DNA from: an uncultured Actinomycetes bacterium
GTDB taxonomy: Bacteria; Actinomycetota; Acidimicrobiia; Acidimicrobiales; RAAP-2
Direction of reading: 5' to 3'
DNA length: 64,000 nt
NCBI GenBank assembly: GCA_903893745.1
Contig: CAITNF010000006.1
Coordinates: 34,995-98,994 of the forward strand
The notes under the pieces are model-generated. The model had not been told where the DNA came from, made no database searches, and saw only the letters and a list, made by a program, of their open reading frames with translations. This document shows, one piece after another, positions 1 through 64,000 of this stretch. A program made the translations under genes and the position numbers. The stretch's first letter is position 1; the number at the start of each line of letters is the position of its first letter.

Positions 1-47
1 CGGTGGGTGGTGCTCACGCCCGCACACCGCGACCACCGATTCACTCG

Positions 48-1109
48 CTATCTCGAACGAGACCGCTCTCGAGAAGAACTGAGCCACTGACTCAGCTGAT
101 GATCGGCCAGGGGACGGGGGCCTCGAGTTCGCACGGCACCCACCATTCGGGCGCGTGACGTGCTCACCAGCAGTTCGCGAACTCCTTGTCCTTCAAGCAG
201 TTCGGGGTACAGCAGGTCTACTGATCTGTCTAAGTCGCGTAGCGAAGTGCCAAACACCGCCGCGTCAGCCCAGGCGGCAATGACGTGGCGACGCCCCACG
301 TCCCAGCGACCTTCGAACGCGGCGCCAAACGCGTGCTCATCTAGAAGCGCCCGGTCCCTTGTTGGCTCGTCAATGACGCCCGACGGTTCAAAGTTCGTCA
401 GATCTCTGCTCCATTGTTCAGTAATAGCGTCGCGCGTCCATGAGAACTTCTCACCACGTTCGTCGCGGTGACCCGGCCAAATCTTTCGATACCCTTCGTC
501 GAGACCGGTCACGTGTTCGACTCCAGAAAATGAACGCCAGGGCCGCCAACTCGTGGTCGCCGCAATTTGGTGACGCAGGACCGTCCGGTAGACAGCGTCA
601 CCGGTGTGCAGATGGGCAAACAACGCACGACTATCGAGCACGGTTGTGGCACCGTGCGGCCTGGAGCCCACGAGGACGTGGTCGTGTAGGTGTGGTTCGG
701 CGTGTCGATTTACCCCATGGGTAAATGCCACCACGCGTCCCCACTGGGCAGATTGTTCACTGTCGTTTCCCCCACGTCGCAGACGGACCACGACCGCTCG
801 GCCCTCGAGATACGCCAGGGCCGCGGCGACTGCGTGCTGGTGCGCGCGCACGACGTGGGGAGCCGCGACGTCGTCAACGGCCACCAGAATCGAAATAGGT
901 CGTGGGGCCGCGACGATGAGGTCGTAGCCACAGATTGTCGCTCGATCAGTCGTCGTCAGCACCCGTTTCACGTCACGTGCGTCGTGCTGATTGCCGACTC
1001 CTCGCAGCCAGCGCGCCGCCCCGGCGTCACGAACTCCCTCTAACTCCAGAGCTTCATCGTCGACCAGGTAGTCAACGGCGTCAGAACGGCGAATGATGGC
1101 GCGCAGCAT
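48..1109 (-). CDS. Stand-alone MobF/TrwC-family HUH relaxase domain protein (no helicase domain)
   Basis: N-terminal Tyr (AVDYL), GYDLIVAAPRPISIL (cf. TrwC-family GxDLTFSAPKSVS), FTHGVNRHAEPHLHDH (cf. FxHxTSRxxDPxLHxH); 353 aa, no Walker A; SD GAGGAG upstream. Confidence 0.85.
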   Translation of the reverse strand: MLRAIIRRSDAVDYLVDDEALELEGVRDAGAARWLRGVGNQHDARDVKRVLTTTDRATICGYDLIVAAPRPISILVAVDDVAAPHVVRAHQHAVAAALAYLEGRAVVVRLRRGGNDSEQSAQWGRVVAFTHGVNRHAEPHLHDHVLVGSRPHGATTVLDSRALFAHLHTGDAVYRTVLRHQIAATTSWRPWRSFSGVEHVTGLDEGYRKIWPGHRDERGEKFSWTRDAITEQWSRDLTNFEPSGVIDEPTRDRALLDEHAFGAAFEGRWDVGRRHVIAAWADAAVFGTSLRDLDRSVDLLYPELLEGQGVRELLVSTSRARMVGAVRTRGPRPLADHQLSQWLSSSRERSRSR

Positions 1110-1132
1110 GGGACTCCTCTTTCGAGGAACCC
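1110..1132 (-). promoter_or_regulatory. GAAA-tetraloop hairpin containing the relaxase Shine-Dalgarno
   Basis: Minus strand GGGTTCCTC-GAAA-GAGGAGTCC then C-ATG; 9-bp stem with two G.U pairs. Confidence 0.6.
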
Positions 1133-1142
1133 AATGGTCGCG

Positions 1143-3101
1143 TTAGAGTGCCTTGGCGATTCGTCGGGCGAGCTCGTGGCCCGCGTCGTGAAAAGTGGGG
1201 GTCAGCACCACGGCTCCCGGTCCGGCCCGCAGCATGAGGTGGTCCAAAAATGACCGTTCCGAAATGCGAAACTTCACCGCGTGGCGGCCGTCATCGAGCA
1301 CGCACCACTGGGCGTTTGGTAGTGGCTCAAAGAGCCACCGTAGTTCTGACTCCACAATGACCACTACTTCGTCGCCCGCTTCGCCAATCTCGGTCAGCCA
1401 GTTCGTTACCGTATCGGCTGGTCGAGACGTCGACGAAGGCGATTTTGCCAGAATTCCACTGATCCGATCCACTCGAAAAGTGCGCCACCCCTCGCGCATA
1501 GTGCAGTAGGCCCTCATGTAAATCCGTCCATTCAGGACTTTGATTTCGCGCGGCTCCACAATGCGCACCGAGGGTTCATTGGCACTGGCGGAGGTGTAGT
1601 TAATTTTCAGCTGTTCGTGCTGAAGAACTGCTTCGCGCACGTCAGCGAGAAAGGGTTCACTTGCGGCATTCTCCATTTGAACAAATGAGGCGACCGTTGA
1701 CTCAATCTTTTCAATGGCCGAGAAGATAGCGGGTTCGACGTAGACCCGACTGGCCTCTCGTAACGCCACGTTGAGCTCAAAGAGATCCAACCAAGTGAAC
1801 GGTGAGCTGTCGTACTCGTCACCAGTCATGCCACTGAAATCAGCACGATACGTCGAGTCATCATTCTCGACGTCGTCCCAATCGTCACATTCCTTTTGTA
1901 AGTGCGCCAAATAGCCCGACTGATTACCAATTGGCTGCAGGGCCACGAGCCGGTCCATAATCAATCGAACATGGACCGGACTAAGTGAGAAACGTTTTGC
2001 TAGTTCACTGATACGCAAACCATCGTCGGCGAGGTAGACCGCGTGCAAGAGTCGCAACGTCTCGCCGAGTACGTCGTTCGTCGCCGGACCGGAAAACCGT
2101 AGTGAATCAGCGGGAACCGTTTCACCCCGATTCACTTGGTCCAGCCACGTGAGCAGCTCTTCGCGCAGAACTTTGGGGCGGCGAATTCGAACTCGATTCG
2201 CCGCCTCGAGGGCGAATCGCATGGCGGCACGCTGGCTCGCAAAACTCAGTCCCACTTCGTACACGCCATCTTTTTTCTTCGCGGCGACCGCATTGGGGAA
2301 CTGTTGCACGATGAGCTGGGCGTAGTGGTCGTTGGTCTCGAGCACCACGTCAGTTGGCTTAGGTGACTTCGAAAACTCTGGACGCCACGCTTTGGCTAAA
2401 GCCAGCGTGGGCTCATCGACGTGAAACGAGTCGGGTAAGACCACCGGCATTGAACGCAGTCGGGAAAGTCGAAATCCACGAACTTCCGCGGTCCCCTTTA
2501 TCCGAGCCACGAGATAGGTAATTCCGTTGAAGACGTCAAGCACCAGGGGCTCAACCAGTCGTGACTTATTCGAAGACGATTGGTAGTCAAAGGTCAGAGC
2601 ACGCCGCTGGTGTAACGCTCGCAGAATTGGGATGAAGTAGTTCGTGAACTCCAGTCCCCCGTCAGCGGCCGGACCATCACTAAACACGCTAAAGGCCCCC
2701 GGACGTCCAAATCCACAGAGGGCCAGCGCCAGCTGCACCACTCGTGTTTCATCATCAGTGAAGAAGATGGCCGGGGCCGTCACACTCTGGGGATCTATCC
2801 AGTAACCCGATCCTCCATCTTCGAGAATTTCAGTCTCGATTTGAAATCCGAACTCACGAATACTGGATTTGTCTCGCTCAAACTTCTGACGAACGGCATC
2901 ATCATTGCCTTCGTAGGCGGGTACTTTTCGAGGGACGAGGGCGGTAACGGGAAACTCGTCGACCTTTAGTTCTCGAACAATACGTTCTTGGGTGAGGGGA
3001 TGTTCTCTACTCGCCGCTTGGAGCAGCAGAACGAGTGCCACTAATCGTTCGCGACGCCCTTCAGTCTCTCCTCGAATTCCGCTCGTTGCGCTTTTCGCCA
3101 T
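1143..3101 (-). CDS. pafBC: Fused PafB-PafC WYL-domain transcriptional regulator
   Basis: PafB-type wHTH (VRQKFERDKSSIREFG), WYL1 (RLVEP..TYLVA..FRLSR), second wHTH, WYL2 (RIVEP..IYMRAYC..RTFRVDRI); start set at ATG 3101 from TACCCT-N7-ATG (ORF track 3128). Confidence 0.88.
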   Translation of the reverse strand: MAKSATSGIRGETEGRRERLVALVLLLQAASREHPLTQERIVRELKVDEFPVTALVPRKVPAYEGNDDAVRQKFERDKSSIREFGFQIETEILEDGGSGYWIDPQSVTAPAIFFTDDETRVVQLALALCGFGRPGAFSVFSDGPAADGGLEFTNYFIPILRALHQRRALTFDYQSSSNKSRLVEPLVLDVFNGITYLVARIKGTAEVRGFRLSRLRSMPVVLPDSFHVDEPTLALAKAWRPEFSKSPKPTDVVLETNDHYAQLIVQQFPNAVAAKKKDGVYEVGLSFASQRAAMRFALEAANRVRIRRPKVLREELLTWLDQVNRGETVPADSLRFSGPATNDVLGETLRLLHAVYLADDGLRISELAKRFSLSPVHVRLIMDRLVALQPIGNQSGYLAHLQKECDDWDDVENDDSTYRADFSGMTGDEYDSSPFTWLDLFELNVALREASRVYVEPAIFSAIEKIESTVASFVQMENAASEPFLADVREAVLQHEQLKINYTSASANEPSVRIVEPREIKVLNGRIYMRAYCTMREGWRTFRVDRISGILAKSPSSTSRPADTVTNWLTEIGEAGDEVVVIVESELRWLFEPLPNAQWCVLDDGRHAVKFRISERSFLDHLMLRAGPGAVVLTPTFHDAGHELARRIAKAL

Positions 3102-3306
3102 ACTGATGAGGGTACCGGTCTTGGCCACCCTTGGCGCGAATCACGCGCCACCTTGGTCCGGCACCATGGTTGGGTTCCTTCGAGCATTGAAATTGCTGAA
3201 AGTGGTTTTTGCCTCAATGCGGGCTGGCCCAGTTATTGATCACTCGTCAGGCGGCTCAAGGGTCCACGGTAGGATGCAGTGGCGAGTAGTGCCGCAAGGA
3301 GTCGTA

Positions 3307-3600
3307 ATGCCAACCTACGAATACGAGTGCCAGACCTGTCAGCAGCGTACTGAGGCCGTCCAGAAATTTAGCGATCCGGCCCTAACCACGTGTGAGAGCT
3401 GTGGTGGACCACTGCGCAAGGTCTTCTCCGCGGTGGGCATTGTCTTTAAGGGAAGTGGCTTCTATAAGAACGACAGTCGCAGTACGAATTCGTCGGCAAC
3501 GCCACCCTCCAGCACGCCCAGCGCAGCCCCCGCAGCCACGCCCGCCACACCGGCGCCCAGCTCACCGGCTCCCACTGCGAGTACCGGTTCGAGCGACTAA
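3307..3600 (+). CDS. FmdB-family zinc-ribbon protein with Pro/Ala/Ser/Thr-rich tail
   Basis: MPTYEYECQTC..CESCGG..GIVFKGSGFYKND; SD AAGGAG before ATG 3307. Confidence 0.9.
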   Translation: MPTYEYECQTCQQRTEAVQKFSDPALTTCESCGGPLRKVFSAVGIVFKGSGFYKNDSRSTNSSATPPSSTPSAAPAATPATPAPSSPAPTASTGSSD

Positions 3601-4952
3601 GAGCCCGAGACCGCCACTCCATCAATCGCCAGCGACTGACCGGCCGCAGTGCCCGGTAGCCATTCAACGTTGTTGCCGACGTACACAACATCGAGGAGCA
3701 TTCGCTGCAGCGTTGACGCCACCGTAATTTCTCGAACGGGTTCGGCCAACTCACCGTCACGAATCATGAGGCCGGTAACGCCCACCGAGAAGTCTCCCGA
3801 AATGGGGTTCACGCCAGAGTGCACACCGGTGACTGATTCAACGAAGATGCCATGGCCGACGCGACGAAGCATTTCGGTCTGATCAACGTCGCCCGCAACT
3901 AACTGCAACGCCCGACACCCAGCCGACGGCGAACCGGCAATCCCGCCACGAAGGGCGCCACCATTGGACGATGTGCCAGCGCGACGAGCTGAGACCGTGT
4001 CGTAAACAAAGCCCTTCAGGTCGCCCTTCTCAATGAGTACATTTTTACGACACGCGAGACCCTCACCGTCGTACGCACTGGCCGCGAAGTGTCGCGCATC
4101 GGTGGGATCATCGAGCAGCGTAAACAGCGGCGAAGCCACCGTTTCACCAATTCGATTGGCGAAGAATGAACGACCCCGCACGACGGCTTCGCCGCTGAGG
4201 GCACTTCCGATAATGGCGAGCAGCGTGGCCGCCGTTCGAGGGTCAAAGACTGCGGTGCAGAGCATTGATGGAGGTTTCACGGCTCCGAGCATCCGGGTGG
4301 CCCGAGTGATCGCGTCGCGCGCCGCCTCGTTGATATCGAGCTCACTCGGCGCACGACCTACCGAGAGTCCCCAGCCGGTCTGATCATCTGCGCCATCGGT
4401 AGCAATCGCTTCCACGGACACGTAGGCGCCCGAGCGCGCGTACGTTGCTCGAATACCGGTCGTCGAAACGATGGCCGCCTCGGCAACGTAGTCCGAATAG
4501 TTAGCCGAATCCACTTGACGAATTCGCGAATCGCCACTTCGCACCAGCTGCTCAAGCTCAATCGCCATAGCAATTTTTTCATCCAGTGGTGTGCTCGTCA
4601 CTCTGGCGTCAGTCAGGTTAAGCGTGGCTGGGTCCACCCCATCGGGACGAGCAAAGGCGACGTACTCATCTTCGGTCGCGAAATGGGCGTTATCGCGAGC
4701 TTCGCGCAGTGCATCGCTGATTGCCTCGTCGTCGAGCGAACCAGCCCACGCGGTACCCACTTGAGCGCCCGCGGCGCTCTCACGAAGAATTCGAATACCG
4801 ATGCCACTGGACGTGGCACTTGAAAGGTTCTCAATCTGACCCTGGTAGGCGCGTACTTCGGTGTCCACTCCAGTGGAGAGATAAATCTCAACTGCCTCGG
4901 AACCCTTCGCCGCGTCGAGAATTTTTTCGGCCCGTTCGAGTAGTTCGCTCAT
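3597..4952 (-). CDS. pmbA: TldE/PmbA family protein
   Basis: 451 aa, YDGEG, GVNPISGDFSV motifs; overlaps tldD stop; lacks HExxxH. Confidence 0.88.
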   Translation of the reverse strand: MSELLERAEKILDAAKGSEAVEIYLSTGVDTEVRAYQGQIENLSSATSSGIGIRILRESAAGAQVGTAWAGSLDDEAISDALREARDNAHFATEDEYVAFARPDGVDPATLNLTDARVTSTPLDEKIAMAIELEQLVRSGDSRIRQVDSANYSDYVAEAAIVSTTGIRATYARSGAYVSVEAIATDGADDQTGWGLSVGRAPSELDINEAARDAITRATRMLGAVKPPSMLCTAVFDPRTAATLLAIIGSALSGEAVVRGRSFFANRIGETVASPLFTLLDDPTDARHFAASAYDGEGLACRKNVLIEKGDLKGFVYDTVSARRAGTSSNGGALRGGIAGSPSAGCRALQLVAGDVDQTEMLRRVGHGIFVESVTGVHSGVNPISGDFSVGVTGLMIRDGELAEPVREITVASTLQRMLLDVVYVGNNVEWLPGTAAGQSLAIDGVAVSGS

Positions 4953-6346
4953 AGGGCGGTGCCACCAATCGTGACACTCGACAGTCGCATGGTCGCCTGT
5001 CCGGTGCCCACCGGTACGGACTGGCCGTCCTTACCGCAGGTCCCGGGAGTCATCGAAAAGTCGCGCCCGACAGCGTCAACTCGTTGCAGGATCTCGGGGC
5101 CGTTGCCAATGAGGTTGCAGTCACGAAGTGGTGCAGTGATTTTTCCATTTTCGATCAAGAACGCGGCCGTCATACCAAACACGAAGTCACCAGTGGCCGT
5201 GTTGACTTGCCCACCTCCTAGTTGTGCCACGTACACCCCGCGCGGTGTTTGGGCGACAATCTCGTCGGCGTCAGAGTCGCCCTCGAGTAAGTAGGTATTC
5301 GTCATGCGAACCATCGGGAGGTGCTGGTAGCTCTGGCGACGTCCATTGCCCGACGACACCCGACCTTCTTTTCTCGCTCGCAAGTAGTCCCACATGTAAT
5401 CAGTCAGCATTCCGTTCTCGATGAGGACGTTGCGACCGCTCGCGCGCCCCTCGTCGTCGACGCTCAAGTAACCCCATTCACCAACCACGGTGCCATCGTC
5501 GACCAGGGTGACCAGGGGGCTCGCGACTTGCTGACCAACTTTGCCGGCGTAGACCGACGCCTGCTTCAAAATGGCGTCGGCTTCGAGACCGTGACCACAG
5601 GCCTCGTGAAACAAAATTCCCCCTGAACCGCCCGCGAGGACCACCGGGAGATCGCCCGACGGAGCGGGACGTGCATCAAGTTTGATGATTGCTTGACGCG
5701 CCGCGCCGCGCGAAGCCTCCGCCACGGCATCAGGGGTCAACAGTTCAAAGCCGCGTGTACCAGCAATTGGTCGATATCCAGTCTGCATACCCGTGTCGCC
5801 ACTGGCTATGCACGAAACATTAAACCGCGTACGGACTTGATTGTCTGAAGCAAATACTCCATCGGAGTTGGCAACTACGAATCGACGGGTGGAGTCACCG
5901 AGCGCGACTTGCACTTGCGTAATCGACGAACTTTCGCTTCGCGCAACATCATCAGCGTGACGGAGTATCTCAATTTTCTTCGCCTTAGCAACCTCACCCG
6001 GCAAAGTAGTTGCTTGCGTCGGATAGTCGCGGTGCTCGCCAAGAGCAATCTCACGTACTCCACCACCGCCACCTCGAGCTACTGACGCCGCCGCCTGGGC
6101 CGCCGCGAGTAGTCCACGCTGCGAGAGGTCGGCCGTGTGGGCGAATCCGGTCGTTTCACCGACCACCACTCGAATTCCAGCTCCGCGGTCTCGACCCGAG
6201 CTGAGCTCTTCTACTCGACCCTGATCCATGACCGCCGACGAGGTGGTGCGATCTTCGACGAACACTTCGGCGAACTCGCCACCCCGTTCGAGGGCAGCCC
6301 CAAGAACCGCTTGCAGTACATCACGTTCAACCAATATTGAGGACAT
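4949..6346 (-). CDS. tldD: TldD metalloprotease
   Basis: HEACGHGLEAD, VDDEG, MVRMTNTY, CGKDGQ. Confidence 0.92.
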   Translation of the reverse strand: MSSILVERDVLQAVLGAALERGGEFAEVFVEDRTTSSAVMDQGRVEELSSGRDRGAGIRVVVGETTGFAHTADLSQRGLLAAAQAAASVARGGGGGVREIALGEHRDYPTQATTLPGEVAKAKKIEILRHADDVARSESSSITQVQVALGDSTRRFVVANSDGVFASDNQVRTRFNVSCIASGDTGMQTGYRPIAGTRGFELLTPDAVAEASRGAARQAIIKLDARPAPSGDLPVVLAGGSGGILFHEACGHGLEADAILKQASVYAGKVGQQVASPLVTLVDDGTVVGEWGYLSVDDEGRASGRNVLIENGMLTDYMWDYLRARKEGRVSSGNGRRQSYQHLPMVRMTNTYLLEGDSDADEIVAQTPRGVYVAQLGGGQVNTATGDFVFGMTAAFLIENGKITAPLRDCNLIGNGPEILQRVDAVGRDFSMTPGTCGKDGQSVPVGTGQATMRLSSVTIGGTAL

Positions 6347-6422
6347 GGGATAATCCTATTGGCCGTATGCGGTCCACGAAATGTGCCAAAACGACAGCAC
6401 AATCTCGTCCTACGATGCTGTA

Positions 6423-7889
6423 ATGACCGATCCCCACTCCTCAACGAGCGAACTCGCCAACAGTCCCGTCAGCTCGCTACAAGAACAGTTAGCTCAAGGC
6501 GCTACCAGTTCGATTGAGATTGTCGAAGCGCTACTCGCGCGCATTGCCGCGATTGACGTCGCCGACTCACCAATTGCCCTTCGCTCAATTGCGGCTCTCT
6601 CTGATGACGTGCGCGCCGTCGCCAACGAACGCGACAGTGAACGCGTCAACGGTGCGTTACGAGGTCCCCTGCACGGAATTCCCATTCTCATCAAAGACAA
6701 CATCGAAGCCACGGGTCTGCCCGGTGCCGCTGGTTCGAGCGCCCTGTGGGGCCGACCCGCACGCGAGGCACCGTTGGTTGCTCGCCTTCGACAAGCGGGA
6801 GCGCTAATTCTTGGTAGTACCAATCTGAGTCAGTGGGCGAACATGCGCTCAACTCGTTCGACGAGTGGTTACTCGGCAACGGGCGGGCTCGTTGGAAATC
6901 CCTGGGCGCTCGACCGCTCCGCGGGTGGTTCGTCGTCAGGTTCGGGGGCCGCGCTGGCGGCTGGGCTGGCCCCGCTCGCGATCGGCACGGAGACCGATGG
7001 ATCAATCGTCTGCCCTGCGTCACTCAATGGCGTGGTGGGATTAAAGCCCACGGTGGGACTAATCCCCACCACTTTCGTCGTACCAATTAGCGCTAGTCAA
7101 GACAGCCCCGGCCCCATGGGCCGCTCGGTCGATGACGTGGCTCTGCTCTTCGCCGCGCTGAGCAACACTGCGCGCCCCACCACTGCACCATCCCCAACCT
7201 TCGCGGTGGCGACAAATTGGCGAACCGGTCACCCCGAAACTGACGACCGTTTTGACGAAATCATGCAGGCCCTGCGTGAAGATGGTTTGATACTGCACAA
7301 TCGAGAGTTGGCCGAACCGGGCGAGCAAGAAGGAGCCGACGAGCTGCTGGTCTTAACCAGTGAGCTCTATGACGACCTCAGCGCGTACCTGCGCGAGCGT
7401 CCCGGTAGTGGCGTGGCTTCGCTCGAGGACGTTATTGCCTTCGAAGACGCCGAACGAGCTGTCGAGCAGCGCCACTTCGGTCACGAACACTTTCTTGCGG
7501 CTCGAGCTACTGGTGGTCGGGCCAGTGCGCAGTACGCCAAAGCCCGCCAGCGCAATCTCGACTGGGCCATTGAAAAATGTCTTCGACCAGGGCTCCACGA
7601 CGTTGACCTCGTGCTCGCCCCGGCCTACGGGCCAGCCTGGAAGAGCGACCTCGCCGTCGGCGGCCATCCGGGTCCGGCAAGTTGCGCGACGATGGCTCCG
7701 GCCATAGCTGGTTGGCCCATCATGAGTCTGCCAATGGGTCTCGTGCACGATCTACCCGTGGGGCTCGCACTCCTTGGTCGACCCGGAAGTGAGTGGCGGC
7801 TGCTGGCGGCCGCGCAACGAATTGAAGCCGTCACGACAGCGCGTGTACCCCTCCCACTCCCCTTTTGGGCGCAACCACAGCGTGGTTAG
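6423..7889 (+). CDS. Amidase signature family protein
   Basis: PILIKDN, GGSSSGSG, IGTETDGSI (Ser-cisSer-Lys triad motifs); start from TACGAT-N6-ATG. Confidence 0.9.
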   Translation: MTDPHSSTSELANSPVSSLQEQLAQGATSSIEIVEALLARIAAIDVADSPIALRSIAALSDDVRAVANERDSERVNGALRGPLHGIPILIKDNIEATGLPGAAGSSALWGRPAREAPLVARLRQAGALILGSTNLSQWANMRSTRSTSGYSATGGLVGNPWALDRSAGGSSSGSGAALAAGLAPLAIGTETDGSIVCPASLNGVVGLKPTVGLIPTTFVVPISASQDSPGPMGRSVDDVALLFAALSNTARPTTAPSPTFAVATNWRTGHPETDDRFDEIMQALREDGLILHNRELAEPGEQEGADELLVLTSELYDDLSAYLRERPGSGVASLEDVIAFEDAERAVEQRHFGHEHFLAARATGGRASAQYAKARQRNLDWAIEKCLRPGLHDVDLVLAPAYGPAWKSDLAVGGHPGPASCATMAPAIAGWPIMSLPMGLVHDLPVGLALLGRPGSEWRLLAAAQRIEAVTTARVPLPLPFWAQPQRG

Positions 7890-7935
7890 TACTTTCTCCG
7901 GAAGAATTCGCAGTCGCCAACGGTAGGCTGACTTG

Positions 7936-9861
7936 GTGCTGTTGCCCTCAATTGAATCGCCCGATGACCTGAAGGGTCTGACGATTGACGAACTAAATCA
8001 ATTGAGTGGAGAGATTCGCGAATTCATTATTTCTACGGTCACGACCACGGGCGGGCACCTAGGTTCGAATCTCGGTGTGGTCGAACTGACGCTCGCTCTA
8101 CACCGAGTCTTTGATTCACCTCACGACATAATTCTTTGGGACACTGGGCACCAGTCCTACGTCCACAAACTCTTGACCGGACGACGATACGGATTTAAGA
8201 ATCTGCGCCAGCGTGGCGGTCTCTCGGGCTACCCCAATCGGGCCGAGAGCGACCACGACTGGATTGAGTCGTCACACGCCTCAACCGCCCTCTCGTACGC
8301 CCACGGCCTCTCGGTCGCCCTCGAGCAACGTCGAGAACTCATTGGTCACGGTGGCAATCGTCACGTCGTGGCGGTGGTCGGCGACGGCTCGCTCACCGGA
8401 GGTATGGCCTACGAGGCTCTCAATAATTTGGGGCACTCCAATCAGCGAGTGGTCATAGTCCTGAACGATAACGGGCGCAGTTACGCACCCACCATTTCGA
8501 AACTCTCAGAGTCGCTCACGAACTTGCGCCTCAATCGCACTTACCTCACGTTGCGCGAGCGACTTCGTCGTCTCGTTCCTCATCTTCCCCGTGTCGGAAA
8601 ATTTGCCTATCTGGGTATCGATGGTTTCACTTCGGTACTGCGCGAAATGGTCACGCCACACACCTTCTTCGAAAATCTTGGGGTCCGCTACGTCGGACCA
8701 ATCAATGGCCACGACATTGAGGCCCTCGAACAGGTGCTGCGCAGTGCCGCCAGCTGGGATGGACCCATCCTCGTGCACGCACTCACCGAGAAAGGGCGAG
8801 GCTACGCACCCGCCGTGACCGACAACCTAAAAATGCACGACTTCAAACTGCCGCCGCGTCTCAATGACGAAGAGATCGCCCCGCAGTCGTTCACCGAATC
8901 TTTTGCTCGTTCGCTCGTCACGATGGCCGATGTCGACAAGCGGATTGTGGCCATTACGGCCGCTATGGCTGGTCCCACTGGGCTGCTCCAATTTCAAGAA
9001 CGATTTCCCACGCGCTTCTTTGACGTTGGCATTGCTGAACAACACGCCGTGACTTCCGCCGCCGGCATGGCGATGGGTGGACTAAAGCCAGTGGTCGCGC
9101 TCTACTCAACCTTTTTCTCTCGGGCCTTTGACCAGGCACACCTCGACGTGGGACTCTTAAATCTGCCCGTCGTATTCGTCCTCGACCGTGCGGGCATTAC
9201 GGGTGATGATGGTCCGAGCCATCACGGACTGCTCGATATGGCGCTCTGTCTCGCCATTCCAAATATGACCATTTTTGCGCCCTCTTCGGCGCAAGAGATT
9301 CCCGGCATGCTCGCGAGCGCTCTCTCCATGAGTACACCCACTGCGCTGCGATTCCCAAAGACGCTACCCCAACCATTTGATGGAAAGACTGGCGATGGAC
9401 TAAGCGCGCGCGAAGTCATCCGTGGCGATGGTTCGCTCTGCGTGCTGGCCGTGGGCAAAATGGCCCCCAGCGCCTACAAGGCCCTCGAACTGATGGGATC
9501 AAAAGCCGGCGCAGTAACTCTCTACGACGTCAGGGTCCTACCGCCAGATTCGCTCATGATCGATGACGCACTGCGACACGAGCGGGTCATCACCGTGGAA
9601 GATGGCACTCGGCACGGCGGAGCCGGTACCCTCATGGTCTCGGCTCTTCGCAGTCGAGCCCAGGAGTTGGAAAGAGACTTTCCGACGACCAGAATTCTCG
9701 GTGTGCCACGAGCCTTCCTCGAGCAGCATCGCCCTGACCTCCTACTCGCCGAATTGGGTCTCGACCCTGAAGGGTTAGCCAGCGCTTTTGAGCGGCTCTT
9801 GCTCGATCAGCCGGAGTTCCCACCGCGCTACACCGAGTCGCCCCGCGGCCGCTACCTCTAA
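7936..9861 (+). CDS. dxs: 1-deoxy-D-xylulose-5-phosphate synthase
   Basis: GGHLGSNLG, WDTGHQSYVHK, GDGSLTGG..LNDN, DVGIAEQHA; start GTG 7936 from TAGGCT-N6. Confidence 0.95.
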   Translation: MLLPSIESPDDLKGLTIDELNQLSGEIREFIISTVTTTGGHLGSNLGVVELTLALHRVFDSPHDIILWDTGHQSYVHKLLTGRRYGFKNLRQRGGLSGYPNRAESDHDWIESSHASTALSYAHGLSVALEQRRELIGHGGNRHVVAVVGDGSLTGGMAYEALNNLGHSNQRVVIVLNDNGRSYAPTISKLSESLTNLRLNRTYLTLRERLRRLVPHLPRVGKFAYLGIDGFTSVLREMVTPHTFFENLGVRYVGPINGHDIEALEQVLRSAASWDGPILVHALTEKGRGYAPAVTDNLKMHDFKLPPRLNDEEIAPQSFTESFARSLVTMADVDKRIVAITAAMAGPTGLLQFQERFPTRFFDVGIAEQHAVTSAAGMAMGGLKPVVALYSTFFSRAFDQAHLDVGLLNLPVVFVLDRAGITGDDGPSHHGLLDMALCLAIPNMTIFAPSSAQEIPGMLASALSMSTPTALRFPKTLPQPFDGKTGDGLSAREVIRGDGSLCVLAVGKMAPSAYKALELMGSKAGAVTLYDVRVLPPDSLMIDDALRHERVITVEDGTRHGGAGTLMVSALRSRAQELERDFPTTRILGVPRAFLEQHRPDLLLAELGLDPEGLASAFERLLLDQPEFPPRYTESPRGRYL

Positions 9862-9916
9862 AGCCCCAATCGAGTTCGCCGGCGCACTTTGGGCGACAAA
9901 CCACTACATTGTGGCC

Positions 9917-10315
9917 ATGAACTTCGACGTGCAAAAGAGTGATCAGCAGTGGCGCGAGCAGCTTTCGCCGGCTCAGTATGAAGTCCTGCGCGAAGCCGCC
10001 ACCGAAGCCCCATTCTCGGGTTCTTTATTACACGTCGACGACGAAGGGGTCTTTACGTGCGCGGGATGCAATCAAATCCTGTTCGACACGGCCCAGAAGT
10101 TTGACTCGGGTTGCGGGTGGCCCAGCTTTGACGCGTGCAAGCCCGGCACCATCCTCGAACGCCCCGACCATTCGCTCGGAGTTACACGAACGGAAATTCT
10201 CTGCGCCCGCTGCGGGGGACACCTCGGCCACGTCTTCAATGACGGCCCCACCTCGACCGGACTTCGCTACTGCGTCAATTCGCTCGCTATTGACTTTGAC
10301 GGATCGTCAAACTAA
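9917..10315 (+). CDS. msrB: Methionine-R-sulfoxide reductase B
   Basis: CAGC/CARC zinc pairs, GCGWPSF, GHLGHVF, RYCVNS; start from TACATT-N6-ATG. Confidence 0.95.
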   Translation: MNFDVQKSDQQWREQLSPAQYEVLREAATEAPFSGSLLHVDDEGVFTCAGCNQILFDTAQKFDSGCGWPSFDACKPGTILERPDHSLGVTRTEILCARCGGHLGHVFNDGPTSTGLRYCVNSLAIDFDGSSN

Positions 10316-11166
10316 ACGTCGAGGAACCTACGGATGGCAATAGCCGATCCGACTGAACCAATCAAGACTCCGACCACGAGCACGACCGTACTCGTGCCGA
10401 TCAATGACCGCGCGTTGAGCTGGAACTCGTTATGCAGTGGGTACCAGATTTTCAGAGCGGTGACCGCAATAATCGCTACGACTGAACCAAGGAGTCCCTG
10501 GATAAAGCCTTCAGTGATGTAAGGAATTCGAATGAACCAGTTGGTGGCGCCCACCAACTTCATCACCGAAACCTCTCGACGACGAGAGAAGATGGCCATG
10601 CGGATGGTGTTCAAGATCAGTACCGTGGCCGAGAGCAGAAGTACCCCCGCTAACGCCAAGAAGACGATTTGCAGTACTCGAATTGCCCGGTTCATTTGGC
10701 GAATCTGTTGCTCGGGTGCCGTCACGCTGTACACGCCGGGCTGATTCGAGAATTGCGATTCAACCACGAAGGCGTTCTGAGGAACGGTCGGTACGCAGCG
10801 AAACGATGATGGTACGTCCGTGACGCTGAGCACGCTCGACTCGGAACGAGGTAACAACTGCAGCGCTTCTTGATAGTCCTGGGATTGGGTGTAGTAAACG
10901 CAGCTCTTCACGATCGGCAGATTGGCCAACTGGCCCTGAATTGTCGATATTTCTGCCTTCGACGCGGTCGGCTCCATCCACACGGTCACGCGGGTTCCCT
11001 GTTGCCACTGTGCCGATGCCTGCGCCGCGCTTTGTTTCAGCAGCAGAGCCGCACCAACCAGCGAAAGCGACACTGCGACGGTCAGCACGGCGGCGATCGT
11101 CATCATGCGATTACGCCAGAGATTGCTGATGGTCTCCTTAATTGCGTAGCGAAGATACACGCGCAT
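10312..11166 (-). CDS. ftsX: Cell division permease FtsX
   Basis: Multi-TM; NTIRMAIFSRRREVSVMKLVGATNWFIRIP; follows ftsE. Confidence 0.92.
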   Translation of the reverse strand: MRVYLRYAIKETISNLWRNRMMTIAAVLTVAVSLSLVGAALLLKQSAAQASAQWQQGTRVTVWMEPTASKAEISTIQGQLANLPIVKSCVYYTQSQDYQEALQLLPRSESSVLSVTDVPSSFRCVPTVPQNAFVVESQFSNQPGVYSVTAPEQQIRQMNRAIRVLQIVFLALAGVLLLSATVLILNTIRMAIFSRRREVSVMKLVGATNWFIRIPYITEGFIQGLLGSVVAIIAVTALKIWYPLHNEFQLNARSLIGTSTVVLVVGVLIGSVGSAIAIRRFLDV

Positions 11167-11867
11167 TAGTGACCCATCGCCGGTTCATCAATCCCGTATA
11201 CACCACGGACTTGGTCTCGAATCATTTCGCCTCGGTCGAGCTCGACGACGCGGCGACGCATGCGGTCCACCAAACCCTTGTCGTGCGTGGCCATCACGAC
11301 GGTGGTACCCGTGCGGTTAATACGCTCGAGCAGCGACATGATGATTTCGGAGTTCGCCGGATCGAGATTACCGGTTGGTTCGTCCGCGAGCAGAATTAAT
11401 GGTCGATTGACGAACGCCCGAGCCACGGCCACGCGCTGCTGCTCGCCACCAGAAAGTTCGCCAGGTAAGTTGCTCGACTTATCAGTAAGACCCACCAGCT
11501 CAAGAATCTGTGGTACTTGGGACTCAACGGTGGAGCGAGGACGCCCGATTACTTCGAGGGCAAATGCCACGTTTTCAAAGACCGTTTTGTTGGGCAAGAG
11601 TCGGAAATCTTGGAAGACGCAGCCAATGTTGCGACGAAGGTAGGGCACGCGCCACTTAGGCAGATCGCCAATGTCACGGCCCGCTTCGAGAATGCGACCA
11701 GAGTCAGGGGACTCTTCACGCAGTAAGAGTCGTAGGAAGGTGGTTTTGCCCGAACCCGAGGCCCCTACCAAGAAGACGAACTCCCCCTTCTCAATGTCGA
11801 GCGAAATATTGACCAGGGCTGGCGTGCCGTTCTTGTACGTTTTGGAGACTTGCTCAAATCGAATCAC
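11166..11867 (-). CDS. ftsE: Cell division ATP-binding protein FtsE
   Basis: [35 protein letters not shown]; SD AAGGAGG. Confidence 0.95.
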
Positions 11868-12003
11868 GTGCGCACCTCCTTCGGGTCAACCAGTGCGGCT
11901 GAACAATGGCAAAAATTACCTTCACGACATTCTAGTTTGGCTCCGCGCGATTCCGGCCTCACCAAATAGGTAAGTTTCAAGGATTCGCCGAGGTTTCTCG
12001 GAG

Positions 12004-13149
12004 CTACGCGCGAGACCGTAGGCGACGTAATTCGGCTTCCATGAAGTCATCTAAATCACCATCGAGCACGGCGTCAACGTTACCGGTGTCGAAATCCGTT
12101 CGATGGTCCTTCACTAATTGATACGGCGCCTGGACGTAGCTACGAATTTGCGATCCCCAGGCGTTGTCACCGCGATCACCACTGAGCGCGTCCATCGCCG
12201 CTTGACGTTCGGCGCGCGCACGGTCGGCGAGTTTCGCCACCAAAATCTGCATCGCTCGTGCTCGGTTCTGGTGTTGACTTCGTTCATTCTGGCAACTCAC
12301 CACGATGCCCGACGGCAGGTGGGTAATTCGAATGGCCGAGTCAGTCTTATTGACGTGTTGACCTCCGGCTCCCGAAGAGCGGTACGTATCGACGCGTAGC
12401 TCCTTCTCATCAATTTCAACTTCTGACGAATTGTCGGCGAGTAGTGGCGTGACGTCCATACTGGCAAAACTCGTTTGCCGACGAGCCTGCGAATCGAAGG
12501 GACTAATTCGAACAAGTCGGTGCACGCCGCGCTCGGCCGAGAGCCACCCGTAGGCGAAACGACCCTTCACGATGAACGTGGCGGACAAGAGACCAGCCTC
12601 TTGACCGTCGGTCACTTCATCGATCTCCACCCCGAAACCGCGGCGTTCCGCCCATCGGACGTACATACGCAACAACATCTCGGTCCAATCCTGGGCGTCG
12701 GTCCCGCCAGCACCCGCGTGCAGCTCGGCAATCGCGTCGTTCTCGTCGTAGGGACCACTCAGCAGACTTTGCGTCTCGAGGGCTGCTAACCGGTGCTCGA
12801 GACCCGCAACGGTATCGGAGAGCTCTTGGAGCAACGACCAGTCGATATCACCAGTGGTCATCGATTCACGTGAAAAGTCCACCAGAATTGCGCAGTCATC
12901 GATTGCGCTTCGCAGCTGATCAAAGGATTCAAGATCGTTGCTCAGTCGACCAAGTTCCGTCGTGACCTCTCGAGCGTGATCTTGGTCATTCCAAAGATTG
13001 GGATCTTCTGCTTCGCTGCTCAGCACCTCATGGCGCGCGCGGGCCGTATCAATCTTCAGATACTCTCGGGCAGCGTTCCATCGGACCTCGAGTTCTTCGA
13101 GGGCCGTGAGCGCGTCGCGTAGGGCGATTTCTGCTTTAGGGTCGGCCAT
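12004..13149 (-). CDS. prfB: Peptide chain release factor 2 (continuous ORF, no frameshift)
   Basis: [11 protein letters not shown] anticodon mimic (RISPFD), GGQ; start ATG 13149 inferred. Confidence 0.95.
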
Positions 13150-15814
13150 GGCACTGCTTGAACTTCTTGCCCGTGCCACACCAGCACGGTTCATTCCGTC
13201 CAATCTTGTCGCCCTCTTTCTTCGGCGAGCTCTTCGAATCACTAGGTGAGTTGTGCGCGGGAAGGTCAACGGCTCCCGGGGCGACTTCATTCGCATTGGT
13301 GACTGCGCGTTCGAGGCCGTCATCACTCGAGTCGGCCGGGGTCACCGTTGCTTCAACGTGCGTGATGTAGCGAACGAAGTCACTGTCGACCGCTCGGAGG
13401 AGATGTTCGAACATTGTGTAACCCTCTTTTTGCCACGCGGTGAGGGGATCTTGCTGGGCCACCTGACGCAGGTGAATACCATCACGGAGGTAGTCCATAT
13501 CCGAAAGATGGTCGCGCCATCGCTGGTCCAGAATCTGCAGCATGACGTCACGCTCAATATCCTTAGCGGTGTCGAGACCTCCGGGGAAAGACTCGCACTT
13601 CTCCTCGTAGACCTTCAGTGCGTCGTCGACCACCAGGGCTACGAGGTCCTCTCGATCGTCGTAGGGACGAAGCGTCTCGGCGCTCACTCGGGTGGGATAA
13701 TACGTCTGTAGTTCCACCATGAGCGCGTTCAGGTCCCACTCTTCAGAGAATTCCCCCGCGAGACGATCCTCAACTACTTCGCTAAGACACGATTCAATCA
13801 TTGCCAACGTGGCATCGTGGATGTCCTCACCATCAATGACCTGTTGGCGACGGCCGTAAATCACCTTTCGCTGTTCGTTCATTACTTCGTCGTACTTCAG
13901 TACATCTTTTCGAATCTCGGCGTTTCGACCTTCGACCGTATTTTGCGCGCGCTCAATAGCCTTGGAGACCATTTTTGCTTCAATCGCCTCATCATCGGGC
14001 ATCGTTCGGTCCATCACCCACGAGACAGCTCCGGTCGCAAAGAGACGCAGCAGTTCATCTTCGAGTGAAAGGTAGAAACGGCTCGCCCCGGGATCACCTT
14101 GTCGTCCCGCTCGACCACGCAACTGGTTGTCGATTCGCCGTGAGTCGTGTCGTTCGGTACCCAGCACGTAGAGGCCACCAACGGCGCGAACCTCATCACC
14201 TTCCGCCTCGCAAACGGGTCGGATGGTGCTCAACACCTTCTGAAAGGCCTCGTCGTACTCTTCGGTTCCGACCTGAAGGCCCCGACCCGCAATCTCTCGC
14301 GTGGCTAATCCCTCTGGATTACCGCCCAAAATGACGTCAACACCACGACCAGCCATATTGGTCGCTACCGTGACCGCAAACTTTCGCCCCGCCTGGGCCA
14401 CAATCTCGGCCTCACGAAAGTGCTGCTTGGCATTCAACACTTCGTGCTGAATGCCGGCTTTAGAAAGTTCACGTGAGAGCAACTCAGACTTTTCTACCGA
14501 AGCCGTACCGAGCAAAATGGGTTGACCGATGGTGTTTCGCTCACGCACGTCGTCGACGATGGCCGCGAACTTGGCCACTTCGGTCTTGTAAATCAGATCG
14601 GGCTCGTCTTGACGCTGTGAGGTTCGGTTGGTGGGAATCGAGACTACCGACAGACCGTACGTATTACCGAACTCGGCGGCTTCGGTTTCGGCAGTTCCCG
14701 TCATGCCCGAGAGCTTGTTGTAGAGACGGAAGTAGTTCTGCAAGGTCACCGTGGCCCAGGTGTGGTTCTCTTCTTGAATACGGACCCGCTCCTTGGCTTC
14801 GACAGCCTGGTGCAGTCCATCGGACCAACGTCGTCCGTCCAGCGTCCGTCCCGTGAACTCATCAATAATTTTCACTTCACCCACGTCGACGAGATAGTCC
14901 TTGTCACGATGAAAGAGTTCCTTGGCCCTCAGCGCTTGCCCAATCTGGTGTACGTAGTTTGTGGCGACCGCGTCATAGAGATTCGTTACGCCTAATTGGC
15001 GCTCAACCTTCTCAATACCGGCTTCGGTCGGCATGACCGTCTTTTTCTCCTCGTCCACTTCGTAGTCAACGTCACGAGAGAGGGTTCGCGCAATGGAAGC
15101 GAATTGGTAGTACAGCTTGGTTACGTCCGACGCGGGACCGGAAATAATTAACGGGGTACGAGCTTCGTCAATGAGGATTGAGTCCACTTCGTCCACGATG
15201 GCGAAATTGTGTCCGCGCTGCACCATGTGGTCGCGCCGGCGAGCCATGTTGTCGCGGAGATAATCAAAACCAAATTCCGTATTCGTCCCGTACGTAATGT
15301 CACAGGCGTACGCGGCTCGCTTGTCCTCGAACTCGGTGAGGTCGGGGCCAACTCGGCCAACACTCAAGCCCAGAAAACGGTGAAGTTGGCCCATCCAGTT
15401 AGCGTCACGAGTAGCGAGATAGTCGTTCACCGTGACGAGGTGCACACCCTTACCCGAGAGCGCGTTCAAGTAGACCGGCAACGTGGAGACCAGTGTCTTA
15501 CCTTCACCAGTCTTCATCTCGGCAATCCAGCCAAAGTGCAGCGCCATGCCACCCATGAGCTGCACGTCGTAGTGGCGCTGACCAAGTACGCGGGTGGCCG
15601 CTTCACGAACGACGGCAAAGGCCTCCAGCAAAATATCGTCGAGCGTCTCACCTTCGGCGATGCGCTCTTTAAAGACGTCGGTCTTCGCGCGAAGTTCCGC
15701 GTCGGTTAGGGCGGCCATCTCGCCAGCGAGTTCATTAATGGGGCCAACGAGTTCCGCCAACTGACGGACCCGCTTACCCTCGCCCGCTTTTAGGATTTTG
15801 CCAAATACGCTCAT
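13136..15814 (-). CDS. secA: Preprotein translocase subunit SecA
   Basis: [38 protein letters not shown] tail [18 protein letters not shown]; start ATG 15814. Confidence 0.97.
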
Positions 15815-15841
15815 AACTAGTCTCACCCTACCGGTTCTAAA

Positions 15842-16107
15842 GAAAAAGCTTGAGGGCTGCGGGTGTCTGACCTGGTCTTTGACCCCACACTTGCCTGCAG
15901 CGATGTCCGTACGTATCACCGGCAGCCACTGGCTCTCCGGCAACAAATTCGCACACTTCACCGGCTCTCGTGACAACCACTTTGATCGTCTCGAGGCAGG
16001 ACTTACTTCTAAACCGCGCCATGCTCGGCGTCAAGAAGACGCCTTACGTGGGTCGCTTCGCCCGCGGCTGGCATCGACTTGCAACCACAGAACCACTCGC
16101 AGCCCTC
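15842..16107 (-). ncRNA. Putative structured ncRNA, Ms1/6S-like architecture
   Basis: 14-bp closing stem 16107-16094/15865-15852, further long-range helices, two short hairpins flanking a bubble, apical stem; TAGAAT 5 nt before the 5' end and AAGCUUUUUCUUU after the 3' end on the minus strand; no convincing ORF. Confidence 0.65.
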
Positions 16108-16112
16108 GACAT

Positions 16113-16118
16113 ATTCTA
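16113..16118 (-). promoter_or_regulatory. -10 element TAGAAT for the putative ncRNA
   Basis: Minus strand CC-TAGAAT-ATGTC-GAGGGC; similar spacing to the leaderless promoters in this window. Confidence 0.55.
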
Positions 16119-16132
16119 GGTGCTCTCGCCGC

Positions 16133-16969
16133 TCAGCCCCGGGGGCCGACTACTTGGACGATCAAGAGCCGAACTCCCAGCACCACAATGGCCAGTGGGG
16201 CCAGTAATCGCCGTAGTCCTCGCGCCGTCTGCCACTCAAATCGAATAGCACTGCGGTGATGCGCGCGCACCATCGCTCGGGGAGCCTGACGACGCGAGAG
16301 CCCCTCAATATGAGTGACAATGGCCTCGGGTAGGGTCGCGACGCGAAAGCCCCGGCGACTCAGCGACCAACACAACGCCATATCTTCGGCGAACATGAAG
16401 TAGCGCTCGTCAAAACCACCAACAATCTCAAAAGTGCTGCGCCGAATTAGAAAACAGGCCCCCGATACCCAGTCAACTGAGCCGTCCGCACGCGCCGCTC
16501 GGTAGCGCTTGGTGGCCGGATTTGTTGGCCAGAGGGGTCCTAGGAGCGCGTGCACGCCCGCGAGCCACACGTTGGGAAAGACGCGCTGGGAGGGATAGAT
16601 CGAACCGTCGGGGCGCAGAATTGTTGGACCCACAATGCCGACTTCGTCGTTCGCATCCAAATATGCCACGAGTAACGCGACGGCGCCATCGTGAAGTACC
16701 ACGTCGGGATTGGACACCAGCAGATAGTCATTAGGTCCGCTAAACGCGGCACCCCGATTCACGCCACCTCCGTATCCCAAGTTGCGGCCCGGGACAACGA
16801 CGTGAACTCTTCGCCCATCAAGGTCCGCCAGTGTTGACCCCGCGGTGCCATTTTCAACAACGATGATGTTGTCAACTCCATTTGCGAGAAGTGAATCGAT
16901 GCAGCGCGTCAGCGCCGAGCCCGCGTGAAAATCGACTACTACTGCCGCCACTCGCGATGGACTACTCAC
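16133..16969 (-). CDS. GT2 family glycosyltransferase (WbbL-like rhamnosyltransferase)
   Basis: RNLGYGGGVN, SNPDV, DWVSGACFL, GFDERYFMFAEDMALC; overlaps rmlD. Confidence 0.85.
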   Translation of the reverse strand: MSSPSRVAAVVVDFHAGSALTRCIDSLLANGVDNIIVVENGTAGSTLADLDGRRVHVVVPGRNLGYGGGVNRGAAFSGPNDYLLVSNPDVVLHDGAVALLVAYLDANDEVGIVGPTILRPDGSIYPSQRVFPNVWLAGVHALLGPLWPTNPATKRYRAARADGSVDWVSGACFLIRRSTFEIVGGFDERYFMFAEDMALCWSLSRRGFRVATLPEAIVTHIEGLSRRQAPRAMVRAHHRSAIRFEWQTARGLRRLLAPLAIVVLGVRLLIVQVVGPRG

Positions 16970-17892
16970 GCGTCACCAACCAATGGCGCGCGGTCGGTCA
17001 CGAGGCGAGTAACGGCGTCGCGCCAATCAGGTAGCGGCTCCCAATGAAGTTGCCATTTGGCCGTGGAAAGATCGCTGCGTACGGGTCGTTGGGCTGCGGG
17101 AGCCGGTACCAGTTCTGAAGTCGCAATGGGCGTGGCAAAATCACCGTCTCGTCCAAGAAGCTCACCGGCGTAACGAGCAATTTCAAACCACGTCGTCGTA
17201 CCCGTATTTGCAACGTGCCACCGTCCACCCGGACGAGTACGCACCAGCGTCACCAGTGCTCGAGCCAAATCCGCCGCAACAGTCACAGAACCGGTCTGAT
17301 CATTGACGAATCGAACCTGCTCCCCGGATTGGGCACGATCGACAATTACGTTCATCACGTTCTTACCGCGCACCCCCATCACCCACGACGTTCGAACAAT
17401 CGTGTCCTCTTCTCGACAAAGCAGCTCACCAGCCAATTTCGAGGCGCCGTAGACGCTCTGAGGATTGGTCGCATCCTCTTCAACGTAGGCACTCCCCTTT
17501 GACCCATCGAAGACGTAATCGGTGGAGACGGTAATGAGATGAGCACCGGTCTCTTTCGCCGCGCGCGACAGTAATCCCGTGCCCGTCGCGTTTACCGCGT
17601 AGCACGTATCCGGGTCACCTTCGGCGCGGTCGACCGCAGTGTAAGCGGCTAAGTGGACAATCACGTCGGGACGAGTTCGCTCGATCGCCCGCTGGACTGC
17701 CTCACGGTCAGTTATATCCAGTTCGTGATGAGAGAGCCCCAGGACCTCGAACTCATCACTGTGCACCGCTAGGCCATCGGGATGCCAAGAAGTACGAGCG
17801 CCCCGCACCGTGCGGCCACGTAACGTGTCGACCAGATCGACACCAACCTGGCCACTTGCTCCAGTCACTACGACGCGAACGGGCCGACTCAT
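16966..17892 (-). CDS. rmlD: dTDP-4-dehydrorhamnose reductase
   Basis: GASGQVG, AAYTAVD, STDYVFDG, YGASKLAGE. Confidence 0.93.
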   Translation of the reverse strand: MSRPVRVVVTGASGQVGVDLVDTLRGRTVRGARTSWHPDGLAVHSDEFEVLGLSHHELDITDREAVQRAIERTRPDVIVHLAAYTAVDRAEGDPDTCYAVNATGTGLLSRAAKETGAHLITVSTDYVFDGSKGSAYVEEDATNPQSVYGASKLAGELLCREEDTIVRTSWVMGVRGKNVMNVIVDRAQSGEQVRFVNDQTGSVTVAADLARALVTLVRTRPGGRWHVANTGTTTWFEIARYAGELLGRDGDFATPIATSELVPAPAAQRPVRSDLSTAKWQLHWEPLPDWRDAVTRLVTDRAPLVGDA

Positions 17893-18626
17893 AGAGTCGA
17901 GCCTTCATCAATACGCAGATGTACGACGTCACCGGCACTGAAGAATTCACTCGAGCCGTCAACTTCTACTTCTAGGCGTCCCTCGGGGTCAACGCTCCTC
18001 GCGTGTCCAACGACCGTGCGGTCAAACAGTTCAATTTTGACTACGCGTCCCAGCGTGCAGAGTGACGATTGGTATTCAGTTCGCAGAGCTTGTCGGCCGT
18101 CTTCACTATCCAACTGCATGCGACGTGGTTCGAGCTCTTCGAGTACGAGGTCGAGGAGGGCCAGAGGCGTAATCGTCACTCCCGCCAGGTCACGAACACA
18201 CGTGGCGACGAAATCCGGAGGCGTACTGGTGAGATTGATACCGACGCCTACCACCACCCCATTAGTCGTACCCCCAATGAGTTCCGCTAGTAGCCCGCCA
18301 AGCTTCACGTCATCAACGACGAGATCGTTCGGCCATTTGAGTTGAGGGCGCACTCCGCTCAGTCGCACTAGTGCCGCTCGCGCAGCGAGTGCGACCGCCA
18401 CGACGGCGAGCTGTAGTTCTTGCGGGGACAGCGCAGGTCGCAACAGGATTGAGCAGAGAAATGAACTCCCTGGTACCGAAAGCCACGTACGGTCGAGTCG
18501 ACCACGCCCTGCCGATTGGTAGTCGGCAATAATGACGTGCCCCTCGGGCACCCCGTGGCGGGCCGCTTCGGCGAGCCGGGAGTTCGTGGAGTCCACGGTC
18601 GCCAAGTGTTCGACACGCCAAATCAT
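17889..18626 (-). CDS. birA: Biotin-[acetyl-CoA-carboxylase] ligase (no N-terminal HTH)
   Basis: VDSTN, QSAGRGRLDRTW, LKWPND, KLGGLL, GVGIN. Confidence 0.92.
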   Translation of the reverse strand: MIWRVEHLATVDSTNSRLAEAARHGVPEGHVIIADYQSAGRGRLDRTWLSVPGSSFLCSILLRPALSPQELQLAVVAVALAARAALVRLSGVRPQLKWPNDLVVDDVKLGGLLAELIGGTTNGVVVGVGINLTSTPPDFVATCVRDLAGVTITPLALLDLVLEELEPRRMQLDSEDGRQALRTEYQSSLCTLGRVVKIELFDRTVVGHARSVDPEGRLEVEVDGSSEFFSAGDVVHLRIDEGSTL

Positions 18627-18698
18627 TGCAGCCACCCCTAAAGACTAGGGTTTATCCGATAAGTAGTTGAAAATAGCGGTCCCCCAACGGAGGTTGAC

Positions 18699-20453
18699 GT
18701 GATTAAGAAAGTCCTCATTGCCAATCGTGGTGAGATAGCGGTACGCGTCATCCGCACGTGTCGAGAAATGGGCATTGCTACCGTTGCCGTGTACTCAGAA
18801 CTCGATCGCAATGCACTGCACGTGCGACTGGCCGATGAGGCGTACTCCCTTGGCGGTTTAACCGCGGCAGAAAGCTACCTGAACACCGAAGCCATGCTCG
18901 ACATCATCCAGCGCTCGGGTGCCGACGCGGTTCATCCTGGCTACGGCTTCTTTTCAGAAAATACTGACTTCGCGCGAGCGATTACCTCACGTGGCGTGAC
19001 CTTCATCGGACCTCCGCCCGAGGCGATCGAAGTAATGGGTGACAAAATCTCGTCTCGTCTCGCTGCGCAAAAGGCGGGTGTTGAGGGCGTGCCCGGTCGA
19101 AGTGAAGTACTGACCAATGCCAAGGAAGTAGTGGCCTTCGGAAAAGAGTTCGGTTGGCCCGTCGCGATCAAGGCCGCATTCGGTGGCGGTGGACGTGGCA
19201 TGAAGGTCGTCGAAGGGCCCGATGGTGCGCAAGCGGCACTGGAAAGTGCCCAGCGTGAGGCCCAGAGTTACTTCGGTCGGTCCGAATGTTACGTCGAAAG
19301 GTATTTGACGTGGCCGCGTCACATTGAAATGCAGATTCTGGCTGACAGTCACGGCAACACGTTGTGGCTTGGTGAGCGTGACTGCTCGGCCCAGCGACGA
19401 CACCAAAAACTCATCGAGGAATCGCCCGCTCCGAACTTTCCGGACGAGATTCGCCAAGCCATGGGTGAGGCGGCCGTCAAAGTCTCCAAGGCCTGCGGCT
19501 ACGTCAACGCTGGAACTGTTGAGTTCCTCTACCAAGATGGTGAATTCTTCTTTCTCGAAATGAATACGCGACTCCAGGTTGAGCACCCCGTGACCGAACT
19601 GGTCACCGGACTCGATTTGGTCGAGTGGCAACTACGAATTGCCGCGGGCGAAGCGCTCGACTTCACCCAAGAAGAAGTTGGTCGAAATGGTCACTCAATT
19701 GAAGTTCGTATCAACGCCGAGGAGCCTTCGGGCGGACGATTCACCCCCTCACCGGGAACCATCACTCGCTTCGATCAGCCCTCGGGGCCCGGCGTGCGAC
19801 TCGACGCTGGTTACGCCGCGGGCGACACGGTATCGCAGTACTACGACAACCTCATTGCAAAACTGATTGTGTGGGCTCCGGACCGCGAAAGAGCACGGCG
19901 TCGAATGATGCGCGCGATTGAAGAGACCAGCATTCTTGGTGTGGCGACAACCTTGCCCGCGGACATGATTATCCTCGCGAGCCAGGACTTTGTTGACGGC
20001 ACCCACTCCACAAAATGGGTCGAACAGTCGGTGGACTTCAGTGACCTCTCGGTCGCCCAAATTCCCGCGGTTTCGGTAGGAGCAGGGACGGTTCGAAAGG
20101 ACGTCACCGCGGAAGTCAACGGACGGCGAGTGACCGTGGCACTGTGGGTGCCCGAAAGCTCTGATGATGGTCCGGCCAAGCCGGTCAGCACGGCAGCCAA
20201 GCCCCGTCGCCAGCACCACGGTGGCGTCGTGGGGACTGGATCGGGTTCGGTTGCAGTTCCAATGCAGGGAACAATCGTCAAGGTGAGCGTCGAAGTGGGT
20301 CAGCACGTCGAAGCTGGTGAAACGGTCGTCATTCTTGAAGCCATGAAGATGGAGAACTCGGTAAATGCGGAGAAGACTGGCGTCGTGAAGGCAATCAAGG
20401 TCGCTCCCGGTGATTCGGTAACCGCTGGCGACGTGGTGGTCGTCATCGAATGA
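18699..20453 (+). CDS. accA: Acetyl/propionyl-CoA carboxylase alpha subunit (biotin carboxylase + BCCP)
   Basis: ANRGEIA, HPGYGFFSEN, EMNTRLQVEHPVTE, EAMKM biotin site. Confidence 0.93.
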   Translation: MIKKVLIANRGEIAVRVIRTCREMGIATVAVYSELDRNALHVRLADEAYSLGGLTAAESYLNTEAMLDIIQRSGADAVHPGYGFFSENTDFARAITSRGVTFIGPPPEAIEVMGDKISSRLAAQKAGVEGVPGRSEVLTNAKEVVAFGKEFGWPVAIKAAFGGGGRGMKVVEGPDGAQAALESAQREAQSYFGRSECYVERYLTWPRHIEMQILADSHGNTLWLGERDCSAQRRHQKLIEESPAPNFPDEIRQAMGEAAVKVSKACGYVNAGTVEFLYQDGEFFFLEMNTRLQVEHPVTELVTGLDLVEWQLRIAAGEALDFTQEEVGRNGHSIEVRINAEEPSGGRFTPSPGTITRFDQPSGPGVRLDAGYAAGDTVSQYYDNLIAKLIVWAPDRERARRRMMRAIEETSILGVATTLPADMIILASQDFVDGTHSTKWVEQSVDFSDLSVAQIPAVSVGAGTVRKDVTAEVNGRRVTVALWVPESSDDGPAKPVSTAAKPRRQHHGGVVGTGSGSVAVPMQGTIVKVSVEVGQHVEAGETVVILEAMKMENSVNAEKTGVVKAIKVAPGDSVTAGDVVVVIE

Positions 20454-21607
20454 CCGCCCTCGAGCGTGCCACCCAGGCCATTACTGGCGCTCGAAGTGAA
20501 CTCCTGGCCCTTAGCCGTTACGTGCACGAACACCCGGAAACTGGTTACGAAGAGTTTCTGAGTGCCGAAGCCGTGGCTCAGGCGTCCGAGAACGCTGGTT
20601 TTGTCGTCGAGCGAGGAATTGCGTCGTTACCAACTGCCTTTCGCGCTACCAAGGGTACGGGTGACTTTCACGTCGTCCTCTGCGCCGAATACGACGCGCT
20701 GCCTGACGTCGGTCACGCCTGTGGTCACAACATCATCGCCGCGTCGTCGCTCGGTGCAGCAATTGGCCTTGGGGCGGTTGCCGACGAGTTAAACCTCACG
20801 GTGATTTTGCTCGGCACCCCGTCAGAAGAAGGTGGTGGTGGGAAGATTGATCTACTTCGAGCGGGCTGCTTCGACGGCGTCCACGCGGCATTGATGATTC
20901 ACCCGTGGCCCACGGAACGTCTCGAAGCGACGTGTCTCGCGGTTGACCATTTTGAAGTTACCTATACGGGCAAAGAAGCGCACGCGTCGGCGGCTCCGTA
21001 CGAAGGCATCAACGCCCTCGACGCAATGACCCTGGCCCAGGTCGCCATCGGTCTCTTGCGCCAGCAGTTGCGCCCCGGTGACCAAGTGCACGGCATCGTC
21101 ACCGAAGGCGGAGCGGCCGCCAATATCATCCCATCAAAGGTCGTGGGCCGTTACATGTGTCGGTCACTCACTAGTGATCGACTGGCCGAACTACGAGTTC
21201 GAATTGCCCAGTGTTTCGAAGCGGGTGCACTCGCGACGGGGGCAACTCTGCAATGCACCGAGCTCGGGAGTGCCTTCTCGCACATGGAGTCGGACCGTGA
21301 CATTCTCGCCCACTATCGCCACGCCGCCGAAGAATTGGGTCGTGAATTTTCGCTCGATGACGAAGGTGTCGCGAAGCCAACCCTCTCTACGGACATGGCC
21401 AATGTTTCACTCGTCGTGCCCTCTATTCATCCGTTACTCGCGCTTGCGAGCAACGGGGCGGTGAACCACCAGCCCGAATTCGCCGCGGCCTGTGTCGGCC
21501 CCGATGCTGATCGAGCCGTGATTGATGGCGCGATCGCGTTGGCCCATACGGTCATTGGGGTCTCCAACGATGAACCACTGCGACTGCGATTGTTGAGCCG
21601 CTCGTGA
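20450..21607 (+). CDS. M20 family amidohydrolase/dipeptidase
   Basis: AEYDALP..HACGHN, GTPSEE, STDMANVS. Confidence 0.87.
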   Translation: MTALERATQAITGARSELLALSRYVHEHPETGYEEFLSAEAVAQASENAGFVVERGIASLPTAFRATKGTGDFHVVLCAEYDALPDVGHACGHNIIAASSLGAAIGLGAVADELNLTVILLGTPSEEGGGGKIDLLRAGCFDGVHAALMIHPWPTERLEATCLAVDHFEVTYTGKEAHASAAPYEGINALDAMTLAQVAIGLLRQQLRPGDQVHGIVTEGGAAANIIPSKVVGRYMCRSLTSDRLAELRVRIAQCFEAGALATGATLQCTELGSAFSHMESDRDILAHYRHAAEELGREFSLDDEGVAKPTLSTDMANVSLVVPSIHPLLALASNGAVNHQPEFAAACVGPDADRAVIDGAIALAHTVIGVSNDEPLRLRLLSRS

Positions 21608-21897
21608 TGCTCGAACACGCCCTGCTCCACATCAGTGCCGGGCGAGAATCGGAGTTTGAAGCTTCGATACGAAAGGCGCTACCAATTATTGAAGAGGCCG
21701 ACGGATGTCACGGGGCACAGGTGCGCCGTCAAGACGAGGACCCCTCAATTTTTTTGCTTCTCGTTACGTGGACGTCCATTGAGGCTCACATGACGTTTCG
21801 TACCACTCCCCAATTCAACGAATGGCGATCGTTGACGCACACTTTTTACGCCGAAGCACCGAGCGTGACTCACTTTCATGAGCCGCTCAGTCACTAA
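21604..21897 (+). CDS. Antibiotic biosynthesis monooxygenase (ABM) family protein
   Basis: 97 aa; [14 protein letters not shown] pattern of the ABM fold. Confidence 0.8.
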
Positions 21898-23474
21898 TTG
21901 GGCTGATAGATCCCAAACGCCTCGCGCAGTACGTCGGCCACTTCGCCCAGGGTGGCCATCGATTTCAGCGCCGCTTTCATGGGGTAGAGCACGTTTTGCG
22001 TACCGCGAGCGGCCGCCGCTAGATCACCTAGCGCCGCCGATACCGCCGCAGCGTCTCGACGACCCCGTAAGGCTGACACTCGAGCAACTTGATCACGCTG
22101 TTGTGCCGCGTCAACGGGAAAGACGTCAGCCTTCGTCGTGGACTGTTCGGCAAATTTGTTCACACCAACCACTACTCGATCGCCGCGATCGACACCTCGC
22201 GCAAACTCGTAGGCCGCACTTTCAATCTCGTCTTGCATGTAGCGCTCCTCAATTGCCGCTACCGCACCACCTCGTTTATCGACTTCGGCAATGTACTCGC
22301 TCGCAAGCCGTTCAATCTCGTTGGTGAGCGATTCCACAAAATAGGAGCCGGCGAGCGGATCAACGGTATCGGCGATACCGGACTCGTATCCGAGTACCTG
22401 CTGCGTACGCAACGCCAATTTCGCCGCGCGCTCCGTAGGCAGGCCCAGCGCCTCATCAAAACCGTTGGTGTGGAGGCTCTGCGTCCCACCCAGCGCTGCC
22501 GCCAACGCCTGAACCGTGACACGCACAATATTGCTTTCCGGTTGCTGAGCGGTCAGCGTGGAGCCACCGGTCTGAGTGTGAAAACGAAGCATCATCGATT
22601 TAGGGTCCTTGGCGCCGAATCGATCTCGCATGATGGTCGCCCAAAGTCGACGGGCCGCTCGAAACTTGGCTACTTCCTCAAAGAGATTGTTGTGCGCGTT
22701 AAAGAAGAAACTCAGTCGAGGAGCAAAATCATCGAGCGCCAGGCCCGCGGCCAGTGCAGCCTCTACGTAGGCAATGCCGTTGGCCAAGGTGAAGGCGATC
22801 TCTTGAACCGCGGTGGAGCCCGCCTCACGAATGTGGTAGCCAGAGATTGAAATCGTGTTCCAATTTGGCATTTCAGCGGCGCAATAGGAAAACGTATCAA
22901 CGATGAGCCGCATTGAAGGGCGGGGTGGGTAGATGTACGTACCGCGAGCCACGTACTCCTTCAGAATGTCGTTTTGAATGGTGCCTCGAAGCTGGTCGCC
23001 TCGAACTCCTTGCTCTTCACCAACGAGCTGGTAGAGCAAGAGCAATGTCGACGCGGTGGCGTTAATCGTCATTGACGTTGTTACCTCGTCGAGTGGGAGG
23101 CCAGCGAGCAACTTACGCATGTCCTCCAGTGACGAAATCGCCACACCAACTTTGCCGACCTCACCTTCGGCACGAGCGTGATCCGCGTCGTAACCCATTT
23201 GGGTGGGCAGGTCGAAGGCGCAACTTAAACCGGTCTGTCCAGCTTGTAGGAGGAACTTGAAACGTTCATTAGTCGCTTCGGCGGTACCAAAGCCCGCGTA
23301 CTGGCGCATGGTCCAGAGTCGGCCCCGGTACATCGTCGGGTGTACGCCCCGGGTGTACGGAAAGTCACCCGGATTGCCCAAACTGCTGGACTCATCAAAC
23401 TCGGCCAAGTCACTAGGACCGTACACCGGTTTGATTATTACCCCTTCATCAAGCATCCGTTCATCTGCGGTCAC
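21894..23474 (-). CDS. Methylmalonyl-CoA mutase, substrate-binding subunit only
   Basis: [55 protein letters not shown]; no DxHxxG B12-binding domain. Confidence 0.9.
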
Positions 23475-23570
23475 TCGTCAAGGTTACGCCGTAGCCCATT
23501 GGTCACGAAAATCGACAACACGAGCTCCCCCGTGGTCGCGCTGACTCGGAGTTTCGGTAATGATGGAGAC

Positions 23571-24107
23571 GTGTTTTGCTCCTCGTGTGGTTCTCCAATT
23601 GATGGTCAGGTCTGTACGGTCTGTGGCACGCCATCGGCAACCTGGACTGACTTACCTACGAGTAGCGAACTGCAGTATGTCGGTTGGTGGCGCCGGGTAG
23701 GGGCGACAGTGGCCGATAACGCCATTTTGGTCATCCCAACTCTCGCCGTCTTTACCTTGTTAAACGCCGTGGGTAACTCGCTCCTCGGCATTCTCGGCGT
23801 GCTCATTATGCAGGCGCTGTACATCATTGGCATGCTGTCGAGCGCCAAGGGGCAAACTCTCGGCAATCGAGTTGCGAGTTCGCGAGTTGTGCGCGCTACC
23901 GACGGTGGCCGAGTGACTACCCAGCAGGTCTGTGTCCGATGGGCAATCGTGGCGGCGTACAGCATTCCTGCCGCCTTCAGTACGTCGTCAAACTTTTCTC
24001 TCGGTATTTCAATCTTCGCCCTCGTGGACTGTCTCTACCCACTCTTCAATGAGCGCAAGCAGACGTGGCACGACCGAATTGCCGGCACCGTAGTCGTACG
24101 ACGCTAG
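23571..24107 (+). CDS. RDD family membrane protein with N-terminal zinc ribbon
   Basis: CSSC..CTVC; WWRRVGATVAD, GQTLG, QTWHDRIAGTVVV. Confidence 0.85.
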   Translation: MFCSSCGSPIDGQVCTVCGTPSATWTDLPTSSELQYVGWWRRVGATVADNAILVIPTLAVFTLLNAVGNSLLGILGVLIMQALYIIGMLSSAKGQTLGNRVASSRVVRATDGGRVTTQQVCVRWAIVAAYSIPAAFSTSSNFSLGISIFALVDCLYPLFNERKQTWHDRIAGTVVVRR

Positions 24108-25267
24108 GCGAGCACCGCGTGGGGCATGCAGAGCTCGTCGTACTCGGCAATCTGAATTGGTGGGGCGTGGTCACCGCAGGCCGGACAGGTTGGGTCTCGG
24201 CGAACTTTAAACGTTCGAAAACTCTGGTCCAGTGCGTCGTACGTTAAGAGCCGCCCGACGAGCGGGTCACCCAATTCCAAGAGCAGCTTGATTGCTTCAA
24301 TCGCTTGAATTGAACCAATAATGCCGGGTAGTACACCCAGGACTCCCGCCTCGGCGCAGCTGGGTGCCAACTCTGCGGGAGGTGGTTCGGGAATCATGCA
24401 GCGATAGCAGGGTCCCACGTACGGATTGAAGACCGTGATCTGTCCTTCGAAGCGAAAGATAGAGCCGTGAACGACCGGAATGCGCTTGAGCAGCGCCGCA
24501 TCATTCACGAGGTAGCGAGTGGGGAAATTGTCGGTCCCGTCAACGATGACGTCGTAGCCGTCGATGATGTCAAGCACGTTGTTCGCCCCCAGCCGCGTGT
24601 CGTACGTCTTGACGGTCAAGTCGGGGTTGATGGCCTCCAGCGTCATCTTGGCACTGTCAACTTTGCGCATGCCGACTCGGTCCATGTTGTGCAGAATCTG
24701 GCGTTGGAGATTCGACGCGTCAACCACGTCCATGTCAATGATGCCAATCGTGCCGACGCCCGCCGCGGCTAGGTAGAGCGCCGCGGGCGAACCCAGCCCG
24801 CCCGCTCCCAGCAGTAGCACCTTGGAGTCGAGCAACTTCATCTGACCCTTTTCACCGACCTCGGGAAGTAAGAGGTGTCGCTGATAGCGGTTTCGCTGAC
24901 TGGCCGTCATCGTGCGTGGGGTAATCCAAACGAGACCATCGTCTTTCCATTTATTGAATCCGCCAATAATGGACACCACGTCGGAGTAGCCCAAATCTTG
25001 CAACGTCTTAGTCGCGAAAGCTGAACGAACCCCGCCCGCGCAGTACACCGCGATGGGCACGGACTTGTCTGGCAGATGGCCCTCAACAGAAAACTCGAGA
25101 TTGCCCCGGGGGACGTGCAGCGCGCCGGGCACGGCGCCCTGCTCGTGTTCGTCAGGCTCTCGCACATCAAGCACGTGGTAATAATCGAGGCGTGCGGCGA
25201 CCTCGTGAGCATCGATCTCACGAATTTCGGCCTTGGCGGCGTTCAATAGTTCACGCGGTGATGACAC
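24104..25267 (-). CDS. moeB: Rhodanese + ThiF/MoeB adenylyltransferase fusion
   Basis: N-terminal rhodanese (DVRE, YCAGGVRS), GAGGLGSP, SNLQRQ, two CxxC. Confidence 0.9.
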   Translation of the reverse strand: MSSPRELLNAAKAEIREIDAHEVAARLDYYHVLDVREPDEHEQGAVPGALHVPRGNLEFSVEGHLPDKSVPIAVYCAGGVRSAFATKTLQDLGYSDVVSIIGGFNKWKDDGLVWITPRTMTASQRNRYQRHLLLPEVGEKGQMKLLDSKVLLLGAGGLGSPAALYLAAAGVGTIGIIDMDVVDASNLQRQILHNMDRVGMRKVDSAKMTLEAINPDLTVKTYDTRLGANNVLDIIDGYDVIVDGTDNFPTRYLVNDAALLKRIPVVHGSIFRFEGQITVFNPYVGPCYRCMIPEPPPAELAPSCAEAGVLGVLPGIIGSIQAIEAIKLLLELGDPLVGRLLTYDALDQSFRTFKVRRDPTCPACGDHAPPIQIAEYDELCMPHAVLA

Positions 25268-25342
25268 GGCGGCTCCTTTAGCTGCCTATATCTTACTGGC
25301 TGCTTCATCATTACAACCAAAGCCACCTGCTAGACCCGTCGG

Positions 25343-25951
25343 ATGGAACTCAACGAACTTCTTGCGCGACGACGCATGGTCCGATCGTTCGATGGAACCG
25401 CCGTAGACCTTGACTGGCTTGACGAACGCTGTCGTGAGGCGTTGTGGGCACCCACTGCTGGTAACAGCGCCGGTGTTCGACTCCATACAGTGCGTCGTGA
25501 ACTGGTTGGGGCCTATCTCGACGTAGCCACCGATGAGCGGTGGCGAACAATGTCGTCACGTTTCGAAGGACTCTCGCGGGCGGGCGCCGTAGTGCTGGTT
25601 ACCTGTCGGCCCCAGGACTACTTAGACCGTTACGGCGAATCCGACAAAGTCAAATCAGGCCTTAATGAACGTAGCGCATGGAAAATCCCCTACTGGTACA
25701 CCGACGCGGCGATGGCCACCATGGCGCTCTTGCTGTTAATTGAAGAGGGCGGTTGGCAAGCAACATTGTGGGGGAATTTTCGATACGACGATGCGGTCCT
25801 CGAGTGGGCCAACATTAACGATGAGGAGCTCGTCGCAACCGTGTTGCTCGGTCGAGCCGATGGTCACGACGTCGCGTCGACTTCGCTCAGTCGTTCAGTT
25901 CTTTCACGAACCGATCGTGTTCGTCGAGTCGAATCACGACCCTCGTTCTAA
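25343..25951 (+). CDS. Nitroreductase family protein
   Basis: RRRMVRSF, APTAGN, DAAMATMALLL. Confidence 0.82.
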   Translation: MELNELLARRRMVRSFDGTAVDLDWLDERCREALWAPTAGNSAGVRLHTVRRELVGAYLDVATDERWRTMSSRFEGLSRAGAVVLVTCRPQDYLDRYGESDKVKSGLNERSAWKIPYWYTDAAMATMALLLLIEEGGWQATLWGNFRYDDAVLEWANINDEELVATVLLGRADGHDVASTSLSRSVLSRTDRVRRVESRPSF

Positions 25952-27450
25952 CTCTCGGCCTCGGCGACTGTAGTCAAGAAGTCCACAATTGTTCTAGTAC
26001 TAAAAGCGGTGGCGCCCTTAGTGACGTAGCCCGAGGCCGATTCAGCACGACCCGGACCAGCGATATCGAGGTGGGCCCACGGCCGACCGTCGGTGAACCG
26101 CTCCAACATCAGGGCTGCCGAAATCGAACCGGCCTGACCCGGGCGTCCAATATTTTTGACGTCCGCAAAGTCTGACTCAATGTGTGACTGGTAGTCGCGG
26201 TGCAGTGGCATCCGCCAGAGTGCCTCACCAGTACGCTGGCTCGCGTGAAGTAAGTAGTCGGCCAGTTCATCAGTCGAGGTGTAGAGCGCACCAATCTCAT
26301 TGCCTAGGGCAACTTTCTGTGCACCCGTGAGCGTCGCCACGTCAATAATGGCGTCAGGGTTAACCTCGACAGCGAGGCTGAGCCCATCGGCCAGTATCAA
26401 TCGCCCCTCGGCGTCAGTGTTGAGCACCTCAATGGTCATACCGTTGCGAATCGTCAGTACGTCACCCGGCTTAATAGCCGTGCCACTTGGTAGGTTTTCG
26501 GTTAGCGGGGCAATCGCCGTCACCTTGACCGCGAGATTCATTCGACTGGCGATCGAAAGTGCCGCTACAACCACCGCGGCCCCCGTCATGTCCGTCTTCA
26601 TCGTCATCATGCCTTCGCCGGACTTCAACGAAAGTCCGCCGGAGTCAAAGGTCACGCCTTTTCCTACCAGCGCAATATGAGGAAGCACGGTATCGGGCGA
26701 CGGATCGTAGGTTGCGTAAATTAAACGTGGCGATTCGTTCGAACCCTGTGACACGCCGAGTAGCCCCCCGAGCGACTCAGCGGTGATCTTCGACTTTGTC
26801 CATGATTCGACCGTAACGGCATCGTCGCCTTTGAGACGAGCGAGCATTTGGCGTGCGAGCACCTTGGGCATCATCTCCCCCGGTGGTGTGTCAATCAACT
26901 TCTTCGCCCAGTTCACGCCGTTAGCCACTATTTCGCCACGTTTGGCACCGGCCGTCACCGAATCGTGCGTGGCCACGGAAGGTAGTGGCTGACCCAACGG
27001 GACAATATCCAAGTACGCCTCATCGCCACGACCTCGGTAGCGGTACGAAGCCAACAGCGCTCCTTCGACGAGAGCTTGGGTCACTGCTCCTGGTTCGTCG
27101 AGTCCGTCAGTCGGAAGCAAGTAAGCGAGGTTCCCGTCGCTCGCACTCTGCACCGCCGCCGCACCGGCCAGTCGATAGTGATCGAGATTAGTTAAGGTCG
27201 CTCCCACGTTCACGAAGACCACGTTGGGCCCATCAAATGAGCGAATCGTTGTCGCGCTACCAGGCTTAGCGCTCAGGCCCTGCTGCACGCACCACTCTTC
27301 GGTTAAGAGTCGCGGAATTGGGTGACTGCCAATAATGCGTGGTATCGATTCGGCGATGATGGCTTGGCCCTGGTCAAAAACAACAGGCACCACAATGGTC
27401 GGCTGCGAAAGTTGATTATTGGGGGCGACTACTCGAACGTTGCGCGTCAT
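25948..27450 (-). CDS. pepA: Leucyl aminopeptidase (M17)
   Basis: VGKGVTFDSGG, MKTDMTG, NTDAEGRL, DVATLTGA, WAHLDIAG. Confidence 0.93.
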   Translation of the reverse strand: MTRNVRVVAPNNQLSQPTIVVPVVFDQGQAIIAESIPRIIGSHPIPRLLTEEWCVQQGLSAKPGSATTIRSFDGPNVVFVNVGATLTNLDHYRLAGAAAVQSASDGNLAYLLPTDGLDEPGAVTQALVEGALLASYRYRGRGDEAYLDIVPLGQPLPSVATHDSVTAGAKRGEIVANGVNWAKKLIDTPPGEMMPKVLARQMLARLKGDDAVTVESWTKSKITAESLGGLLGVSQGSNESPRLIYATYDPSPDTVLPHIALVGKGVTFDSGGLSLKSGEGMMTMKTDMTGAAVVVAALSIASRMNLAVKVTAIAPLTENLPSGTAIKPGDVLTIRNGMTIEVLNTDAEGRLILADGLSLAVEVNPDAIIDVATLTGAQKVALGNEIGALYTSTDELADYLLHASQRTGEALWRMPLHRDYQSHIESDFADVKNIGRPGQAGSISAALMLERFTDGRPWAHLDIAGPGRAESASGYVTKGATAFSTRTIVDFLTTVAEAES

Positions 27451-27462
27451 GATGCTCGTTCT

Positions 27463-28002
27463 TTAGCTTGAACGCGCAGTACGGTGATTGGGACCTTCAG
27501 CCCAGCGGGCCATCGTCCAAGCGAGATCGCTCAATCGATTGAGGTAGGCAACGACGAACGAGTCCTCAAGTGGATAGCCCACCGCAATGCGTTCGGCGCG
27601 TCGAATAACGGTGCGCGCTACGTCCAAAGCGGCGGAGAGTTGGTTCTCACCGGGAACCACAAATTCACGCGGCATCTCAATCTCCGCCGAAAGAGCATCA
27701 ATTTCGTGCTCCAGGCGAGCGATCATCTCAGAGGTGACGAGCGACTTTTCTGCGGTCAACTTGTGTCGATTGGCCGGCAACGTTGCGACTTCGGCCATCA
27801 GTACCCACAGATCGCGTTCGAGAACGATCAGTAGATCATTGATCCGGCTGGGCGATTCGCTCAGCGAACGGGCCCAACCGAGCGCCGCCTGCGCCTCATC
27901 GACCGCACCATTGACCTCTATGGGATCTGAACTTTTCTCCACGCGGCCACCAAAGTACAGCCCAGTGGTTCCGTCATCACCGTCACGGGTATAAATCTTC
28001 AC
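27463..28002 (-). CDS. pduO: ATP:cob(I)alamin adenosyltransferase, PduO type
   Basis: KIYTRDGDDGTTGL, GAVDE, RTVIRRAER, YLNRLSD; start GTG 28002 from TACGCT-N6. Confidence 0.92.
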   Translation of the reverse strand: MKIYTRDGDDGTTGLYFGGRVEKSSDPIEVNGAVDEAQAALGWARSLSESPSRINDLLIVLERDLWVLMAEVATLPANRHKLTAEKSLVTSEMIARLEHEIDALSAEIEMPREFVVPGENQLSAALDVARTVIRRAERIAVGYPLEDSFVVAYLNRLSDLAWTMARWAEGPNHRTARSS

Positions 28003-28049
28003 TCCGTCAGCGTAGTGAACCGGGGCGGCACGGGTAGCCTGACTAGGCA

Positions 28050-31000
28050 ATGGACGTCACACCGCACCCCCCGTTCGCGCGCCCACCGGCCAGCGACCCC
28101 TACCTTTCGGCCCTTCGTGAACGGGTACTGATCTACGACGGCGCTACCGGGACCAATCTGCAACTCCAAGATCTCACGGCCGATGACTTCGGAGGAGCTG
28201 AATTTGAGGGCTGTAACGAAATTCTGACGGTTACACGGCCCGACGCTATTGAACAGCTCCACCGGTCGTTCCTGGACGTGGGCGTTGACGTTATCGAGAC
28301 CGACTCCTTCGGGACATTTTCAGTCGTCCTAGCCGAATACGGCATTCCCGAGCGAACGCACGAATTAGCACTAGCTTCGGCGACGCTCGCGCGACGCGTG
28401 GCCGATAGTTACGCCAGCCCGGGCTCGCCCCGGTTCGTCGCGGGCTCTATCGGGCCCGGAACGAAGTTCCCAACACTCGGACAGATTACGTACGACGATC
28501 TTTCAGCCAGCTACGAAGAGTTGGCGTACGGATTGCTCGAAGGGGGCGTCGACCTTCTTTTAGTTGAAACCATGTTTGACCTGCTCTCGGGCAAGGCCGC
28601 CATCGCAGCGTGCCATCGCGCAATGGTTCGCCACGGTCGAATAGTGCCCATTCAGGCGCAAGTCACCATTGAAATGACGGGTCGAATGTTGCCGGGTACC
28701 GAAATCGGTGCCGCCATTACGGCGCTGAGTCCGCTGGGTATTGACGTACTTGGTCTTAACTGCGCCACCGGACCCGTCGAGATGTACGAACCTCTGCGCA
28801 CGCTCAGTGAGACTGCGCCAGTTCCTCTGGCCTGCCTACCGAACGCCGGCCTACCGAGCGTTGTCGACGGTGCCATGCACTACGACCTCACTCCCGAGGC
28901 CCTCGCTGAGCATCTCAGCCGGTTCGTGAGCGAGTACGGCGTGCGCGTGGTGGGCGGTTGTTGTGGCACCACGCCCGAGCACCTGGCTCGCGTGGTTGAA
29001 GCGGTCCGACCGCTCACGCCGGCGGTTCGTTCCGCCCACCTCGAACCGGCGGCCGCGTCGATTTACTCGGCCACTCCTTACCACCAAGACCGCTCAGTAC
29101 TTTTGGTGGGAGAACGCACCAACGCCAACGGTTCAAAGAAGTTCCGTGATGCCATGCTCGAAGGCGACTGGGACACTTGCGTCGGCATTGGCCGTGACCA
29201 GATTAAAGAAGGTGCCCACGTAATTGACGTCTGCGTTGACTACACCGGAGCCGATGGTGTTGGCGATATGCGTGAAGTCATGAGTCGGCTCGCCACTCAA
29301 TCCTCAGTCCCCATCATGGTCGACACCACCGAAACCAAGGTGGCGCGTCAGGCGCTGACCTGGCTCGGGGGCAAGGCCATCCTCAACTCGGTGAATCTTG
29401 AAGAAGGCGACGCCCCGGGCACTCGTTTGGATGGTTTTCTCTCTCTCGCCGCCGAATTTGGCGCGGCCGTCGTCGCAACCTGCATCGACGAAGAGGGGCA
29501 AGCTCGCACCGCCGAATGGAAACTACGAGCGGCTCGCAACATCACTGAATTAGCGGTCTCTCGTTACGGTCTGGACGCCAACGACATCTTCATTGACCCA
29601 CTCGCACTGCCACTTTCGACGGGCATGGTCGAATCGCGACGTGACGGCATCGAGACCATTGAAGCGATCAAACTAATCAAAGCTGAGTTGCCAGGTGTTC
29701 GAACGATACTGGGTCTCTCTAATATTTCTTTTGGTCTTAATCCCGCCGCTCGCCAAGTACTGAACAGTATGTTTCTTCACGAATGCGAGTTGGCCGGCCT
29801 GGATGCGGCCATCGTGCACGCGTCAAAAATCCTTCCACTCGCAAAAATCGATGAAGAGGCCCGCAAGGTCTGTCTCGATCTCATCTACGACCGTCGAACC
29901 GAAACCTACGACCCACTAACGGTCCTTCTTGGACTGTTTGAAGGCGCCACACCGTCAACCTCGTCGGCGGCTTCACTCAACGATCTGACCCTCCACGAGC
30001 GCCTCCGTCGCAGAATTATTGACGGCGTGCGAACGGGACTTGAGGCCGACCTCGATGAAGCCATCGCTGAGGGGCTCGCTCCTCTCAACATCATCAATGA
30101 TTATCTGCTCGACGGTATGCGTGAAGTTGGTGACCTCTTCGCGAGTGGTGAGATGCAGCTCCCCTTCGTGTTGCAAAGTGCCGAGACCATGAAGACTGCC
30201 GTTGCCCACTTGGAGCCCCTGATGGAAAAGAGTGACCAGGGCGGTCGGGGCCGAGTTGTACTGGCCACGGTGAAGGGTGACGTCCACGATATTGGTAAGA
30301 ACTTGGTCGACATCATCTTGACGAATAATGGCTACGAAGTCATCAACCTGGGGATCAAAGTAGGTGTGAACGAAATGCTCGCCGCCGTCGAGGAGCATCA
30401 CGCTGATGCCCTGGGAATGAGCGGACTTCTCGTAAAGTCGACGCTTATCATGCGCGAGAATCTCGAGTTGATGAATGAGCGCGGCATGGCAAACATTCCC
30501 GTGTTGCTCGGTGGAGCCGCCCTCACGCGCACGTACGTTGAGCGAGATCTGCGCACCGTCTATCAGGGCCGAGTCTTTTATGGCAAGGATGCCTTCGAGG
30601 GACTACGCGTGCTCGACCGCTTGGGAGAACTTCGACGAGGCGACGATGACGACCCCTCGTTTGGACGCGAAATCTCTGAAAAGAACGTGCAACGTCGATT
30701 CCGCGGGGAAGAGCCCGCTCCCGAAGGACTTCCCGCGAGGAGTCCGGACGTCGACTATGAGAATCCTCTCTTCACGCCGCCGTTTCTTGGTAGTCGCGTC
30801 GCCAAAGGTATGTCGCTCGACGAAATTGGTGAGTTCCTCAACCTCACCGCGCTCTTTCGAAATCAGTGGGGTTACCGTCCCGAAAACGATGAGGATGACG
30901 CTGCCTTTAAGGAGCGAGTGAGTGCCATCCTGCGCGAGCAGTTAGGACTAGCCAAAGAAGACGATCTCTTGATCCCTCAGGTTGTCTGGGGCCACTTCCC

Positions 31001-31553
31001 CGTGGCGGCGGATGGTGATGACCTCGTTGTGTATCAAGATGACACGCGCAAGGACGAACTCACCCGATTCCATTTTCCCCGCCAGCATCAGGCTCCTTTC
31101 CTCTGCATCGCAGACTTCTTTCGACCGGTGACGCACCCCGAACACGACTACGCCAGTTTCATGCTGGTCACCATGGGTTCGAGAATCTCCGCACGCTGCC
31201 AGGAACTTTTCGAAGAGAATCGTTACAGCGACTATCTCTTGCTGCACGGGCTCGGCGTCGAAATGGCCGAAGCGCTGGCCGAACTGTGGCACCGGCGAAT
31301 TCGAGAGGAATTAGGTTTCGTCGAACAAGATGGTCCGACCCTAACTGGACTCTTTCGCCAGCAGTACCGTGGCGGGCGCTACTCGTGGGGCTACCCGGCC
31401 TGCCCGGATCTCACCGACAACGCCAAAGTCGCTGAACTCCTCGGCGCCGATCGTATTGGCGTGACCGTGTCCGAAGGATTCCAGCTGCACCCCGAGCAGA
31501 CAACGGACGCGATCATCTGCCACCACCCCATGGCAAAGTACTTCGTCGTCTAG
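28050..31553 (+). CDS. metH: B12-dependent methionine synthase
   Basis: GGCCGT, GERTNANGSKKF, GDVHDIGKN, RYSWGYPACPD. Confidence 0.96.
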   Translation: MDVTPHPPFARPPASDPYLSALRERVLIYDGATGTNLQLQDLTADDFGGAEFEGCNEILTVTRPDAIEQLHRSFLDVGVDVIETDSFGTFSVVLAEYGIPERTHELALASATLARRVADSYASPGSPRFVAGSIGPGTKFPTLGQITYDDLSASYEELAYGLLEGGVDLLLVETMFDLLSGKAAIAACHRAMVRHGRIVPIQAQVTIEMTGRMLPGTEIGAAITALSPLGIDVLGLNCATGPVEMYEPLRTLSETAPVPLACLPNAGLPSVVDGAMHYDLTPEALAEHLSRFVSEYGVRVVGGCCGTTPEHLARVVEAVRPLTPAVRSAHLEPAAASIYSATPYHQDRSVLLVGERTNANGSKKFRDAMLEGDWDTCVGIGRDQIKEGAHVIDVCVDYTGADGVGDMREVMSRLATQSSVPIMVDTTETKVARQALTWLGGKAILNSVNLEEGDAPGTRLDGFLSLAAEFGAAVVATCIDEEGQARTAEWKLRAARNITELAVSRYGLDANDIFIDPLALPLSTGMVESRRDGIETIEAIKLIKAELPGVRTILGLSNISFGLNPAARQVLNSMFLHECELAGLDAAIVHASKILPLAKIDEEARKVCLDLIYDRRTETYDPLTVLLGLFEGATPSTSSAASLNDLTLHERLRRRIIDGVRTGLEADLDEAIAEGLAPLNIINDYLLDGMREVGDLFASGEMQLPFVLQSAETMKTAVAHLEPLMEKSDQGGRGRVVLATVKGDVHDIGKNLVDIILTNNGYEVINLGIKVGVNEMLAAVEEHHADALGMSGLLVKSTLIMRENLELMNERGMANIPVLLGGAALTRTYVERDLRTVYQGRVFYGKDAFEGLRVLDRLGELRRGDDDDPSFGREISEKNVQRRFRGEEPAPEGLPARSPDVDYENPLFTPPFLGSRVAKGMSLDEIGEFLNLTALFRNQWGYRPENDEDDAAFKERVSAILREQLGLAKEDDLLIPQVVWGHFPVAADGDDLVVYQDDTRKDELTRFHFPRQHQAPFLCIADFFRPVTHPEHDYASFMLVTMGSRISARCQELFEENRYSDYLLLHGLGVEMAEALAELWHRRIREELGFVEQDGPTLTGLFRQQYRGGRYSWGYPACPDLTDNAKVAELLGADRIGVTVSEGFQLHPEQTTDAIICHHPMAKYFVV

Positions 31554-31573
31554 CCCGACGTTGCTTCAGCTAT

Positions 31574-33202
31574 CTACCCACGACGAAGTGGCATCGCCAG
31601 CGGCGTGGCGTCGTGCAACGCTTCACGAGCGTGATAGCTCGACCGGGTCAGCGGTGACGCCTGCACGTGAGCGAGCCCCATTGCTTCACCGCGACGTGCC
31701 AACTCATCAAACTCCTGGGGCTCCCACCAACGCGCGACTGGAAGGTGCTGTTCAGTCGGGCGAAGATACTGACCAATGGTGGCGATGGACACACCTACTG
31801 ATGCCAGGTCCGCCAACGTCTCTTCAACTTCCTCGGAAGTTTCCCCGAGTCCCACCATCAGACCCGACTTCGTGGTGAATCCGGCGGCCACGCTGCGCGC
31901 CAGCACCGTGAGTGAGCGCAGGTAGCTGGCGCTCGGACGAACGGCCCGCTGCAGCCGAGCGACCGTCTCAATATTGTGGTTGATAACGTCGGGCTGCGCA
32001 TCAAAAATCATTTGCAACGAATCGCGGTTGCCCTTGAGATCACTAATTAAGACCTCCACGTTGGTTTCGGGAGATCGGGATCGGATGGCGCGTACCGTGT
32101 CGGCAATCGCCATCGCACCCCCGTCAGCTAGATCATCACGCGCCACGCACGTGATCACCGCGTGACGGAGCTTGAGTCGCACCACGGCTTCGCCAACGCG
32201 GTCCGGTTCGGTCGGATCGAGGGCCAATGGTTTACGAGTATCAATCAGACAGAACCCGCAGGCTCGAGTGCAGCGCTCGCCATTCACCATGAATGTTGCG
32301 GTGCCCGATGCCCAACATTCAAAAATGTTCGGACAGCCCGCCTCTTCACACACCGTCACCAGTCGAAGATCTTCGGTAAGCGTGCGCAACGATTGGAATT
32401 CGTTGCCCATTTTGGCTTCGATTCGCAACCACGACGGCTTTCGTGTGTGAAAGGGGATTCCACCGTCGGGATCGACGCCGGCCTTTCGCAGACGTCGCAG
32501 CAGTGGGCGCTCGCTACTGGACGATGCCAGGCTCCGATCTACCGAAGCCCTTCGCACTGGACCACCGATTCTGGCGCACAGTTCGTCACCAAGGCGCTCT
32601 TCCACGTCAAGCGCACTCACGGTGAGCCCCAACGAGTGCAAGGAACCTACTGGCCGGTCGGCAATTCCGCACGGCACAATGGCGCTAAAACCCTCTAGAT
32701 CAATATCGACGTTGAGGGCCACGCCGTGGAGGGTGCGACGAAGACCAGCCTCATTGCGCTCCGTGCGAACTCCAATCGCTGCAATCTTGGTCGGTTCTTC
32801 GTCCAGTCGAGCCCACACTCCGGGGTAGCCCTCGAGTCGCCCCACTCGACCCAAACGGCCATCGGGATCAAAATACTGCACTGTCGCAATCACCGAATCT
32901 TCTAATTGGGCGACGTGCGTCTTGCCGGCCGAGGGATCGTCAGCGACCGTGACAATTGGCCACGCCACTACTTGACCGGGCGCGTGATAGGTGACGTCGC
33001 CGCCGCGGTCGGCGTCGATAACGACCGCGTCCAGCGATGAAGGGGGTACGAGAAAATGCTCATCGACGGTGCGCACCCCGCGTGTGTAGGTCGGCGGATG
33101 CTCCAGGAGAAGCACGTAGTTATCTCTCGACTCCACTAGGGCTCGCTGGAAGTCATTCGCTTCAGCGAAACTGACTCGACCCAAGTGTCGGCGACGGATC
33201 AT
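31574..33202 (-). CDS. lipBA: Fused octanoyltransferase LipB - lipoyl synthase LipA
   Basis: LipB: EHPPTYT, DRGGDVTYH, KIAAIG, IVPCGI; LipA: CEEAGCPNIFEC, CTRACGFC, RSSY. Confidence 0.92.
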   Translation of the reverse strand: MIRRRHLGRVSFAEANDFQRALVESRDNYVLLLEHPPTYTRGVRTVDEHFLVPPSSLDAVVIDADRGGDVTYHAPGQVVAWPIVTVADDPSAGKTHVAQLEDSVIATVQYFDPDGRLGRVGRLEGYPGVWARLDEEPTKIAAIGVRTERNEAGLRRTLHGVALNVDIDLEGFSAIVPCGIADRPVGSLHSLGLTVSALDVEERLGDELCARIGGPVRRASVDRSLASSSSERPLLRRLRKAGVDPDGGIPFHTRKPSWLRIEAKMGNEFQSLRTLTEDLRLVTVCEEAGCPNIFECWASGTATFMVNGERCTRACGFCLIDTRKPLALDPTEPDRVGEAVVRLKLRHAVITCVARDDLADGGAMAIADTVRAIRSRSPETNVEVLISDLKGNRDSLQMIFDAQPDVINHNIETVARLQRAVRPSASYLRSLTVLARSVAAGFTTKSGLMVGLGETSEEVEETLADLASVGVSIATIGQYLRPTEQHLPVARWWEPQEFDELARRGEAMGLAHVQASPLTRSSYHAREALHDATPLAMPLRRG

Positions 33203-34384
33203 CTAGCGCTCGCTCTCCAGATTCAGTCCCGCCAAGAGAACTCCCACTCGTTCTAGATACTGGGCCGCCGCCACCGGTTCACAGACTCGATGGTCGAACG
33301 AAAGGCCCAAGATCAGACGTCGGCCAATCTCGAGGGTCGACACTCCATCACGAAGAACCACCACCGGAACTTGACGAACGGCGCCGACGGAGAGCACCGC
33401 GGTCTGGGGCTGAATGATTATTGGTTGGACGAAAATTGTGTGATCGCTCGGCGCACTCATCATCGTGAACGTACCGCCCATGAGATCGTCCGTGGTGAGT
33501 TGCCTCGACAACACTCGCTCGTCGAGGTCCACGACTCGACGGGCGAAAGCTCGAAGGGTCAAGTCAGATGTGGCGTGCACGACGGGAACCAACATGCCTT
33601 CATCGGCTACCGGGCGCGTGAGCCCGAGATTCACGGTTCGATGAATCGTTAGCTGTTCATCGCTGTAGGTGGCATTGAGGAATTCGAACTCACGCAGTGC
33701 GCGCACTGCCGCCAGGCCCACGACCATTTCGCTGGTAATCACGATGCCGTCACGCGTGACACCCTCGAATGCACTCAGCGAGTCAAAGACTGCTCCATCA
33801 ACCTCAACGGCGACGAAGCCGTGTGGTGTTGACTGCAGCGACGCGACCATGTGCTGACCCATTCGCCGGAGGCCATTGGACAGTGGGCGAATAATCTCCT
33901 CGGTGGGCCCATTCGCGATAGCAATTTCGGCATCGCGACGAGTGATGGCCCCACCGGGGCCCGTTCCTTGAATTGCTGAAGGCTCCACACCACCGTCAGC
34001 CAAAATTCGACGTACTACTGGAGAAAGCACGACGCCAGGTATCGTGCCAGGTGTTGCGCCAGGTGTTGTTCGCGCCAAGGGTGCTGACGCCACTACTTCG
34101 CTCGCGACACCAGGCGAAGCCGTCTCGGCGGGGGCGGATCCCGGTGTGGCCGTCTCATCAATAACCGCAACGACTGCCCCGGTCTCGACCGTGTCGCCTT
34201 CATTAGCCAAAATTTTGATTAGAACACCAGCCGCTGGTGAGGGTAGCTCTGAATCGACCTTGTCCGTAGAAACTTCGAAAAGTGGTTCGTCACGGGCGAT
34301 GACGTCGCCCACTTGCTTGAACCAGCGAGTGATAATCCCCTCAGTAACCGACTCACCCAGTGACGGAAGCGTGACCTCAGCCAA
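33203..34384 (-). CDS. 2-oxoacid dehydrogenase E2-like protein (one lipoyl domain, divergent catalytic domain)
   Basis: VSTDKVDSE lipoyl Lys, LSPVVRR binding domain, SFDHRVCEP. Confidence 0.85.
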   Translation of the reverse strand: MAEVTLPSLGESVTEGIITRWFKQVGDVIARDEPLFEVSTDKVDSELPSPAAGVLIKILANEGDTVETGAVVAVIDETATPGSAPAETASPGVASEVVASAPLARTTPGATPGTIPGVVLSPVVRRILADGGVEPSAIQGTGPGGAITRRDAEIAIANGPTEEIIRPLSNGLRRMGQHMVASLQSTPHGFVAVEVDGAVFDSLSAFEGVTRDGIVITSEMVVGLAAVRALREFEFLNATYSDEQLTIHRTVNLGLTRPVADEGMLVPVVHATSDLTLRAFARRVVDLDERVLSRQLTTDDLMGGTFTMMSAPSDHTIFVQPIIIQPQTAVLSVGAVRQVPVVVLRDGVSTLEIGRRLILGLSFDHRVCEPVAAAQYLERVGVLLAGLNLESER

Positions 34385-35795
34385 CGTGAAGCCCCCGACC
34401 AGCGAGAGCTAACAGTGTTTCGCCAAAGGTCTCGGACAACGAAGGGTGCGGTTGAATAAGAGCTGCCGCTTCTTCGGCCGTGGCCTCCCAGTTAACCGCG
34501 AAGTACCCCGCGCCCAACTGCTCGGTCACCCAAGGTCCGGCCATGTGTACGCCCAGAATCTGCCCCGCAGTGCCGTCAGCACGCTTTTCCGCAATGATTT
34601 TCACTACGCCATCGGTATCGCCAATAATCTGCGCACGGCTGTTGCCACCGAACGGATCTTTCTTCACGACCACGTCGTAACCTTTTTCTTTCGCGCCCGC
34701 TTCGGTGAGTCCGCAAAAGGCCACTTCGGGGTTCGAGTAAATAGCCCAGGGAACTCGGTCGTAGTCCACCGGAACAACGGGCTCGCCCAGGATTGTTTTA
34801 ATCGCCACAATGGCTTCCGCAAAACCAACGTGGGCCAGCTGAGGCGTATTGGCCACCACGTCGCCCACCGCGAAGACGTGAGCGTTAGCCGTGCGCTGGT
34901 AACCGTCGGCCACCACAAAGCCCCGCTCGTCAATCTCGACACCGGTACCCTCGCCGAGGAGTCCTTCTGTTCTGGCGCGTCGTCCGACGGACATGACCAC
35001 CATGTCCACCTTCAAGTCATCACCGCCCTCAATGGAGAGTGTCGTGCCACCCTTCTTATTCGCCGCGTGTCCCGTCACTTTGGCGCCTACTCGAATATCG
35101 ATGCCACGCTTCTTAAAGGAGCGCTGCACAACACTCACGACCTCACTGTCACAACCAGTCAGGATTGAGGGAAGAAACTCGAGAATCGTCACTTCGGTGC
35201 CCATGTCACAGAGCATTGAGGCAAACTCACAGCCAATCGCGCCGCCGCCAATAACCGCCGCGGTCGCCGGAAGTGCCGTGAGATTCAAAAACTCATCTGA
35301 CGTCAACACAATTGAGCCATCAATCTCGAAGCCGGGCAAGGTGCGCGGCACCGAGCCCGCAGCCAAGATCACGTTCGTACCCTTCGCGATGACTCCCGCG
35401 TCAGCTCCGTCGAGCACGACCACCGTTTCGTTCGCGTCAAGGCGAGCGGTGCCCTCGAACAAGGTAATTTTTCGGCCCTTAATGAGACCCGAAAGTCCCT
35501 TGAAGAGGCGATCGACAATTTCATTCTTTCGACCTTGGCTCACCGAGAAGTCAACAGTGACGTCCTTGGTTTTGATGCCAAAGTCACTCGCGTGGGCAAT
35601 CGTCCGGCGGACGTGCGCGGTTTCGAGGAATTCTTTAGCGGGGACGCAGCCCCGATGCAGACAGGTTCCACCGACTTTGTCACGCTCAATCAGCGCGACA
35701 TTAAGACCGGCGGCGGCGGCGTAGAGGGCAGCGGCGTAGCCACCGGGTCCTCCCCCAATAACGACAACGTCAAACTGCTGAACCTCTTGTGCCAC
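34377..35795 (-). CDS. lpdA: Dihydrolipoamide dehydrogenase
   Basis: GGGPGG, GGTCLHRGCVP, GGGAIG, HPSLSE; start GTG 35795 with SD. Confidence 0.95.
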   Translation of the reverse strand: MAQEVQQFDVVVIGGGPGGYAAALYAAAAGLNVALIERDKVGGTCLHRGCVPAKEFLETAHVRRTIAHASDFGIKTKDVTVDFSVSQGRKNEIVDRLFKGLSGLIKGRKITLFEGTARLDANETVVVLDGADAGVIAKGTNVILAAGSVPRTLPGFEIDGSIVLTSDEFLNLTALPATAAVIGGGAIGCEFASMLCDMGTEVTILEFLPSILTGCDSEVVSVVQRSFKKRGIDIRVGAKVTGHAANKKGGTTLSIEGGDDLKVDMVVMSVGRRARTEGLLGEGTGVEIDERGFVVADGYQRTANAHVFAVGDVVANTPQLAHVGFAEAIVAIKTILGEPVVPVDYDRVPWAIYSNPEVAFCGLTEAGAKEKGYDVVVKKDPFGGNSRAQIIGDTDGVVKIIAEKRADGTAGQILGVHMAGPWVTEQLGAGYFAVNWEATAEEAAALIQPHPSLSETFGETLLALAGRGLHVG

Positions 35796-35838
35796 GGAAC
35801 TGTCCCTTCTCATTCGCTGAAACCAGATAAATCCTAAT

Positions 35839-35861
35839 GTGTTTTGGACCTACTAAAACAC
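35839..35861. promoter_or_regulatory. Inverted repeat GTGTTTT-N9-AAAACAC, candidate operator of the lpdA operon
   Basis: Perfect 7-bp arms just upstream of minus-strand TAGGAT (35831-35836). Confidence 0.45.
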
Positions 35862-35866
35862 CGCAG

Positions 35867-36304
35867 TTAGGACTGCTGACCCTGTTGCAGGTCCGCGGCT
35901 TGTGTCGCGAGAACGTCAACAAAGTCATTCATCACGTCACCCGAGTGACCCTTTACCCAGGTAAAAGTGATTTCTCGTTCTACGCCCAGCGTGAGAGTGA
36001 AGAGTTGCTCCCAGAGATCACGATTTGAGACCGGTTTGCCTTGCGAGTTCTTCCAGCCGCGTCGCAGCCAACCCGCGTGCCACTTATCGTGAAAACATTT
36101 CACGACGTAGGTTGAGTCACTGACTATCTCAATTGGTCCATCAGGGTTAGCCAACAGGGCCTCAATGACGGCTCGAACCTCCATGCGCTGATTGGTGGTA
36201 TGGCCTTCGGACCCACTCGCGTACTCATCAACGCCACAGGCCCAAGCCCAACCACCCGGTCCGGGATTACCACGACACGCGCCGTCGGTATGAATTCGCT
36301 TCAT
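35867..36304 (-). CDS. rnhA: Ribonuclease HI
   Basis: TDGACRGNPGPGGW, TNQRME, SDSTY, WVKGHSG, NDFVD. Confidence 0.95.
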   Translation of the reverse strand: MKRIHTDGACRGNPGPGGWAWACGVDEYASGSEGHTTNQRMEVRAVIEALLANPDGPIEIVSDSTYVVKCFHDKWHAGWLRRGWKNSQGKPVSNRDLWEQLFTLTLGVEREITFTWVKGHSGDVMNDFVDVLATQAADLQQGQQS

Positions 36305-36759
36305 AGCTTTCGAGTTATCCACGCATCCGGATCTGACGTAATTCTCGTCACGGCCATCGGTAGATCGCCCCGAAAGATTTCGCCCAGCGTGACGTGCTCT
36401 AGGACTTCTCGAAGAGCTCCTCGTACCGCCACCCACACATCTTGAAGATGTACCGCCTCGCCCCCGTAGTGAAGTGTTTCGGGACGCATGCCCCGTACGC
36501 CCGCGAGTGGGCCACTGACCACACGCAAAATATCGGCAATCATGATGGTGTCGGGATCGCGGGCCAACTTAAATCCCCCTTCGGGGCCGCGTTGACTGGT
36601 CACGAGGCCACTTCGGCGCAAATCAGACATGATGGCTCCGAGGAATTTTGCGGGCAGCTCTTGTTCTTGGGCCAGGTGTTCGGCACTAATCGAACTATCG
36701 CTCCCCGCCAAGGTCAAAAGTGCCCTAATCGCGTATTCGGCTTTTGCGGGAATCTGCAT
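36301..36759 (-). CDS. Rrf2 family regulator (no Cys)
   Basis: AKAEYAIRAL, LRRSGLVTSQRGPEGGFKLAR. Confidence 0.9.
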   Translation of the reverse strand: MQIPAKAEYAIRALLTLAGSDSSISAEHLAQEQELPAKFLGAIMSDLRRSGLVTSQRGPEGGFKLARDPDTIMIADILRVVSGPLAGVRGMRPETLHYGGEAVHLQDVWVAVRGALREVLEHVTLGEIFRGDLPMAVTRITSDPDAWITRKL

Positions 36760-36772
36760 TCACCTATTATTC

Positions 36773-36786
36773 CCTAGAAATCTAGG
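36773..36786. promoter_or_regulatory. Palindrome CCTAGA-AA-TCTAGG in the Rrf2/thiE divergent spacer
   Basis: Perfect 6-2-6 inverted repeat 13 bp upstream of the Rrf2 ATG. Confidence 0.4.
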
Positions 36787-36823
36787 AATTGGAGCTATTC
36801 GCCAGAACTCCTATGGTGGACCC

Positions 36824-37447
36824 GTGTTCAACCTCAATGAGCGACGGTTCTATCTCTGTGTTGGCCATCGTCAAGATATGGCCACCTTCCTGCCCGCGGT
36901 GCTTCGCGGCGGGGTAGATGTAGTGCAACTTCGCGAAAAGGTACTACCCCCCGAGGCCCTCATCACCACGGCCACCATCATGATGACGATCTGTCACGAC
37001 TTCGATATTCCCTTCATAATCAACGATTCCCCCGAACTAGCCCTCGAAGTGGGTGCCGACGGTGTGCACGTTGGTCAAGACGACGCCACCGTGGCGCACT
37101 GTCGAGACTTGTTGGGTGACGACGCGCTCATCGGCCTGTCAACTCACTCACCCCAAGAATTCACGCTGGCTCAGCTCCAACGCGCAAACTATTTCAGTGC
37201 TGGGCCAATCGTCGCCACCCCAACGAAGCCGGGGCGACTCGGCACGGGGCTCGACTACGCGCTCTCGTGTCAAGCACAAAGTGATCGGCCACTATTCGTA
37301 ACTGGAGGGGTGGACGCCAGCAACATTGGCTCGCTTGTCGCGGCGGGACTGCGGCACTTTGTCGTAGTCCGAGCGTTGACCGAAGCGTCGGACCCGGAGC
37401 AATCTGCTCGGGATATTCGCACTGCGCTCGACAGCGCCCTCGCTTAG
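36824..37447 (+). CDS. thiE: Thiamine phosphate synthase
   Basis: VQLREK, FIIND, DGVHVGQDD, IGLSTHS, TPTKPG; start GTG from TATGGT-N6. Confidence 0.92.
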   Translation: MFNLNERRFYLCVGHRQDMATFLPAVLRGGVDVVQLREKVLPPEALITTATIMMTICHDFDIPFIINDSPELALEVGADGVHVGQDDATVAHCRDLLGDDALIGLSTHSPQEFTLAQLQRANYFSAGPIVATPTKPGRLGTGLDYALSCQAQSDRPLFVTGGVDASNIGSLVAAGLRHFVVVRALTEASDPEQSARDIRTALDSALA

Positions 37448-38190
37448 CGGTGTCGGTCGAGCCACCCAAGCAATGTGGCAACCATCCGAGGGTCGGCTCG
37501 TAGTTGATGGCCCGCCCCTTGAATCAGTCGAAGTTCTGCGCGACCATCCGCCGCGGCGAGTAAATCTCGCGCATCGCTCGCGGGAATTTCGAGGTCATCG
37601 GTTCCGTGACCAATGAGCAAACGGCGAGGTGGGATTGCAGCCACCGCGCCCAAGGGATCAATCGAGAGCACGTCACGACGCAGCTCCTCGGCGGGAAGCA
37701 AATCATTCGCGTCACCGACCACCCCCGTAATTTGCACGGCTCGGTGAAACTCGTCGGCGCTGCCGCACCACGGCTCCAGGTGGGCTGGTGTCGCAAACGT
37801 TGCGACACCTCGTACTCGTTCATCGTTCGACGCCACCGCCAGAGCTAACGCGCCACCCAGACCAAATCCGGCTAGCGAAATACGGCGTTCGTCTTGATCA
37901 ACTCGGTCCAAGATGCGGCGCAAATCAGCCAGCCACTGCGTCGCACTAAAGGTACCGGTACTGCCCCCCACGCCAGCCAGCGTGCCGGTGACGACCACCC
38001 AGCCTGATTCATTGGCGAGGTGCTCGGCGAGCTCAGGAAGCAGCCCCGCGGCTTGGCGTCCCATGCCAATAGCCCGTGGTAACCCGTGCACGAGGACGAG
38101 TAGGTGACTGGCGATTGGACGAGTATTCGAGGTGGCAACTCGAAGATCGAGAAGAGCATTGCCGCTCTCGAGTTGCTCGTGGGAGAGCAC
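37444..38190 (-). CDS. Alpha/beta-fold hydrolase-like protein
   Basis: LVHG, GFGLGG nucleophile-elbow variant lacking Ser, HGTDD, GAGH. Confidence 0.7.
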   Translation of the reverse strand: MLSHEQLESGNALLDLRVATSNTRPIASHLLVLVHGLPRAIGMGRQAAGLLPELAEHLANESGWVVVTGTLAGVGGSTGTFSATQWLADLRRILDRVDQDERRISLAGFGLGGALALAVASNDERVRGVATFATPAHLEPWCGSADEFHRAVQITGVVGDANDLLPAEELRRDVLSIDPLGAVAAIPPRRLLIGHGTDDLEIPASDARDLLAAADGRAELRLIQGAGHQLRADPRMVATLLGWLDRHR

Positions 38191-38195
38191 GTGGC

Positions 38196-39314
38196 CTAAA
38201 TACCCAATCGTTCGGCGAGCAGTTCGCGGTGATAGGCCGGGTCACCCATGAAGAGCTCGGAGCTCTTTGCCCGCTTGAAGTAGAGATGGGCGTGGTGTTC
38301 CCAGGTAAAACCAATGCCACCATGGATCTGGATATTCTCGGCCGCACAGTGGAAGTACGCCTCGGAACAAAAAGATTTAGCGAGACTTGCGGCAATCGGC
38401 AACTCGTCATTTTGTTCTTGCGCCGCCCAGGCCGCGTAGTAAGCCGCAGACTTTGCTGACTCGACGTCGAGCAGCATGTCCGCGCACTTGTGTTTGATGG
38501 CCTGGAACGATCCGATTGGTCGGCCAAACTGAACTCGAGTCTTCGCGTACTCCACCGCATTGGTCAATACGCGTTGCGCCCCTCCGACCTGCTCCGCCGC
38601 CAAGGCGGCCACAGCAATCTGCATCGTGGTCTGGAGTCCGGCCAGGGCTTGACCCTCAGCACCAATCAATTCCGCTGGGGCATTGTCAAAACTAATTCGA
38701 CTTTGCTTGCGGGTTTGGTCCATAGTGGCCAACGCTTCACGATCTATCCCCGATGCGCCACCATGCACCGCAAAGAGCGAAAGGCCCTTCGCGGTGTGGG
38801 CCGGCACCAAGATGAGCGACGCTACGTTGCCGTCGGTCACGTAGTTGCATACGCCGTTCAGCGTCCACGAATCTCCAGAGGCTTCTGCACGAAGTGAAGT
38901 GGACGAAAGATCCCACTGGCCAGCGTCATCGGTTAACGCGACGGTCGCGATGGTGTCACCCGCGGCTATTCCCGGCAGGTGCTTCTGCTTATCTACTTCA
39001 GAGCCAACCAACAGCAGCGCGTTCGCGGCGAGCGCCACCGTCGAGAAATAGGGGCCGCAAAAGAGGGCCGCGCCCATCTCTTCAAACACGACGTAAAGCT
39101 CCACCGGGCCAAACCCTTGGCCACCGTACTCCTCGGGAATGCCGAGACCTTGCAGCGCCAGTTCATTGGCCATCATTGACCACACTGCGGGATCGTAGCC
39201 CTCAGCGCTAGCCATGAGACGACGCACTTCACTCTCGGGAGACTTCTCCTCGAGGAAACGCTTCACCATTTTTCGAAGCTCTTCTTGCTCGTCACTAAAG
39301 CCAAAATTCATCAT
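38196..39314 (-). CDS. Acyl-CoA dehydrogenase family protein
   Basis: GIPEEYGG, RVQFGRPIGSFQAIKH, QIHGGIGFTWEH. Confidence 0.92.
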   Translation of the reverse strand: MMNFGFSDEQEELRKMVKRFLEEKSPESEVRRLMASAEGYDPAVWSMMANELALQGLGIPEEYGGQGFGPVELYVVFEEMGAALFCGPYFSTVALAANALLLVGSEVDKQKHLPGIAAGDTIATVALTDDAGQWDLSSTSLRAEASGDSWTLNGVCNYVTDGNVASLILVPAHTAKGLSLFAVHGGASGIDREALATMDQTRKQSRISFDNAPAELIGAEGQALAGLQTTMQIAVAALAAEQVGGAQRVLTNAVEYAKTRVQFGRPIGSFQAIKHKCADMLLDVESAKSAAYYAAWAAQEQNDELPIAASLAKSFCSEAYFHCAAENIQIHGGIGFTWEHHAHLYFKRAKSSELFMGDPAYHRELLAERLGI

Positions 39315-39382
39315 CTTCCCTTTGTTCTTAGCGGGTAGCCACTACCATAACTGCGAGATTAGCGAAAGTTTCACCCTAGTGA

Positions 39383-40018
39383 ATGTGGCAGTCTGAGACC
39401 GTGGACAATGTCGAACTGATCTGGTCAAACGAGCTCTGCGACGTTCATCGATTCGTCGTCGGGCCCGTTGCCAATAACGTGTACGTCGCCCGGTGTCGGC
39501 GTACGGGCATCGCCACGTTGATTGATGCGGCGAACGAACACGACCGACTGGTGCGAGTGGCCAAGCATCTGGGTGTCCAGTCAGTCCTGGAGACTCACGG
39601 ACATTGGGACCATATTGGGGCAGTTGAGCAAGTTCGTGAAGCGGGCATTGACGTCTGGGTGCGGAGTGAAGATGCCGCCCTTCTGCCTAGTTACGACCAT
39701 TTACTGGATGATGACGTCGTGCACGCCTTTGGCGACCTGCGCCTGCGCACGCTGCACACGCCGGGTCACACCCCCGGATCAATCTCTTTTGCGCTTGAGG
39801 GAACGCCACTGCTCTTCACCGGTGACACGCTCTTTCCGGGCGGACCGGGCAATACCACCTTTGATGGTGGCGACTTCACCACCATTATTCGTTCGATTGA
39901 CGAACGCGTTTTTCGAGTCTTTGGGGACGAAACCATCATTCTGCCCGGCCACGGTGAGAGCTCCACTATTGGTATCGAACGACCTCATCTGGATGAATGG
40001 GTCAATCGGGGCTGGTAA
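39383..40018 (+). CDS. MBL-fold metallo-hydrolase
   Basis: THGHWDH, TPGHTPG, FTGDTLF, PGHG. Confidence 0.9.
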   Translation: MWQSETVDNVELIWSNELCDVHRFVVGPVANNVYVARCRRTGIATLIDAANEHDRLVRVAKHLGVQSVLETHGHWDHIGAVEQVREAGIDVWVRSEDAALLPSYDHLLDDDVVHAFGDLRLRTLHTPGHTPGSISFALEGTPLLFTGDTLFPGGPGNTTFDGGDFTTIIRSIDERVFRVFGDETIILPGHGESSTIGIERPHLDEWVNRGW

Positions 40019-40059
40019 AAGTCGGTCAAATCAGCACCATTCGCCGGTAGGCTTTGCGC

Positions 40060-40818
40060 GTGTCGCATCCTCTCTTGGAACTAAGAAATCTCCACGCGCA
40101 AGCCGACGACACACCGATTCTGCGCGGCATCGACTTAATCGTGCACGAAGGCGAAGTGCACGCCCTGATGGGGCCCAACGGTGCCGGTAAATCAACCCTC
40201 GCCAGTGTGGTCATGGGCCACCCCGGTTACACCATTACGGCTGGACAGATCCTGCTGCACGGTGAGGACATCTTGACCTGGAGCGCCGACCAGCGCGCGC
40301 GCGCCGGTATCTTTCTCGCCTTCCAGTATCCCGAAGCAATTAGTGGCGTTTCGGTCTTGCAGTTCCTTCGCCAAGCCATTGCCGCGCGAAAGGGTCTCGA
40401 AGAACTCAGCATTCTGGAAGTACGCCTCGATCTCGCCGAATGGATGGACCGACTCGGCATGGACCCTGCGTTCGCTGAGCGACACCTCAATGACGGTTTC
40501 TCGGGTGGGGAACGTAAACGCAATGAAGTCTTGCAAATGGCATTGTTAGAACCAGTAATCGCAATGCTCGACGAGACTGATTCGGGGCTCGACATCGACG
40601 CGCTGCGCGTTGTGGCGCGCGGAGTGCGCACCGTGCGTGACGAACACCCCTTGATGGGGGCAGTCGTGGTGACCCACTACGTCAAACTCCTCGAAGAGAT
40701 CCAGCCGGACCGCGTCCACATATTGGTCGATGGCCGAATTGTTCACACCGGTGGCCCCGAACTGGCCCAGCAAATTGAACTCGAAGGGTACGACGCGTGG
40801 CGTCCCGTGTCGGCCTAA
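40060..40818 (+). CDS. sufC: Fe-S assembly ATPase SufC (copy 1)
   Basis: GPNGAGKST, AFQYP, FSGGERKRNE, LDETDSGLD; start GTG from TAGGCT-N6. Confidence 0.92.
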   Translation: MSHPLLELRNLHAQADDTPILRGIDLIVHEGEVHALMGPNGAGKSTLASVVMGHPGYTITAGQILLHGEDILTWSADQRARAGIFLAFQYPEAISGVSVLQFLRQAIAARKGLEELSILEVRLDLAEWMDRLGMDPAFAERHLNDGFSGGERKRNEVLQMALLEPVIAMLDETDSGLDIDALRVVARGVRTVRDEHPLMGAVVVTHYVKLLEEIQPDRVHILVDGRIVHTGGPELAQQIELEGYDAWRPVSA

Positions 40819-42050
40819 CTTCGTTTGACCCGCGTCGGGTTCGTGCCGACGTACCCATGATGTCTCGCATGGTGCGAGGTCTTCCCCTCACCTACCTCGA
40901 TACCAGCGCCACCTCTCTACCACCACGTCCAGTTATTGAGGCCATGTCGCGGTACTACGAACTGCGACATTCCAACGTGCACCGTGGGGTCTATCTCACG
41001 GCCGAAGAGTCGACCGCCGTGTACGAAGGCGCGCGAAAAGACGTCGGGACCTTCATCAATGCGCCCAACGGTGTCAACGAAGTCGTCTTCACCAAAAATG
41101 CGACCGAGTCGTTCAACCTCTTGGCTAAATCCTGGGGTGCTGCCAACCTAAAACCCGGTGACGCAGTGGTGCTCTCGGTGATGGAGCACCACGCCAATAT
41201 CGTTCCCTGGTTTCAACTTCGTGATCAGATTGGGATTGAAATTAGATTCATTCCCGTTGGTGACGACTATCGCCTCGATCTCAACTCGCTGGACGAACTC
41301 TTAGATGGTGCGAAACTCTTGTCGGTTACTGGCATGTCCAATGTCTTGGGCACCATTAACCCAATTAAGCAACTCGCCCAAGCCGCGCACGACCACGGGG
41401 CCCTCATGGCTATTGACGCCGCCCAGACCATTGCCCACTCCCCCGTTGACGTCGGGGACCTTGGCGTTGATTTTCTGGCATTCTCGGCTCACAAGATGTT
41501 GGGACCCACCGGGATTGGTGTGCTCTGGGCTCGAGAAGAGATTCTGGCAAACATGCCGCCTTTTCTCGGCGGTGGTGGAATGATCGCCGACGTCCGATTA
41601 GATGGCTTCACTCCGACCTCCGGTCCCGCCCGATTTGAAGCCGGTACCCCACCAATCGCCGAAGCGGCCGGACTGAGCGCCGCCGTTCGCTATCTTTCGA
41701 ATTTAGGTATGGCCAACGTGGCGCAGTACGAGCACGATTTAACGCTCGACGCGCTCACCCGGCTCCACGAAACGTTCCACGGCCAAGTACGTGTTATCGG
41801 TCCGAACTCGGTGACTGATCGTGGCGGGGTGATTAGTTTGGACGTCGAGGGCGTCCACGCCCACGACATCGCACAGGTACTTGATGAATTTGGCGTCTGC
41901 GTGCGACCTGGACACCACTGCGCGAAGCCACTGATGCGTCGCTTTGGTCTCTCGGCGACGGCGCGAGCTTCCTTTGGACCCTACTCACTCACCCAAGACA
42001 CTGACGTCCTCTTAGAAGCTCTCGCGCACGCCATAAAGTTATTCGGATAA
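40797..42050 (+). CDS. sufS: Cysteine desulfurase SufS
   Basis: YLDTSATS, SNVHRG, FSAHKMLGP, RPGHHCA; start uncertain. Confidence 0.93.
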   Translation: MASRVGLTSFDPRRVRADVPMMSRMVRGLPLTYLDTSATSLPPRPVIEAMSRYYELRHSNVHRGVYLTAEESTAVYEGARKDVGTFINAPNGVNEVVFTKNATESFNLLAKSWGAANLKPGDAVVLSVMEHHANIVPWFQLRDQIGIEIRFIPVGDDYRLDLNSLDELLDGAKLLSVTGMSNVLGTINPIKQLAQAAHDHGALMAIDAAQTIAHSPVDVGDLGVDFLAFSAHKMLGPTGIGVLWAREEILANMPPFLGGGGMIADVRLDGFTPTSGPARFEAGTPPIAEAAGLSAAVRYLSNLGMANVAQYEHDLTLDALTRLHETFHGQVRVIGPNSVTDRGGVISLDVEGVHAHDIAQVLDEFGVCVRPGHHCAKPLMRRFGLSATARASFGPYSLTQDTDVLLEALAHAIKLFG

Positions 42051-42054
42051 TCTC

Positions 42055-42513
42055 ATGTCCAATCTCGACGATCTCTACCGCGAAATAATTCTGGATCACT
42101 ACCGTTCCCCTCGAAATCGAGGTGAACTGCCGTCACCACCGGCCATCCGATCCGAGGGGTTCAATCCGCTCTGCGGTGACGAATTGGTCATCTGCGTCGA
42201 AGTGCAAGATGGAGTGTTGACCAACATAAAAATCTCCGGTCAAGGGTGCTCAATCTCTCAGGCCTCCTCGTCACTAATGAGCACCGTCGTCAAGGGAAAG
42301 ACCCTGGAGCAGATTGATGAGACCATCAACACCTTCAAGCAGTTGATGACGGTGCACGAGTCGACGCTGCAGCACGGCGACGAACCCGCCAAAATCGATC
42401 TGCGGGCTCTCGGTGAGTTAGCGGCGTTACAGGGTGTGGTGAATTTTCCCGTCCGTATCAAGTGCGCAACGCTGGCCTGGAATACACTTCGCCAAGCACT
42501 CGACGAAGCCTAA
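42055..42513 (+). CDS. sufU: SufU (NifU-like) protein
   Basis: LYREIILDHY, NPLCGD, GCSISQAS, RIKCATLAW. Confidence 0.93.
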   Translation: MSNLDDLYREIILDHYRSPRNRGELPSPPAIRSEGFNPLCGDELVICVEVQDGVLTNIKISGQGCSISQASSSLMSTVVKGKTLEQIDETINTFKQLMTVHESTLQHGDEPAKIDLRALGELAALQGVVNFPVRIKCATLAWNTLRQALDEA

Positions 42514-42522
42514 GCAGTTTCG

Positions 42523-43917
42523 CTACTTCGCGCAGGGAACTGGATCAAACGTTGGTGAAGCAGGCGAAGGGTTGGTCGTCGTCGTCGTCGTCGGATGCTT
42601 TTTCTTCGTCGACGTTGACGTTGACGTAGCACTAGCGGTAGTGCTGGTCGTCGGCGCGATTACCGGTGGCATAGGTGTTGCGAAGGATTGGTTCGGTGGT
42701 GGATTGGTAGGAGCAATGAGATCAGCTCCAAATATATTGACCATCAATCGCTGGGCCGCTGGCTGATTCACGAACAAGAGATCCTGACCATGAACGGTGG
42801 CTCCGGTGGTCGGCATAGTGAAGGACTGCATCGCCGCGGGGTTAAAGCTGTGGAAACGATAGGCCAGTCCAATGAGCTCGTTAAAGGTGAAATTGTGGTC
42901 AATCTTGATTCCGTCAGGAAGCTTCTCGAGGAACGAGTTAATTGTTAACGGGTTGTAGAGCCCCTTAACTCGACTGATCATTGCGCGAATGAAAGCGTTC
43001 TGACGGTCAATCCGCCCGTAGTCACTTGTGCCGTCATAGATCCATCCGAGCGCCGCTAACTGTCCGTAGGACATGTTGATTGCGTTCTTGGGCCACACCC
43101 CATTGTGTTTCACGTTGTAGTAAAAATGGCGACTCCGCGCGACCGCGAGGGCCTGAAAACCGTTTACCAGCTGGCATCCCGCGTGTTTGATCCGCAGTCC
43201 CGAGTAGGAATCGTGCGCCGGGTAGGGAAAATCTAAGCGAACGCCGCCGATCGCTTCAGCAGCGTTGATCAAACCAGCGAAGTTGACTTGGATGACGTGA
43301 TTAATTGGGATACCAAAATTCGCCGTGATGGTTTGAACCAGTAGTGACGGGTCTTCTTTTTTCGAATAGTTCACATTGATTCGGTTGAATTTTCCGTAAA
43401 GCCCCTGGTTAGCTAACAGCGTTACGGTCGTGTCGCGCGGAATTGACAGCACCGTAATCGTTCGAGCAGTCGGGTCAACGTGCATAATTTTTACAACGTC
43501 ACTGCGCTGTCCCGTCGCTTGTCCCGTACTCGCCCCCGTCCGCTTAGCCAGGATTCCCGTAAGGCCAACTCGTGAGTCGGAACCCACTTCAAGGATGTTG
43601 AAGGGTTTTCCCGAAATTACCGGAATTTCATTCGCCACCTTGATCTTGTGAATAAGGCTAAATCGATAAATACCGTAGAAATAACCACCGCCGATGAACA
43701 GGGCCAGCAGTCCTACGACCACTATCGCCGAGATGATGGCTACGCGCTTGCGGCGCTTGCGACCCTTAGCTTTAGGCTCCTTACGCTTAACGCCAGAACG
43801 TCGATCGACTGCTTCGCCCAATGCCAGTAGGCGCTGTTCATTCGCGAGTGCGCGCTTCTTGGCTTCTTCGGATTTGTTGGAACGCCCCCGCGGAGCACTG
43901 TGACGTCCTTCAACCAT
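42523..43917 (-). CDS. LCP (LytR-CpsA-Psr) family protein with Thr-rich tail
   Basis: One TM, GSDSR, RSD, SIPRDT, ARSRH, DYGRIDRQ. Confidence 0.9.
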   Translation of the reverse strand: MVEGRHSAPRGRSNKSEEAKKRALANEQRLLALGEAVDRRSGVKRKEPKAKGRKRRKRVAIISAIVVVGLLALFIGGGYFYGIYRFSLIHKIKVANEIPVISGKPFNILEVGSDSRVGLTGILAKRTGASTGQATGQRSDVVKIMHVDPTARTITVLSIPRDTTVTLLANQGLYGKFNRINVNYSKKEDPSLLVQTITANFGIPINHVIQVNFAGLINAAEAIGGVRLDFPYPAHDSYSGLRIKHAGCQLVNGFQALAVARSRHFYYNVKHNGVWPKNAINMSYGQLAALGWIYDGTSDYGRIDRQNAFIRAMISRVKGLYNPLTINSFLEKLPDGIKIDHNFTFNELIGLAYRFHSFNPAAMQSFTMPTTGATVHGQDLLFVNQPAAQRLMVNIFGADLIAPTNPPPNQSFATPMPPVIAPTTSTTASATSTSTSTKKKHPTTTTTTNPSPASPTFDPVPCAK

Positions 43918-43953
43918 TCGTCCAGCCTACCAATCGAGATTAAGGGGTGGGAG

Positions 43954-44679
43954 TCAGTGACGTGGAGAACGGAACGGTTCGTACCCGTCGCGCTCCAACA
44001 CATCGGCCAGCTCAGGGCCACCAGTGGCCACGACTTTTCCGCCACTGACCACGTGAATTTTCGTTGGCGTCATCTCATTGAGTAAACGTCGGAAGTGAGT
44101 AATGGCCAGTACGCCACATCCCCACTCGGTGGTCGCTGCCGAAAGACGACGGGCAACTGCTCCAAGCGCATCAACGTCCAGACCGGAGTCAATCTCGTCA
44201 AGAATGGCAAACTTAGGTTTCAGCACACCCAGTTGGACCATCTCGGCGCGCTTGCGCTCACCACCAGATAAATCAACGTTCACAAATCGGTCCAGCACCT
44301 CAGGTCGCAACTCAACTCGAATCGCTTCGCCGCGCATAGCGTCGGCGAGTCCATTGCGTGCTACACCAGCGGCTGCGAGCAGATCGATTGGTCGTACCCC
44401 GGGAACTTCCAGTGGTTGTTGCAGCGCTAGCAAGAGACCAAGTCGTGCTCGCTCCGAAGGTTCAAGGGTCAGAAGTTCGGTGCCATCGATGGTGACCGAA
44501 CCTTCGAGTACTTTGTAACCTGGCCGTCCACTAATTGCGTGGGCCAACGTTGATTTACCCGAACCATTCGGCCCCATAATTACGTGCACTTCACCCGAAT
44601 TCATGGTGAGATCAAAGCCGGTGAGAACTTCTTGACCAGCAACCTCGACTCGGAGTCCTTGAATACGCAGTGTTGACAT
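43954..44679 (-). CDS. sufC: Fe-S assembly ATPase SufC (copy 2)
   Basis: GPNGSGKST, LSGGERKRAE, LDEIDSGLD, ITH; start ATG 44679. Confidence 0.88.
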   Translation of the reverse strand: MSTLRIQGLRVEVAGQEVLTGFDLTMNSGEVHVIMGPNGSGKSTLAHAISGRPGYKVLEGSVTIDGTELLTLEPSERARLGLLLALQQPLEVPGVRPIDLLAAAGVARNGLADAMRGEAIRVELRPEVLDRFVNVDLSGGERKRAEMVQLGVLKPKFAILDEIDSGLDVDALGAVARRLSAATTEWGCGVLAITHFRRLLNEMTPTKIHVVSGGKVVATGGPELADVLERDGYEPFRSPRH

Positions 44680-44993
44680 TACGGCACCACCACTTCGAGT
44701 CGTCCGTCGTGCTGCACTACGTCGTAGTGAGCAACCGGTCGAGTCGCGGGGAATGACGCCGGAGTCCCATCGGTCAGGCGAAACATTGCGCCGTGGCGAG
44801 CACACTCAATTTCGAGCGTCTCGACGTCAACTTCACCTTCGGCCAGGCTGAAATCTTCGTGGCTGCAGCGATCGTCGAGAATGTAGACGTCCTCTTCAAT
44901 TCGAACCACCACCAACACCCGTCCGCCAACACGAACTTGGCGCGGCTGGCCACTTACGAATTCGTCGAGAGCTCCAATATCGAGTTTCGTCAT
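44679..44993 (-). CDS. Rieske-type ferredoxin
   Basis: CSH...CARHG Rieske ligands; between sufD and sufC2. Confidence 0.9.
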   Translation of the reverse strand: MTKLDIGALDEFVSGQPRQVRVGGRVLVVVRIEEDVYILDDRCSHEDFSLAEGEVDVETLEIECARHGAMFRLTDGTPASFPATRPVAHYDVVQHDGRLEVVVP

Positions 44994-46231
44994 GGGGCTA
45001 CCACATTTAATGATGCGAGCACCGTCGTAATGTCAGCCTCAACGAGTTCTGCGAAATCGGATGGCAGCGCGGTCAGCATCTCATTGAAAAAACCTTGGAT
45101 CATGAGGCGCTCCGCGTCTTCACGGCGCACACCTCGTGACTCGAGATACCAGCGCTGCATCTCGTCAAGTGGTCCAACGCTCGAAGCGTGCGCGCACATT
45201 ACGTCATTTTCACGTATCTCCAAATTGGGAACGCTATCGGCATGAGCGAGTGGTGAGAGAAGGAGATTGTGGTTCGTTTGACGAGCATTCGTGCGTTTCG
45301 CACCCTTCTCAATTTCTATCAGTCCCGTGTAGACCGACCTTGAACTATCCGCGACGGCACCCTTCGAGAGCAGCGTGGACTGTGTACGCGCTGCCACATG
45401 GAATTGGTGGGTTCGAAAATCGTGCACCTGGTCTGACGAACCTAAGAAGGTTGTCCGCAACTCATTTTCCGCACCAGTACCAAGAAACTCTGCGTCGTTC
45501 CGAGAGCGGTTGTAGTGGCCGCCAAGACCAATAACTGCTTGACGGAGTCGGGCATCACGTTGTAAGAAGCCGGTAGTTCGCGCAACGTGCCACGCCGTCG
45601 CGGCCAATCGCTGATAGGTGATGAGTTGTAGTTGAGCGTTGTCCGCAACTCGGTATTCGCTCAGCGGCACGACGAGCGCGTCATGGCCACCTTCAAAGTA
45701 CTCAACGACGGTGACGCTCGACCCTCGACCAACGTCGATTTGAGTGCGAGCGAACGATGACTTTCCATTCGTGATCTGCAGGACCAAAATTGGTCGTTCA
45801 ATTACCACTCCCGGATCAACGGTGATCACCGTGGTCGCTGGCGTTAACGCACCGTTCAAAAGGGCGAAGGTATCGACTTCGTAGCGCGCGAAGAAGGAGT
45901 CGCCACCGAGCGACTCGGTCTCATTCGACGTCGAGACGCTCACACCGGCTAACGACTGGCCACTATCGAGACAGTGGCCATCAATGACTCGAATAACCAG
46001 TCCCGCCCGAGCGCACAGCTGCGAGGCGAACTCCGAGTCAGTAACGCTAAGCGGCCGAGTCGAAACGTTGTATTGATCGAGGTCAAGGTCGTTAAGTGGC
46101 GCGTAACGCCAGACCTCATCGGTGGTGGTGGGAAGGCCCATTTCACAAAAGGCGGCCCAGGAAACTTGGCGCGTGGCCGTGTCCGACTGGTCGGCAATAT
46201 ACGAGGAGGCTGCATCAGCGAAGGAGGTCAT
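44990..46231 (-). CDS. sufD: Fe-S assembly protein SufD
   Basis: EVWRYAPL, SRSVYTGLIEIEKGA, ADSVPNLEI, CAHASSVGPL. Confidence 0.9.
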   Translation of the reverse strand: MTSFADAASSYIADQSDTATRQVSWAAFCEMGLPTTTDEVWRYAPLNDLDLDQYNVSTRPLSVTDSEFASQLCARAGLVIRVIDGHCLDSGQSLAGVSVSTSNETESLGGDSFFARYEVDTFALLNGALTPATTVITVDPGVVIERPILVLQITNGKSSFARTQIDVGRGSSVTVVEYFEGGHDALVVPLSEYRVADNAQLQLITYQRLAATAWHVARTTGFLQRDARLRQAVIGLGGHYNRSRNDAEFLGTGAENELRTTFLGSSDQVHDFRTHQFHVAARTQSTLLSKGAVADSSRSVYTGLIEIEKGAKRTNARQTNHNLLLSPLAHADSVPNLEIRENDVMCAHASSVGPLDEMQRWYLESRGVRREDAERLMIQGFFNEMLTALPSDFAELVEADITTVLASLNVVAP

Positions 46232-46312
46232 AAAGGCTTGCTTAGGCAGTGTACCGGTGAAGTTGGGTAAAACTGCCGCCAGTTCTAGGCTGTACGCACC
46301 GAAGGGGGTTTC

Positions 46313-47143
46313 GTGCTTTTCACATCCAAAGTCCTATCGTTAGAAATCGACGGCTCAGTCGCCACACTCTGGCTCGACCGTGAAGAGGCACGTAACGCCA
46401 TGGGGAGCGCTCTCTGGCACGATTTGCCCCTGGCCGTCGCCACAGTTGCGAGCGATACCAGCGTCCGTGTGCTCGTCGTAGCGGCCAAAGGACCTCACTT
46501 CACGGTGGGCCTCGATTTGAAGGAGATGGGTGAACGACTCGTGTCGAGCGGCCACGAGGCGAAATCCAAGGCGTCATCGAATGCGGTGACATTCCAAGCC
46601 GTCACCACAATGCAAAAATCAATCACTGCGCTCGCTGAACTGCCCATTCCCGTGATTGCCGCGGTGCACGGCTACTGCATTGGTGGCGGCGTTGATCTCA
46701 TTACCGCGTGCGATATTCGACTCTGCAGTGCCAACGCAATTTTCTCCGTCCGCGAAGCAAAGGTGGCGATTGTCGCTGATTTGGGAACACTCCAACGGCT
46801 TCCTCGAATCATCGGCGCCGGCCACGTGGCAGAATTAGCGCTCACGGGCAAGGACATCACTGCACAAAGGGCGAGTCAGATCGGCCTGGTTAATTCAGTC
46901 CATGGGGAAAGCGCTCATGATGTTCTTGAGGCAGCTTACGAAATGGCCCGAGAAATCGCCGCCAATTCACCCCTCGCGGTGCGCGGCACCAAGGCCGTCC
47001 TCGCGGCCAACGATGGTCGAACCGTAAATGAAGGTCTCGAATTCGTCGCTCGATGGAACACGATGTATCTACAGTCCAACGACCTCGTCGAAGCTATGAC
47101 TGCCTTCTTGGAGCGACGCGCTCCGCATTTCACGGGAGAGTAA
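46313..47143 (+). CDS. Enoyl-CoA hydratase/isomerase family protein
   Basis: FTVGLDL, HGYCIGGG, ADLGTLQRLP. Confidence 0.9.
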   Translation: MLFTSKVLSLEIDGSVATLWLDREEARNAMGSALWHDLPLAVATVASDTSVRVLVVAAKGPHFTVGLDLKEMGERLVSSGHEAKSKASSNAVTFQAVTTMQKSITALAELPIPVIAAVHGYCIGGGVDLITACDIRLCSANAIFSVREAKVAIVADLGTLQRLPRIIGAGHVAELALTGKDITAQRASQIGLVNSVHGESAHDVLEAAYEMAREIAANSPLAVRGTKAVLAANDGRTVNEGLEFVARWNTMYLQSNDLVEAMTAFLERRAPHFTGE

Positions 47144-47494
47144 CTAACGGCGCCAGAATCGCCAGCCGCGTCCCTTTTTCTCTAAATCTTCTAGTTCACG
47201 GCGCCGTTCTTCAATCATCTGCGGCGCGACCGCATTCACAATTTCATCGGCCATATTGAGAAACTCGCGGCGCTCATCAACGGGAACGTCGACGGGAGGC
47301 TGCTCACCTTTGCTGCGATCAACGAGCGAGCCGTGCGACCATCCCACATCAGCGAATCGGCGTTCGTAGGTCACACAGTCAGCAGGACAGGCCCACGGTT
47401 GATCGGGGGCATTGCCCAGTACGCAGAACCTCGCAACTTCACCTGATGCGTAGGTCCGACTCTGGAAGTGCTTGCACTCTTCGCGCATGGCCAT
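47144..47494 (-). CDS. Hypothetical protein with four N-terminal Cys
   Basis: C-x16-C-x11-C-x3-C, then helical/basic tail; co-oriented downstream of sufB; start 47494 or 47509. Confidence 0.7.
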   Translation of the reverse strand: MAMREECKHFQSRTYASGEVARFCVLGNAPDQPWACPADCVTYERRFADVGWSHGSLVDRSKGEQPPVDVPVDERREFLNMADEIVNAVAPQMIEERRRELEDLEKKGRGWRFWRR

Positions 47495-47565
47495 AGGCCA
47501 TTCTCCCACGTGGAGACCTCTCGGTGCGAAAACCTTTGGTGACCCTTAAAACGGGTCACTCACCT

Positions 47566-48966
47566 CTAACCGATTGAGCCTTCCATCTGCAGTTCAATCA
47601 GGCGCGACCATTCAACGGCGTATTCCATGGGCAGCGTTCGCGTAACCGGCTCAATGAAACCATTTACGATCATGCCCATTGCCTGCACCTCGGTAAGTCC
47701 GCGACTCATGAGGTAGAACAGCTGATCGTCACCAATCTTTGAAACGGTGGCTTCGTGGCCAATTGAGGCGTCTTGTTCGCCCACTTCCATATAGGGCTTC
47801 GTCTCTGAAATTGACTGCTCGTCGAGCAGCAGCGCGTCACAGCGCACGAAGCTCTTCGCCCCGGTCGCACCTTCTTCAACTTTGACCAAACCGCGGTAGG
47901 TCGTTTGACCGCCGTCTTTCGAAATGGACTTGGAAATGATTGTTGACGTGGTCTCGGGGGCGCAGTGAACCATCTTGGCTCCAGCATCTTGAATCTGCCC
48001 CGGTCCGGCGTACGCCACCGATAGAACTTCGCCAGAGGCCTTCGGTCCCATCAAGTACACCGAGGGGTACTTCATGGTCAACCGTGAACCAATATTGCCG
48101 TCAATCCATTCGACGTGTGCTTCGGCTTCAGCCCTCGCCCGCTTCGTGACCAAGTTATAGACATTGTTAGACCAGTTTTGAATTGTCGTGTAAGTAATAC
48201 GCGAACCCGGAAGCGCTACCAGTTCCACTACTGCGGAGTGGAGTGAGTCCGTCGAATAGACCGGCGCTGAGCAACCCTCGACGTAGTGCACCTGACTACC
48301 CTCGTCGGCAATAATTAGCGTTCGCTCAAATTGCCCCATATTTTCCGTGTTGATTCGAAAGTAGGCCTGAAGTGGCTGATCAACATTCACGCCGGGCGGA
48401 ACGTAGATGAATGATCCCCCACTCCACACGGCTGAATTCAGTGCGGCAAATTTATTGTCATTGGGTGGAATGACGGTGCCGAAGTATTTGCGAACCAAGT
48501 CGGGATATTCGCGTACGGCGGTATCCATGTCACAAAAGAGGACACCCAAGCGTTCTAGATCTTCGCGATTTCGGTGAAAGACGACTTCGGACTCGTATTG
48601 AGCCGTAACGCCAGCGAGGTACTTACGTTCCGCTTCAGGAATACCCAGTCGCTCATAAGTGTTCTTGATGGCGTCGGGCAGGTCTTCCCAACTATTGACC
48701 TGATTTTCGGTCGGCTTGATGTAGTAGTAAATGTCATTGAAGTCAAGATCGGGCATGCGGTCGGCAAACCAAGGAAGCATGGGCTTCTTCTCAAACCGCT
48801 TCAAAGCGTTCAGTCGGAAATCGAGCATCCACGATGCCTCGTTCTTAATACCGGACATTTCGCGCACAATTGCTTCGTTAATACCTTTTTTGGGTTTGAA
48901 TATCGGAATTTGCTCGTCCGACCAGCCCAGTTGGTACCGGCTGAAGTCCAGATTGTCAACTGTCAT
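47566..48966 (-). CDS. sufB: Fe-S assembly protein SufB
   Basis: [34 protein letters not shown]. Confidence 0.96.
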
Positions 48967-49048
48967 ATCGCTCCCTTGGAATTAACCCTACGGCCATAGT
49001 AGTAACCCGGGCGACTCTCCGTGCGTCAAATACTGGCAGAGTAGAGCG

Positions 49049-51214
49049 GTGACTACCCCACCTACCGTTCCCCAGCGTCCTCACGAGATCACTCGCCATG
49101 GCGATACCCGCATCGACCCCTACTACTGGCTGATGAATCGGGACAGCGAAGAGGTTCTGGCCCATCTTCGTGCGGAAAATGACTTCTTCGCCCACGAGCT
49201 CGCCCCGCTCACCCCGCTGCAAGATGAACTGTTCGAGGAAATCAAGAGTCGAATTGAAGAGACCGATATTTCGGTACCGGTTCGCCGCAAAGACTGGTGG
49301 TATTTCGAGCGAACTCGAGAAGGCCTCAACTACTCGATTAGCTGTCGAGCGCCAGCCAGTAATGAGGATCTCACACCACCTACCGTTGACCCGACAACGT
49401 CGCTACCGGGTGAGCAGGTCATTCTTGATGAGAATCTCGAGGCCGGTGAAAGTGATTTTCTCTCGGTCGGCATTTTGGCCGTTAGTCCTGATGACCGTTG
49501 GGTCGCGGTGGGCACTGACTTTGAAGGAAATGAACGTCACGGCGTGACCGTTCGACCGCTGGCGGGACAAGACGCACTCCCCGACGAACTGCATGACGTT
49601 TACTACGGATTTGCCTGGGCGGCGGACAGTCGGCATTTCTTCTACACCCGCGTTGACGAATCAATGCGGCCCTGGCAACTCTGGCGCCACGAAATTGGAA
49701 CGGCCAACTCTGACGATGTACTGGTCATTCAAGAAGACGATGAGCAGTACACCGTTTCCATTGGGCGAAGTCGTGATGATGCGGTGCTACTGGCCCTGAC
49801 TGGGTCGTCAATGACGACTGAAGTGCGATACCTCGCAGCGAACGACCCAACTGGTTCGTTCGAAATTCTCGAACCGCGGCGCCACGGCATTGAGTATGGC
49901 GTTGAACACTTCACCGATGGGGCGGGGCGAACATGGTGGCTGAAGGTAACCAATGAAGAAGCGACGGACTTTCGCCTTCTCGCACGTCCAGTTGCTGGCG
50001 TCGAGTGGCGCGAAATCATTCCGGAGCGACCCGGTAGCCGACTCGATGGTGTGGACGCTTTTGCCTCCTTCTTAGTCATCAGTGAACGCCACAATGGCTG
50101 TGCCGCGGTTCGCATTGCCCCCATGAAGTCGGGTGACGATCCCTTTGGCAATGATCTTCTTGGGCGGTCACGTCTCGTTGAGGGTGGAACCAGTCCAGCC
50201 ACTGTGGCCGTATCATCCAACGCGACCTACGACACTCCCCACATTCGTGTGATCATGACGTCCCTGGTAACACCACGGCTGGTTGGTGATGTGGTGGTCG
50301 CCACGGGTGAACTTTTAGTTCGTAAGCAACAGCAGGTTCTGGGTGGGTACGACGAAGCTAACTACGTAACCGGACGACTCTGGATTCCCGCTAGCGATGG
50401 TCAACAGATCCCCGTCTCAGTGGTGGCGCGTCGCGATTTGGTCACCCGTCAACCCGATGGATCGCTCGCTCCAGTAGCCCCCGCCCCCTTCTTGCTCTAC
50501 GGATACGGAAGTTACGAGATCTCCATTGATCCGGGGTTTTCCTCCCTGCGGCTCTCACTACTTGATCGCGGTGTCATCTTCGCCATTGCCCATGTTCGTG
50601 GCGGCGGGGAGATGGGTCGATCGTGGTACGAGATGGGTCGTCTGGCCCAAAAACCTACGACCTTCAGCGACTTCGTGACCGTGGCCTCTTCGCTCGTAGC
50701 GAACGGCTGGACGGCGCCCGAAATGCTCGCGGCCCGTGGCGGCTCAGCGGGGGGACTCTTAATGGGCGCGGTGATGAATCTGGCGCCAGAACTCTTTCGC
50801 TGCGTGATTGCCGAAGTCCCCTTCGTGGACGCCCTCACCACCATGCTCGACGCTTCACTGCCACTGACCGTTGGCGAATGGGAAGAGTGGGGCAATCCGG
50901 ACGAGAGCGAAACTGCCTATCGAATCATGAAGGGCTACAGCCCTTACGACAATGTTCGCGAACTTAATAACGACCAATCACCTCGGATCTACCCGCATCT
51001 GCTCGCGCTAGGTGGCCTGAATGACACGCGAGTCGGTTTCTGGGAGCCCGTCAAGTGGGTACTGCGTCTACGCGATGCCAATGTGGCGAACGTTGCCTAC
51101 CTCAAGACCGAAATGGGCGCAGGCCACGGTGGTCCCTCGGGACGGTACGACTCGTGGCGAGATGAGGCTCAAGTCATTGCGTTTCTACTTAACGAGATCA
51201 ACCCAACGAAGTAG
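49049..51214 (+). CDS. ptrB: Oligopeptidase B (S9A)
   Basis: DPYYWL, GGSAGG, DTRV, AGHGG. Confidence 0.93.
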   Translation: MTTPPTVPQRPHEITRHGDTRIDPYYWLMNRDSEEVLAHLRAENDFFAHELAPLTPLQDELFEEIKSRIEETDISVPVRRKDWWYFERTREGLNYSISCRAPASNEDLTPPTVDPTTSLPGEQVILDENLEAGESDFLSVGILAVSPDDRWVAVGTDFEGNERHGVTVRPLAGQDALPDELHDVYYGFAWAADSRHFFYTRVDESMRPWQLWRHEIGTANSDDVLVIQEDDEQYTVSIGRSRDDAVLLALTGSSMTTEVRYLAANDPTGSFEILEPRRHGIEYGVEHFTDGAGRTWWLKVTNEEATDFRLLARPVAGVEWREIIPERPGSRLDGVDAFASFLVISERHNGCAAVRIAPMKSGDDPFGNDLLGRSRLVEGGTSPATVAVSSNATYDTPHIRVIMTSLVTPRLVGDVVVATGELLVRKQQQVLGGYDEANYVTGRLWIPASDGQQIPVSVVARRDLVTRQPDGSLAPVAPAPFLLYGYGSYEISIDPGFSSLRLSLLDRGVIFAIAHVRGGGEMGRSWYEMGRLAQKPTTFSDFVTVASSLVANGWTAPEMLAARGGSAGGLLMGAVMNLAPELFRCVIAEVPFVDALTTMLDASLPLTVGEWEEWGNPDESETAYRIMKGYSPYDNVRELNNDQSPRIYPHLLALGGLNDTRVGFWEPVKWVLRLRDANVANVAYLKTEMGAGHGGPSGRYDSWRDEAQVIAFLLNEINPTK

Positions 51215-52031
51215 AGGGGACAAAGTTCAAGGTAAGTGTTGGCACTTTCTTGGACGGTAGAACTACCGGCGTTCCATTCAACAACACTGCAGCATTTGAA
51301 GGTGTCGAGAGTGAGAGTGTCGAAAAACCTTTCATGGCAAAGGTTCGGTGTTCTCCCAGTTTGATGATCCCGTGCCACTTCACCGATCCCGCACGCGAAC
51401 TCTCGTCTACAACTAATGGTCCACCAGAACCGTTCACAATCACGTTAAAACTCGTACGCGGCACGTCATAAAGAACTACGTCACCACTGACTGAGGTTGG
51501 CTGAAATGATGCCGGCCACGTGGTCGACGTAACTGGCAAAGTAGTAGAAGTTGTCGTGGTCAACGTAGTCACCGTCACTGAAGCACGATGGTGCTCAATC
51601 AGATATCCCAAGCCCACCAACACGGCAAGAAACACGACGGCTAGTGCAACCACCACCACTTTGGGCATGGAAAATCGCGATCGATGCCGGGAACGCTCAA
51701 GTGCCCAGCCAGAGTTGTGACGTGGCACGATGACCGGTGCGCCGTCACTAGCCCCGTGAGAATCCACCTCATTAAAAACGTAGTGACGATTGGCATCGAG
51801 ACGTGGTCGAGCTGGGGGCGTTGACTGTAGTGAAGGTTGGTCAGTTCCGTGTAACAATCGGAAACCCTTCGCCGGTTCGTACGGCGACGATGGCGGCAAC
51901 AGTTTTCGCGCATCGATAGGTCGAGCATGGAGATGATTTCGGAAACGACGGACTTTGCGCATTCGCAGCATGAGCACCGCCAGAGAAAGCGTGACCACCA
52001 GCACCAAGACGATGAGCAGGGTCACGTTCAC
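51198..52031 (-). CDS. Hypothetical membrane protein, two TM segments, Thr-rich linker and beta-rich C-terminal domain
   Basis: Hydrophobic N-terminus and VVVVALAVVFLAVLVGLGYL; C-terminus loosely RodZ/DUF4115-like. Confidence 0.65.
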   Translation of the reverse strand: MNVTLLIVLVLVVTLSLAVLMLRMRKVRRFRNHLHARPIDARKLLPPSSPYEPAKGFRLLHGTDQPSLQSTPPARPRLDANRHYVFNEVDSHGASDGAPVIVPRHNSGWALERSRHRSRFSMPKVVVVALAVVFLAVLVGLGYLIEHHRASVTVTTLTTTTSTTLPVTSTTWPASFQPTSVSGDVVLYDVPRTSFNVIVNGSGGPLVVDESSRAGSVKWHGIIKLGEHRTFAMKGFSTLSLSTPSNAAVLLNGTPVVLPSKKVPTLTLNFVPSTSLG

Positions 52032-52103
52032 CGAGCCACCCCTATGGTGCGCGGTGGCAACTCTACGATTCTCATTTGACGAATCGTAGTGAAATGACGA
52101 ACC

Positions 52104-52577
52104 CTAGGTGAACTTGGAAAATGTGCCTCGGTAGTACAAGAGCGGTCGGCCGGGATGGGCAGTCGCGTGGGTTGCGCCCACGATGACAATGTCGTGGTCG
52201 CCGTGTGTTGAAACGTCGATAATTTCCCCCTCAAAATGCGCGAGCGCCCCCTCCAGCAGTGGACTGCCTCCAGGTCCTAGCGTCCATGAAACTCCAGCAA
52301 ATTTGTCGATTCCACTGGTGGCAAAGGTTCGAGCGACATCCTCTTGGTCCTCGGCCAATACGCTCACGCCGAGGCAACCGGCACTTCGAACTAGGGGCCA
52401 CGACGCGCTACTGGTATTCACACTGAACGAGATGAGAGTCGGTGACAGAGAGTGCGAACTAAACGATTGGCAGGTGAAACCAACGGGACCATCTGGCGTC
52501 ATTGCGCTCACTACCGTTACTCCCGTTGCAAAATGACCAGCAACCTCTCGAAAATGTTGTTCGCTAAAGTTACTCAC
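52104..52577 (-). CDS. Flavin reductase family protein
   Basis: FATGVTVV, GFTCQSF, GDHDIVI, PLLYYRG. Confidence 0.9.
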   Translation of the reverse strand: MSNFSEQHFREVAGHFATGVTVVSAMTPDGPVGFTCQSFSSHSLSPTLISFSVNTSSASWPLVRSAGCLGVSVLAEDQEDVARTFATSGIDKFAGVSWTLGPGGSPLLEGALAHFEGEIIDVSTHGDHDIVIVGATHATAHPGRPLLYYRGTFSKFT

Positions 52578-52615
52578 CAAGTCAACACTAATGGTCTGGT
52601 CTCAGTAACGTGAAT

Positions 52616-53491
52616 ATGATGACCACCATTTCACTAACACTTGACGACGTTGAATTGCAATGCCTGGTGACCGGCCCCGAGGACGGACCGCTGGCAGTCT
52701 GTCTTCACGGATTCCCTGATACACCGCATACCTTTCGATTTCTCGCTCCGCATCTCGCCGCGAGAGGCTACCGGGTCGTCGCACCATGGATGCGTGGCTA
52801 CGCACCATCTTCGGTTTCACGCAGCAATAACTATCAAGTAGCGGCGCTCGCGAGCGACGCCAATCAAATCCACGAACGATTCGGTGGTGACGATCGCGCG
52901 TTGCTCATCGGACACGATTGGGGCGCGGCTGGGACCTACCTCGCTCTGGGTGGTGAACCCACACGGTGGTCTCGAGCAGTGACCATGGCGGTGCCACCGC
53001 TCGCAGCCATGGGTCAAGCTTTCTTGTCAGTCGACCAACTTAAGGCGAGTTGGTACATGTTCTTCTTTCAAAGCCCCCTCGCCGAGATGGTCTTTGACCT
53101 CGATAATCTTTCGCTCGCCAATCGGTTGTGGCGCGAGTGGTCACCCAACTACGACCCATCCGCGGACCTTGAACATGTTCGCTTGGCGTTGGCGAATCCG
53201 AGTAATCAGCGCGCCGCTCTGGGTTACTACCGAGCCATGTTTGACCAAACTGCTCTCGACCCCGCAACCGAACATCTGCAGGCGAGCGCTTTTGCGGTGC
53301 CGTCGGTGCGCACCCTCTACTTACACGGTGCGCAAGATGGGTGCGTTCACGCCGACAGTCTTGGTGACCCACTCCAGTTCCTCGCTCCGGGTTCGACCTC
53401 ACGTATTCTTGCCAACGCGGGTCACTTTCTGCACCTTGAACAGCCTGGCGAGGTCCACCGAATCATTGATGAGTTTTTGGCGTCTGCGTAA
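52616..53491 (+). CDS. Alpha/beta hydrolase (epoxide hydrolase-like)
   Basis: LHGFP, RGY, GHDWGA, GHFLH. Confidence 0.9.
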   Translation: MMTTISLTLDDVELQCLVTGPEDGPLAVCLHGFPDTPHTFRFLAPHLAARGYRVVAPWMRGYAPSSVSRSNNYQVAALASDANQIHERFGGDDRALLIGHDWGAAGTYLALGGEPTRWSRAVTMAVPPLAAMGQAFLSVDQLKASWYMFFFQSPLAEMVFDLDNLSLANRLWREWSPNYDPSADLEHVRLALANPSNQRAALGYYRAMFDQTALDPATEHLQASAFAVPSVRTLYLHGAQDGCVHADSLGDPLQFLAPGSTSRILANAGHFLHLEQPGEVHRIIDEFLASA

Positions 53492-53514
53492 CGCGGCTCA
53501 AAACGTTGGAGGTT

Positions 53515-54366
53515 TTAATGTCCACCGTAGAGTTCAGATCGCCGGAGCCCTAAAACATTAATTTGACGACGCCGTTGTGCGACTTCATCCAAGTCAATTG
53601 TGGCGACGAGTAGATCCTCTCCTGGTGTAGTTGACTCCGCGAGTACGGTTCCCCACGGATCAATAATCATGGAGTGTCCGTGAGTGGCGAGTCCCTCATT
53701 CGACGCGCCAGCGCGCGCCGCCGCGATCACAAAGACGTGGTTCTCAATCGCTCTCGCCCGCAGCAGCGTCGACCAATGTGCGGGACCAGTTACCGCAGAG
53801 AAGGCCGCCGGTACCGCCAACACGTTCGCACCCTCGATCGCGAGATGGCGGTACAGCTCTGGAAATCTCAAGTCAAAACAGATTGAGAGACCAAGCTGCA
53901 AGGTGCCAAGGTCAGCCACCACCAGTGTTTCGCCCGCAGCAATCGCGTCGGACTCCTTGAAGGCGACCTCGCCGGGAACGTCAATGTCAAAGAGGTGCAC
54001 TTTGCGGTAAGTCGCTACCAGTTCACCCGTCGGCCCGATAACCACCGACGTATTAAAGAATTGGTTCGTCTGTGTCGAATGCTCGAGGACACTACCCAAA
54101 TGCAGGGTGATTTCAAGACTCCGCGCGAGTTCGCCGAGCAGGTTGGTCAAGGGGCCCGGAACTGATTCACCGGCTTGGGCGAATCGAGCTGGCGAACCAT
54201 AAAAGGTGCAGTATTCGGGGAATTGGACGTACGAGGCACCCGCGGCAGCTGCATCAGTAGCCAGGCGCGTGATCGCCGCAAGGTTCGCCGCGGTATCAAT
54301 GCTCGACGTCATCTGCGCGGCGGCGACAGTGATGGATCTTTTGATGTCTGCACCTCTATTGGTCAT
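53515..54366 (-). CDS. Carbon-nitrogen hydrolase (Nit family)
   Basis: FPE, YRKVHLFD, ICFDLRFPE, HWSTLLRARAIEN. Confidence 0.92.
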   Translation of the reverse strand: MTNRGADIKRSITVAAAQMTSSIDTAANLAAITRLATDAAAAGASYVQFPEYCTFYGSPARFAQAGESVPGPLTNLLGELARSLEITLHLGSVLEHSTQTNQFFNTSVVIGPTGELVATYRKVHLFDIDVPGEVAFKESDAIAAGETLVVADLGTLQLGLSICFDLRFPELYRHLAIEGANVLAVPAAFSAVTGPAHWSTLLRARAIENHVFVIAAARAGASNEGLATHGHSMIIDPWGTVLAESTTPGEDLLVATIDLDEVAQRRRQINVLGLRRSELYGGH

Positions 54367-54404
54367 CAACTCAACCTACCTGAGCCTTCTCGCTCAATGC
54401 TCGT

Positions 54405-55286
54405 TTACGATTCAGCGAGTCGAAAGCGAGAACCTTTTCGCTCGACTAAGCCATCGCTCAGTAGTCCCGCGATAACCGAATCATTTCGCATTCCATCTTC
54501 GGATTCAAGGAGTTGGTGGAGTTCACGTTTGGTTCGTGGCGCGTCGCGCAGCGCGGCGAGCGCTCGGCCGCGCAGCTGTCGATCAGATCCCTGGAAGCGA
54601 CTTTGTGGTCGCGACACCGCCGCGCTCGTTGGTGCGGGGTCACGGCCTCCGTCACGGTGCCACCGACAAGATTGAGCCACCGGACATTCGACACACTGGG
54701 GTTTGGCTCGACAGAACTGCGCGCCCAAATCGAGCATCGCTTGATTGAACTCGGCCACGTGATCGCGCGGCAGCACTTCGTACGCCAGGGCCCGGGCTTC
54801 GGTTCGGCTGAGCGAGCGATTAGCCAGTGCGCGAGCGAGTACTCGTCCCACGTTGGTATCGAGTACGGCAACTCGCTCACCAAACGAGAAGGAGGCTACG
54901 GCGTGGGCGGTGTACTCGCCAACCCCCGGCAGTAGTCGAAGCTGCGCCGCGTTGTGCGGCACGACTCCATTGAATTGGTCGCGGATGACCCGCGCCGCAT
55001 CGTGGAGGGCGCGAGCACGACGGTGATAACCAAGGCCCGCCCAGGCCCGCAGTACCGCAGCGAGCGGCGCGTCGGCGCAGGCCTGAGGTGTTGGAAAAGC
55101 CGTTAAAAATCGTTGCCAGGGCTCCTCGACTCGTGAGGTCTGCGTCTGTTGCAACATGACTTCGCTGACCAGCACCGCCCAGGGATCGCGATGACCTACC
55201 CACGGAAGAGGTCGACCAATTGAAGTGGCACAACGACGAAGCGCGCGTCGGAACGGCGCGTAGTCGTTACCCCCAGACGTCGTCAC
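54405..55286 (-). CDS. mutY: A/G-specific adenine glycosylase
   Basis: VSEVMLQQT, LPGVGEYTA, C-x6-C-x2-C-x5-C Fe-S motif; start uncertain. Confidence 0.9.
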   Translation of the reverse strand: MTTSGGNDYAPFRRALRRCATSIGRPLPWVGHRDPWAVLVSEVMLQQTQTSRVEEPWQRFLTAFPTPQACADAPLAAVLRAWAGLGYHRRARALHDAARVIRDQFNGVVPHNAAQLRLLPGVGEYTAHAVASFSFGERVAVLDTNVGRVLARALANRSLSRTEARALAYEVLPRDHVAEFNQAMLDLGAQFCRAKPQCVECPVAQSCRWHRDGGRDPAPTSAAVSRPQSRFQGSDRQLRGRALAALRDAPRTKRELHQLLESEDGMRNDSVIAGLLSDGLVERKGSRFRLAES

Positions 55287-55779
55287 CGTAAGGGCGGCGC
55301 CGAGCTGGAGCAAAATCTCGCTTCCAAACCATTACCTTGCGACGGAAGTAACAGACTTCAAGTCCCTCTTGATTAAAACCCTTCGTTTCGACTGTCACAA
55401 TTCCACGATCATTTTTCGACGATGAAGGAACCGTCGCGAGCACTCGCGTCTCGGCGTAGATGGTGTCGCCGTGGAATGTCGGATGGCGGTGGAGAAGTGA
55501 CTCAATTTCTAGATTGGCGATGGCCGCTCCCGACACGTCGGGCACACTCATACCCAGCACGAGTGAGTACACGAGATTGCCCACCACCACGTTCTTACCC
55601 TGCACGGATTCATGTTCGGCGAACCACGCGTTGGTGTGCAAGGGGTGATGGTTCATCGTAATCATGCAGAACAGATGATCATCGGCTTCAGTGATGGTCT
55701 TGCCGGGCCAGTGACGATACACATCACCTGGCACGAAATCTTCGAGGTATCGTCCAAAGGATCGGTCAAAAGTTGTCAT
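55267..55779 (-). CDS. MaoC-like dehydratase, probable mesaconyl-CoA hydratase (actinobacterial type)
   Basis: HWPGKTITEADDHLFC..MNHHPLH..GMSVPDVSG..IANL; context with mcd- and mcl-like genes. Confidence 0.82.
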   Translation of the reverse strand: MTTFDRSFGRYLEDFVPGDVYRHWPGKTITEADDHLFCMITMNHHPLHTNAWFAEHESVQGKNVVVGNLVYSLVLGMSVPDVSGAAIANLEIESLLHRHPTFHGDTIYAETRVLATVPSSSKNDRGIVTVETKGFNQEGLEVCYFRRKVMVWKRDFAPARRRPYGDDVWG

Positions 55780-55813
55780 ACCGTATTCTGCCTCGCTTGA
55801 GTTCGTCGTTAAT

Positions 55814-56248
55814 TCAGTCGTCGACCGATACTGCCGGTCGGGTAGAAAACGAAACAAGTCCGCCCGGCAACGTCTCGCCGTCAACCACCATGCGCCACGT
55901 GAAGCGTGCACCGGGTTGCAGCGGGATGGGTCCGAAGTTCACTGCGATAGGTACATCGACTGGTGTGCCCATCGGTACTCCCGACGGTTCAGTAGCGGAG
56001 AAATCACCTCGCACCTCGATGGTCTGTTGGCCTTCGGGAGTGTCAATTTGCACGAGCTGACCATCGGCGTCTTCTAAGAAGAGCTCCCAGTGGTGCGTCG
56101 CATTGAATTCGTGCCAATCAACACCAACCTTGATAGCTACCGCGGAAGGGGTGGGATCAGGTCCAGTGACCGACCACCCACCGCCGAGGATGTACAGCTT
56201 GCCGTCGGCTACTTGGGCCGAATCTGCCAGGAGCATTGTTACGTTCAC
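55814..56248 (-). CDS. Hypothetical beta-rich protein (DUF6941-like)
   Basis: MLLADSAQVADGKLYILGGGW N-terminus; start from TAGGCT-N6-GTG. Confidence 0.7.
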   Translation of the reverse strand: MNVTMLLADSAQVADGKLYILGGGWSVTGPDPTPSAVAIKVGVDWHEFNATHHWELFLEDADGQLVQIDTPEGQQTIEVRGDFSATEPSGVPMGTPVDVPIAVNFGPIPLQPGARFTWRMVVDGETLPGGLVSFSTRPAVSVDD

Positions 56249-56301
56249 GAACCCAGCCTAGGTCCGTCATCGGGGGGCGCTCGAACCGGTAGTTTTTTCA
56301 T

Positions 56302-57909
56302 GTGACAAATACCCTCACCCTCCCCAATGCCCTTCATCTCGTTGACGAGGCGCAAAAGATTATTGATAGCGCGGTCCAGCAATTGAAACTGCGAGGAGGT
56401 CCTGACGCTGAGCAGTCGCTGGCCTACGACGTTGCCCACGCCGCCAGTGCACTCGCGACCGCGCGAGCATCACTGAGTTACGGAGAGAAGGGGGCGACGG
56501 AACTTTCTCTCGCTCTGGCATTTTTCGGGCTCACGCTGGCCGAATTAGCGGGTCGAGTGCTTGGTCGCGAGGACCTCTGGGGTTGCTCGAGTGACTGGTT
56601 CAGTCCGTTCGCTGACTTTGTCACCGCGACAAGGGCGCCATCGTTTCTCGCGTCACTCGCCGAGACACCCGGTGATCGTCACCTCGGCGAAGAGTTCCAA
56701 ATGGTCGCTGACGTCTTTCACCGATTCGCCATCGATCAAGTTCGCCCTCACGCCGAGCACGTACACCGAACCAACGGTGATATCCCCGATTCCATAATCC
56801 AGGGACTCAATGAACTTGGCGGTTTCGGTCTTTCGGTGCCCGAAGAGTACGGTGGCTTCGCCACGGGTGGTGAAACGGAGTATCTCGGAATGGTGGTGGC
56901 GACCGAGGAACTCTCCTGGGGCGGTCTCGGAATCGGGGGCTCGCTCATCACGCGCCCCGAAATCTTGACCCGAGCTCTCCTCAGTGGTGGTACACCGGCC
57001 CAAAAGGAACGTTGGCTGCCTCGCCTGGCTACCGCTGACGCCCTCGCGGCAATTGCGGTGACCGAACCCGACTTCGGTAGTGACGTTGCGGGAATCAAAA
57101 CGACCGCCACCAAAACGAACGGTGGATGGCTCATCAACGGAGCTAAAACGTGGTGCACCTTTGGCGCACGCGCGGACGTGCTCGTCTTGCTCGCTCGGAC
57201 TGATCCCGACATGAGCAAAGCGCACCGCGGCCTTTCACTCTTTCTCGTAGAGAAGAGTCCAGGCGACAGTCACGGATTCCTCTTCACGCAAGACGCTGGC
57301 GGCGAGGGTCGCGCCGACGCCAACGGCCGTCTCGAAGGGCGTCCCATTGACACGCTCGGTTACCGAGGTATGCACTCGTACGAACTGAGTTTTGATAACT
57401 GGTTCATCCCGGATGACAACTTGGTCGGTGGCGAAGAGGGCCTGGGCAAGGGCTTCTACTATCAAATGGCCGGATTCGAGAATGGCCGCATTCAAACTGC
57501 GGCACGAGCCGTTGGCCTTATGCAGGCGGCGTACGAAGCGGCACTCGACTATGCGCGCAACCGCGTGGTCTTCGGCGAGCCAATCATCAACTACGAACTC
57601 ACTCGTGTCAAGCTCGGCACCATGGCCGCAATTATCCAGTCGGCCCGTCAATTCTCGCTCGACGTTGCGCGCCTCATGGGTGAAGGCGGCGGAACCATGG
57701 AGGCGTCGATGGCGAAGGCTTACGTCTGTCGGGCGGCCGAGTGGGTAACTCGTGAAGCACTACAGATTCACGGTGGGATGGGCTACGCCGAAGAGTATCC
57801 CGTGAGTCGCTACTTCGTTGACGCCCGGGTGCTCTCAATCTTTGAGGGTGCCGACGAGACGCTCTGTCTGAAAGTTGTCAGCCGGCGGCTCGTTGACCAG
57901 AGTAACTAG
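56302..57909 (+). CDS. mcd: Acyl-CoA dehydrogenase with N-terminal extension, probable methylsuccinyl-CoA dehydrogenase
   Basis: 535 aa; SLITRPEI, TLGYRGMHSYEL, FENGRIQTAARAVG resemble Mcd as I recall it. Confidence 0.75.
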   Translation: MTNTLTLPNALHLVDEAQKIIDSAVQQLKLRGGPDAEQSLAYDVAHAASALATARASLSYGEKGATELSLALAFFGLTLAELAGRVLGREDLWGCSSDWFSPFADFVTATRAPSFLASLAETPGDRHLGEEFQMVADVFHRFAIDQVRPHAEHVHRTNGDIPDSIIQGLNELGGFGLSVPEEYGGFATGGETEYLGMVVATEELSWGGLGIGGSLITRPEILTRALLSGGTPAQKERWLPRLATADALAAIAVTEPDFGSDVAGIKTTATKTNGGWLINGAKTWCTFGARADVLVLLARTDPDMSKAHRGLSLFLVEKSPGDSHGFLFTQDAGGEGRADANGRLEGRPIDTLGYRGMHSYELSFDNWFIPDDNLVGGEEGLGKGFYYQMAGFENGRIQTAARAVGLMQAAYEAALDYARNRVVFGEPIINYELTRVKLGTMAAIIQSARQFSLDVARLMGEGGGTMEASMAKAYVCRAAEWVTREALQIHGGMGYAEEYPVSRYFVDARVLSIFEGADETLCLKVVSRRLVDQSN

Positions 57910-57911
57910 TC

Positions 57912-59111
57912 CTAGTCCTCATCAATCGTGAAGGGGCGATGCACCGCCCCGAGCGTGATCCCCGCAGCGTGCTGATCGGGCTGTTCGCCTCGCGCTAGCT
58001 GAGCTCTCGTCGCGGCCCGAGACCAGCGCATTTCTACCTGGCCGTAGCGCCAGTACAGCAGCGCCCCCAACCAAATCACGACAAAGAGTCCGACGATGGT
58101 GAACCCGGCCTTATTGATATTGAAGGCAGCAGCGTAGTCCCATAGTCCCCCCCGCAGGTTCAACTGATTCGCCAACACCTGAAGCAGTTCGAGCGTGCCA
58201 ATGTAGAACGCGACAACGACGCTGAGGCCCGTAATGGTGATGTTGTAGTAGACCTTGCGGACGGGCTTCGAGAACGCCCAACCGTAGGAAAAATTCATGA
58301 ATGATCCGTCAATGGTGTCGAGCAAACTCATTCCAGCAGCAAAGAGAATCGGCAGACTTAAAATTGCCCAGAGTGGGAGTCCGGCCGCCACCGAAGTGCC
58401 CGCAAGGATGAGGAAGGCTACTTCCGTCGCCGTATCAAAGCCCAGGCCAAACAAAACTCCTAGTGGATACATCTTCCACGGGCTATCAATTGAACGCGCG
58501 AGGGGGCCAAAGAAGCGCATCATGAAGCCGCGGGCGTTCAAATGTTTCTCTAGCTCCGAGTCATCGAAACGGCCCTGGCGCATTTGAATGAAGAGGCGAA
58601 CAATGCCCACCAAAATGACGGCATTCAGCGCTGCGATGAGGTAAAGGAACGTACCCGAGACGAGTGTTCCGATAAGTCCTCCGTAATGATGAAGTGACGA
58701 GTTTGAGTTTCGTACTTGACTACCCAGTGATTTTGCCCCGAGTCCGAGAAGGACGGTGAGCACAAAGACAACCGAAGAGTGACCGAGTGAAAAGAAAAAT
58801 CCGACCGACATCGGTCTGCGTCCTTCAGACATGAACTTTCTGGTGGTGTTGTCAATGGCCGCAATGTGATCAGCGTCAAAAGCGTGGCGCATCCCCAAGG
58901 TGTAGGCGAGCACTCCGGTGCCAATGCCAAGTGCCGATCCATTACCGACGTGAAAGTGACTTCGAGTCGCCACGAGTAACAACGTGATGCCAACCACGTG
59001 GAGCAGGACAATAAAGCCGAACATGTAGTACATCACCCGCCACTCCGACGCCGAAAGTACCGCACGCACTCTGCTTCGCAGCGTGAGGGGCTCTGTCGTC
59101 ATGATGGCCAT
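57912..59111 (-). CDS. NiCoT (HoxN/HupN/NixA) nickel/cobalt permease
   Basis: RHAFDADHIAAIDN, FFSLGHSSVV, FGLGFDTATE. Confidence 0.93.
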   Translation of the reverse strand: MAIMTTEPLTLRSRVRAVLSASEWRVMYYMFGFIVLLHVVGITLLLVATRSHFHVGNGSALGIGTGVLAYTLGMRHAFDADHIAAIDNTTRKFMSEGRRPMSVGFFFSLGHSSVVFVLTVLLGLGAKSLGSQVRNSNSSLHHYGGLIGTLVSGTFLYLIAALNAVILVGIVRLFIQMRQGRFDDSELEKHLNARGFMMRFFGPLARSIDSPWKMYPLGVLFGLGFDTATEVAFLILAGTSVAAGLPLWAILSLPILFAAGMSLLDTIDGSFMNFSYGWAFSKPVRKVYYNITITGLSVVVAFYIGTLELLQVLANQLNLRGGLWDYAAAFNINKAGFTIVGLFVVIWLGALLYWRYGQVEMRWSRAATRAQLARGEQPDQHAAGITLGAVHRPFTIDED

Positions 59112-59149
59112 GGGGCCACCTTAACGGGAATTATTCCTATTAAGACAGA

Positions 59150-60088
59150 TTACGAGGCCGACCGCTGGAATCCGGCACGGGTGCCACGAGTAACGAACTT
59201 TGTGGCCATCTTACGACTCGCTTCGTCAATCATTTCGTCACCGAACATGACCGCACCCACATTGCTCTCCTCGGTGGCGACCCGATATGCCTCGAGAATG
59301 TCCCAAGCCTTGTCGAACTGCTCTTGGGTTGGCGAGTACACCTCGTTTAAAACCAGAGCCTGATCAGGCGTGAGCGCCCACTTTCCGTCATAACCCAAGA
59401 CTCGGGTGCGCTGAGCGAATTCACGCAACGCATCGAGTTCGCGAACTTTCAAGAACGGACCATCAATAACTTGCAGTCCATTTGCTCGCCCCGCCATCAA
59501 GATTCGAGAAAACACATAGTTGAAGTGATCGCCGGGATATTCGGGGATCGCGACGCCACCGGTCAATACGGGCATCTCAATCGAGGCGGCAAAGTCCGCC
59601 GGTCCAAAAATGATCGTTTCGAGTCGAGGCGAAGCGGCGCAGATTTCATCAACGTTGATCAGTCCTCGCGCCGTTTCAATTTGAGCCTCAATTCCGATGT
59701 GTCCAATCGGTAGATCGGCGTTCTTCTCGACCTGGGTCAGTAAGAGATCCATCGCGACGACTTCCGCCGCGCTTTGCACCTTGGGCAACATAATCTCGTC
59801 CAGTCGCTGACCAGCGTTACCCACTACCTCAATAACATCACCGTACGTCCACTGCGTATCCCACGCGTTGACCCGCACACACAAAACTCGGTCACCCCAG
59901 TCCTGATCGCGGATGGCCCGGATGACTTTTGACCTGGCCGCCACCTTCTCGTTCGGAGCGACCGAGTCTTCGAGATCGAGGAACGTCATGTCCGCGGTGG
60001 CGGTAGGGGCCTTCGCGAGAAAGCGGTCGGAGGAGCCTGGCGTCGATAGACAGGAGCGGCGAGGGAGGTTACGGGAACGTTCTGACAT
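59150..60088 (-). CDS. CitE/HpcH family CoA-ester lyase, probable malyl/beta-methylmalyl-CoA lyase
   Basis: RRSCLSTPG, LDLEDSV, VRVN, QIET, FGPADF, GYDGKW; start ATG 60088. Confidence 0.85.
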   Translation of the reverse strand: MSERSRNLPRRSCLSTPGSSDRFLAKAPTATADMTFLDLEDSVAPNEKVAARSKVIRAIRDQDWGDRVLCVRVNAWDTQWTYGDVIEVVGNAGQRLDEIMLPKVQSAAEVVAMDLLLTQVEKNADLPIGHIGIEAQIETARGLINVDEICAASPRLETIIFGPADFAASIEMPVLTGGVAIPEYPGDHFNYVFSRILMAGRANGLQVIDGPFLKVRELDALREFAQRTRVLGYDGKWALTPDQALVLNEVYSPTQEQFDKAWDILEAYRVATEESNVGAVMFGDEMIDEASRKMATKFVTRGTRAGFQRSAS

Positions 60089-60239
60089 GGTGACGAGCAT
60101 ATTCTTCGTGACGACCCGGACATTCTCAACGCGCGCGATCACCAGCCAGTACTTCTTTTCTGCCCAATGACCAGGAGTTAAATAGGACTTTGCTGCCGTG
60201 TGCGGTACTTCTGGCGGCCCAAACCGGTAGCCTTGAAAT

Positions 60240-61346
60240 GTGACTGACGTCGAGCGCTTCGGGCGCTTATCGACGATTCGGCCGGCAAGAGAGCTCCGCC
60301 GATTGAGGTGGGTTATCGCCGTGCTGGCTGCTGTCGCAGTGTGTTCAAGCACTGTGGCCGTCTCACCACGCCCAGCCGGCGCATCAAAATTGGCCAGTGA
60401 ACGTGCCCGCGCCGTCGCCCTCTACAACCAGATTCAGCGCATCAACGGGCACGTGGAATTCTTAGGTCAACGATACGACCAAGCCCAAATCAAACTCAAC
60501 CAAATCAATAACGAAATCACCAATACGCGAAGTGCTGTTGCCAATATTGAACGTCGAGTGCACCAGGGCAACTCACGACTTCGCTCCGACGCCATCTTCG
60601 CGTACGTCACGAACGGTTCGGCGCAAAACAATAACCCTCTCTTTGGTTCCGACGCCACAAAAATTGGGGCCACCAACGTGTACAACCGACTCGCCGAAGG
60701 GAACATCGGTACCACGCTGGCGAATTTAAAGAACAATCGAATTGAATTGACCCAGCAGCGCTCGAAGTTAGCTGCAGAGGATCGTCAAGCTGCTGCTGCG
60801 GCGGCGACCGCGAAGAAGGCTTTTCGCGAAGCACAGGGCCTTCAAGCGTCGCTCCAGCGAGCACTCGCGCAAGTAAAGGGACAGATTGCCTATTACGTGC
60901 GCCAAGCGGCAGCCGCGGCAGCCGCGAAAGCCGCTTCGGCATTCGGCCACTCCAAGCGCATCAAGGGCTTCCCCGCACCGCCGCCCAACTCAAAGGCCAA
61001 TATTGCCATCCGGGCAGCCGAAAGTTTTATTGGCGTGCCGTACGTGTGGGGTGGCGCTAGCCATTCGGGCGTGGACTGTTCGGGCCTGATTATGTTGGCC
61101 TACGCCGCGGCTGGCATATTCTTCCCTCACTACTCGGGCGCCCAATATGCCGATACTGTTCGCGTACCCCTCTGGGCTATTCGACCCGGGGATCTACTCT
61201 TCTACGGTTGGCACGGCAATCAGCACGTCGCGATGTACGTAGGACACGGGGCCATGATTGAGGCTGAGATGACCGGAACCCGAGTTCACATCACGCCAGT
61301 TCGACTCGGTTACGGCTTCGCTGGTCTCGGTCGCCCGCGGACCTAG
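60240..61346 (+). CDS. Secreted coiled-coil NlpC/P60 peptidoglycan endopeptidase
   Basis: Signal peptide, coiled coil, PYVWGG, DCSGL, PGDLLF, HVAMY. Confidence 0.92.
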   Translation: MTDVERFGRLSTIRPARELRRLRWVIAVLAAVAVCSSTVAVSPRPAGASKLASERARAVALYNQIQRINGHVEFLGQRYDQAQIKLNQINNEITNTRSAVANIERRVHQGNSRLRSDAIFAYVTNGSAQNNNPLFGSDATKIGATNVYNRLAEGNIGTTLANLKNNRIELTQQRSKLAAEDRQAAAAAATAKKAFREAQGLQASLQRALAQVKGQIAYYVRQAAAAAAAKAASAFGHSKRIKGFPAPPPNSKANIAIRAAESFIGVPYVWGGASHSGVDCSGLIMLAYAAAGIFFPHYSGAQYADTVRVPLWAIRPGDLLFYGWHGNQHVAMYVGHGAMIEAEMTGTRVHITPVRLGYGFAGLGRPRT

Positions 61347-61348
61347 GC

Positions 61349-62107
61349 GTGAGCGCCTTGCCCACGGCCCTGCACGCGGGCCCCTTTACCTTTCACCTCT
61401 ACGGCTTCGGGCTCGCCATCGCGGCGTATTGCAGTTACCTTTACGCCCGACGACGCCTTACGGGTGCTGGATTGCGCGTTGAACCGTTTGCTCGTTTCGC
61501 GGGCATCCTCATCGCGAGTGGACTGGTCGGTGCTCGCGTTGCCCATATCGCCACGAATTGGCACTACTACGCGAACCGTCCCCTGCAATGGTTTGCTCTG
61601 TGGCAAGGGGGCCTCGCGAGTTTTGGGGGCATTGCGCTGGCGTTGCCGCTTGCGATTTTTTTCTTACACCGCTGGTGGCCCGAATCATCGCGAAGTAACT
61701 TTTGCGATGCACTGATTCCAGCTCTTGTCGCCGGTTGGGCCCTCGGTCGAGTACTGGGGCCACAGTTCATGGTGAACGGAGGTGGTCATCTCACTCATCA
61801 GTGGTTCGGCATGCACTACACCGGCCAAATGGGCGCACGTGTGCCGGTGCCCCTTATTCAAGGTGTCGAGGATGGACTGCTCTGGTTAGGTCTGCTCGGT
61901 CTCCAACGACGAGGTTGGGCTACACGGGCGGGCACGTTGACTGGTGTGGCAATGATTGTCTGGGGAGTCGTACGCGCGCTGGACGAGCGCCTCTTATTGG
62001 GTCAACAGTCGCACAGCGGTTCACTTGGCGTGCAGATAGCTGGTCTCGTTTTGGCCTTGGGCGGCGTTGTCATTCTCGTACGACGCCCCACGTCACCAGC
62101 TCCATAA
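61349..62107 (+). CDS. lgt: Prolipoprotein diacylglyceryl transferase (divergent)
   Basis: HLYG, GARVAH, WQGGLASFGG, LGR; multi-TM. Confidence 0.75.
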   Translation: MSALPTALHAGPFTFHLYGFGLAIAAYCSYLYARRRLTGAGLRVEPFARFAGILIASGLVGARVAHIATNWHYYANRPLQWFALWQGGLASFGGIALALPLAIFFLHRWWPESSRSNFCDALIPALVAGWALGRVLGPQFMVNGGGHLTHQWFGMHYTGQMGARVPVPLIQGVEDGLLWLGLLGLQRRGWATRAGTLTGVAMIVWGVVRALDERLLLGQQSHSGSLGVQIAGLVLALGGVVILVRRPTSPAP

Positions 62108-62148
62108 GGCCGTCGAGCTACGCGCTAAGGACTTAACGTAACGAACGT

Positions 62149-63162
62149 TTAGAAGAGAGCGTTCCACTCTTCATTCGTGAGTTGACCAAGTCGGTTCAGC
62201 GACTCGGGTACCGACACTGGCGACCGATCATGGTCAATATAAGAAAGGTGTTCAAGATTTAGCCGTCGCCAAGGTTGAAAGACTACGCGGGTCGACCAGG
62301 GATTCGAGTAGATCCCGCGCACTAAAAGTTCCTGGTCCGATGCGGCGATGACGAGCGCCGGACGCTCTTTGGCCCGCCGTAGTTCTTCGTCGATAGTGCC
62401 ATTATCGAAAGGCAGCTCCACAATCACCACGGTTCCCACTAGGGGGTGCGAGCCGCTAAAACGCGCTTCCTCCACGGGCGTCAACATCACCCGGCGGCGA
62501 TCGGTCACGAGACCAGGTTCAATAGTGCTGACCGGCAGCGGCTCTGAAGTGGTGGAGGGTAGCGCGCGAGGTGTACGAGTCTTCGGCATGCTTCGAGGTG
62601 CCGAACCACCCTTTTTGCGACGCTTCTCTTCTTCTCGACGGGCCTGACGTTGGGCACGAATTTCCGGGTCGACCACCTTGGGCGACATCAATGTGGGTGA
62701 CACGTTGAATTCCGGCAGTGGCGGAAGGGCCCACCCGGCGCGCTCGTCGAGTAGCCGGCGACAGTGTGGCGCAGCCGGAAACTCCTCGCTGATTGCGAAC
62801 GTCAGTAGTGCCACAATTTCGTCAGTCGTCACCTCGCGCGCGAGTAGGGCATCAATTGCGCCTTCCAATTGTTCGTGCGTCGGACTATCGGCATGGTCGC
62901 CTAACTCAGCAATTACCTGCTCGAGTGGCGCCATCGCCAGGAGCTCAAGCACTGCGCGAACCGCCGCCGGCGGCGCCGCAATAGCGAAGGCCGCTACATC
63001 ACGACGTTGCTGAAGTCCTCGAAGCGGCATACCCACGACCGCGCTGACTCTGGAGTTGCCCTTCAGATTCAGCGCGTCCACCGCCGCGAGGATTGTTTCA
63101 GGCGCAATCTTTAAGAGTCCGCGACGAAGATACTCCGTCGAACTTGGCGAGTTCGAAGTCAT
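62149..63162 (-). CDS. Hypothetical protein with C-terminal PemK/MazF-like domain
   Basis: C-terminal ~95 aa GTVVIVELPF..KERPALVI..GIYS..W..L..SYI..LGQL..EW. Confidence 0.7.
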   Translation of the reverse strand: MTSNSPSSTEYLRRGLLKIAPETILAAVDALNLKGNSRVSAVVGMPLRGLQQRRDVAAFAIAAPPAAVRAVLELLAMAPLEQVIAELGDHADSPTHEQLEGAIDALLAREVTTDEIVALLTFAISEEFPAAPHCRRLLDERAGWALPPLPEFNVSPTLMSPKVVDPEIRAQRQARREEEKRRKKGGSAPRSMPKTRTPRALPSTTSEPLPVSTIEPGLVTDRRRVMLTPVEEARFSGSHPLVGTVVIVELPFDNGTIDEELRRAKERPALVIAASDQELLVRGIYSNPWSTRVVFQPWRRLNLEHLSYIDHDRSPVSVPESLNRLGQLTNEEWNALF

Positions 63163-63172
63163 GGTAAATGAA

Positions 63173-63634
63173 TTAGTTAGTGTGCGGTGTCAAAAGTTGA
63201 TCCGCGCTCACTGCATCAACAAATCGACGTTGGGCGGCGTAGCTATGACCAAGACCTGAGAAGAGAGCAGTCTTTACTCCGGTGATCGTCGCGGACCCAT
63301 CTAAACCAAACAGAGAAAGGGCGTGCTGTACGTCGCTCTGTATTGGTCCACGGCCAATTAGACCCGCACGCTTGGCGGCCACGAGCGCAATGCCAATTTC
63401 CACGTCGTGACGATCGTGTTCGTGGGCAAAGTTGAGTCGGGCCACTTCGTGATGGGCAATGGTGAGGGCGTAACCCGCGTTGGGAGCGGGCGTGCCCTGT
63501 CCCGTCACACTGACGGATTGAGCAAAACGCTGTAAGCCGGCCTTTTTCGGTCGTACGAGTTCGGGCGTAGGCGTCGACATCGAAGGTCGCACCTCACCCG
63601 AGGCAGAAACTGGGGAAAATGTTGGTTGAGCCAC
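63173..63634 (-). CDS. Hypothetical protein
   Basis: 153-aa ORF with TAGTCT-N6-GTG start; GTPAPNAGYAL, KRAGLIGRGP; 10 bp before the next gene. Confidence 0.75.
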   Translation of the reverse strand: MAQPTFSPVSASGEVRPSMSTPTPELVRPKKAGLQRFAQSVSVTGQGTPAPNAGYALTIAHHEVARLNFAHEHDRHDVEIGIALVAAKRAGLIGRGPIQSDVQHALSLFGLDGSATITGVKTALFSGLGHSYAAQRRFVDAVSADQLLTPHTN

Positions 63635-63659
63635 GTACCGAGACTACTTGCCGCGAGCC

Positions 63660-64000
63660 TCAAACTCTCGCTAGCCAACTCTCGTACTGCGCTAACTCGC
63701 CCCGCACCGCTTGGAAGTACGTGGACTGAATGGCCTTGGTAATCGGTCCCGGTTTCCCGCTCCCCACCAGGCGGTCGTCGACCGAACCAATTGGAACAAC
63801 TTCGGCCGCGGTGCCGGTCAAAAAGGCCTCGTCAGCCAGGTAGAGGTCGTCACGACGCATTGACTCGAAACTCACCTCGTAGCCAAGGTCGTTCGCAATC
63901 GTCACCACACTCGCCTGTGTAATACCGCGTAGCGCGCCGGCCTCTGATGGTGGTGGGCTGATTAGTACACCGTCACGCACAATAAAGAGATTTTCACCAG
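63660..64000 (-). CDS. ilvE: Branched-chain amino acid aminotransferase (3' part, truncated by window)
   Basis: GENLFIVRDG, GITQASV, ADEAFLTGTAAEVVPI, PGPIT. Confidence 0.92.
   Translation of the reverse strand, partial: GENLFIVRDGVLISPPPSEAGALRGITQASVVTIANDLGYEVSFESMRRDDLYLADEAFLTGTAAEVVPIGSVDDRLVGSGKPGPITKAIQSTYFQAVRGELAQYESWLARV

Follow-up and report, generated by a model that had tools for sequence, protein, structure and literature searches.

What does a gene for a TrwC-type relaxase do immediately behind the gene for a PafBC-like WYL-WYL regulator? Both relaxases and coupling proteins pass for signature genes of mobile elements, and genome miners take their presence as evidence of plasmids or ICEs; here, the 64 kb window (the whole stretch of DNA that was analysed) carries housekeeping genes throughout. 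The ORFs and the sequence confirm that, as the first-pass annotation had it, the two genes lie on the same strand, 33 nt apart. Overlooked in that annotation were a third gene, encoding a T4CP-like ATPase, a putative translational-control hairpin and the vertical inheritance of the locus (Table 1). We give slightly better than even chances to the reading of this trio as a domesticated relaxosome-like host module that is transcribed together with a PafBC-type ssDNA sensor and gated behind it at the level of translation.

Table 1. Features of the locus, in window coordinates.
Feature	Position	Strand	Basis or remark
T4CP-like ATPase gene, 3' end	1..90	+	last 29 codons and stop; convergent; remainder left of the window
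Relaxase/T4CP-like tail-to-tail overlap, 43 nt	48..90	both strands	encodes Arg/Ser/Glu-rich C-terminal tails
Stand-alone MOBF/TrwC-type HUH relaxase (trans-esterase) domain, 353 aa	48..1109	-	Pfam TrwC, PDB, AF2/Foldseek
Relaxase start and stop codons	ATG 1109-1107, stop 50-48	-	
Hairpin TGGGTTCCTC-GAAA-GAGGAG.TCCCA	1109..1133	-	folding energy, compensatory changes
Conserved 11-mer CGACCATTGGG, consensus CGACCGTTGGG	1130..1140	-	starts 2 nt past the regulator stop codon
Regulator-relaxase spacer, 33 nt, cgcgaccattgggttcctcgaaagaggagtccc	1142-1110	-	
Fused PafB-PafC-like regulator, (wHTH-WYL-WCX) x2, 652 aa	1143..3101	-	Pfam, PDB, orthologue alignment
Regulator TAA stop codon	1145-1143	-	
Putative promoter core CCGGTACCCT, -10-like TACCCT at 3114-3109	3109..3118	-	separated by 7 nt from the ATG at 3101

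Regarding the relaxase, the label given at first sight holds for its TrwC domain, which was confirmed by Pfam (residues 21-186, E 4e-24, 86 bits versus a cut-off of 25) and by a PDB sequence search in which TrwC was matched (E 9e-8). The AF2 model (pTM 0.76) retrieved TrwC/TraI relaxase domains as all of its top 24 Foldseek PDB matches (probability 1.0, TM 0.47/0.56) and, in the alignment, Y14, H131, H142 and H144 never vary, D63 being kept in at least 90% of the sequences. The modelled protein has hence the HUH trans-esterase fold, the three-His metal site and the N-terminal catalytic tyrosine expected from this family. The label does not extend to a complete MOBF relaxase. Indeed, the 353 aa correspond to a single trans-esterase domain, the C-terminal helicase is absent, and the protein scores below the NCBIfam MobF cut-off (78.8 versus 100 bits) and far below those of the TraI models. 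Residue 19 aligns to residue 42 of TrwC, about 23 residues including the Y26 region being missing in this clade, so that the enzyme lacks the second catalytic tyrosine of the Y2 type; distant forms of 450-500 aa retain the second-tyrosine loop, but with only one YY pair.

The assignment of the regulator to the PafBC family is borne out by its best PDB matches, i.e., the fused PafBC 6SJ9 (a weak match, E 5e-16, residues 73-585) and PafB/PafC 7P5X, as well as by invariant Arg pairs and by the HTH_PafC domain of its orthologues. Pfam identified two WYL domains (E 8e-33) and, while the window protein gives only weak signals for WCX and the second HTH, HTH_PafC (88.7 bits) and two WCX domains are clear in the L087 orthologue and HTH_PafC is also matched by distant orthologues, which points to a tandem wHTH-WYL-WCX architecture. 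An alternative GTG start at 3128 would lead to a protein of 661 aa, the ATG at 3101 being the choice of the gene caller. It has been reported that ssDNA activates PafBC via the WYL Arg pairs, to which it binds in both WYL domains (R211/R214 in M. smegmatis PafB and R201/R204 in PafC) (PMC11804915). Across 72 regulator orthologues, the FERDK signature and the pairs R211/R214 (FRLSR) and R542/R545 (FRVDR) are invariant, consistent with a conserved ssDNA-binding site. The expected pafA/tat neighbourhood was not recovered, neither here nor in relatives: no pafA or proteasome gene was found in the 64 kb window, nor within ±10 kb in relatives, although a link to pafA and Pup-proteasome genes has served as an identity check for PafBC (PMC6789036). 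Likewise, no consistent RecA-NDp-like -26 element (the promoter being defined as a -26 element TGTCGGTG, 8 nt, TAnnnT) was found upstream of the operon or of the T4CP-like gene. Because the gene is outside the pafA/proteasome locus and its operon is not preceded by such an element, the regulator may be a local one, or no activator at all. Its only PADLOC matches are generic CRISPR-associated WYL models.

The third gene enters the window by its 3' end only. The frame-1 translation RWVVLTPAHRDHRFTRYLERDRSREELSH, up to its stop, matches the C-terminus of the T4CP-like protein of L001, and a 430 aa T4SS-DNA_transf/TraG-D_C gene was called at the same place on a contig bearing an identical relaxase. 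The T4CP-like protein matches T4SS-DNA_transf (72.3 bits, cut-off 20.1), TraG-D_C (54.5) and TrwB_AAD_bind (21.6), and its Walker A (GPSRSGKT) and Walker B (LLALDE) motifs are intact and invariant, as expected for an FtsK/TrwB-like NBD of the VirD4/TrwB/TraG family. Walker A begins at residues 13-72 and the peak 19-residue hydropathy (1.4-1.5) is located inside the NBD; the ATPase is thus predicted to be soluble, without the N-terminal membrane anchor of this family. A partner T4SS was not encountered either, the channel having been looked for within ±10 kb of the locus, where no VirB4-like gene was found, relatives included. A PDB sequence search returned no match for this protein, and its AF2 model was of low confidence (pLDDT 57), too low to support a fold search. 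In 81 of the 85 loci compared, the relaxase and T4CP-like genes overlap by 43-67 nt; in L086 and L087, two distant lineages, they are separate. The sequence CGACCG[AT]TGG before the T4CP-like gene was considered as a shared regulatory motif and rejected: its [AT]TG is the start codon of that gene, so that only a GC-rich 6-7-mer would be shared, a weak resemblance.

The neighbourhood survey that had been proposed as a check, with absence of the pair from relatives as the refuting outcome, found regulator and relaxase kept together across the order Acidimicrobiales. Each of the 80 related species genomes that were fetched, all of them from Acidimicrobiales, carries the trio with the same housekeeping synteny. 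Among 85 loci (the 80 species loci of the genome scan and five others, counted where the contig reaches far enough), the WYL-WYL gene is located 25-34 nt upstream and the T4CP-like gene convergent downstream in every one, an adjacency of WYL-WYL and relaxase genes far beyond chance. The order dxs, tldD/pmbA, Zn-ribbon ... cofC is maintained throughout, moaC, the Zn-ribbon gene, cofC and a gene for a Lys/Ala-rich protein being likewise syntenic around the trio, and the arrangement persists where the relaxase has 405-481 aa and is only 30-45% identical. Among loci from metagenomes, the WYL gene lies upstream of short relaxase ORFs in 43/47 and the T4CP-like gene downstream of them in 39/51 cases, versus 2/7 and 2/9, respectively, for long relaxases, the long helicase-bearing relatives, of 1039-1196 aa, being mostly without these neighbours; some short relaxase and WYL pairs have no T4CP-like gene nearby. 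Identity to L001 varies in step with the value for PmbA, whose gene is a neighbour (r 0.86-0.95), with means of 79% for T4CP, 74% for WYL and 65% for TrwC versus 77% for PmbA. A mobile-element origin was also considered and set aside: the window relaxase had no match in a plasmid search, viral contigs contained none of the family, and no integrase gene was found within ±10 kb of the locus, relatives included. Its context is thus not that of a plasmid or ICE with an oriT/nic site and a mating channel but is housekeeping, syntenic and co-diverging. Judged from these comparisons of sequences, the trio is a set of core-chromosome, vertically inherited genes across Acidimicrobiales.

How might these genes be expressed? 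The motif CC[GA][CG]TAC[CT]CT is present in 77/77 distinct regions upstream of the regulator gene, from which a conserved -35 or -26 element is absent; the regulator's own promoter would consist of a conserved TAnnnT box with no conserved element further upstream. We infer that the TACCCT box is the promoter of the regulator and of the operon. As this -10-like box ends 7 nt before the ATG, the mRNA would be leaderless or near-leaderless; in about 10 species the ATG sits 8 nt after the hexamer. A scan of positions 1-3700 of the window found no sigma-70-like promoter anywhere and no terminator between the regulator and relaxase genes. Since a spacer of 25-34 nt has no room for a promoter, the regulator and the relaxase are likely co-transcribed as one operon in this clade, as had been proposed. 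The proposal is not valid universally: in some other, distant lineages, the spacer reaches 55-190 nt, is AT-rich and contains TAnnnT boxes, which suggests a separate relaxase promoter. Of note, sixteen DNA sequencing runs contain the locus, only as contigs, and a search for RNA runs with this sequence found none.

If the gap between both genes indeed appears to have no promoter, it is not empty, as it carries an 11-mer and a hairpin and is the best-conserved stretch of the whole locus. The exact 11-mer consensus occurs once per locus and at the same position in 70 of the 85 loci, the remainder being 1-2 nt off, and distant lineages also have a GACCGTT core and a hairpin. In the window, the 11-mer occurs once and matches with one mismatch are not enriched (4 versus 3.8 expected); a second copy, a possible marker of an excisable segment, was looked for and not found. 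This conservation is not explained by simple translational coupling. The 5' arm of the hairpin begins 10 nt past the regulator stop codon and the structure pairs the Shine-Dalgarno GAGGAG (1119-1114), extending to the A of the relaxase start codon. Its folding energy is -15.0 kcal/mol in the window and -12.4 on average over 55 species, versus -5.9 ± 2.5 for shuffles, and compensatory changes (C-G to A-T and T-A to C-G, in either direction) were observed. The hairpin is more stable on the sense strand in 43 of these 55 sequences and on the antisense strand in 10 (46 versus 4 G.U pairs), at least three of the four bases of the Shine-Dalgarno tetramer are paired in 44/53, and the stem stops 0-1 nt short of the start codon in 45/55. 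The folding energies, compensatory changes and Shine-Dalgarno pairing were obtained from per-sequence folds anchored on the 11-mer; RNAalifold returned no structure from the plain MAFFT alignment of the spacer because differences in loop length shift the register. Around the spacer, a wider alignment (-120/+80) revealed no larger structure, and an Rfam search of L001 9900-13000 (E <= 1) gave nothing credible for the spacer or the region upstream of the T4CP gene. Altogether, the hairpin looks RNA-selected.

HUH relaxases cleave ssDNA at a specific site and stay covalently attached to it, and T4CPs are ssDNA-stimulated translocases. In the mechanism that we favor, transcription of the regulator and relaxase unit would start from the conserved -10-like box just before the regulator gene, and translation of the relaxase would be gated by the mRNA hairpin hiding its Shine-Dalgarno and start codon, until the hairpin is opened by ribosomes terminating at the regulator stop codon or by a factor bound to the 11-mer. 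As the hairpin has to be opened first, relaxase output would be tied to, and lower than, that of the regulator. The combination of an ssDNA-activated PafBC, an ssDNA-cutting relaxase and an ssDNA translocase leads us to propose a domesticated relaxosome in which the trio, in a TrwA/TrwB/TrwC-like manner, would process single-stranded chromosomal DNA under ssDNA-signalled stress, and not serve the transfer of a mobile element. Damage response, DNA export or defence may be its function. Parts of plasmid transfer seem to have been taken over for an undescribed host function.

The same observations can be read otherwise. The trio could generate the ssDNA signal itself, the relaxase nicking in or near its own operon, at the 11-mer and hairpin, and the T4CP-like motor stripping the strand, which would activate the PafBC-like activator; we regard this as unlikely but, if true, it would be a conjugation-derived positive-feedback amplifier for the LexA-independent damage response in Acidimicrobiales, or else an Hfr-like chromosomal oriT that makes the whole chromosome transferable. 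Alternatively, the relaxase could use the 11-mer and hairpin as its nic site (oriT) within a working chromosomal origin-of-transfer module under the control of the WYL regulator; the T4CP-like ATPase would feed the strand, once nicked, into a channel whose genes lie elsewhere, for export or transfer of chromosomal ssDNA, Hfr-like or similar to gonococcal DNA secretion. The gene set resembles the Dtr module of R388 (oriT, accessory/regulator protein, T4CP and relaxase), the catalytic residues of the relaxase are intact and, on the strand opposite the mRNA, the hairpin is followed 3' by about nine invariant nt (CCCAACGGTCG), the layout of the TrwC nic site, of which the proximal arm and 9 nt are fixed and the loop and distal arm are free (PMC4176350). 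Moreover, in L087 and L107 the hairpin (5 bp arms, 4 nt loop) does not overlap the Shine-Dalgarno and must hence be conserved for some other reason. The strand bias argues in the opposite direction, as the 46 sense-strand G.U pairs become A.C mismatches on the strand proposed to be nicked. With, in addition, a T4CP-like protein devoid of membrane anchor, no VirB4 or other channel gene within ±10 kb, a relaxase lacking helicase and second tyrosine, and a site without second copy, we consider a transfer origin improbable.

Two further readings appear very doubtful. One is anti-plasmid or anti-phage defence, the WYL regulator sensing foreign or damage-derived ssDNA and the relaxase and T4CP-like protein serving as decoys or effectors against conjugative or rolling-circle DNA that enters the cell, which they would nick or trap. 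The effector genes do come from mobile-element machinery, the regulator matches the PADLOC models cited above, and WYL regulators often adjoin defence systems and sense ssDNA (PMC9122601, PMC11662680). However, the relaxase and the T4CP-like protein match no PADLOC model, so that the trio does not qualify as a PADLOC-DB defence component, no defence genes were seen in the neighbourhood and, unlike patchy defence systems, the trio is not in a variable island but at one syntenic place, co-diverging with housekeeping genes. The other, equally hard to credit, is that no functional coupling exists: the WYL-WYL protein would be the PafBC of this lineage, the relaxase and T4CP-like genes the fixed remnant of an ancient integrated element, and their adjacency would persist only through frozen local gene order. 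Indeed, the entire neighbourhood is syntenic, adjacency alone therefore proving little, and a separate relaxase promoter is apparent in some lineages. A remnant would decay, yet the T4CP-like protein is as conserved as a housekeeping protease (79% versus 77%), the catalytic motifs are invariant, the spacer surpasses the rest of the locus in conservation, with compensatory changes, and the association is specific to the short form of the relaxase.

In the literature, no paper mentioning PafBC together with a relaxase was found, and the trio is not described in that on Acidimicrobiia and relaxases. Here, the relaxase and the T4CP-like ATPase are core genes of their host bacteria, an order widespread in the environment (Acidimicrobiales of lakes, peat and soil), and TrwC and T4CP matches in MAGs of this order should not count as mobile elements. 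If the link with the regulator is functional, the locus would represent a rare exaptation of the DNA-processing half of conjugation and would add an output, or an input, to WYL/PafBC signalling. It would also supply an HUH enzyme reduced to one compact domain, for which the 11 nt are a candidate recognition sequence, such proteins serving for covalent DNA tagging.

Among known systems, the domesticated relaxosome that we propose shares with the Dtr region of R388 (oriT, TrwA, TrwB and TrwC) the relaxase fold and active site (His triad and N-terminal Tyr), an adjoining VirD4/TrwB-family ATPase, a preceding gene for a DNA-binding regulator and a short element, made of a hairpin and a conserved run, beside the relaxase gene. 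It differs from it in its chromosomal location, its synteny and its vertical inheritance, in a neighbourhood free of T4SS, integrase and replication genes, in its relaxase without helicase and, in this clade, without second-tyrosine loop, in its T4CP without membrane anchor, in a hairpin that looks RNA-selected, and in a regulator of the PafBC-type WYL family instead of a ribbon-helix-helix protein. As in Mycobacterium and Arthrobacter PafBC (6SJ9, 7P5X), the regulator has a tandem wHTH-WYL-WCX organization, fused as in Arthrobacter (PMC6789036, PMC11804915), and keeps the FERDK motif and both ssDNA-binding Arg pairs; unlike them, it is outside the pafA/proteasome locus and is co-encoded with a relaxase, and no RecA-NDp box was found at its own promoter. 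Local WYL regulators such as SiwR, DriD, BrxR and CapW also have a ligand-sensing WYL gene beside probable target genes; these are homodimers of one wHTH-WYL-WCX module, encoded beside repair or defence genes, whereas the trio combines a fused hetero-type pair with genes derived from conjugation. Finally, a chromosomal relaxase and coupling protein are also found in the relaxase and VirD4 pairs of Helicobacter pylori and in the TraI/TraD island of Neisseria gonorrhoeae, whose substrate is, or may be, chromosomal DNA (PMC8894178, PMC6736028); these lie in islands that were acquired horizontally and contain a full T4SS, and they belong to other MOB families. In contrast, the trio of Acidimicrobiales is in no island, has no T4SS nearby and is vertically inherited across the order.

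As the first-pass annotation had claimed, a WYL-WYL regulator of the PafBC family and a TrwC-type relaxase are encoded 33 nt apart, and ORF calling together with Pfam (WYL twice, TrwC) confirms that both lie on the minus strand. Its proposal that no promoter separates the two genes likewise held in a consensus scan, which detected no promoter anywhere in window positions 1-3700 and, between the two genes, no terminator either. What it had overlooked is a third gene, convergent with the relaxase gene at the left edge of the window and encoding a T4CP-like ATPase (VirD4/TrwB/TraG family). This regulator-relaxase-T4CP feature is real and conserved.

Features of the trio and its surroundings (window positions unless a numbered related locus is named; L001 is the reference locus)
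Feature	Position	Strand	Basis or remark
WYL-WYL ORF	ATG 3101 (or GTG 3128) to TAA 1145-1143	minus	ORF calling and sequence
WYL-WYL/relaxase spacer, 33 nt	1142-1110	minus	sequence; cgcgaccattgggttcctcgaaagaggagtccc
Conserved 11-mer of the spacer	1140-1130		CGACCATTGGG
Relaxase ORF, 353 aa	ATG 1109 to stop 50-48	minus	ORF calling and sequence
T4CP-like gene, 3' end (last 29 residues)	1-90	plus	translation
Stretch upstream of T4CP-like gene, ~290 nt	L001 12334-12619		left of window position 1
Lys/Ala/Pro-repeat protein gene	L001 12620-12898; L002 12616-12969; L086 11418-11834; L087 11278-11676	plus (L001)	divergent from T4CP-like gene
AT-rich WYL-relaxase spacers	L086, L091, L097, L111, L113, L118, L119, L129-L131, L134, L139, L152, L156-L159, L164, L167, L168		distant lineages

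The source organism is an Acidimicrobiales bacterium from lake water, and a scan with one genome per species identified a relative in 172 species. The best 80 of these are all Acidimicrobiales MAGs; wherever the contig reaches, their relaxase gene follows the WYL-WYL gene at a distance of 25-34 nt and meets a convergent T4CP-like gene with a 43-67 nt overlap. The housekeeping flanks are constant, with dxs, tldD/pmbA and a Zn-ribbon gene to one side and cofC, rnhB and opp to the other. Complete Acidimicrobiales genomes also carry the trio, among them OY970351.1, OY969907.1 and OY970152.1. Identity of the trio proteins to the reference locus tracks the identity found for PmbA, encoded nearby (r 0.86-0.95); at 79% vs 77%, the T4CP-like protein is as conserved as this protease, and trio and synteny are retained even with relaxases (405-481 aa) only 30-45% identical. 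Among 80 metagenome loci, a WYL gene lies upstream of 43/47 short relaxases versus 2/7 long, helicase-bearing ones, and a T4CP-like gene downstream of 39/51 versus 2/9. Moreover, no plasmid among 72,556 carries a relative of the window relaxase, and IMG/VR holds no member of its family. The trio is vertically inherited under purifying selection and is no resident mobile element. Around it, moaC is absent between the Zn-ribbon and WYL-WYL genes (3102-3310), unlike in most related loci, and an amidase gene lies between tldD and dxs (6381-7889) in place of the NfeD/Band_7 or SIMPL genes of other loci. Such local rearrangements are small, and the trio that they surround is otherwise fixed. Elsewhere in the window, a single 542 aa ORF (31574-33202, minus strand) encodes both a lipoate-protein ligase B-type catalytic domain (LplA-B_cat) and a radical-SAM domain and looks like a LipB-LipA fusion.

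Regarding the regulator, Pfam recognizes two WYL domains (E 8e-33), HTH_PafC and WCX exceeding threshold in more typical orthologues, and the FERDK motif is present. The closest solved structure is the naturally fused Arthrobacter PafBC, 6SJ9 (E 5e-16; residues 73-585 aligned), with the PafC and PafB chains of 7P5X as further matches. Two Arg pairs, R211/R214 and R542/R545, one per WYL half, are invariant in 72 orthologues, and the equivalent residues are required for ssDNA binding by M. smegmatis PafBC (PMC11804915). Upstream of the regulator gene, CC[GA][CG]TAC[CT]CT recurs in all 77 distinct regions, with no conserved -35 or -26 element. In the window and ~10 other species the start codon lies only 7-8 nt past the hexamer, a spacing that suits a leaderless transcript and favours TACCCT as a putative -10 box.

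The 353 aa protein matches Pfam TrwC (E 4e-24), MobF being the nearest NCBIfam model with a score under its cut-off. Its AF2 model (pTM 0.76, pLDDT 69) retrieved TrwC/TraI relaxase domains and nothing else as its top 24 PDB matches, and Y14 and the His triad (H131, H142, H144) are invariant among orthologues. The ~23 N-terminal residues holding TrwC's second tyrosine are absent, as is the helicase: the protein is a full relaxase trans-esterase domain without further domains. An exhaustive profile search revealed a wider family of such stand-alone short relaxase domains (350-500 aa), and plasmid MobF relaxases share 27-35% identity with its 459 aa, ancestral-looking form. On the contig carrying an identical relaxase, the T4CP-like product is a 430 aa T4SS-DNA_transf/TraG-D_C protein; the orthologues examined score 72 bits where the Pfam cut-off is 20, Walker A and B do not vary across 22 orthologues, and no membrane helix was found in three examined. 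Judged from these sequences, a regulator of the ssDNA-sensor type, an HUH nickase and a ring ATPase are shown to be intact and linked order-wide.

The spacer is the best-conserved sequence of the locus: past the regulator stop codon comes (G)CGACCGTTGGG, then a hairpin whose arms carry compensatory changes (e.g., CACCTC/GAGGTG, CCCC/GGGG, CCTC/GAGG, GTACCTCC/GGAGGTGC). Stem position 5 is C-G in 29 sequences and A-T in 23, position 8 T-A in 14 and C-G in 12, and the folding energy averages -12.4 kcal/mol versus -5.9 +/- 2.5 for shuffles. The Shine-Dalgarno sequence of the relaxase gene forms the 3' arm, the gap between stem and start codon is 0-1 nt in 45/55 species, and stability is higher on the mRNA-sense strand in 43/55 species (on the other strand in 10/55; Wilcoxon p 2e-7), with 46 G.U pairs versus 4. 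These features lead us to read the hairpin as an RNA structure that would block relaxase translation until opened. As its 5' arm starts 10 nt past the regulator stop codon, near enough, by established ribosome footprints, for a terminating ribosome to reach it, translational coupling to the regulator would be the simplest mechanism; it leaves the invariant 11-mer unexplained. GACCGTT and a hairpin also occur in distant lineages with the Shine-Dalgarno sequence outside that hairpin (L087, L107, L112 and others). In certain other distant lineages, the spacer is longer (55-190 nt) and strikingly AT-rich, and (C)ATGAAA or TGAAA words recur in it ahead of a cGGTAnnnT-like box. Such a spacer is possibly a separate, internal and regulated relaxase promoter that takes the place of 11-mer and hairpin.

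A single transcript would span the regulator and relaxase genes, relaxase output would be tied to regulator translation, and under stress signalled by ssDNA the trio may act on host ssDNA as a domesticated relaxosome. A less probable alternative is a functional oriT on the chromosome or a module for DNA export. The element reads CGACCGTTGGG plus hairpin in sense and hairpin plus CCCAACGGTCG in antisense; a TrwC nic site is a hairpin with free loop and distal arm, then ~9 fixed nt (PMC4176350), and the like layout on the opposite strand keeps the alternative alive, but the strand bias of the hairpin speaks against it. A defence system is a further rival, for which PADLOC yields no support, and a frozen remnant is contradicted by the conservation of the trio.

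Several observations concern the T4CP-like gene. In the window (48-90) and across the close set L001-L085, it and the relaxase gene overlap at their 3' ends by 43-67 nt; the overlap DNA is of low complexity and encodes Arg/Ser/Glu-rich C-termini on both strands, and convergent transcripts would form dsRNA there. In the distant L086 and L087, the overlap is absent and the tails differ. No Shine-Dalgarno sequence precedes the T4CP-like gene; a T-run and (A)CGACCG stand before its ATG or TTG start (e.g., L016, L050), this CGACCG resembling that of the relaxase-proximal 11-mer, with a palindrome, CGACCGATGGTCG, in some species. The stretch separating this start from the next gene, present in ~70 loci, is AT-rich within a GC-rich genome, near-invariant between species and without an Rfam match; it holds a perfect TTGACA (plus strand) and covarying hairpins. 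Folding of its consensus favours the plus strand (-43.8 vs -23.3 kcal/mol; 7 compensatory pairs), which may point to an sRNA or a long, structured 5' leader. The next gene encodes a Lys/Ala/Pro-repeat protein (82-139 aa, AKKAPAKKAAAKK...) that resembles a histone H1 or HupB tail and has no Pfam match; its position is kept even in distant lineages, and it may be a fourth module member or a mere part of frozen synteny.

In full-text literature searches, no paper containing both "PafBC" and "relaxase" and no description of the trio in Acidimicrobiia were found; the parts are already known, and what is new is their combination and host ownership. The regulator has the architecture and ligand site of PafBC but not its pafA locus. 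The relaxase shares fold and active site with MOBF relaxases but lacks their second tyrosine, helicase, family score and mobile-element context, while the T4CP-like protein has the ATPase features of T4CPs without a membrane anchor or a T4SS nearby. As a whole, the trio resembles the Dtr module of R388 with a PafBC-type regulator in place of the accessory protein.
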